Notes: generated by a model not told the origin, from the letters alone. 38,333 nt of DNA from Parasphingopyxis sp. (GCA_041746035.1 JBGTHW010000069.1:1-38333); one strand, 5' to 3'. Positions 1 through 38,333 are shown, counted from the stretch's first letter. Numbers and translations: made by a program.

Positions 1-582
1 GCGGTCGGTCGCGGCTGTCAGAGCTGCCGAGCGTTCCCGCAATACAGCCCTCTCGCTATCCGCGATGGTATCGATGATCCGGGAGATCGCCGCCCCTGCC
101 TCGCTGTCCGCTGCGCTGTTATGCAGCGAGATCGCTTCCCAGTTGCGGTCCGCCGCCGCATAGCTTGCGGTGTTGGAGAGTTCTTCGGAATAATCCCGGA
201 ATTCGTTGGCAAGCGCGGCAACGCGGGCGTTTTGCTCCTCGTCGCGGCGTACAAGCCTTGCGAGCTGTTCGATCTGGCGAGCCGCCGCGCGCCATTCGTC
301 GCGATAGAGGGTGCCAAGGCCACGGTTGCTGTTGATCACAAAGCGCCCCAGCGCCGCCTCGGACCGCGCCACGGATCCTTCGGCATTGCGGGCCAGCATG
401 ATGACTTCGAAACTGTGGCGCTCGCGCTCGGCGGCGGCATCGCGTTCGGTGCTGGATTGGGCGAACAGATAGACCAGCGCGGCCAGCAGCAGCGCGAAAA
501 CCAGCGCAGCGGCACTGGCCATGCCGCGCCGCCGGACGGTTCTCGACGATGTATCGCCGGACGCTGTGCCCCATTCGCTCAT
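1..582 (-). CDS. N-terminal part of a membrane-anchored sensor protein (probable histidine kinase, CHASE3-like periplasmic helical domain); runs off the left window edge
   Basis: Hand translation from ATG at 582: MSEWGTASGDTSSRTVRRRGMASAAALVFALLLAALVYLFAQSSTERDAAAERERHSFEVIMLARNAEGSVARSEAALGRFVI... The frame is open to base 1, with one TM helix followed by an amphipathic helical domain. Not in the ORF track because it has no stop. Confidence 0.65.
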   Translation of the reverse strand, partial: MSEWGTASGDTSSRTVRRRGMASAAALVFALLLAALVYLFAQSSTERDAAAERERHSFEVIMLARNAEGSVARSEAALGRFVINSNRGLGTLYRDEWRAAARQIEQLARLVRRDEEQNARVAALANEFRDYSEELSNTASYAAADRNWEAISLHNSAADSEAGAAISRIIDTIADSERAVLRERSAALTAATDR

Positions 583-680
583 CGCGGGGACTATATCGCC
601 GGGGTGTTACGGCAAACAAGCGCGCGTTTGCGGGGATTAGCGTTAATTCGCGGATTCGCCGCGCAAATCGAACGGCCCGT

Positions 681-1937
681 CTATGAAATGGAGCCGGTCG
701 CGCGTCCGGCTGCCTCGAACATGCCGAGTATCTCCTCGACCTGTTCGGCGCTGTGTTCGGCGCAGAGCGAGCAGCGCAGCAGGTAAATGCCCGCCGGGGT
801 GGCCGGGGGGCGGGCCATATTCACATACAGGCCCTCTTCGAGCAGCGCCTGCCACATCCGCACCGCTTGCTCCTGATCGGGCAGCAGCACGGCAAGGATG
901 GCGCTTTCGGCTTCGTCGGTGGCGAGGGTGAAACCGAGATCGCGCAAGCCCTTGTGCAGCCGCTTGCTGTTCTCCCACAGATGCGCGCGCTTGTTTCCCG
1001 CATACATGAGTTTGCGGATCGAGGTCGTCGCGGTGGCCACAACCGAGGGGGGCAGCGAGGCGGTAAAAGTATAAGGGCGGCAGACGAGGCGGAGAAATTC
1101 GGTTTTGGGGTGGTTCGACACGCAGAAACCACCGACCGTGCCGACGCTTTTGGAGAAAGTGCCGATGATGAAATCGACCTGGTCGATCACGCCCTGCGCC
1201 TCGGCGACGCCGCGCCCGTTTTCGCCGAAAAAGCCCATCGAGTGGGCCTCGTCGACCAGCACCATCGCGCCGTGTTTCTTGGCGACCGCGACCATCTTGT
1301 CGAGCGGCGCGATATCGCCGAGCATCGAATAGACGCCTTCGAGCACGACCAGCTTGCCGGCTTCCGGGGGCAGTCGCCCGAGGCGCTTTTCGAGGTCTTC
1401 AGGATTATTGTGGCGGAAGCGGACGATCTCGGCATTGCCGAGAAAACAGCCGTCGTAAATGGACGCATGGCTGTCGGCATCGAGGATGACGTAATCCCCC
1501 TTGCCCGCCAGCGTCGAGACGATGCCGAGATTGGCCTGATAGCCGGTCGAAAAGACCATCGCATGGTCCATGGCGTAAAACTCTTTCAGCGCCTCCTCGC
1601 AGGCCTTGTGGCCCTGATAGGTGCCGTTAAGCACGCGGCTGCCGGTCGTGCCGGAACCGAACTTGTCCAGCGCATCCTTGCCCGCCTGGATTACATCGGG
1701 ATCGAAGGTCATGCCCATATAGTTGTATGTGCCGAGCAGGATCGTATTCTTGCCCTTGATCACCGCCTCGGTCGGCGATTTGACCTCGTCCATGACGATA
1801 TCGAACGGATCGCGGATGCCTTTCGCGAGAAGATCCTCGCGTTCCTTGATCAGCGCGTCGAATTTCTCGAAGAGGTCGCGCGACTTGACGTCGGTCGTCA
1901 TCGTATCCGCCTGCAACCGGCTGCCGGCCATGCTCAT
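681..1937 (-). CDS. spt: Serine palmitoyltransferase (AOS family, PLP-dependent)
   Basis: GTYNYMG, GSGTTGSRVLNGT, DADSHASI, DEAHSMG and GTFSKS (PLP Lys) motifs; ~418 aa; ATG overlaps the acp stop (ATGA); adjacent to acp. Confidence 0.93.
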   Translation of the reverse strand: MSMAGSRLQADTMTTDVKSRDLFEKFDALIKEREDLLAKGIRDPFDIVMDEVKSPTEAVIKGKNTILLGTYNYMGMTFDPDVIQAGKDALDKFGSGTTGSRVLNGTYQGHKACEEALKEFYAMDHAMVFSTGYQANLGIVSTLAGKGDYVILDADSHASIYDGCFLGNAEIVRFRHNNPEDLEKRLGRLPPEAGKLVVLEGVYSMLGDIAPLDKMVAVAKKHGAMVLVDEAHSMGFFGENGRGVAEAQGVIDQVDFIIGTFSKSVGTVGGFCVSNHPKTEFLRLVCRPYTFTASLPPSVVATATTSIRKLMYAGNKRAHLWENSKRLHKGLRDLGFTLATDEAESAILAVLLPDQEQAVRMWQALLEEGLYVNMARPPATPAGIYLLRCSLCAEHSAEQVEEILGMFEAAGRATGSIS

Positions 1938-2176
1938 TTCGTCAGTTCCTCGACCGCATCGACGAGCTGCCCGACATTTTCGATCTCGGCCTGCTGGTTC
2001 ATGGTGATGATGATATCGTATTCGTCCTCCACCGAGGCGACGAAATCCATCACCGTCAGGCTGTCCCATTCGAGGTCGCCGGCGAAGGTGGTCTCCTCCT
2101 TCAGCGCGACGCCTTTCTCGTTGAACGGCTCGATAAGTTCCTTCGTTTTCGCGAAGGTTTCTGCGCGGTTGGTCAT
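1934..2176 (-). CDS. acp: Acyl carrier protein (sphingolipid-associated type)
   Basis: 80 aa acidic protein with DLEWDSLTVMDF phosphopantetheine motif; translationally coupled to spt. Confidence 0.93.
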   Translation of the reverse strand: MTNRAETFAKTKELIEPFNEKGVALKEETTFAGDLEWDSLTVMDFVASVEDEYDIIITMNQQAEIENVGQLVDAVEELTK

Positions 2177-2247
2177 GATCTGTCCTTAACTGATTGCGCG
2201 AAGCTTGCCAAAGGAATGCGGCGGCAAGGCGGCGAAGGCTTGTCGAT

Positions 2248-3155
2248 TTAGGCGAGCCAGCCTTTGTGACGATACCATTCGACGGTTGCGGCAAGTCCCG
2301 CTGTCAGAGGGATTGACGGTGTCCAGAGGTTTTCGGGTAGGTGTTTCTCGGGATCGGAAACCCAGTCCGGATGGCAGAAATAGCGGGCCCGGTCCGGCGT
2401 CAGTTTGGCGTTCTGGCCACGAAGCAGGCGGTCGAGCCGGGCGCCGAGGCGGACGAGGGGCGCGGGCATCGATACCGGTCGTCCCCTTCCGCCGGTCGCC
2501 ATCCCCAGCTGTCGGGCGAATTCGGCATGGGACAGGCCGTTCGCGGTGCCGCCGTCGGGTTCGTAGATCGTTCCCATCGTTTCGGTTGCCTTCACACAGG
2601 CGAGCATGGCATCGCACAGATCGCGGACATGGATCAGCGACAGCCGTCCCGGTGGTGGCAGGACGACCCAGCCGCGTTTCGCCATTTTGAACAGGTCCAG
2701 CATCTCGATATCGCCGGGGCCATAGACTGCCGGGGGGCGCAGGATCGTCCAGTCGAGCGTCGATGCGCGCACCCGCTGCTCCGCCCCGGCCTTCGACCAG
2801 CCATAGTCCGACACCTCCGGTTCGCGCGCGGCGAGCGAGGAAATATGCAGGAATCGGGAAACCCCGTTGGCGGTGGCGGCATCGAGGGTGTTTTGCGTCC
2901 CCACGATATTGGCCTCGGCGAAAGCCGCGCGGTCCGGCGCGGTGACCCGTCCGGCGATATGGATCGCGGCATCGGCACCGCGCAGCAGCGCATCGAGCGC
3001 GTTTCTGTCCGCAAGATCGCCGGCTATCCATTCGACGCCGTGCCGTCCGGGCTGGTCGCGGCGTGTCAGTGTCCGGACATGATGGCCGGTTTCCGCCGCC
3101 CGTTTCAGAAATTCGCCGCCGACGAAACCGGTGCCGCCGGTAACGGCAAGCAGGC

Positions 3156-3159
<4 letters not shown>
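2248..3159 (-). CDS. NAD-dependent epimerase/dehydratase (extended SDR), likely ceramide reductase CerR-like
   Basis: TGGTGFVG Rossmann motif, YGWSK catalytic YxxxK, RPPAVYGPGD; GTG start overlaps the proB stop (GTGA); lies immediately upstream of acp-spt as cerR does in Caulobacter. Confidence 0.85.
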
Positions 3160-7952
<4,793 letters not shown>

Positions 7953-8136
7953 GTTTCTCTCTCCTGCACGTCATTTCGTTATCGAACCGACTTGCGTCCA
8001 ATTGCAACAAGGCGACGGCGAGACGCAAGCTCTGGCGACACGGCACCCGGAATTCCGTCGATTTTGCTCATGGTGTGACAATTTTGCACGGGACGGAAAT
8101 CCCTCGCGCGCGCAATACTCCCGGAGGTCTGGCGGC

Positions 8137-8730
8137 TCAGGCGTGTTCGGATTTCCAGCGTTCCATCGACTGGATCAGGCCGCGTTCGGCAATGTCGCGG
8201 CCCGTATCGCGTTTCAGGCCCAGCGAGCCGGAAAGCTGCCGCCCCATCAAGGCATCGCCGAGCGCGAGAAGAACAAGCTCCAGCGTGTCCTCATGCAGGG
8301 TGCGGTCCTCATGGCCGCCCTCGCCGAGCTCGTCGACGAGTTCGTGGATTTTCTCGACGATCGGGTCGAGCGCGTCCTCATTGCCGGAAACCAGCATCCA
8401 GGAGGCAAGCGCACCCGCGCCTTCCTTGTCGAAAGCATCGAAGGTGAGATCGACGATATCGCGGGGCGTACCTTCGCCCGCGCGAGATTTATGGACGGCT
8501 TCGCCGATCGTGTCGCAGATGGTTTCGGCCAGATAGCCGGCCAGCGCCTTTTGCAGCCCCGAGGCCGATCCGAAATGATGCAGGAGATTGGCGTGCGTCC
8601 GCCCGATCCGTCCGGCAACGGCTTTCAGCGTCACCGATTGCGGGCCGGTCTCGATCAGCAGTTCGCGCGCGGCCTGCAACGCGGCGGAACGGCTTTCTTC
8701 GGGGGTCAGGCGTTTTTTCACTATTGACAT
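8137..8730 (-). CDS. TetR/AcrR family transcriptional regulator
   Basis: N-terminal HTH (AALQAARELLIETGPQSVTLKAVAGRIGRTHANLLHHFGS); 197 aa. Confidence 0.93.
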   Translation of the reverse strand: MSIVKKRLTPEESRSAALQAARELLIETGPQSVTLKAVAGRIGRTHANLLHHFGSASGLQKALAGYLAETICDTIGEAVHKSRAGEGTPRDIVDLTFDAFDKEGAGALASWMLVSGNEDALDPIVEKIHELVDELGEGGHEDRTLHEDTLELVLLALGDALMGRQLSGSLGLKRDTGRDIAERGLIQSMERWKSEHA

Positions 8731-8741
8731 CTATGTAAGTA
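8722..8741. promoter_or_regulatory. Candidate TetR operator overlapping a TTGACA -35 element and the tetR start codon
   Basis: Imperfect palindrome TATTGACATCTATGTAAGTA (core ACAT-CT-ATGT) at the edge of the 63-bp divergent intergenic region. Confidence 0.5.
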
Positions 8742-8793
8742 ACAATCATTTATGGTGCATTGCACAACGCGTCAGTTCAACGGAGTCGCAACC

Positions 8794-9666
8794 ATGAACA
8801 CAAATAAAACCCCTGTCGACCTGACAATCACGCCAAGAGACAGACGCTTCGGTCGTGAGGCGAAGCAAAGCCGCTGGTGGATGAACAACGATCCCATCGC
8901 CACGGCTTTTTATAATGCGCTGTCGGTGACCTTTCCGAAGGGCGAGGCCTATTTCGTGGAAGCCGTGAAGGCGCATCGCGATGGCGTGCCGCCCAAGCTG
9001 GCCGGTGAAATCCGTGCCTTTGTCCAGCAGGAAGTGATGCACAGCCGCGAGCATGTCGCATTCAACCGCAAGGTGTCAGAGGCCGGATACGATGTGTCAG
9101 AGCTTGAGCGTGTCGTCGATGAATCGCTGGCAGCGACAAGCAACCGTGCGCCGATTGTCGATCTGTGCGTCACGATGGCGCTTGAGCATTACACCGCGAT
9201 TCTCGCTCACCAGTTCCTGTCCGATCCCGATCTGCTGCATGGCGCGGAACAGGAATGGGGCGATTTGTGGCGCTGGCACGCGATCGAGGAGATCGAGCAT
9301 AAGGGCGTCGCGTTCGATACCTGGATGCACGCGACGAAGGACTGGACGCGCTGGAAGCGCTGGTCGGTCAAATCGCGCGTCATGCTGCTCGTGACGATGA
9401 TGTTCTGGCCACGCCGCGTGCGCGGGATGCGCGACTTGCTGCGGCAGGACGGCATTACCGGCTTCAGGGCGTTCGCGCGCATCAACCGGTATCTGTGGGG
9501 CAAACCCGGCCAATTGCGCCGCGCGCTGAAGCCCTGGCTCGCCTATTTCATGCCGGGATTCCATCCCTGGAACCATGACGACCGCGCGCTGATCCGGCTG
9601 ACGGACAGCGACTATGAAGCGGCGGTGATGCCTAGGGCGGAGCCGGAGAGGGCGATGGCGGCATAA
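8794..9666 (+). CDS. Predicted metal-dependent hydrolase (Metal_hydrol / ferritin-like helical family)
   Basis: FPKGEAYF, QEVMHSREH, ALEHYTA and WHAIEEIEHKGVAFD motifs, C-terminal PGFHPW; GGAG RBS upstream. Confidence 0.88.
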   Translation: MNTNKTPVDLTITPRDRRFGREAKQSRWWMNNDPIATAFYNALSVTFPKGEAYFVEAVKAHRDGVPPKLAGEIRAFVQQEVMHSREHVAFNRKVSEAGYDVSELERVVDESLAATSNRAPIVDLCVTMALEHYTAILAHQFLSDPDLLHGAEQEWGDLWRWHAIEEIEHKGVAFDTWMHATKDWTRWKRWSVKSRVMLLVTMMFWPRRVRGMRDLLRQDGITGFRAFARINRYLWGKPGQLRRALKPWLAYFMPGFHPWNHDDRALIRLTDSDYEAAVMPRAEPERAMAA

Positions 9667-9674
9667 TTCAAATT

Positions 9675-9712
9675 CTCCCCCAGTGCGCTTCGCGCTGGGG
9701 AGGACTTTTTTT
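9675..9712 (+). terminator. Intrinsic terminator between the convergent hydrolase and GNAT genes
   Basis: CTCCCCCAGTGCG-CTT-CGCGCTGGGGAGG hairpin followed by a T7 run. Confidence 0.8.
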
Positions 9713-10268
9713 ACGCCGCCAGTTTCGGCACCATAAACGGGGTCTCGCTCTCCACATCGCCCTCGCAATCCAGCTCGAACAGCGCGCACTCGACCTCGCC
9801 GCCGCGCGCCTTCGAGTGGCGCGGGGCCGTGCTGTAGCGCTGGAAGCCGAGCTTTTCGAGTACCCGGCCCGAACGCGGATTGTCCGTGAAATGGCCGGAG
9901 ACGACGCGCCTGTAGCCCAAGCCAACGCGCACATTTTCCAGCACGGCATGGCCTGCCTCGGCGACGAGGCCTTCGCCCCAGCGATCCGGCACCAGCCAGT
10001 AGCCGATTTCCGGCGCGCCCTCGCAATCGTGAAAGCCGACAGCGCCGATAATCCGCCCCGGCTGTTCGATCCGGTCGGTGATCAGGAAATTCGGATGGCG
10101 CAAGTCCGTCGGGCGCGAGAGGAAGTCTTCGGCATCCTTGAGCGCATAGGGCCAGGGCGCGGTCGCCAGATTGCGAACGATCCGCTCATCGGCAATCGCC
10201 TTCGCAAGCTCCGGCGCATCCTCGATCCACCCCGGTCTCAGCAACAGTCTTCTGGCAATGGCAAACAT
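9711..10268 (-). CDS. GNAT N-acetyltransferase, RimJ/RimL family
   Basis: RLLLRP start, EIGYWLVPDRWGEG, DNPRSGRVLEKLGF; GGAGAG RBS. Confidence 0.9.
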   Translation of the reverse strand: MFAIARRLLLRPGWIEDAPELAKAIADERIVRNLATAPWPYALKDAEDFLSRPTDLRHPNFLITDRIEQPGRIIGAVGFHDCEGAPEIGYWLVPDRWGEGLVAEAGHAVLENVRVGLGYRRVVSGHFTDNPRSGRVLEKLGFQRYSTAPRHSKARGGEVECALFELDCEGDVESETPFMVPKLAA

Positions 10269-10339
10269 GTCTCTCTCCATGCGCCCCCGATGGTTCCGCC
10301 TGTAACGGAACACCGTGACACTCATATGAGGGAGATCGT

Positions 10340-10371
10340 AAAAAAGGGAGACCGGGTCAGCCCGTCTCCCT
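10340..10371 (-). terminator. Intrinsic terminator after rpmA (possibly conditional)
   Basis: Minus strand AGGGAGAC-GGGCTGACCCG-GTCTCCCT followed by a T-run. Confidence 0.8.
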
Positions 10372-10436
10372 CAAGCGGCCCCGTTTCCGGAACCATCGGG
10401 CTGCCCATCCCTGGAACAGCCCGTTATCGCCTGTTC

Positions 10437-10703
10437 CTATTCCGCCGCTTCGGCCATTGCCACGCCCACATAGGTTCGGTTGTTCCGTCCCTTTTTGAAC
10501 GCGACCTTGCCGTCACAGAGCGCGAAAATCGTATGATCGCGACCGAGACCGACATTGTCCGCCGGAATCCATTTGGTGCCGCGCTGGCGCACGATAATGT
10601 TGCCGGCAACGACACTCTCGCCGCCGAATTTCTTCACACCGAGATATTTGGGGTTGGAATCGCGACCGTTGCGCGAGGAACCGCCTGCTTTCTTATGTGC
10701 CAT
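10437..10703 (-). CDS. rpmA: 50S ribosomal protein bL27
   Basis: [16 protein letters not shown]...[10 protein letters not shown]...GRDHTIFA. Confidence 0.99.
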
Positions 10704-10705
10704 GG

Positions 10706-11227
10706 TTACGCGTCCTTATCGTCTGTCTTTTTGGCAGCAGCTTTTTTTGCCGGAGCCTTCTTTGCAGGTGCTTTGGTATCAGCGCCTTTGGAAGTCGCCG
10801 CCTTCTTGGCAGGCGCTTTCTTTGCCGGGGCCTTCTCGGACGGCGCTGCTTTGGCCTCGGCCGGTGCTGCTTTGGCTTCCGTATCGTCCGTCTTTGCTTC
10901 GGCTTTCTTCGGGGCAGCCTTCTTCGATTTGTCGCCGATGCCGGTGATGCGCAGCGTCGTCAGATACTGGCGATGGCCGTTGCGGCGGCGGTAATTCTGG
11001 CGGCGGCGCTTTTTGAAGACGATGACCTTCTCGCCGCGGCCCTGTTCCAGGATCTCGGCATTGACCTTGAGGTCCTTGGTGTCCTTCATGCTGTCGCCCT
11101 CACCGGCCATCAGCACATCGTCGAACGCCACGGCATCGCCGGCATCGCCCGCGATCTTTTCAATGGCAATGACGTCACCCTCGGTGACGCGATACTGTTT
11201 GCCGCCAGTGCGCACTATTGCGAACAT
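10706..11227 (-). CDS. rplU: 50S ribosomal protein bL21 with long Ala/Lys/Pro-rich C-terminal tail
   Basis: [14 protein letters not shown]...[19 protein letters not shown], then ~75 aa low-complexity tail with repeated KAPAKK. Confidence 0.98.
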
Positions 11228-11349
11228 AGTTCCTGCTTCTCTTTGTTTTGCTGTCGCGCACAGAATCGGCCACGGCCAAGCCCGAGGGCGGGAAAGAGGG
11301 GCAATTATGGGATAGCGGCGGCTATGTCAACCGATGCACCCGCAGAAAA

Positions 11350-12195
11350 TCAGGCGGCCTCGGCCTTGTCTGCGTCCCTGTCCCGGCCCAGAAATTCCCG
11401 GATTACCGTTAGGCATTCCTCGCGGTGGCTGAGCATGAAGAGATGGCCGCCGCCCTCCAGTATTATCAGCTCGCTATTGGGGATTAGCGTCCGGAGAAAT
11501 TTGCCGTTGATAACCGGCACGATCTTGTCGGAACCGCCCATCATGATGAGCGTCGGTTTCGACAGGAACGGCAGGAAAGGCGCACTTGTCCATCCCGCCA
11601 TGGCCAGCAGCTGATAGAAATAGCCGATTTTGGAGGGCGGCTTCATGCGACCCGCATGATCGCTCTTGCCGTCGGCAGAGCCGCCATAGAGCGTCTCGAA
11701 ATTGCGCCGCATATAGTTCGGATCGATATAGCGGCGCGGATCGGCCATTTTGCGGAGCGAGGCTATCTTGCCCGGTATCATCAGCATCCCCGCCGTCGTA
11801 GCGGCGAGGATCAGCCGGTTGACGCGGCTGCCATGCTGGAGCGCGAAGTGCTGCGCCATTGCGCCGCCCCAGCTGACACCCATGACGTCGACCAGTGGCA
11901 TGTCGAAGCGATCCAGCAACAGCGCGGAAATCCGCGCCATGAGAATCGCATTATAGGGAATGGCGGGTTCCGGCGATCCGCCGATTCCCGGCATGTCGAA
12001 AATCAGGAAATCGCGATCGTCCATGTCTTCGGCGAACGGCGCAACCAGTTCTATATTCGCGCCGATGCCGTTGAAGAACAGCAGCGGCAGATTGCCGCTC
12101 GGTGGCCCCTCATATTTCCAATGCGCGACGCGCAGCTGGCGGCCATCGATGGTTTCGAGGCTGTAGGATGGTTCGCGGGATTTGGTTTTGGGCAT
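11350..12195 (-). CDS. phaZ: Intracellular poly(3-hydroxyalkanoate) depolymerase, Pseudomonas PhaZ type
   Basis: PLLFFNGIGANIEL, FDMPGIGGS, lipase box GVSWGG, GYFYQL..GWTS, GGHLF; directly downstream of phaC. Confidence 0.88.
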   Translation of the reverse strand: MPKTKSREPSYSLETIDGRQLRVAHWKYEGPPSGNLPLLFFNGIGANIELVAPFAEDMDDRDFLIFDMPGIGGSPEPAIPYNAILMARISALLLDRFDMPLVDVMGVSWGGAMAQHFALQHGSRVNRLILAATTAGMLMIPGKIASLRKMADPRRYIDPNYMRRNFETLYGGSADGKSDHAGRMKPPSKIGYFYQLLAMAGWTSAPFLPFLSKPTLIMMGGSDKIVPVINGKFLRTLIPNSELIILEGGGHLFMLSHREECLTVIREFLGRDRDADKAEAA

Positions 12196-12217
12196 GATTA
12201 TCCCCTATTCATTCACG

Positions 12218-12308
12218 GTCATTGCGAGACGCGAAGCGACGCGGCAATCCAGAGCGGCTGGCGACTTCATCCGGGTGCTCCGGATTGCTTCGCTGCGCTC
12301 GCAATGAC
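12218..12308. repeat. REP/RPE-like palindromic element
   Basis: GTCATTGCGAG...CGAAGCGACGCGGCAATCC...GGATTGCTTCGCTGCGCTCGCAATGAC: 11-bp terminal inverted repeat with nested GCAATCC/GGATTGC arms. Confidence 0.85.
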
Positions 12309-12328
12309 GAGTATTTTCCTGACAGATC

Positions 12329-14017
12329 CTATTCCAGAACATACATCCCCGGCGCATTCTCCATCGCCTGGTTCTTTTTGCTTCCCACGGTCTTCGGCGC
12401 GGGCTTCTTGTTGCCGGAGCGGCTCTGTAGCCACTCCATCCAGTAAGGCCACCAGCTATCGGCGATTTCTTCGGTGCCCTCCATCCATTTATCCACGGAT
12501 TTGGGCGGTTTTCCGGATTTTTTCGATTTATAATAGCGCGCTTTGGGGTTGCCCGGCGGGTTCAGGATCGCCTGCATATGGCCCGAATGCGAAAGCACGA
12601 ACTCGACATTCTTCGAGCCGAACAGCTGCGTCGAGCGATAGCAGGCGCGCCAGGGGGTGATGTGATCGGTCACGCCGCCCAGAATGAAGATATCGCTTTT
12701 GACTTTGGTGAGATCGACCGTGTGTCCGGCAATCTCGTATGTTCCCGGCTCGGCATAGGCATTCGCCTCGAACAGATCGAGGAAATCGCCCATCAGTGTC
12801 GCCGACAGGTTGGTCGCGTCGGCATTCCAGAACAGCACGTCGAAGGCCGGCGGGTCTTCGCCCATCAGATAATTATTGATGACATAGTTCCAGATCAGGT
12901 CGTTGGGCCGCAGCCACGCGAAGCCGCGCGCCAGGGAACTTCCCTCGATCACCCCTTTCTTCGCTGCGCGCTGCTTGGCAAGCGCGATACCGTTCTCCGA
13001 TACCAGCGAGCTTGCTTCGGTATCGCCTGGTTTCGGCTCCAGCACGCAGACCATCATCGTCGCCGCGCCTATCCGGTCGTCCCTCTCCGACGCCAGCTTC
13101 GACAGCAGCACCGACATCGTCTGCCCACCCGAGCACCCGCCCGAGACATTCACCGTGTCGGACCCGGTAATTTCCTGCACGACATCGAGCGCTTCGATAC
13201 AGGCATCTACATAGGCATCCATGCCCCAGTTACCCTGATCGCCGGTCGGGTTGCGCCAGGATATGACGAAAGTCTGGATGCCGTGATCGACCTGGAACTT
13301 CACCACGCTTTTTTCAGGCGAAAGATCGTTGATATACATTTTGTTGATCTGCGGCGGGATGGTGAGCTGCGGGATTTCATGCACCTCGTCGGTGGCCGGG
13401 GCGTATTGGATCAGCTCCATGATCTCATTGCGGAACACGACAGCCCCCGGCGAGCAGGCGACATTCTCACCGAGCTTGAACGGCTTTTTGTCGACCTGGC
13501 TGACCATGCCGTTATTTTGCGTCATGTCCCGATAGGCATTTTTCAGACCCTTGATCAGCGACATCCCGCCGCTGTCGATCACCCGTTTCTGCGCCATCGG
13601 GTTGCCAGCGAGCGTATTGGTTGGCGCAAGCGCATCGATAACGATCTGCGAGATGAAGGATGCGCGGTCGCGCTCGATCGCATCGAGCTCGAGATCGTCG
13701 ATCCAGTGTTTGGTGTTCTTCTCGACCGCGAGAAAATACTGCATGCCGGCCTTGTAAAACGGATTGAAATGGAAGGCCGCGTCCATAAAGCGCCGGTCCT
13801 TCTTGTTAGGCTCCAGCTCGGACTTGCCCGTCATGATCTGGATAACATCCTCGGAGAAATTGCGCGCATGCTTAATCGCCTTTTGCGGGTCGCTTGCCGT
13901 CTGGCGCAGCATCATCGCAATTCCGCCGACAAAATCCTCCCGCGCCAGACCGACCAGCGGCCCCAGCGCCATTGTGACTTCGGGCTCGTCCTCGAATGTG
14001 GTGCTGTTTTCAGCCAT
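12329..14017 (-). CDS. phaC: PHA synthase, class II-like single subunit
   Basis: DRRF, ALAPTN, NEIMELIQY, PPQINKMYINDLSPEKS, ISWRNP, GGCSGG catalytic Cys box, WLRPNDLIWNYVINNYL, DHITPW, SGHMQAILNPP, SWWPYW. Confidence 0.93.
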   Translation of the reverse strand: MAENSTTFEDEPEVTMALGPLVGLAREDFVGGIAMMLRQTASDPQKAIKHARNFSEDVIQIMTGKSELEPNKKDRRFMDAAFHFNPFYKAGMQYFLAVEKNTKHWIDDLELDAIERDRASFISQIVIDALAPTNTLAGNPMAQKRVIDSGGMSLIKGLKNAYRDMTQNNGMVSQVDKKPFKLGENVACSPGAVVFRNEIMELIQYAPATDEVHEIPQLTIPPQINKMYINDLSPEKSVVKFQVDHGIQTFVISWRNPTGDQGNWGMDAYVDACIEALDVVQEITGSDTVNVSGGCSGGQTMSVLLSKLASERDDRIGAATMMVCVLEPKPGDTEASSLVSENGIALAKQRAAKKGVIEGSSLARGFAWLRPNDLIWNYVINNYLMGEDPPAFDVLFWNADATNLSATLMGDFLDLFEANAYAEPGTYEIAGHTVDLTKVKSDIFILGGVTDHITPWRACYRSTQLFGSKNVEFVLSHSGHMQAILNPPGNPKARYYKSKKSGKPPKSVDKWMEGTEEIADSWWPYWMEWLQSRSGNKKPAPKTVGSKKNQAMENAPGMYVLE

Positions 14018-14112
14018 CGCTCGTCCTCTCATTTCTTTTCTTTGGAGAGTGCGGCGGAGGGGCGGCGCGTGTCAAATGATTGCTGTGCCGGAATGGGATG
14101 GGGTGCCTGTTT

Positions 14113-14492
14113 TCAGCCCTTATATGTCCCGACCCACCAGGTGTTGCCCGCCATATCCTTAAAACCCGCCTGCCTCTCGCCATAGGGTTTGTCCGTCGGC
14201 GGCTGGATGGAGGTTACGTCGCGGTGCATTGCCTTGGCGAAAACCGTATCGACATCCTCGACATAGACATAGATAGAGTTCGCCAGGGCGAGATATCGTC
14301 CGGCAATTCCCCGGCCTCCAGAGCAATCACGGAATCGCCGACCTGCAATTCGACATGGAAGCTCTCCGGTCCGAACTCATGGCGCTCCAGTTGGGTCGCG
14401 TCGAATACCTCTTCCAGAAAGCCGACAAGCTCCTTTTGTCCATGGAGATAGGGCCGGACGCTTCCAATGCTGTGTCGTATATGATCGGTCAT
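14113..14492 (-). pseudogene. VOC/glyoxalase (PhnB-like) gene with a 1-nt frameshift at ~14282
   Basis: Frame A gives MTDHIRHSIGSVRPYL...HVELQVGDSVIALEAGELPDDISPW. After TGG-CG the other frame continues NSIYVYVEDVDTVFAKAMHRDVTSIQPPTDKPYGERQAGFKDMAGNTWWVGTYKG*. The span is 380 nt, one short of 127 codons. Confidence 0.88.
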
Positions 14493-14567
14493 ACTGCGCT
14501 CCCGTTTTCTCATCGCCGTCCGCCGGGGAACGGTATAAACTGTCCCGCAAAGAGAGGCCAATCGAAG

Positions 14568-15176
14568 ATGGACATATCGAATATCGAGCTGCCAAAAAAC
14601 ATCCGCCAAGCCTCCCAATCCGACTGGCGGACCATCGGGGCAATCACTGGCGACGCGTTCCAGAACGATCCTGTCACAAACTGGATATTCAGCAACAAAC
14701 GGGCGCTACCGCTTGTTTTCGGGCGGGAGGCACGGGATATCTATCTGCCACGCGGCGTTTGTCATCTCGCGGGCGATGACGGTGCGACGATGTGGCTGCT
14801 GCCGGGCGAGAGCAACGACATGCCGCTTATGGGGCAGATCAGCACGGCGTGGCACATGATGCGACACGGTGGTATTGGCGTCTTGCGCAGGGGTATGGTT
14901 TGCGAGGCGAATATGGCCGAGCATCATCCCAAGGAACCGCACATTTATCTCTATATGATTGCCGTGCGGCCGGCCGCGCAAGGGAAGGGCGTCGGCCGCT
15001 CCCTCCTCGCACCGATGCTGGCGGCGTGCGACGAAGCAGGTCTGCCCGCCTATCTGGAAAATTCCAACCCGCGCAACCATGCGCTCTATGCCGCGCATGG
15101 TTTCGAGCATGTCGCCTATTTCGATGCGGGGCCGGGCGGCCCGCCTCTGGAGCCAATGTGGCGGAAGCCGCAGTGA
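14568..15176 (+). CDS. GNAT family N-acetyltransferase
   Basis: AFQNDP, HIYLYMIAVRPAAQGKGVGRSLL (acetyl-CoA motif A), PAYLENSNPRNHALYAAHGF. Confidence 0.9.
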   Translation: MDISNIELPKNIRQASQSDWRTIGAITGDAFQNDPVTNWIFSNKRALPLVFGREARDIYLPRGVCHLAGDDGATMWLLPGESNDMPLMGQISTAWHMMRHGGIGVLRRGMVCEANMAEHHPKEPHIYLYMIAVRPAAQGKGVGRSLLAPMLAACDEAGLPAYLENSNPRNHALYAAHGFEHVAYFDAGPGGPPLEPMWRKPQ

Positions 15177-15265
15177 TTGTGTCCCGATAGGAAGCAATCG
15201 CGCGTTACCATTTCGCGAATCTTTTGCCGCGTGCTATCCCCCGAAAGAAAAAGAGGAGAGCCGCC

Positions 15266-16753
15266 TTGCAACAATTATCCGCGATGGACGCCAGCTTCGT
15301 CTATATGGAACAGCCCAACAGCCCGATGCATATCGGTTCGCTGGCAATCTACGATCCCTCTACCTCGCCCAATGGCAAGCTTCGTTTCAAGGAAGTGCTC
15401 GATTTTATCGAATCCCGCCTCGACGGGGCCTGGGCTTTCCGGCGTAAGCTGGTCCGCGTGCCGTTCGATCTGGACCATCCTTACTGGGTCGAGGCGGACG
15501 ATTTCGATCTGGAGTATCATGTCCGGCATATCGCGCTGCCCGAACCGGGCGACTGGCGGCAGCTCTGTATCCTGGCCTCGCGGCTCCATTCGCGCCCGCT
15601 CGACATGACCAAACCGCTCTGGGAGTTCACGGTTATCGAAGGCCTCGACAATGTCGAAGGCATTCCCAAGGGCAGCATCATGCTGCTTTCCAAGGTGCAC
15701 CATGCGGCGATCGACGGTATGTCGGGCGTCGAGATGACCACGGCCATCCACGACCTCACCCCCGATGCCCCGCCGCGCGAATTCGGCATGGACTGGAAGC
15801 CCGAAAAAGGGCCGGGCGAGGCCGAACTCCTGATCCGTGCGCAGGTCAATGCCGTGCGGCAGCCCTTCAAGGTCGCCGATATCGTCGCGCGCAGTCTGCC
15901 GGGGATGGCGAAAGCCACTGCCGGACTGTGGCGTCGCGAACTGGGTCTGCCGTCGGATGCCAATGCTCCCAACACGCTTCTCAACAGCACGGTCTCGGCG
16001 CACCGGGTGTTCGACGGCCTCCGTTTCGATCTGGAAGAGGTCAAGGCGATCAAGAACGCGGTCGAAGGGGCGACGGTGAATGATGTAATCCTCTCGATCG
16101 TCGGCGGGGGCTTGAGGAAATATCTCCAGTCGAAAGACGACCTGCCGAAGGAAGACCTGCTGGCGATGGCTCCGATCTCGGTGCGGACAGAAGACGAGAA
16201 AAGCGCGCTCGGCAACCAGGTGTCGGCAATGATCGTCAATCTGGGTTCGGGTGTCGAAGACCCGGTCGAACGGCTGCGCTATGTTCATGAGCGCACGCAG
16301 AAATCGAAGAAACTCACTCATGCCATCGGTGCCCGCAATCTGGCGCGCTTCAGCGAAATGGCACCGGGCGGTCTGATGGGTCTGGGCGCGCGCCTCTATA
16401 CCCGCGCCGGCATCGCCAATATGCACAGCCCGACCTTCAATTGCATCGTTACCAATGTGCCGGGCCCGCCGATGCCACTCTATTTCGCGGGCGCGAAACT
16501 GATCGATCAATATGGCGTCGGGCCGGTGTTCGACGGGATGGGGCTGATCGTGCCGGTCTATAGTTACAATGGCGCGATTTGCGTATCCTTTACCGGTGAC
16601 CGAAGCCAGATCGGCGACCCGGAGAATCTGGCCGCGGCCTTCCGCGAGGCGTTCGAGGAACTGAAGAAGGCGCTGATCGCACCGAAGCGCAAGCGCACTT
16701 CGGCAAAGAAGAAGCAGGCTCCGGCCAGGCGGAAGAAAGCGGGGGCGAGCTAG
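15266..16753 (+). CDS. Wax ester synthase / acyl-CoA:diacylglycerol acyltransferase (WS/DGAT)
   Basis: TTG start after AGAGGAG; QQLSAMDASFVYME..PMHIG, PLWE, catalytic HHAAIDG, ATVNDV, TNVPGP. Confidence 0.94.
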   Translation: MQQLSAMDASFVYMEQPNSPMHIGSLAIYDPSTSPNGKLRFKEVLDFIESRLDGAWAFRRKLVRVPFDLDHPYWVEADDFDLEYHVRHIALPEPGDWRQLCILASRLHSRPLDMTKPLWEFTVIEGLDNVEGIPKGSIMLLSKVHHAAIDGMSGVEMTTAIHDLTPDAPPREFGMDWKPEKGPGEAELLIRAQVNAVRQPFKVADIVARSLPGMAKATAGLWRRELGLPSDANAPNTLLNSTVSAHRVFDGLRFDLEEVKAIKNAVEGATVNDVILSIVGGGLRKYLQSKDDLPKEDLLAMAPISVRTEDEKSALGNQVSAMIVNLGSGVEDPVERLRYVHERTQKSKKLTHAIGARNLARFSEMAPGGLMGLGARLYTRAGIANMHSPTFNCIVTNVPGPPMPLYFAGAKLIDQYGVGPVFDGMGLIVPVYSYNGAICVSFTGDRSQIGDPENLAAAFREAFEELKKALIAPKRKRTSAKKKQAPARRKKAGAS

Positions 16754-17553
16754 CGCGCGGAAGGATAGAGTCTGGCATGGATGCCGGTCGGCGCGAAGGG
16801 CGACCACTCCCCCTCTTTCCGGGAGAGCCGATCGGCGATGGCGAGCAATACCGTGCCATTCGCGCCCAGTCCGCAATGGCTGCCATAAACTTCGACATTC
16901 TCGGAAATGGCGCTCTCCGCAACCTGGCAGTTCTGCCAGGGCACGACGCCGTCGGCTTTGGAGTAAATGGCAGTCGTCGGGACTTGGGGTACGCCCGCTA
17001 TCTCCGACATTTGCTGACGGACGCGTTCGTTGCTGATCTTTTCGCCTGTGGCGGCTTCATAAACACGCCACACACTCGTCGCCCGACCGTTGCCGCGCAG
17101 GGGCGAGCCCAGCGTAATGACCTGCCGTATCGTGGCGTCGCCCATATGAACGCTGGCATGGCGGGCCAGCGCGCCGCCAAGGCTCCAGCCGACAAGGCTT
17201 ATTTTCTTGCCGGTGGCCTCGTGAATCGAACGGATTTTCCCGAACAGCTTCTCGCCATTCACGCCGACGGCGCGCGGACCAAGATTGCGGCCCAGATCCC
17301 AGCGATAGGTGTCATAGCCCAGCCGCCGCAGATAGCGCCGCAGGATACGCGTCGAACGGTCCGTGGTCATGAAGCCGGGAAGCACCATCACCGGATGTCC
17401 GTCTCCGCGCGGTGCGGAGAGCAATAGCGGCGCTGCCAGCGGTAGTGTCGCGACTTCGAAGAGGGCGCGGTGCAGCTCGGAATAAGCGAGGAGCCCGGAA
17501 GGACGCGATACCGCCTCGCCTGCGGGAATTGCCGATGCGGCTGCCATGGCCAT
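16750..17553 (-). CDS. Alpha/beta hydrolase (lipase/esterase-like)
   Basis: PVMVLPGF, nucleophile elbow GWSLGG, ITLGSP, DGVVPW, SHCGL; 4-bp convergent overlap with WS/DGAT. Confidence 0.88.
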   Translation of the reverse strand: MAMAAASAIPAGEAVSRPSGLLAYSELHRALFEVATLPLAAPLLLSAPRGDGHPVMVLPGFMTTDRSTRILRRYLRRLGYDTYRWDLGRNLGPRAVGVNGEKLFGKIRSIHEATGKKISLVGWSLGGALARHASVHMGDATIRQVITLGSPLRGNGRATSVWRVYEAATGEKISNERVRQQMSEIAGVPQVPTTAIYSKADGVVPWQNCQVAESAISENVEVYGSHCGLGANGTVLLAIADRLSRKEGEWSPFAPTGIHARLYPSAR

Positions 17554-17586
17554 GCTCAATACTCCCGCTATTTCCGGAAACGCAAA

Positions 17587-17970
17587 TCAGTGCCTGTGTT
17601 CGGGCCGCAAGCTATAGCGGCCTTTGGCAAAATTATCGAAAATACCGCCGATGGCCGGATGATCTATCGGTTCGTCGCTATCGTCCTGCAGCAGATTCTG
17701 CTGGCTGACATAGGCAACATAGCTCGATTCCTCGTTTTCGGCGAGCAGATGATAGAAGGGCTGATCGCGCTTCGGGCGCAGATCCTGCGGGATCGATTCG
17801 TACCACTCCTCGCTATTGGCGAAGACCGGATCGATATCGAAGACAACGCCGCGAAATTCGAACATGCGGTGCTTCACGACATCGCCGATATTGAAATTGG
17901 CATGGGCGACCGGCGGGGCACCCTTGCCGAGTGTGCCGCGATCCATCATCGAGGGGATAGAATTGTTCAT
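17587..17970 (-). CDS. hspQ: Heat shock protein HspQ (YccV-like)
   Basis: FNIGDVVKHRMFEFRGVVFDIDPVFANSEEWYESIP...QPFYHLLAEN..YVAYVSQQNL. Confidence 0.92.
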   Translation of the reverse strand: MNNSIPSMMDRGTLGKGAPPVAHANFNIGDVVKHRMFEFRGVVFDIDPVFANSEEWYESIPQDLRPKRDQPFYHLLAENEESSYVAYVSQQNLLQDDSDEPIDHPAIGGIFDNFAKGRYSLRPEHRH

Positions 17971-18100
17971 TGCATGACAGATGTAGGGGCGGAGATTCGC
18001 CGTGGCAAGTTCGCGGGTTGGCAAGCATGTGCGGATCGGCTAGAGCGCGCCGCCTGAACGGCCCGTTTGGCGTGCCAGCGCCGGAAACAGCTATCCTCGC

Positions 18101-18190
<90 letters not shown>

Positions 18191-18367
18191 CGGGCAGCGG
18201 TCTTTTGCGCTTGTCGAGCGTGTCTCTGGCGGTTGCGGACGGCGGGTCTCGCGCGGTTGCAAAAAAGGGCGTCGCTGCTATTCAGGCGGCGATATGGCCA
18301 GCCAGCCAGTAAATGCCGGATGCCGCCCGTTTCCGGAGCACCCGTCGCGCGAAAGGATTGCAGGGCC

Positions 18368-21300
18368 GTGCATCTGTACGATAAGAGATCGGGTCCGTCG
18401 TTCGATCCGTTCTGGTCGATCCCCGACATGCCATCGGCCGAAGCATGGACCGATTCCCTGTTCGCTTGCGGTCGGGCCGACGATACGGCGGGGTGGGTCG
18501 CGGCTGCGCGCGCGCTGTTGCTGCGGCTTCCGCCGACACCGTCTCGCTATCGAAGAGACGTGACCTGGTCGGTTTCGGACTCGCTGACGAATTTGCCGCT
18601 GACCGGGCCTTTCAGCCTGGAAACCCGGCTCGGGCTTGTGAATATCGCCCAGTATCTGCCGACCTGGCAAATTTTGCGCGAGATGCCGCAAGATGGCGAA
18701 GGATTCGATCCTTTTCTCGCCATTCTGGGCAGTATCCCGGAGGCGCACAGGCTGCTCGAGCGGATTATCGAGAAGGGCGGATGGCTTGCTGAAAGCCCCC
18801 AACGCTGGCGGGAGGTCTGCGCGGCGGCGGAGCAACGGGACGATTTTTCCCGGACGGACAGGCTCATGGTGAGGCTTTTCAGGCTGTCGGGATCCACGGT
18901 TGCCCGTGAGCTCCCCGCTAGTGCCGCAAGACCGGACGTTCCCCGGTATTTCGACAGCGGTACCGACCCTGCTGCGATGGCCTCGGGCTTGCGAAAAAAA
19001 ATGCGGGGGAGCAGCAATTTTCTCCTTATTTTCGAACTGCTGCGGCAGGCCGAAACACTCGAGGGCAGGGACAGGGAACGCGCGCGGCTGGAAATCGGCC
19101 AGGCCTTCGCGGAATGCGATTTCGACCGGGCGTTTGCGGATCAGGAACGGGAACCGATCATTGCGGTCGCGAAGGATCTGCGCCCGTGGTTCCTGCCCAA
19201 AGCGTTCGGTCTTTGCGGGCGCGACCCGACTCCGTTCTACCATTGTCTGCTCGGCGATCCGCTGGCGCATGGCGTTTTGCGCGCGATGCTCAAAAAGCAG
19301 CCGGTCGATCGCCGTCCTCTTCGCAGCTGGATCGAAGATATCGTCGATCGAAATCAGGCCTGTAGCCCGCCCCAACTTTCGTTGGGGCTGGCGCACTTTA
19401 TCGGCCATCGGGACGGGCGCCTTACCGCGTTGTACGATGCGCTGGAGCAGCGGAACATCGCCGACGGCGAAGCCGCTGCGCCAGTATTTGCCGATGACAG
19501 GAAGGTCGTCGGATCATGGCTGAAACAGGGCACGGACGAGGCACGGAACGAACGAAACGGCGAGGCCGCAGCCGCATTCGTGGAAAACGGCAACGTCTGG
19601 CGCGCCATTTTTGCGCTTTCGCAGAACACACCGCATGGCTCGCCCGATTTTGCGGACGGCCTCGCTGCACTTTCGCCTTACCTGGCAAACGGTGCCTATC
19701 GTCTTGCCCTGTGCTCTGTGGTTCTTGCCCGGAGTTTCGACACCGGGGCAATACTCGATCTCGCCGGACATTTGCGGGAGCTGGGCTTCGATGTGCTGGC
19801 CGCAAATCTGCTGGCAACAAGGACCGGCTCGTCGAAGACCGCAGCGCGGCTGTTCGGCCGGATTATGGACAAGCTCGCCTCGCCCCGAGACCGGGTCGCG
19901 CTCTGGGAAGAACTCGGCGCGATCCATTCCGGCCCGGTTTTTCGGTCGCACCTCGCGACGGCCCAGAACGATGCGTTGCTGTATCGCGAAGCCGAACAGA
20001 CGATGCAAAAATTGCGCACGGCTTCCGGGGAGCGCCCCGGCCTGGTGCGTGCGAGGTTGCAGCTATTCGGCAAACGCGGAGATTTGACGAGGGCCATACG
20101 ATCCGCCGATGAGTATCTTGCGCAGTTTCCCGAGTCCAGGCCCCTCGAAAGCGATACGTGGCGATACAGGTTCGAGGCCGGCGAGTGGCATTTCGATGAG
20201 TCCGAGGAAGAGCGTCTGGAGGATCGCACCCAGCTTGCCTATTTCCGGTTGAGGGCGGATCATTTCGTCACCCGCGGCGAGAGCGCGAAAGCCGAGGCCA
20301 TCCATACCGACATTGCCCGGCTGACCGGCCAGGCACCCGACTATCACCGGCTGCTCAACGCGAAATTCGGCGCGGGAAAATTTGCCGAAGCGGCGGCGTT
20401 TTGCGGACAGCTGAAAATGCGGTTTCCGGGCGATCGCAGCTTCTGGAAAAAATCGGCGCAAGTGGCGGAACGGCTGCGAAATTATGACGCCATGCTGGAT
20501 AATTGCGTGGAGTTGCTCGCGCTGAAACCCGACGATCAAAATGCGCGATCCGCGCTTGCCCGGGCGCTTGTCTATCTGGACCGGGACCGCGAGGCGCTCG
20601 ACTGGCTGGACGATTGCCAGGGCGAAACCGACGATACCGTCTGGGTCGATGCGATGCGCGCCTTTGCCCATGCGCGTCATGGCAGGGGCGGGGAAGCGTC
20701 GGCGGCGCTGGGCGAGGTTTATCGCCGGTGCCGTGCCATAACCGACGAGTATCGGGCGGGGCAGGCGCGCGACCCGGCGGATACGCTGCTGCTCGATGGT
20801 CGGCATGTTGCGCACCAGAATCCCGAAGCCGCGCCGATCTATGCGAATTTCAACCGCTGCCTTGAGCGGCTGACGCAGGGCCCCGTTGCGCTTATCGGCA
20901 ATGCGCCGTCGATACTCGGCAGCGGGCTGGGCAAGGAAATCGATTCCTTCGAAACAGTGGTGCGGCTGAACGATTTTGTCATCGAAGGCTATGAGGCAGA
21001 CCTCGGCGAGCGGGTCGATTTCTGGTATTCCTCGGCCAACCGCCAAGCGTCTCCGCACCGGCCGAGCGTGGCGAAGGCGACGGTCATTATGAAGCAGAAT
21101 TTCGCGCAGCATTTCCCGGAAGTGCGAAAGTTCAGCCAGGGCAGGCTGGGGTTCGAGGTCGATCCGGCAACCAGCACCTATCTGCCGCCGTGCTTCGCAA
21201 TGATGAGCGAAGGGCTGACCTATCCGTTCCCCAGCACCGGCTTTCGGATGATCCAGATTCTCGAGTTTCTGGTACAAACCGAATATACCACATTCGGTTT

Positions 21301-21451
21301 CGACTTTTTCAAGTCCGACGAGATGCATTATTTCGACAAGGGTGAAACGCACCTGCAGATCGGCGAAGTGCACGCCATCGATTTCGAGCGCGATTTCGTG
21401 GCGACGGTGCTGGAGCCCTATGGGCGGTATGGAAGTTTCCGCCGCACCTAA
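18368..21451 (+). CDS. ~1030 aa helical/TPR-repeat protein with C-terminal GT29 (sialyltransferase-like) domain; start uncertain (18320, 18368 or 18428)
   Basis: TPR-like helices (~20040-20740, e.g. LLALKPDDQNARSALARAL). Sialylmotifs occur in order: L (VALIGNAPSILGSGLGKEIDSFETVVRLNDF..GYEADLG), S (PSTGF...FGF), III (HYFD), VS (HAIDFE). GTG start follows AAAGGA. Confidence 0.82.
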   Translation: MHLYDKRSGPSFDPFWSIPDMPSAEAWTDSLFACGRADDTAGWVAAARALLLRLPPTPSRYRRDVTWSVSDSLTNLPLTGPFSLETRLGLVNIAQYLPTWQILREMPQDGEGFDPFLAILGSIPEAHRLLERIIEKGGWLAESPQRWREVCAAAEQRDDFSRTDRLMVRLFRLSGSTVARELPASAARPDVPRYFDSGTDPAAMASGLRKKMRGSSNFLLIFELLRQAETLEGRDRERARLEIGQAFAECDFDRAFADQEREPIIAVAKDLRPWFLPKAFGLCGRDPTPFYHCLLGDPLAHGVLRAMLKKQPVDRRPLRSWIEDIVDRNQACSPPQLSLGLAHFIGHRDGRLTALYDALEQRNIADGEAAAPVFADDRKVVGSWLKQGTDEARNERNGEAAAAFVENGNVWRAIFALSQNTPHGSPDFADGLAALSPYLANGAYRLALCSVVLARSFDTGAILDLAGHLRELGFDVLAANLLATRTGSSKTAARLFGRIMDKLASPRDRVALWEELGAIHSGPVFRSHLATAQNDALLYREAEQTMQKLRTASGERPGLVRARLQLFGKRGDLTRAIRSADEYLAQFPESRPLESDTWRYRFEAGEWHFDESEEERLEDRTQLAYFRLRADHFVTRGESAKAEAIHTDIARLTGQAPDYHRLLNAKFGAGKFAEAAAFCGQLKMRFPGDRSFWKKSAQVAERLRNYDAMLDNCVELLALKPDDQNARSALARALVYLDRDREALDWLDDCQGETDDTVWVDAMRAFAHARHGRGGEASAALGEVYRRCRAITDEYRAGQARDPADTLLLDGRHVAHQNPEAAPIYANFNRCLERLTQGPVALIGNAPSILGSGLGKEIDSFETVVRLNDFVIEGYEADLGERVDFWYSSANRQASPHRPSVAKATVIMKQNFAQHFPEVRKFSQGRLGFEVDPATSTYLPPCFAMMSEGLTYPFPSTGFRMIQILEFLVQTEYTTFGFDFFKSDEMHYFDKGETHLQIGEVHAIDFERDFVATVLEPYGRYGSFRRT

Positions 21452-22146
21452 TTCTGCGAGCAGTTTTTGCTCTTTGCCAAGGCCTTGTTGATGAAAACGG
21501 CGTTGCAGCGTCGCAGATAAAGCGTGTCCCGGCTCTCCAGACGAAAAAGTCTGAAGTCGAAGAGCCGGTAACCCATCGCTTCGAGGACGTGCTTGAAACT
21601 CTCCAGCGGTATATGGCGGTCGTTCTCCGGGTTGAGGCCAGTTTCCACTTCGACAAAGCCGATTTTCCCCGTCAGGAGCTGTTTCGAAAACCCGAGCAGT
21701 GCGGCCATGTCATGGCCTTCGGCGTCGATTTTCAGGAAATCGACATATTCGATCTGCCGTCCCCTGCAAAAAACGTCGCCGGTGGTCATCGGCACATCGA
21801 CGGTGTCAGCCCGGGTGGCTTCCGTGACGATGCGGTTAGTGGTCGCCGTGCCGCGGGCCAGCATCGGCACGGTGGCCACTGTGGAACCCAGCGCCAGACT
21901 GTGACAGGATACCAGAGGATCCGCTCCCCATTTCTGTTCGAGCGCGGCAAAGCTATCGGGCGCAGGTTCGAATGCGAAAATTTTCGTTTCAGGGAACGCT
22001 GTTCGCACGGAACGGACAGTCTGGCCGATATTGGCCCCGACATCGAAATAGATATCGAGCGAGATATCCGGAAGATAACGGGCGATCTTCCTTGCCAGCG
22101 GCACGACATTCTCGGGATCGGAATCTCGCGATTTCTCCTTGCTCAT
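21448..22146 (-). CDS. FkbM family SAM-dependent methyltransferase
   Basis: FDVGANIG, IFAFEP, ALG, DFLKIDAEGHD. Confidence 0.92.
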   Translation of the reverse strand: MSKEKSRDSDPENVVPLARKIARYLPDISLDIYFDVGANIGQTVRSVRTAFPETKIFAFEPAPDSFAALEQKWGADPLVSCHSLALGSTVATVPMLARGTATTNRIVTEATRADTVDVPMTTGDVFCRGRQIEYVDFLKIDAEGHDMAALLGFSKQLLTGKIGFVEVETGLNPENDRHIPLESFKHVLEAMGYRLFDFRLFRLESRDTLYLRRCNAVFINKALAKSKNCSQN

Positions 22147-24020
22147 CAGCGGCCGATCTCAAGCGGGATATCGTATTCGTCCCGATAGCCATGATATTCC
22201 GCGATCAGCGGATATTTGCGGTATTCGTCTTCGACGAGCAGCCTGAACCGGGCTCCGCCAATGAAATGCACGATCTTGGCCTGCTCATATGCCGCCTGCA
22301 TCAGCTCCTCGTCATCCGTATGCACTTTGAAATTATAGGCATCGGGCATATAAATTTTTGGAAAAGGACGGAAAACAGCGTTGAATATCGGCTGGTCGCG
22401 CAAATGCGATGTTCGGCCCTTGGCCAGTTCCTCAAGCGCCAGAGCGAAGCGTTCTTCGCCGAGCAAGTCACCACCGAACAGCATGACACCCGCATTGAAA
22501 TGGCCGCGCACCAGGGTGCGTGTCCGCTGTTCGCCGAGCGATTTTCCCCCGGACACTGCCGCGATCGTCTCGCGAGGATTTTTGCGCCCCTCGATATCGA
22601 AGAGCACGTCAATCGGCGCGCGCGTCATGGTGTCGGCATCGAGCCAGATTACGGTATCATACTGGTCGTATTTCAGGATCGACAGTTTCAGAAAAGCTGC
22701 CTTTTTGCTTGGAACCTTCGCGTCGGCGGTTTTCACTCCCGGTCGAGCCGCAATGATTTCGTCGCTGAGAAAATCGGAACCGGGGCTGTGGAATATCACA
22801 TTGCCATAGACGAAACGCAGCCGGTCGCGATTGGCTTTCGAGAGTGGCGCGTAGGTATCGTCATGCAGCATAACGACATCGAAATCGTCGAGATTGGGCG
22901 TATTTTTTTTCAGCGCTGCCAGCCAGACCATTCCCAGCGTCAGAAAATTATCGGTGACGATGGTTACGATAAGGGTTTTGCTGCGCGGTTCCGCTGGCGG
23001 CGCGGAAATCGACCGTATCTCCTGTTGCCGAACCTTGTTCCGGTTTCCCCCGGTGCCAGCGATGGAGGAAACCGATGGCTTGCGGGCGATCAGCGTCAGG
23101 CAGCCGCGCGGATTGTCGAACGCGCTGTCTTTCGGAGGGTTGTAAATCGTATCCGCGCGATCTTCGATCTTGTTATATGTCTTGTTCAAAGGGCGGCACA
23201 ATAGCAGCTCCAGATCGAGTTTCCGGCCTATATTGTGCAGGGACTCAGGCGTGAAAAACAGCGTGTGCGGTTCATGCTTGTAGTGGTAGGTTTTCCATCC
23301 CAGTCCGCCGGGCGGCACTTCGATATAGAAGATGCCGCCGGGGTTCAGCCGGTCCACAAGCTTCGTGAGACGGGGCAGGACATCGCCATACTGGAAATGC
23401 TCGAGGCTGTGGGAGAGCAGGATGACGTCGTAGCGGAAATCGCCGACGGTATCCCAGTCGACGATCCTGGCACCGATGTGATCGAGGAAGGGGCGCGAAT
23501 ATCGGTCGTGCTCCAGCGCAAAGCTCTCTCTGGCACCTGCCGTCCTAAGCGCATAGCCGGGCCCGGAGCCGATATCGAGCATCGCGCCGATATCGGGCAT
23601 GCGTTTCCGGATACGACTGATTTGCGTCCGTGCGCGGTTTCGATACCGGGCGAGGTTTCCGGGCGGCGTGTCCGAATCCATCCGGGCAAAATACTGCTCC
23701 GGGTCTGCTTCGCGATCGCCGCGATTATCGACCGCATATTCGTCACGGTAATAGTCGTCCAGTTCGAAGGACGTCTCGGGAACCATGCCAAAGCCGCAAT
23801 TGCCGCACCATAAAACGATCTGCCGGGCGAAGAGCGCGCTTGAAAAGAAAGGATAGGCCGAGATGTGCGACGTTTGCTTGTCGCAACAAATGCATCGCGC
23901 CTTGCGGATGTCCGGCATTTCCCAGAAGGCGAGAGGCTGTTCCCTGATAGCCAGCCCGAAAGGCTTGTTTTGTCGGGGTTTTGCCAAGCCCGGGTCCGGC
24001 GGATTTTTTTTCGGATTCAT
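22146..24020 (-). CDS. Fusion of class I SAM methyltransferase (N-terminal, Cys-rich lead-in) and GT8 family glycosyltransferase (C-terminal)
   Basis: N-term CICC...WCGNCG, LDIGSGPG, SHSLEH, LNPGGIFYIEVP; C-term VIWLDAD (DxD), FNAGVM, DQPIFN, YNF, KIVHFIG. Confidence 0.85.
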   Translation of the reverse strand: MNPKKNPPDPGLAKPRQNKPFGLAIREQPLAFWEMPDIRKARCICCDKQTSHISAYPFFSSALFARQIVLWCGNCGFGMVPETSFELDDYYRDEYAVDNRGDREADPEQYFARMDSDTPPGNLARYRNRARTQISRIRKRMPDIGAMLDIGSGPGYALRTAGARESFALEHDRYSRPFLDHIGARIVDWDTVGDFRYDVILLSHSLEHFQYGDVLPRLTKLVDRLNPGGIFYIEVPPGGLGWKTYHYKHEPHTLFFTPESLHNIGRKLDLELLLCRPLNKTYNKIEDRADTIYNPPKDSAFDNPRGCLTLIARKPSVSSIAGTGGNRNKVRQQEIRSISAPPAEPRSKTLIVTIVTDNFLTLGMVWLAALKKNTPNLDDFDVVMLHDDTYAPLSKANRDRLRFVYGNVIFHSPGSDFLSDEIIAARPGVKTADAKVPSKKAAFLKLSILKYDQYDTVIWLDADTMTRAPIDVLFDIEGRKNPRETIAAVSGGKSLGEQRTRTLVRGHFNAGVMLFGGDLLGEERFALALEELAKGRTSHLRDQPIFNAVFRPFPKIYMPDAYNFKVHTDDEELMQAAYEQAKIVHFIGGARFRLLVEDEYRKYPLIAEYHGYRDEYDIPLEIGR

Positions 24021-24023
24021 GGA

Positions 24024-25235
24024 TTATTTCTTTTCGGCCTGAATGGGCCGCGACCTGACGGTTTCGTCATATCGGGCAAGCAGCAATTTCTCGCAGATTT
24101 CGCGCACGGCACCGTTGCCGCCGGCCCTGTCGAGAATCAGATCGGCAACAGCCAGGGCCTCGCGCCGGGCATCGCGTGGTGCTACTGCCAGCCCTGCGGC
24201 CTGCATACAGTCGATATCGTTCACGTCATTGCCGACGAAGCAGATGGCACCGAGAGCGATATTATTGTCGTCGGCCCATTTGTGCAGGGCGGCAAGCTTG
24301 TCATTCTCGCCATGAATGACCGGCAGCTTCAGTTTTTCGGCGCGCCGCGCGACAACGGCGTTCGTTTCTTTCGACAGGATGAGGATCGGCATTCCGGTCG
24401 CCCGCAGCCGCTCGATCCCCAAGCCGTCGCTGCGCGAGCAGCGCACGGTTTCGCGCCCGTCCTGGTCGACGGACAGGGTGTCGTCGGTATGCACGCCGTC
24501 GAAATCGGTCACCAGCGCGCGAACCCGCGCCAGCGCCGGGACAAGGGTATCGGGCGCATCGATCGCCGTCGCCAAGGCCCGTGCCTGGTCAAGATCCTCG
24601 ACCGTGTCGATTTCGACCCTAGGGTGGGATGTCGGCACGAGGCCCACCGGGCCGCAAAACCTCGTTTCCGTCTTGCGGAAGCTCTCCACCCGCATGGCAT
24701 AGGCCGCGCCGGTCTCAAGATATTGCGGCGGCAAATCCTGGCGGCGTTTGCGCGGTTCGCGTGCATCGTAATTAAGCCCCCGTCCCGATCCATCCTCTGC
24801 GATTGCCCAGAGGAAGCCGTGATTTTCGACAACCGTCAGCGCCGCGTCGAACCGGTCATCGTCTAGCGTCGCAACAAGACTGTCGAGATCCGCGGCACTC
24901 GTGAACGGAGACGTGCACTGGATCATGACGAGCAGATCGGGGGAAAGTGACGCTATTGCCGGATCCTCGAGCGCGCTCAGCAATGCGGATTCGGAAGACG
25001 CCAGATCGCCTGCAATATCGGCGGGACGACGGATTTTTCCGGCCCCGGCCTGTGCCGCGATGTCGAGAATAGTCTCGTCATCGCTGGACACAAACACGGC
25101 ATCGATGCGGGTCGCCGATAGGGCCGCCTGTATCGATCGCACGACCAGAGGCACGCCACCGACCTTGGCCAGGTTTTTCCCCGGAACGCCTTTCGACCCG
25201 CCTCTCGCAGGAATGACTGCGACGGTCGGTCCCAT
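24024..25235 (-). CDS. neuA: Bifunctional acylneuraminate cytidylyltransferase / HAD (KdsC-like) phosphatase
   Basis: IPARGGSKGVPGKN, QCTSPF, RRQD, ETGAAY, EIDTVED, then HAD motifs DFDGVHTDD, SDGLG, K, GNDVND, GGNGAVRE. Confidence 0.92.
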   Translation of the reverse strand: MGPTVAVIPARGGSKGVPGKNLAKVGGVPLVVRSIQAALSATRIDAVFVSSDDETILDIAAQAGAGKIRRPADIAGDLASSESALLSALEDPAIASLSPDLLVMIQCTSPFTSAADLDSLVATLDDDRFDAALTVVENHGFLWAIAEDGSGRGLNYDAREPRKRRQDLPPQYLETGAAYAMRVESFRKTETRFCGPVGLVPTSHPRVEIDTVEDLDQARALATAIDAPDTLVPALARVRALVTDFDGVHTDDTLSVDQDGRETVRCSRSDGLGIERLRATGMPILILSKETNAVVARRAEKLKLPVIHGENDKLAALHKWADDNNIALGAICFVGNDVNDIDCMQAAGLAVAPRDARREALAVADLILDRAGGNGAVREICEKLLLARYDETVRSRPIQAEKK

Positions 25236-25236
25236 G

Positions 25237-26112
25237 TCAGGCCGCCTGGCTATCCTGTTCGCGCCATTTCAGCTTGTCGCGCTGGACCTGCTCGACCGGC
25301 AGGATGTCTTGGGATTTCCGGCCAAGCGACATTTCGACATTTTTCAGATCCCGAACGAGCCGGCGCAGTCCGTCGGGCTCGAGACTGGCGGCGTGATCGG
25401 TGCCCTTCCATGTGCGATCCAGCGTAAAATGCCGCTCGACATATTGCGCGCCGAGCGCGACCGCAGCGACATCGGCTGCGATACCCAGATGATGGCCTGA
25501 AAAAGCGATGGCCTTGACGCGGCCTTCATATTTTTCTCGCAGGCGCGTAATTTCGCCAAGGCAGATATCCTCGAATGCAACCGGATAGCCCGATGTGCAG
25601 GAATAGATGACGAGATCTTTGGCGCGATCGAAACCTTCGTAGAATTCGACGATTTCGGCAATCTCCGCCTGGGTCGTCATGCCGGTCGAGACGTGAATCT
25701 CGCCCTCGAAATGGCGGCACAGCCATTCCTGCAGGGGCCAGTGCAGATTGGTGGCAGAGGGGATTTTGAGCAAGCGCGGCTTCAGCGGGGCCATCTGCTG
25801 CGCCGATGTCAGATCCCAGACCGATGTCGAATATTCGATATTCTCCGAGCGGCAATGCTCCAGAAGCTCCTGGTGCTGGTCTACATTGAATTCGAGCGCC
25901 TCGCGATGGGCACCATAGGTTGCGCCATAGGCGTTTTCCGGCACCGGATGCTGCGTTTCATACTGTTCTCTGGAAAGCAGTTCGATATTGTGGCGCTTCT
26001 GGAATTTCGCGACATCCGCTTTGCAGACCCGCGCCGCGACGGAGATCAGTTCTTTGGCGATTTCCATATCGCCTTTGTGATTGCAGCCGATTTCGGCGAT
26101 TACCTGTACCAT
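25237..26112 (-). CDS. neuB: N-acetylneuraminate synthase family, short form (probable KDN-/Neu5Ac-9-phosphate synthase)
   Basis: IAEIGCNHKGD, KFQK, KIPS, STGM, CTSGYP, FSGH, ERHFTLDRTWKGTDHAASLEP; 291 aa with no C-terminal antifreeze/SAF domain. Confidence 0.92.
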   Translation of the reverse strand: MVQVIAEIGCNHKGDMEIAKELISVAARVCKADVAKFQKRHNIELLSREQYETQHPVPENAYGATYGAHREALEFNVDQHQELLEHCRSENIEYSTSVWDLTSAQQMAPLKPRLLKIPSATNLHWPLQEWLCRHFEGEIHVSTGMTTQAEIAEIVEFYEGFDRAKDLVIYSCTSGYPVAFEDICLGEITRLREKYEGRVKAIAFSGHHLGIAADVAAVALGAQYVERHFTLDRTWKGTDHAASLEPDGLRRLVRDLKNVEMSLGRKSQDILPVEQVQRDKLKWREQDSQAA

Positions 26113-26311
26113 TTCATAAACCTCGTATTTTAGCGATCATAGCCGATCGGAAACCGCCACCGCCTGCTCGCGGCAGGCGAAAATGTCACCTTGAGTGAAA
26201 AACCGATCCGATTTGGCAGAAAATCGGTCCGCTGTCACCCCGATTCCAGTCGGTTAGCGATTACGGTTTTCCGGTGATACAGCCTTCCGCGCTGGTCGGC
26301 CACGAAAACCT

Positions 26312-27796
26312 TCAGCCCGTTTTCTCCTCCATCTTTACAAACACCAGCACAGCGAGTCCGATGACGAACAGGATGGAGATCGAGGCCATGCCGATACGCT
26401 GGCTGTTGAAACGGGTGGTGAACAGCTCGACAAGGAGCGGTCCCATCCAGACTGTGATCGTCCCGGCGATGGCATAGAGACCAAAAAACTCGCCGCTGCG
26501 GCCCGGCGGTGCGAGCTGGACGAGCATCGCGCGGCTGGAGGAGATACTGGCGGTTACGGTCACCGCGACGATGCTGACCGAGCCCAGATAGACGATATCG
26601 GACAGGGTTCGGAATACCAGTCCGTCCCAAACCTGGAAATTGTCGAAAGCACCGAAGATCAATGTTTCGCGGGTGATCGAGAGCTGGAAGACCAGCATCG
26701 CGATCATCGTAACGATCTCGAGTATTAGCGCGCGTTTGACGCCGACTTTGGTGTCCAGCCAGCCGCCAAAAATACCGCCGAAAAACGCCCAGGCCGATGC
26801 GAAAATCGCGTAGCTGATCATTTCGAGAAAGCCCCAGTCCAGAAACAGCGAGACATAGACCGCGCCGAGCGCCAGCAGCGCCGCCATCGCATCCTGATAG
26901 AACATCCGCGCGATGAGGAATTTCATCAGCTGCGCATATTTCGCGGCCTCGCGCACCGTCTTCGCGACCGCGCGCGCGCCGTCTTGGAAGGCCCGGGGCC
27001 AGCTTGCACCCTGTATTCCCGGATCCTTCGCATTCAGGAAAAACGGTATCGAAAACAGAACGATCCAGACGGCGCAGATCGGTCCGGCGATGCGCATATG
27101 CTCGAAACGGTCGAGATCGATGCCGAACCGGGCTTCGGCGAAAGGCCACTGGATGGCGCCGGGCAAGACGAACAGGAAAACCAGCGCCATGAACATCAGC
27201 GTCGCGGCGAAATTGCCCAGCGCCAGCCCCATCCCCGAAATCATCGGCAGGGACCGGGTGTCGCCCGCGGCGGTCAGCATCGAATTATGGGCGACCTCGG
27301 AATAGGTGAAGGCGACATAGGCGACGACCAGCGCGATCATTATGGTGCTGGTCGACAGGCCTTCCTCGCCCGGAATCGCATACCAGAGCATCCATGACAT
27401 GACCGCGATGATGCCGATCAGCGCGGCGAGGATCGGCTTGCGCTTGCCGCCGCGATCCAGCGCCGCGCCAAGGAACGGGGCGGTCAGCGCGGCGACCAGC
27501 CCGGCCCATTTGGTGACGGAGGCGATGGCAGCCTGCCCGCGCGCATTGGCGGTCTGCGTCGCGGTTTCCGGATCGAGGCCGTCCAGCTCGCCACTGGCCA
27601 GCACGTCCGCGCCGATAATGTCGCGCGCGAAATAGGGCGCGAAGACATAGATGACGATCAGGATATAATAGGGGTTGCGCGCCCATTCGAACATCGCCCA
27701 GGCAAAGCCGGTTTTGCCGAGTGCGCCGCCAGTGCCTTCACCCGGCTTGGCGATGATCGGGCGGACGAACGGTTCGGGATCGGCGATACTGGTCAG
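26312..27796 (-). CDS. MFS transporter (UMF1/Atg22-like); probable CTG start at 27796 (first ATG at 27694)
   Basis: About 12 TM segments, FAWAMFEWARNPY, APFLGAALDRGGKRK, GEFFGLYA; GGGAG lies 8 nt upstream of the in-frame CTG. Confidence 0.85.
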   Translation of the reverse strand: MTSIADPEPFVRPIIAKPGEGTGGALGKTGFAWAMFEWARNPYYILIVIYVFAPYFARDIIGADVLASGELDGLDPETATQTANARGQAAIASVTKWAGLVAALTAPFLGAALDRGGKRKPILAALIGIIAVMSWMLWYAIPGEEGLSTSTIMIALVVAYVAFTYSEVAHNSMLTAAGDTRSLPMISGMGLALGNFAATLMFMALVFLFVLPGAIQWPFAEARFGIDLDRFEHMRIAGPICAVWIVLFSIPFFLNAKDPGIQGASWPRAFQDGARAVAKTVREAAKYAQLMKFLIARMFYQDAMAALLALGAVYVSLFLDWGFLEMISYAIFASAWAFFGGIFGGWLDTKVGVKRALILEIVTMIAMLVFQLSITRETLIFGAFDNFQVWDGLVFRTLSDIVYLGSVSIVAVTVTASISSSRAMLVQLAPPGRSGEFFGLYAIAGTITVWMGPLLVELFTTRFNSQRIGMASISILFVIGLAVLVFVKMEEKTG

Positions 27797-27973
27797 GTGA
27801 GAGGCTCCCGCTCGTGATGGCGCGGGGGTGCGCTGGATTCGCGGTCACCTCAAGCAAAATGTGCGTCGGGTTCGTCGTGCGCCGTGTTCGAAAGGGAAGG
27901 ATTTGCGCGCTGGCGTGTCTGCGGATAGGCTAACCAAGAAGCCGGTATGGCTGAAATTCAAGGGGAAGCGCAG

Positions 27974-29359
27974 ATGGCAACAGAGTCCGTGACGGAGCCG
28001 CTGGAAGAGGCGGCCAGTTCTTCGGGCGATGTCATGGCGGTCGTCCGGGACGGATTCGAAACCGCGCTGGACGCCCTCTGGTCCTACGCCGCACTGCAAC
28101 AACTGATCGCATTCCTCGCGGCCATCGCCGTCGGCTATCTGCTGTCGCGCTATCCGGTGCGGCGCTGCACCGCGCTCGCCGCGCTCAACGAAGAGAATGA
28201 GATACTGGCCAAGCTGTGGCGCGTGCTGGCGCGCATAGCCTGGCCCATCGCGACGGCAATCCTGCTCTGGATTGTCGCGCCGGTATTCGCCGCGTTAGGC
28301 CAGCCCAGCTACGGGTTGCGCGTGGCCGCCAGCCTGCTCGTGGCGCTGGTTGTGGTGCGGGTCGCGGCGTCGCTGATGCGGCGCGGCGCATGGCGGCAGG
28401 TTGTCGGCATCCTCGCCTGGACAGTAGCCGCGCTGTATATTCTGGGCTGGCTCGATCCGGTGACCGTGCGGCTCGACGCCACCGCCATCGAAATTTCGGG
28501 TTTCCGCCTGTCGGCGCTGCGGATCATCACGACGTTCCTCGTCATTGTCATAGCCTTCTGGATCGCGCGGCTGGCCGGCGACGCAGCGCAGGCGCGGCTG
28601 CGCGCTTCCAGGAGCCTGACGCCATCCATCGCCGGCCTGCTGGGACAGCTCGTCAAGATCGCCTTCATGGTCATCGCGGTGCTTATCGCGCTGTCGGCGG
28701 CGGGGATAAATCTCACCGCTCTAACCGTGCTGTCCGGTGCAATCGGCGTCGGCATCGGCTTCGGGCTGCAGGCGATTTTCTCCAACTTCATGTCGGGCAT
28801 TATCATATTATTCGAGAAATCGGTGAAAGTCGGCGATTTCATCGAGCTGGAATCGGGCGTCACCGGGCTCGTCACCGAGATCAGCATTCGCTCGACCAGG
28901 GTCACGACCAACGACCATGTCGATATTCTCGTGCCGAACGAGGAATTCATCAAGGCGCAGGTGACCAACTGGACGCTCAGCGAAGCGCGACGGCGCCTGC
29001 GGATTCCGTTCGGGGTGGCCTATGGCACAGAAAAGGAACTGGTGAAGAAGGCGGGGCTGGAAGCGGCCGGCAAGCTCGACTGGGTCTATGACGATGGCGG
29101 GAATCGCGCGCCGCAGGTGTGGCTGGTGGGCTTCGGCGATTCCAGCCTCGATTTCGAGCTCGTCGTCTGGCTGACCGAGGAGGCGACCAAGCGCCCCGCC
29201 AAGGTGAATGCCGATGCCTATTGGGAACTCCACACCGCGCTTTACAAATACGAAATCGAAATCCCGTTCCCGCAACGCGATCTGCATCTGCGCTCCCCGG
29301 ATACGGTCCGGATCGGCAGGGCGGAGGACGGGGAGAACGGGGAAGAAGGCGCGGAATAG
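27974..29359 (+). CDS. Mechanosensitive ion channel, MscS family (start may be 27947)
   Basis: GAIGVGIGFGLQAIFSNFMSGIIILFEKSVKVGDFIE, IRST, VPN, FGVAYG, FGDSSLDF, IEIPFPQRDLH. Confidence 0.94.
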   Translation: MATESVTEPLEEAASSSGDVMAVVRDGFETALDALWSYAALQQLIAFLAAIAVGYLLSRYPVRRCTALAALNEENEILAKLWRVLARIAWPIATAILLWIVAPVFAALGQPSYGLRVAASLLVALVVVRVAASLMRRGAWRQVVGILAWTVAALYILGWLDPVTVRLDATAIEISGFRLSALRIITTFLVIVIAFWIARLAGDAAQARLRASRSLTPSIAGLLGQLVKIAFMVIAVLIALSAAGINLTALTVLSGAIGVGIGFGLQAIFSNFMSGIIILFEKSVKVGDFIELESGVTGLVTEISIRSTRVTTNDHVDILVPNEEFIKAQVTNWTLSEARRRLRIPFGVAYGTEKELVKKAGLEAAGKLDWVYDDGGNRAPQVWLVGFGDSSLDFELVVWLTEEATKRPAKVNADAYWELHTALYKYEIEIPFPQRDLHLRSPDTVRIGRAEDGENGEEGAE

Positions 29360-29412
29360 AGCGTCGGCTCAGGCTGGCAGCGTTTTGATGTGTGCGATAA
29401 GCGGGGTTCCGG

Positions 29413-30729
29413 TTAGCCGTTTGCCACTGTGAGGCGCTCGACGAAACTGCCGGTGGCGGTTTTGAGGGACGAAAGATAGCCGTCCACTTCCCGGAACCCG
29501 TTGACCACTTCCTCGATATCCGTGGTTACATCCTCCGTTGCTTCGCGAATGGCGGCGATCGTACCCGACATCGAGTCTGCGGCAAGGGCCGTTTCGTCGA
29601 CGGCCGCTGTGATCGAGGTAACCGTCCGTGCCTGATTCTCCATGGCCCCCTGAATACGACCGGCCGAATTCTGCACCTCCGCAACGATGGAACTGATCGC
29701 ATCGCTGGCATCGACGGTCTGCGAGGTTGCCGACTGGATGGCGGCAATTTTCCTGGCGATGTCGTCGGTCGCTGCCGATGTCTGGCTGGCAAGGCTTTTT
29801 ACTTCCTGCGCGACAACCGCGAACCCCCTGCCGGCGTCCCCGGCGCGCGCGGCTTCGATGGTAGCGTTCAATGCGAGCAGGTTGGTCTGGCCGGCAATGT
29901 CCCGGATCAGGCCCAGTATCGATTCGATGGCAAGCGTATGGGCGGACAGGACCTCGCTGATGCGCACCGCCTCTTTCGACTGGCTGGCCGCACGGGCAAC
30001 GATTTCGCTGGATTGCTCGACTTCGGCGCGGGCCTCTTCGATGGCGCGAATCAGGCCGGTCGCCGTTTGCGCTGCTTCGCGCATGGCCAGCGCGGATTGC
30101 GCGGCGGCAGCGGCAACGTCGGAGGCCTTGCCGAACATGCCATGCGCCGAAGCCGATGCATCGGCAGCGTTTTTCGTCACATTCCGGCTGTGTTTGCTGG
30201 CCTCCTCTACAGTTGCTTCGATCTGTTCGCGAAACAGTGCGCTGCTTTCGCGCCGCGCTTCCTCCTGCCGGCGTGAATCATACTCGGCCAGAAAACGTGT
30301 TTCGATATCGGTTTCGAGCGCGACATAGCTCATCATCGCGCGGGTAAGGCGGTGCAATTTTTCATTCTCGCCGCCGAGCATTTCGTGGATCGATTCGAGC
30401 ATGCGCTGCATCGCATAGTCGGTCGAGGCGAACAGCCGGGTGGTTTCGATATCGTTGCGGATTGTCCGGATCGCGCTTTGCCGTGCCAGCTCGACCCAGC
30501 CCTGGCCCCGCGGATGCTGAAAGCGCTCCCGGATATAGCCGGTGCTGCGGTCTATCTGCTCTTCCAGCTCCTTGCCGGTTAATCCGGCGAGCTGCGGGTT
30601 GTCCATACGGAAATGATCCCAGAATATTGTCGCAAATTCGCGTTCCCGGCCATTGATGAGCGTGCCGATGGCCTTGATGTCGGCCTCCAGCGTGCCGGTG
30701 TGATCGTAAAGCCCAAATCTGTCGGTCAT
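29413..30729 (-). CDS. Soluble methyl-accepting chemotaxis protein with globin-like N-terminal domain
   Basis: [37 protein letters not shown] signalling hairpin; no TM segment; helical N-terminus resembling protoglobin/HemAT. Confidence 0.9.
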
Positions 30730-30801
30730 TCCCGGAACCTTCCTGTTTCCTGCCGCGCCAATCGAACAAATTTTTCGCGGCCTTTACCCTAGCTTGCAAT
30801 G

Positions 30802-30817
30802 GTTAATGGCCGGTTAG
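30802..30817 (-). promoter_or_regulatory. CtrA-binding site upstream of the MCP gene
   Basis: Minus strand CTAA-CCGGCCA-TTAAC, one mismatch to TTAA-N7-TTAAC, ~75 bp upstream of the MCP start. Confidence 0.65.
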
Positions 30818-30895
30818 CTTTTGCGTTTCGCCGTTTGCATGGCCAGCCGGTTCGGTTAAGAGAGGCGCGAACAGGCTAACCGTCAGGGACAGAAT

Positions 30896-31324
30896 ATGAC
30901 ACGCGATACATCGCGGCCCTTGTCGCCGCATCTGCAAATCTGGAAATGGGGGCCGCATATGCTGGTCTCCATCCTCCACCGGGTGGCGGGCGACGGACTT
31001 GCCATTGTCGGCGGTGTTCTTTTCGCCGGGTGGTTGCTGGCCGCAGCGAGCGGGGAAGAAAGTTACAACTGGTTTCTCGGCCTGCTGACCGTCGAGAGCG
31101 GCGCGATCAACATTGTCGGCGCGATTATCGGGATCGGGCTGACCTGGGCTTTTTTCCAGCATCTGTTCAGCGGGCTGCGCCATTTCGTGCTGGATGCCGG
31201 TGCAGGCTATGAGTTGCAGACCAATAAATTCTGGTCGATTGCCGTGGTGGCGGGCGCGATTGTCGCGACCGTGGCCCTGTGGCTCTGGCTGTTATTGCCC
31301 GCGCTGACCGTGGGAGCGGCCTGA
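30896..31324 (+). CDS. sdhC: Succinate dehydrogenase cytochrome b556 subunit
   Basis: RPLSPHLQIW, SILHR, HLFSGLRHFVLD. Confidence 0.96.
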   Translation: MTRDTSRPLSPHLQIWKWGPHMLVSILHRVAGDGLAIVGGVLFAGWLLAAASGEESYNWFLGLLTVESGAINIVGAIIGIGLTWAFFQHLFSGLRHFVLDAGAGYELQTNKFWSIAVVAGAIVATVALWLWLLLPALTVGAA

Positions 31325-31710
31325 TGGGGAGCGGGACGGGACTGGGCCGGGTTCGCGGGCTGGGCTCCGCAAAGCAGGGCGCGCATCACTGGTGGATGCA
31401 GCGGGTCACGGCGGCCGGCAATCTGCTGCTGGTCAGCTGGTTCGTCATCTCGCTCGTGCGCCTGCCGAGCCTCAGCTACGAGGTGGTCACCGGCTGGATG
31501 GCATCGCCGCTGGTTGCGATTGCGCTGATGCTGCTTTCGGTGAATGTCTTCTGGCATCTCCGGCTGGGGCTACAGGTTCTGATGGAGGATTATGTCCATA
31601 ATGAAGCCTCCAGGCTCGGTATGCTGATCCTGCTTAATTTCTATGCCATTGGCGGCGCGGCGATATCGGTATTCTCCATCGCGCGCATTGCTTTCGGGAG
31701 CGCCTCGTGA
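31324..31710 (+). CDS. sdhD: Succinate dehydrogenase hydrophobic anchor subunit
   Basis: [35 protein letters not shown]; TGATG coupling to sdhC. Confidence 0.96.
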
Positions 31711-33509
31711 CTGACGCCTACAAGATTATCGATCACAAATACGACACGGTTGTTGTCGGGGCAGGGGGTTCGGGCCTGCGCGCTACGATGGGGTCGGCGG
31801 CGGAAGGCTTACGCACGGCCTGCATCACCAAGGTCTTTCCGACCCGTTCGCACACGGTGGCGGCGCAGGGCGGAATTGCGGCGAGCCTCGGCAACAATAC
31901 GCCCGATCACTGGACCTGGCACATGTACGATACCGTCAAGGGGTCGGACTGGCTGAGCGATCAGGATGCGGTCGAATATCTCTGCCGCGAAGCGCCCGCA
32001 GCGGTCTACGAGCTGGAACATGCCGGCGTGCCGTTTTCGCGCAATGACGACGGCACGATCTATCAGCGTCCGTTCGGCGGCCATATGCAGAATATGGGCG
32101 AAGGTCCGCCCGTGCAGCGCACCTGCGCCGCCGCCGACCGCACCGGCCATGCGATGCTCCATACGCTCTATCAGCAGAGCCTGAAATATGACGCGGATTT
32201 CTTCATCGAATATTTCGCGCTCGATCTCATCATGGAAGATGGCAAGTGCCGCGGCGTGATAGCCATGTGCATGGAGGATGGCAGCATCCACCGCTTCACC
32301 AGCCATGCGGTGGTGCTGGCAACGGGCGGGTACGGGCGGACATTCTTCTCGGCCACGTCCGCGCACACCTGCACCGGTGATGGCGGCGGCATGGTGCTTC
32401 GCGCCGGGCTTCCGCTTCAGGATATGGAATTCATCCAGTTTCACCCGACCGGCATTTATGGCGCGGGCGTGCTGATTACCGAAGGCGCGCGCGGCGAGGG
32501 CGGGTATCTGACGAACAGCGAGGGCGAGCGTTTCATGGAACGCTATGCGCCGTCCGCGAAAGATTTGGCCTCCCGCGATGTCGTGTCCCGCTCGATGGCG
32601 ATGGAAATGCGCGAGGGGCGGGGTGTCGGCAAGGATGGCGACCATATCTGGCTCCATCTCGATCATATCGATCCGGAGGTGCTGCACGAGCGGCTGCCCG
32701 GGATTACCGAGACCGGCAAGATTTTCGCCAATGTCGATCTGACCCGCCAGCCGCTGCCCGTGACGCCCACCGTGCATTATAATATGGGCGGCATCCAGAC
32801 GAACTATCACGGCGAAGTGGTGACGCTGCGCGATGGCAATCCCGATGCGGTGGTGGCCGGGCTTTTCGCGGTCGGCGAGGCGGCCTGCGTATCGGTGCAT
32901 GGCGCAAACCGGCTGGGGTCTAACAGCCTGATCGATCTCGTGGTCTTCGGTCGCGCGACCGGTATGCGGCTTGCCGAGATTATCGAGCCGAACACCAGGC
33001 ACGATCCGCTGCCCGAGGGCAATGAGGAGATGGCACTCGAACGCCTCGATCATTTCCGCAACGCCGATGGCGGCACGCCGACTGCCGCGATCCGTAAGAA
33101 TATGCAGCAGACGATGCAGGCGCATTGCGCGGTCTTTCGCACCGACGAGCTGCTCACGGAGGGCGCGGAGAAGATCGACGAAATCTATAAGTCGATGGAA
33201 GATATCCATGTCACGGATCGCTCGCTGATCTGGAATACGGACCTCATTGAAACGCTCGAACTCGACAACCTGATCTCCCAGGCGGAGGTGACGATCCAGT
33301 CAGCGAAAAACCGCAAGGAAAGCCGCGGCGCGCATATGCATGAGGACTATCCCGACCGGAACGACGAGGAGTGGATGAAGCACACGATCGGCTGGTTCGA
33401 AGGCTGGGGCGGCAAGGGCGGCGATGTGACGATCGATTACAGGCCGGTGCATGACTACACGCTGACCGACGATGTGGAATATATTGAGCCTAAGGCGCGG
33501 GTTTATTAG
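31707..33509 (+). CDS. sdhA: Succinate dehydrogenase flavoprotein subunit
   Basis: [16 protein letters not shown] (FAD-His), [39 protein letters not shown]. Confidence 0.99.
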
Positions 33510-33518
33510 GGGAGTTCG

Positions 33519-33872
33519 ATGGTAGACGAACCGCACACTCAGGAAGAAGTTGAGCGTGAAATTCTCTCGGTTCTTGAAGACGGAAGAGTTCGGACAACCG
33601 GAGAGATTACAAAACAGGTCAAATTACGTCTTCCGTTGACACCCGAAGACAAGCAGCGTGCAGCCAAGCGGCCAAATGAAAGCAAGATCGACCAGATTAT
33701 CGCCAACGCTCTTCAAGAAAAAAGAACTCTATGTAAATCCGGACTGATACAACGGGTTGCACGTGGTGAGTTTAAGATCACGGAATCCGGCCAGTCCCGG
33801 ATGAAAGAAAGAACGGCACGGTTGGAGCGATTGCGAGCAAAATTAGATAAGTTAGATAAGGGCGCTCAATAG
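33519..33872 (+). CDS. Stand-alone winged-helix protein, Mrr N-terminal-like
   Basis: ILSVLEDGRVRTTGEI..LPLTPED...KSGLIQRVARGEFKITESG resembles Mrr_N; GGGGAG RBS; visibly more AT-rich than its neighbours. Confidence 0.65.
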   Translation: MVDEPHTQEEVEREILSVLEDGRVRTTGEITKQVKLRLPLTPEDKQRAAKRPNESKIDQIIANALQEKRTLCKSGLIQRVARGEFKITESGQSRMKERTARLERLRAKLDKLDKGAQ

Positions 33873-33959
33873 ACTGTTTTGGTATAAGATATCCTCTGAG
33901 TCCGCCAGCAGCGTTCCGCTGATTAGACTACAGATTTATAAGCTTTCTTTCGCCGTAAG

Positions 33960-34064
33960 CCGTCACTCCAGCGAAGGCTGGCGTCTATCCCGTGGTTCAT
34001 TCCCTCGCTGGCGTTGGTGCTGTTCGCGGCATGGGATAGACGCCAGCCTGCGCTGGCGTGACGG
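33960..34064. repeat. REP-like long inverted-repeat element
   Basis: CCGTCACTCCAGCGAAGGCTGGCGTCTATCCC ... GGGATAGACGCCAGCCTGCGCTGGCGTGACGG: ~32-bp arms with 2 mismatches, each arm with its own small hairpin (GCGAAGG-type loop). Confidence 0.85.
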
Positions 34065-34131
34065 CAGAAAATTTATGATCCAGGTTAGGAACGACATCCC
34101 GCCACTCTCATCGGCCTTTCGCATAACTCGC

Positions 34132-34420
34132 TTATAGTCGACTCTGGTAATCCATCCGTTCGTGCAGGATACGGATAATCTTTGTGTATTCCGATTCTCG
34201 CTGGAAAAACACGATATGGCTGCCCGATCTGATCCGCCAGTATCCTTGCCGTATCTCATCGCAACGCTGCCCCGCCGACGGATCGTTCGCAATTTTCGCA
34301 AACACGCCCTCAATATCCCGAAGATAGGTCTCCGCCTGATCGACGCCCCATTCGCGCCGTATAGCCCCAGATATCGTTCAGGTCCGCCCGTGCGGCGGGG
34401 CGGAGAATCCAGCCGGTCAC
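34132..34420 (-). pseudogene. parE: ParE/RelE family toxin with a 2-nt frameshift at ~34355
   Basis: GTG start overlaps the parD stop: MTGWILRPAARADLNDIWGYTA, then in the shifted frame EWGVDQAETYLRDIEGVFAKIANDPSAGQRCDEIRQGYWRIRSGSHIVFF...IIRILHERMDYQSRL*. The native frame stops after 36 aa. Confidence 0.88.
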
Positions 34421-34671
34421 GCGGCGGACTTGTGAGCTTCGCGTTTTTCGTCAAGGAAGGCGTCGAAATCGAACGGTTCGGCAGGTCCGCTTTCTTCGCC
34501 CTCGATCAATGCTTGCCGCAACGCCGCCAGCTTTGCCTCCCGCTCTTCGAGGAGGCGCAATCCTGCGCGGACGACCTCGCTGGTGGAAGCATAGCGGCCT
34601 TCCTGTATTGTCCGGTCGGTAAACGCCTGAAAATGGTCGCCAAGGCTTATCGAGGTGTTCTTGCTTGCCAT
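34417..34671 (-). CDS. parD: ParD family antitoxin (RHH, CC2985-type)
   Basis: NTSISLGDHF...GRYASTSEVVRAGLRLLEEREAKL..LRQALIEGEESG..FDFDAF. Confidence 0.93.
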   Translation of the reverse strand: MASKNTSISLGDHFQAFTDRTIQEGRYASTSEVVRAGLRLLEEREAKLAALRQALIEGEESGPAEPFDFDAFLDEKREAHKSAA

Positions 34672-34681
34672 TCAGTCTGAT

Positions 34682-34696
34682 TACCAAAAATTGGTA
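34682..34696. promoter_or_regulatory. Probable ParD autoregulatory operator
   Basis: Perfect inverted repeat TACCAA-AAA-TTGGTA 10 bp upstream of the parD ATG, just downstream of a TTGACT on the minus strand. Confidence 0.7.
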
Positions 34697-34768
34697 TTGT
34701 AGTCAAGATATTGCTGTTGCGGTTCCTCTCGTCCATACCCCGTCGCGAAACAAATTAGAGCAATAATT

Positions 34769-35017
34769 ATGACGAACTGGACAATCCGCGCGGACTACGA
34801 TCCCGAAGCCAAAAGCTGGTATGTCTTCGATAGCGATGTTCCGGGCCTTGCGACAGGTGCCGATACGCTCGAAGAACTCGAGGCCAAGCTCCCCGATATG
34901 ATCGTCGAATTGCTCGAACTGAATGCCGAGCATGTCATCGACAAAAGCCGCCTTGCCGGATCGCACAGCTTTCGGCTTGTCGCCCATCATGAGGCCTTTC
35001 ACCAGATCGCAGCATAA
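34769..35017 (+). CDS. HicB-like antitoxin (DUF1902 type)
   Basis: YDPEAKSWYVFDSDVPGLATGADTLEEL partial RNase H fold motif; no DNA-binding domain. Confidence 0.8.
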   Translation: MTNWTIRADYDPEAKSWYVFDSDVPGLATGADTLEELEAKLPDMIVELLELNAEHVIDKSRLAGSHSFRLVAHHEAFHQIAA

Positions 35018-35218
35018 ATGGCGCGCGGCTTTACGAAAGACGTGAAGCGGATATTGCTGGAGCATGGCTGCGAATTTGTTCGGCATGGCAAAGGCGACCA
35101 TGATATCTGGCAAAGCCCGATTTCGAAAAAGCGGTTTCCAATGGACGCCAAGATACCCTCGCGCCATCTGGCTAACGCTGTGCTCCGTCAGGCCGGGATC
35201 GATATCAAGATCGGATAG
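35018..35218 (+). CDS. hicA: HicA family toxin
   Basis: 66 aa basic protein; LLEHGCEFVRHGKGDHDIW, IPSRHLANAVLRQAGI; starts immediately after the antitoxin stop. Confidence 0.88.
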   Translation: MARGFTKDVKRILLEHGCEFVRHGKGDHDIWQSPISKKRFPMDAKIPSRHLANAVLRQAGIDIKIG

Positions 35219-35224
35219 TGCCCG

Positions 35225-35250
35225 GGAACCTTCACCCACCGCCGCAAGTT
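35225..35250 (+). promoter_or_regulatory. Possible EcfG (general stress response) promoter
   Basis: GGAAC-N17-AGTT, close to the GGAAC-N16/17-CGTT consensus, 8 nt before an ATG that has no SD. Confidence 0.45.
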
Positions 35251-35258
35251 TGTCTCTC

Positions 35259-35822
35259 ATGACAGACCCCAAAACCTACGCGCTCCTCGCCAAGCCCAAT
35301 ATCCGGCTGACCGGCCATGTCGATTACGACATGTATGACAGCTTCCGCGAGCAGCTTGCCGCGTGCCCCGAGACCGGGCCGCTGGCGCTGGCGATGACGA
35401 CGCTGGGGGGCGACCCGGAGGTCGCGCGCACGATCGGCGACGATATCCGGCTGTTGCGCGAGCATGACAATCGCGAAATTCTGTTTCTCGGCAAGGTCGC
35501 GGTCTATTCGGCCGGCGCGACTTTCATGGCCGGCTTCCCGATCGCCAACCGCTACCTGACCAAGGCGACGCGGATCATGATCCACGAACGCTCAATCGTA
35601 AGATCGCTCGAAATGTCCGGCCCCCTGCGTGGCACCCTCGCCAAGGTCACCCAGACACTGCACGAGATCGAGCAGTCGATCGCCATCGAGGAAGAAGGCT
35701 TCCGCGCGATCGTCGAAGGCTCGAGGGTCGATTTCGCCGAAGTGCGCGAGAAGGCGCCCAGAGCCTGGTACATCGACTGCCACGAGGCGGTCCGGCTCGG
35801 CCTGATCGCCGGCGTCATCTAA
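35259..35822 (+). CDS. ClpP-like peptidase (S14 family, divergent)
   Basis: IRLTGHVD, MTTLGGD, VYSAGATF (Ser), RIMIHE (His), WYIDCHEAVRLGLI. Confidence 0.8.
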   Translation: MTDPKTYALLAKPNIRLTGHVDYDMYDSFREQLAACPETGPLALAMTTLGGDPEVARTIGDDIRLLREHDNREILFLGKVAVYSAGATFMAGFPIANRYLTKATRIMIHERSIVRSLEMSGPLRGTLAKVTQTLHEIEQSIAIEEEGFRAIVEGSRVDFAEVREKAPRAWYIDCHEAVRLGLIAGVI

Positions 35823-35835
35823 CCAGCAGCAGGAC

Positions 35836-37119
35836 TCAGCCCTTCCGGTCGAGCTCGCTGTTCAATCGCAGGCTGCAGCGCCAGAAGAAGAACGCCGGGA
35901 TCAGGCTTAGGAAGCTCGCGACGTAGAGCACCCAGCGCACGCTTTCCTCCCCGAAGCCCGGCTTGATCGCGTCGGACAGCATCCCGAAGACCAGCGGCCC
36001 GAGCCCGAGTCCGATGAGGTTCTGGAAGAACAGCAGCACCGCAGCCGCCATCGCCCGCGCCTCGGGCTTCACCAGCCCCTGGACGGCGGAATAGGTTGGC
36101 CCGTAGTAGAGCGAGTTGAGCAGCGTTGGCACGAACAGGACGAACAGCGCCAGGCGCCAGTCGCCGACGTAATAGCCGAGGAAGGCCGTCGGCGCGGCAA
36201 TGGTCATGCCGATCGCCGGCGCGGTCAGCACGTGGCGGCGGTTCGTTGCGCCGTAGCGATCTGCCAGCTTTCCGCCGAGCACTGTCCCCAGGATACCGGC
36301 CGCGCCGTTGACCAGCCCGAAGTACAGCCCGACTTCGCCGGGGCTCAACTCGTGGGTCCGCTGGAAGAAGATCGTCGCCCAGGTCGTCTTGCCGTAGCTC
36401 AGAAAGCTCGCGCTCGAGCCCGCCGCAATCAGCAGCACGAGCGCGGGCGAGCCGAAGATCGCCTTGAATGTCTCGCGGTTGCTCATTCCCGGCGGCGGCA
36501 CCGCGTGGCTGACCTGTGCACGGTGCCGCGGATCCTTGAGCAGCAGCGCTACGAACACCGCTAGCACGACGCCAGGCAAGCCGACGATAAGGAACGCATT
36601 GCGCCAGCCCACCGCGTCCGCCAGCAAGCCTCCGATCATCATGCCCAGCAGCGTGCCGATGGGAATGCCGAGTGCGTAGAACGCCAGAGCCGAAGAGCGC
36701 CGCTCCTTGGGCACGAGATCGCTGATCAACGAGTGCGCGGCGGGGGTGCACCCCGCCTCCCCCACCCCGACACCCATGCGCGCGAGAAGGAGCTGCCAGA
36801 AGTTTTGCGCCAGCCCGCACAGCGCGGTCATCGCCGACCACGCGGCCAGCGCGACAGCGATCAGCCGCGGCCGATTGGTCTTGGGCCGGTCGGCGTAGCG
36901 GGCGATCGGCAGGCCGAGCACGGTGTAGAACAGCGCGAAGGCGATGCCCGTCATCAGGCCGATCTGGGTGTCGCTGAGCCCCAGCTCGAGCGCGATCGGC
37001 TCGGCGAGGATGTTGACGATCTGGCGGTCGATGAAATTGAAGATGTAGACGACCAACAGCGTCCACAGGATCAGTTTGACCGGTTGCGCGGACGATTGCT
37101 GCGCCGGGACGCTCGCCAT
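35836..37119 (-). CDS. MFS transporter, spinster-like
   Basis: FNFIDRQIVNILAEPI..LSDTQIGL, ARMGVGVGEAGCTPAAHSLISD; 12 TM pattern. Confidence 0.93.
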   Translation of the reverse strand: MASVPAQQSSAQPVKLILWTLLVVYIFNFIDRQIVNILAEPIALELGLSDTQIGLMTGIAFALFYTVLGLPIARYADRPKTNRPRLIAVALAAWSAMTALCGLAQNFWQLLLARMGVGVGEAGCTPAAHSLISDLVPKERRSSALAFYALGIPIGTLLGMMIGGLLADAVGWRNAFLIVGLPGVVLAVFVALLLKDPRHRAQVSHAVPPPGMSNRETFKAIFGSPALVLLIAAGSSASFLSYGKTTWATIFFQRTHELSPGEVGLYFGLVNGAAGILGTVLGGKLADRYGATNRRHVLTAPAIGMTIAAPTAFLGYYVGDWRLALFVLFVPTLLNSLYYGPTYSAVQGLVKPEARAMAAAVLLFFQNLIGLGLGPLVFGMLSDAIKPGFGEESVRWVLYVASFLSLIPAFFFWRCSLRLNSELDRKG

Positions 37120-37267
37120 AAGCAACCTACTCGTCGCGGCGCCTGGCGCCCGTTTCGAATGGCAGGTTTGGGCTAGCGGGCCTCCGGGTCAAGGAGAAAT
37201 CGCCGTTCCGTTCGATTTTGGGCGCGTGTGGTATGTCGGCAGGGGCGCCCGCTGGTTCCGTCGGCCG

Positions 37268-37516
37268 CTAATCGGCATCCGCGAGGTCGAACTGCAAGTC
37301 GCGGTGGCCCTCGCGCGAAAGGTCGCGCTGCCAGTCTCTGAACTCGCGGCGGCTGAGCAGGTAGCGCCAGCGCGCCTCGTCGAAACTGATCAGCTTGTCG
37401 CGCACCGCGCGAACGACTTCGGCCTTGCGCGATTGCGACCAATGGATGTCGTAGGATTCGGGCAGATCGCTGGCATCGGCGGCCGTGGCCGGCGGGCGAT
37501 CGATCGTGTCGTGCAT
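37268..37516 (-). CDS. DUF1153 / SciP-like small protein (divergent)
   Basis: DLP...W..SRKAEVVRAVRDKLISFDEARWRYLLSRREFRDWQ matches the SciP core pattern RKAEVVAAV.GGL.S.DEAC.RY.L..EEF..WQ. Confidence 0.8.
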   Translation of the reverse strand: MHDTIDRPPATAADASDLPESYDIHWSQSRKAEVVRAVRDKLISFDEARWRYLLSRREFRDWQRDLSREGHRDLQFDLADAD

Positions 37517-37569
37517 AGTCGGGCTCCAATGCGGGCCCCCGTCCGTTGCCGCTCTATTGCGGGGATCAC

Positions 37570-37609
37570 TTAACAGGGTGTCACCGGATGTGGTGAACGC
37601 CGGGTTGAC
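37570..37609. promoter_or_regulatory. Two degenerate CtrA-like boxes upstream of the SciP-like gene
   Basis: TTAA-CAGGGTG-TCAC (37570-37584) and TGAA-CGCCGGG-TTGAC (37594-37609). Confidence 0.4.
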
Positions 37610-37615
37610 GACGAA

Positions 37616-38333
37616 TCAGCACTGCTCGGCGGTGTTCTCCGGAATCGGCCCGGGTGGCACGCGCGCCGGGTGGCGATGGAACGGATCGCCCGCGAGACGG
37701 TGGTTCGGGCCGTAGACCTTGCCGAGCGCGGCGTAGAGCGCCGGATCGTAGGCCGCGAGATCGTCGTGGTTCAGGATTCGGCGCCCGTCGAATACCGCCA
37801 GGCGGTTCGAATCGAACCAGAATTGGGTTCCCTCTGCCCAGTACTCGTCGACGCTGGTCGAAGCGTACTCGTCCTTCCACAGCCCCTTTTCCAGCGCCCG
37901 CGCGTAAGCCCGCTCGACCTCGCGGTAGAGCCCCGGGTCGGCGATCTTCGCCGCCGCGAGCACGTTGTGCGCGAACTCGTGCACGAAGATCGTCTCGCCG
38001 TAATAACGGCTGCCCGGCAGCCCGAGCAAATCCTCCGCCGCGCCGCTGGTGAGCGGCCCCGACATTCCGCGTGCGCGGTTGTTCCAATAATCGCGGTCGC
38101 TGAACCGGCCGATCCGTTCGGCATAGTGGAGGCGCTCGCAGCGGGTCAGGCGCGGGTCGTCCCCAGCGGGCTTCATCCAGTGTGCCTGCTCGGGAAGATC
38201 GGTGGTCGACTCGTCCGCGGCCATGATCGCGACGCGATAGCCTTCACGCACGAGCGCGGCGCGGAGGTCGGGCCGGTCGGCCAGCATCCCCTCGACCAGC
38301 TGCCTCGCCCGCACCAGCGCCGCGTCGGGCGTG
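37616..38333 (-). CDS. Zinc metallopeptidase-like protein (HExxH zincin, ATLF/PPEP-like fold); N-terminus lies beyond the right edge
   Basis: RARG, EDLLG, ETIFVHEFAH, YASTSVDEYWAEG, LAAYDP; frame open to the window end. Confidence 0.72.
   Translation of the reverse strand, partial: TPDAALVRARQLVEGMLADRPDLRAALVREGYRVAIMAADESTTDLPEQAHWMKPAGDDPRLTRCERLHYAERIGRFSDRDYWNNRARGMSGPLTSGAAEDLLGLPGSRYYGETIFVHEFAHNVLAAAKIADPGLYREVERAYARALEKGLWKDEYASTSVDEYWAEGTQFWFDSNRLAVFDGRRILNHDDLAAYDPALYAALGKVYGPNHRLAGDPFHRHPARVPPGPIPENTAEQC

What the first reader, a model, noticed from the sequence alone, without database searches (positions are those of the whole stretch)
18368..26112. Self-contained nonulosonate (probably KDN) glycosylation locus with a eukaryote-type GT29 sialyltransferase
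Seen: a tightly coupled operon neuB > neuA-HAD > MTase-GT8 > fkbM (gaps of 1 and 3 nt, then a 1-nt overlap) converges, with overlapping stops, on a ~1030 aa TPR-GT29 gene beside tRNA-Ser. Known: NeuB + HAD phosphatase + NeuA make a CMP-nonulosonate, and characterised bacterial sialyltransferases belong mainly to GT38/42/52/80/97/100, while GT29 is the animal/plant family. Inference: this is a complete donor-synthesis, transfer and O-methylation module of eukaryote-like design, acting on an unknown acceptor in a sphingomonad.
Basis: partly seen in the sequence, partly recalled or inferred. Interest (0 to 1): 0.85.

Follow-up and report, generated by a model that had tools for sequence, protein, structure and literature searches.

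The report
Bacterial GT29 sialyltransferase with KDN cassette
A sphingomonad carries a five-gene cassette that likely makes the sialic acid KDN and likely attaches it to a surface capsule, using an enzyme of the same family as animal sialyltransferases; such bacterial enzymes are already reported, but this cassette points to a testable donor sugar for one of them.

Summary
The 1027-aa protein is a GT29 enzyme: PF00777 above cut-off, all four sialylmotifs, and mammalian sialyltransferases as top fold matches (Z 15.3), behind a TPR-like helical region. It belongs to a distinct subfamily of about 30 sequences. A NeuB gene lies beside it in 9 of 11 loci, and within the genus both occur in the same 3 of 18 genomes. 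KDN is the likeliest donor: NeuB lacks the SAF domain, the HAD domain has the Glu/Lys of the Bacteroides KDN-9-P phosphatase, and no NeuC passes its cut-off. Three claims weaken. Bacterial GT29s were reported in 2018, and the nearest relatives lack eukaryotic hallmarks. The cassette is not self-contained: relatives add transferases, and fkbM is not conserved. O-methylation is untested. The likely acceptor is a Kps-exported capsular glycan: kpsS/C and kpsE occur in 18 of 18 genus genomes, and no flagellin was found in the three carriers. The scan noted a similar short-NeuB/NeuA-HAD module with another sialyltransferase-like fusion in another genome. Verdict: new variant of a known kind.

The parts
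18101..18189 (+). tRNA-Ser(CGA); its 3' side is a variable site in the genus (integrase-like ORFs follow it in several relatives). No integrase and no attR copy here.
18368..21451 (+). TPR-GT29 gene, 1027 aa (alternative start ATG 18428, 1007 aa). Helical/TPR region about residues 24-800, GT29 catalytic domain about 820-1027. No membrane-spanning segment by hydropathy.
20888..21388 (+). GT29 sialylmotifs: L (G844-N845 ... R866-N868), S (P955-S-T-G958), III (H987-Y988), VS (H1002-x4-E1007). The L and S motifs carry no disulfide cysteines.
21448..22146 (-). FkbM-family SAM methyltransferase, 232 aa; no orthologue in the related loci
   Evidence: (TIGR01444 above cut-off)
22146..24020 (-). Fusion of a class I SAM methyltransferase (N-terminal CxxC pairs, residues about 40-320) and a GT8 glycosyltransferase (DAD 461, DQ 542, HFIG 585). 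The two are separate genes in G010 and G017.
24024..25235 (-). CMP-nonulosonate synthetase (NeuA) fused to a HAD phosphatase with Glu290/Lys301, matching Glu56/Lys67 of the Bacteroides KDN-9-P phosphatase
25237..26112 (-). Short NeuB-family nonulosonate(-9-phosphate) synthase, 291 aa, no SAF domain

Best explanation
This is an accessory glycan cassette whose NeuB and NeuA-HAD likely make CMP-KDN, and whose TPR-GT29 protein, a GT29-family transferase, likely adds KDN to a capsular glycan that the genus-wide Kps ABC system would export. Steps: (1) NeuB condenses mannose-6-P with PEP to KDN-9-P (inferred). (2) The HAD domain removes the phosphate and NeuA activates KDN with CTP (domain identity shown, substrate inferred). 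(3) The cytoplasmic GT29 domain transfers KDN with inversion, using His1002 as base (fold and motifs shown, activity inferred from the family). (4) GT8 adds a hexose from a UDP-sugar, so that GT8 and GT29 extend or decorate the chain built on the KpsS/KpsC Kdo glycolipid; the TPR region docks on the chain or on partner enzymes (inferred). (5) One or both methyltransferases O-methylate the glycan (inferred, weakest step, not conserved across loci).
For: GT29: PF00777 above cut-off. Motif residues are invariant in 30 of 30 aligned sequences. Top fold matches are ST3Gal1 (Z 15.3, rmsd 3.5, 210 aligned), ST6GalNAc2 (Z 14.2), ST8SiaIII and ST6Gal1, ahead of Maf (Z 9.3) and GT42 (Z 8.7); Foldseek E 7e-9. 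Donor link: full-length TPR-GT29 and any NeuB occur in the same 3 of 18 genus genomes; NeuB is adjacent in 9 of 11 distinct loci, NeuA in 8 of 11, GT8 in 7 of 11. KDN: no SAF domain, whose Arg314 is reported essential in bacterial Neu5Ac synthase (PMC8208679 passages). Best NCBIfam HAD hit is the KDN-9-P phosphatase model (97.5 bits). Glu/Lys align with PDB 3E81 and differ from KdsC 4UM5, and are kept in 8 of 8 NeuA-HADs. NeuC is over cut-off in 0 of 3 carriers. L023 pairs the GT29 with a 765-aa CBS-NeuB-SAF-TIM synthase, close in size to the 2241-bp Serratia neuB with an extra isomerase domain whose capsule contains KDN (PMC9000132 passages). Capsule: kpsS/C in 18 of 18 and kpsE in 18 of 18 genus genomes; kpsM/T/E/D and kdsA/kdsB/kpsF/kpsS in this genome. 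The same NeuB/NeuA-HAD pair sits in a wza/wzc polysaccharide locus in G028. Other bacterial GT29s are fused to GT8, GT2, GT92 or DUF4422. An E. coli kps cluster encodes GT29-GT107 (PMC13171606). TPR domains are common in group 2 capsule polymerases (PMC11666461).
Against: No kps, wzx or wzy gene was seen in the DNA held around the 11 loci. In complete G010 the kps block lies about 180 kb away across the origin. That block has its own TPR-GT4, GT2 and GT4 genes; the TPR-GT4 is found in 17 of 18 genus genomes, so the kps system does not need this cassette. Because kps genes are in all 18 genomes, their presence in carriers says little about linkage. The HAD score is below the model's cut-off (97.5 against 180) and only 4 bits above KdsC. 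The Glu/Lys pair marks a nine-carbon 9-phosphate, not KDN over Neu5Ac (recalled). NeuB is at most about 36% identical to the other NeuB types compared and was not compared with a characterised KDN-9-P synthase. L024 has an AGE-family epimerase beside the GT29 gene, which could supply ManNAc. Relatives carry other ulosonate-transferase candidates that could use the same donor. GT8 was not seen in 4 of 11 loci (L016, L019, L020/21, L022; some truncated).
Confidence: 0.5

Rival explanations
1. Same CMP-KDN pathway, but the GT29 caps or builds a glycan that is not Kps-exported, such as a Wzy-type exopolysaccharide or a glycosphingolipid head group (a bacterial KDN-ganglioside-like lipid).
For: The cassette is unlinked to kps, and the kps block has its own glycosyltransferases. 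The same donor pair serves a wza/wzc locus in G028. Sphingomonads use glycosphingolipids in place of LPS (recalled), and a KDN-linked sphingolipid is reported in Emiliania huxleyi (PMC6200933 passage).
Against: No wzx or wzy was seen in the loci scanned. The protein has no membrane segment. An 800-residue helical region resembles polymer or protein handling more than lipid capping. Whether the 70% GC carriers L024 and L026 make sphingolipids was not determined.
Confidence: 0.2
2. The TPR region selects a protein acceptor and the GT29 adds KDN directly to it in the cytoplasm, as FlmG (TPR plus GT-B) does for flagellin or as OGT does.
For: N-terminal TPR plus C-terminal GT layout; the FlmG TPR binds flagellin (bioRxiv 2022.03.25.485807 passages). 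Foldseek lists OGT/SPY among many TPR matches. Maf-like genes lie in several loci. An RTX-repeat gene lies near one locus.
Against: Flagellin (PF00669) was found in 0 of 3 carriers, two of them 99% complete, while the control search hit 4 of 14 genomes. The OGT matches have TM-scores of about 0.2 and are generic TPR hits. Characterised GT29s sialylate glycans, not amino-acid side chains (recalled).
Confidence: 0.12
3. The donor is not KDN: it is Neu5Ac (through a 9-phosphate), another nonulosonate, or CMP-Kdo from the genome's kdsA/kdsB.
For: Serratia KL1 makes some Neu5Ac with its KDN (about 1:20). AGE-type epimerase in L024. E. coli K6 GT29-GT107 is tied to a putative poly-Kdo. kdsA is in all three carriers. 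This genome also has a Pse cluster.
Against: NeuB lacks SAF; no NeuC over cut-off; the only UDP-GlcNAc 2-epimerase is the one beside wecC. The GT29 tracks neuB (3 of 18), while Kdo-related kps genes are in all 18. G010 and G017 have a single NeuB-family gene and no PseI.
Confidence: 0.18

Closest known systems
Bacterial GT29 sialyltransferase-like proteins (Petit et al. 2018, PMC5811610)
   Same: Sialylmotifs L, S, III and VS; no membrane anchor and no L/S disulfide; alphaproteobacterial, including Sphingobium; one Sphingobium entry has a helical N-terminal extension (supplement 1 part 6).
   Different: The protein here has a helical region of about 800 residues and a distinct C-terminal signature that I did not see by eye in the supplement's bacterial sequences (part 6 of 56 read). 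It sits with a cognate donor pathway. The paper states that its trees could not predict function in bacteria.
Mammalian GT29 enzymes (ST3Gal1, ST6GalNAc2, ST8SiaIII, ST6Gal1)
   Same: Fold (Z 12.3-15.3) and catalytic motifs.
   Different: 15-21% identity; predicted cytoplasmic, no type II anchor, no disulfide, TPR-fused. They top the list among solved structures only; no bacterial GT29 appeared in these searches.
Bacteroides thetaiotaomicron CMP-KDN pathway (KDN-9-P synthase BT1714, phosphatase, CMP-KDN synthetase)
   Same: Synthase + HAD phosphatase + cytidylyltransferase; phosphatase Glu56/Lys67 positions kept.
   Different: Phosphatase fused to NeuA and NeuB without SAF. The closest solved HAD is 3MMZ (E 4e-37), which I recall as a Streptomyces protein.
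ABC-transporter-dependent (Kps, group 2/3) capsule type-specific loci, e.g. E. coli K6 GT29-GT107 and TPR-bearing polymerases Cps3D/Cps7D
   Same: Donor synthesis, glycosyltransferases and modifiers in a variable cassette; TPR fused to a transferase; KpsS/KpsC/KpsMTED in the genome.
   Different: The cassette is not flanked by kps genes, and the kps block has its own conserved glycosyltransferases. One GT domain per TPR protein.
FlmG flagellin glycosyltransferase
   Same: TPR plus nonulosonate transferase layout.
   Different: FlmG has a GT-B domain; no flagellin was found in the three carriers.

Membership tests
CAZy GT29 / PF00777 | Profile match above the curated cut-off | tested here: met
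   48.2 bits against 23, E 1.3e-12
CAZy GT29 / PF00777 | Sialylmotifs L, S, III, VS with the catalytic His in H-x4-E | tested here: met
   Aligned to ST3Gal1; G844, N845, R866, G958, H987, Y988, H1002, E1007 invariant in 30 sequences
CAZy GT29 / PF00777 | GT-A-variant fold closer to GT29 than to GT42 or Maf | tested here: met
   Z 15.3-12.3 for four GT29s against 9.3 (Maf) and 8.7 (GT42); model pLDDT 72.5
CAZy GT29 / PF00777 | Transfer of an ulosonate from a CMP donor | not testable with these tools
   Needs an enzyme assay
Eukaryotic (Golgi-type) GT29 | Type II membrane anchor and L/S-motif disulfide cysteines | tested here: not met
   Maximum 19-residue hydropathy 1.29; only Cys942 in residues 835-1027; 0 of 150 nearest hits have both features
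KDN-9-P pathway (Bacteroides type) | NeuB + HAD phosphatase + NeuA without NeuC | tested here: met
   TIGR03568 over cut-off in 0 of 3 carriers, two 99% complete and the own genome 83%
KDN-9-P pathway (Bacteroides type) | Phosphatase Glu56/Lys67 in place of the KdsC residues | tested here: met
   Alignment to 3E81, 4HGQ and 4UM5; kept in 8 of 8. Their role as specificity residues is recalled; the papers were not held.
KDN-9-P pathway (Bacteroides type) | Score above the NCBIfam KDN-9-P phosphatase cut-off | tested here: not met
   97.5 against 180 bits; best hit for the domain, KdsC 93.2. The model is an equivalog named for the Bacteroides enzyme.
KDN-9-P pathway (Bacteroides type) | Synthase uses Man-6-P | not testable with these tools
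   No characterised KDN-9-P synthase sequence came up for comparison
Neu5Ac synthase NeuB / Pse synthase PseI | SAF domain and equivalog score | tested here: not met
   No SAF hit; TIGR03569 199 against 400 and TIGR03586 145 against 340
Kps ABC-transporter-dependent capsule system | KpsS, KpsC, KpsM/T/E/D and CMP-Kdo synthesis in the genome | tested here: met
   KpsM, KpsE and KpsS score below the E. coli-type equivalog cut-offs
Kps ABC-transporter-dependent capsule system | Type-specific genes inside the kps cluster | tested here: not met
   Cassette on another contig here and about 180 kb away in G010
Kps ABC-transporter-dependent capsule system | Product attached to the Kdo glycolipid and exported by KpsMT | not testable with these tools
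   Needs mutants and glycan analysis
FlmG flagellin glycosylation | GT-B domain and a flagellin acceptor | tested here: not met
   GT29 fold; PF00669 in 0 of 3 carriers

The most novel reading that the evidence does not exclude
The TPR-GT29 subfamily is a dedicated bacterial KDN-transferase that puts KDN on a non-capsule acceptor, either a sphingomonad glycosphingolipid (a bacterial ganglioside analogue) or a TPR-selected protein, with methylated KDN as the end product. It would be a living model of the alphaproteobacterial ancestor proposed for eukaryotic sialyltransferases.
Probability: 0.15. Interest if true: 0.85.

Novelty: new variant of a known kind. Interest (0 to 1): 0.45.

Why it matters
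Bacterial GT29 proteins have been proposed as the source of eukaryotic sialyltransferases, but the paper that reported them could not assign their function (PMC5811610). A full-text search for GT29 + Kdo + Kdn + capsule + bacterial + transferase returned only that paper; searches listed no biochemical study of a bacterial GT29 by title or abstract, and subscription journals are not covered. This subfamily travels with its own donor pathway, so the donor can be tested directly. A soluble, disulfide-free GT29 could also be a useful KDN-transfer catalyst. The parts themselves (KDN synthesis, GT8, methyltransferases, TPR-fused capsule enzymes) are familiar.

Tried and rejected
Flagellin acceptor: rejected for the three genus carriers. 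Pseudaminate donor: unlikely, since G010 and G017 have no PseI. Recent integration at tRNA-Ser: no integrase in the window and no copy of the tRNA 3' end on its contig at 12-25 nt. There is no simple empty site either: in complete relatives the tRNA and the MFS flank lie far apart. GC3 of the cassette genes is 0.68-0.71 against 0.71-0.81 for ten neighbours, a mild difference only. Promoter and terminator scans were at chance level (4 found against 3.1 expected; 12 against 9.5). Plasmid search: no match. A class-wide sample of 400 genomes had 0 subfamily-level matches and 5 genomes with weaker GT29 matches; at most 6 candidates per genome were scored. The GTDB pattern scan found 1 locus among 53 pattern matches. 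Whole-protein Foldseek was dominated by generic TPR hits. PDB sequence searches were weak for GT8 (WbbM, E 0.017) and the MTase (E 0.002), and uninformative for FkbM. The full tree did not finish. A FastTree run on 79 rows put the 30 subfamily rows on one side of a branch with only 78% support and no eukaryotic rows, so no direction of transfer is claimed. kps genes could not be checked in the metagenome records. Three papers on the Bacteroides enzymes were not held. No complex prediction and no read mapping were run.
Full report
Observation. The five ORFs, their strands and junctions are as described, next to tRNA-Ser(CGA) at 18101-18189. Pfam assigns NeuB, NeuA plus HAD, methyltransferase plus GT8, FkbM and GT29 above their cut-offs. 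TPR profiles score just under cut-off in the window protein but above it in orthologues. The start may be ATG 18428 rather than GTG 18368, since homologues begin there. The window is a whole contig of an 83% complete genome. Named relatives are Parasphingopyxis.

The large protein is a GT29. [quoted passage not shown] The full model (pLDDT 86) is helical over residues 24-800 and ends in an alpha/beta domain. A separate model of that domain (pLDDT 72.5) matches ST3Gal1 (Z 15.3, rmsd 3.5, 210 aligned), ST6GalNAc2, ST8SiaIII and ST6Gal1 ahead of Maf and GT42; Foldseek agrees. The Atlas gave a mostly bacterial GT29 cluster for the homologue P0002 (score 0.90).

It is bacterial-type, not eukaryote-type. 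Petit et al. 2018 (PMC5811610; I read parts 1-3 of 7 of the text and part 6 of 56 of supplement 1) report 23 bacterial GT29s, 19 of them alphaproteobacterial, lacking the membrane anchor and disulfide. They propose these as the source of the eukaryotic enzymes and list Sphingobium members. The window protein also lacks anchor and disulfide. Of the best 150 hits among 1344 at E up to 0.001, 4 have an L-motif Cys, 1 has a hydrophobic N-terminus and 0 have both. The top 27 representative clusters score 189 bits or more on a subfamily profile, one scores 159 and the rest 113 or less (seven sequences built the profile). A FastTree run on 79 rows keeps the 30 subfamily rows together at 78% support. 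So this is a distinct but only moderately supported TPR-GT29 subfamily. It is rare: 3 of 18 genus genomes, no full-length match in 43 other relatives (three had weak TPR-only matches), and none in a 400-genome class sample.

Link to the donor pathway. Within the genus, NeuB-family genes occur in exactly the same 3 of 18 genomes. After merging duplicates (G017 with L012; L017, L018 and L025; L020 and L021) I hold 11 distinct loci, the window included. NeuB is adjacent in 9, NeuA in 8, GT8 in 7 and the methyltransferase orthologue in 5. The two loci without NeuB are short or cut at the gene's start (L019, L022). These loci are related and not independent. FkbM has no orthologue in the other loci, although other FkbM-family genes lie in the G010 and G017 loci. 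Relatives add Maf-like (below cut-off), GT42-GT8, sulfotransferase, PhyH and further methyltransferase genes. In G010, G017 and L016 a GSCFA-TPR gene lies upstream; in this genome three such genes are on another contig. The cassette sits at a different chromosomal site in G010 and G017. 'Self-contained' is therefore too strong.

Donor identity. NeuB lacks the SAF domain and misses the NeuB and PseI cut-offs. SAF-less synthases are described as an environmental group, and SAF Arg314 as essential in bacterial NeuB (PMC8208679, passages). The HAD domain's best profile is the KDN-9-P phosphatase, below cut-off. Its Glu290 and Lys301 align with Glu56 and Lys67 of PDB 3E81, where KdsC 4UM5 has Arg and Glu; they are kept in 8 of 8 homologues. 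That these residues set specificity is recalled. The phosphorylated route is described for KDN in Bacteroides and Prymnesium (PMC6200933, passages). No NeuC passes its cut-off in the three carriers. L023 pairs the GT29 with a 765-aa NeuB carrying CBS, SAF and isomerase-like domains, similar in size and extra domain to the Serratia NeuB needed for a KDN capsule (PMC9000132, passages); I did not compare those sequences. Against KDN: L024 has an AGE-family epimerase beside the gene, and no characterised KDN synthase was compared. I put KDN at about 0.75-0.8.

Acceptor. Flagellin was not found in the three carriers, two of them 99% complete, which removes the FlmG analogy as membership (bioRxiv 2022.03.25.485807, passages). 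The genome has kpsM/T/E/D with ugd, kdsB-kdsA-kpsF-kpsS, and kpsC, and kpsS/C and kpsE are in 18 of 18 genus genomes. TPR domains are typical of group 2 capsule polymerases and needed to extend the linker (PMC11666461, passages). An E. coli kps cluster encodes GT29-GT107 (PMC13171606, passages). Other bacterial GT29s are fused to GT8, GT2, GT92 or DUF4422. The same NeuB and NeuA-HAD serve a wza/wzc locus without this GT29 in G028. Against the capsule reading: the cassette is unlinked to kps, the kps block carries its own TPR-GT4, GT2 and GT4, and universal kps genes do not discriminate. The capsule model is the best single reading at about 0.5 jointly with KDN. Non-Kps glycan or glycolipid, protein, and non-KDN donors share the rest.

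Methylation. Both methyltransferase domains are real, but no call identifies a substrate. O-methylated KDN in Streptomyces wall polymers is recalled, not checked.

Novelty. All parts belong to known families, and bacterial GT29s are in print. What I did not find in print (searches; open-access library only, bioRxiv supplements closed) is this TPR-GT29 subfamily or its coupling to a KDN-type pathway. An earlier scan note (e1-1092333) describes a comparable short-NeuB/NeuA-HAD module with another sialyltransferase-like fusion in a different genome; I did not test it. Verdict: new variant of a known kind, interest 0.45.

Noticed in passing
G000:C65:894-8128 (L107): A separate pseudaminic-acid cluster (pseI, pseF, pseB, pseC above cut-off; pseG just under) with an epimerase and an ATP-grasp gene, in a genome where no flagellin was found. 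L016 has a matching cluster directly beside its neuB.
   Followed up: partly
G000:C70:6150-13361 (L108): Three GSCFA-TPR genes; one is about 48% identical to the gene that lies upstream of TPR-GT29 in G010, G017 and L016. Function unknown, probably glycan-related.
   Followed up: partly
L112:7368-12541 (G010 kps block): TPR-GT4, GT2 and GT4 genes precede ugd-kpsMTED. The TPR-GT4 is found in 17 of 18 genus genomes and missing here, where contig C23 starts at ugd. Candidate conserved linker or core polymer enzymes.
   Followed up: partly
L072:7706-11059 (G275): Three tandem GT29 genes of about 380 aa in a 2.1 Mb, low-GC alphaproteobacterial genome, with no NeuB in the 20 kb held.
   Followed up: no
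L010:1033-2949 and L017:786-3257: GT42 (CST-I)-GT8 fusion genes in the same loci as TPR-GT29, so two sialyltransferase families share one donor pathway.
   Followed up: no
L024:2857-7493: A second CMP-ulosonate-like module (cytidylyltransferase, HMGL-like aldolase, HAD) directly upstream of TPR-GT29, with similar genes in L026.
   Followed up: no
window 18101-18189 and L089-L102: In several genus members an integrase-like ORF follows tRNA-Ser(CGA) (recognised from translations, not scanned); in G015 a sulfotransferase-like ORF follows it. The site looks like a hotspot for accessory cassettes.
   Followed up: partly
G000:C63:2030-7654: A 1874-aa ORF with 23 GGxGxD repeats (RTX-like) beside a wecB/wecC-like pair; an RTX-repeat gene also lies near TPR-GT29 in L021. 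Possible glycosylated surface protein.
   Followed up: no
window 33519-33872: Stand-alone Mrr N-terminal domain gene after sdhA, in a lower-GC stretch at 33-35 kb.
   Followed up: no
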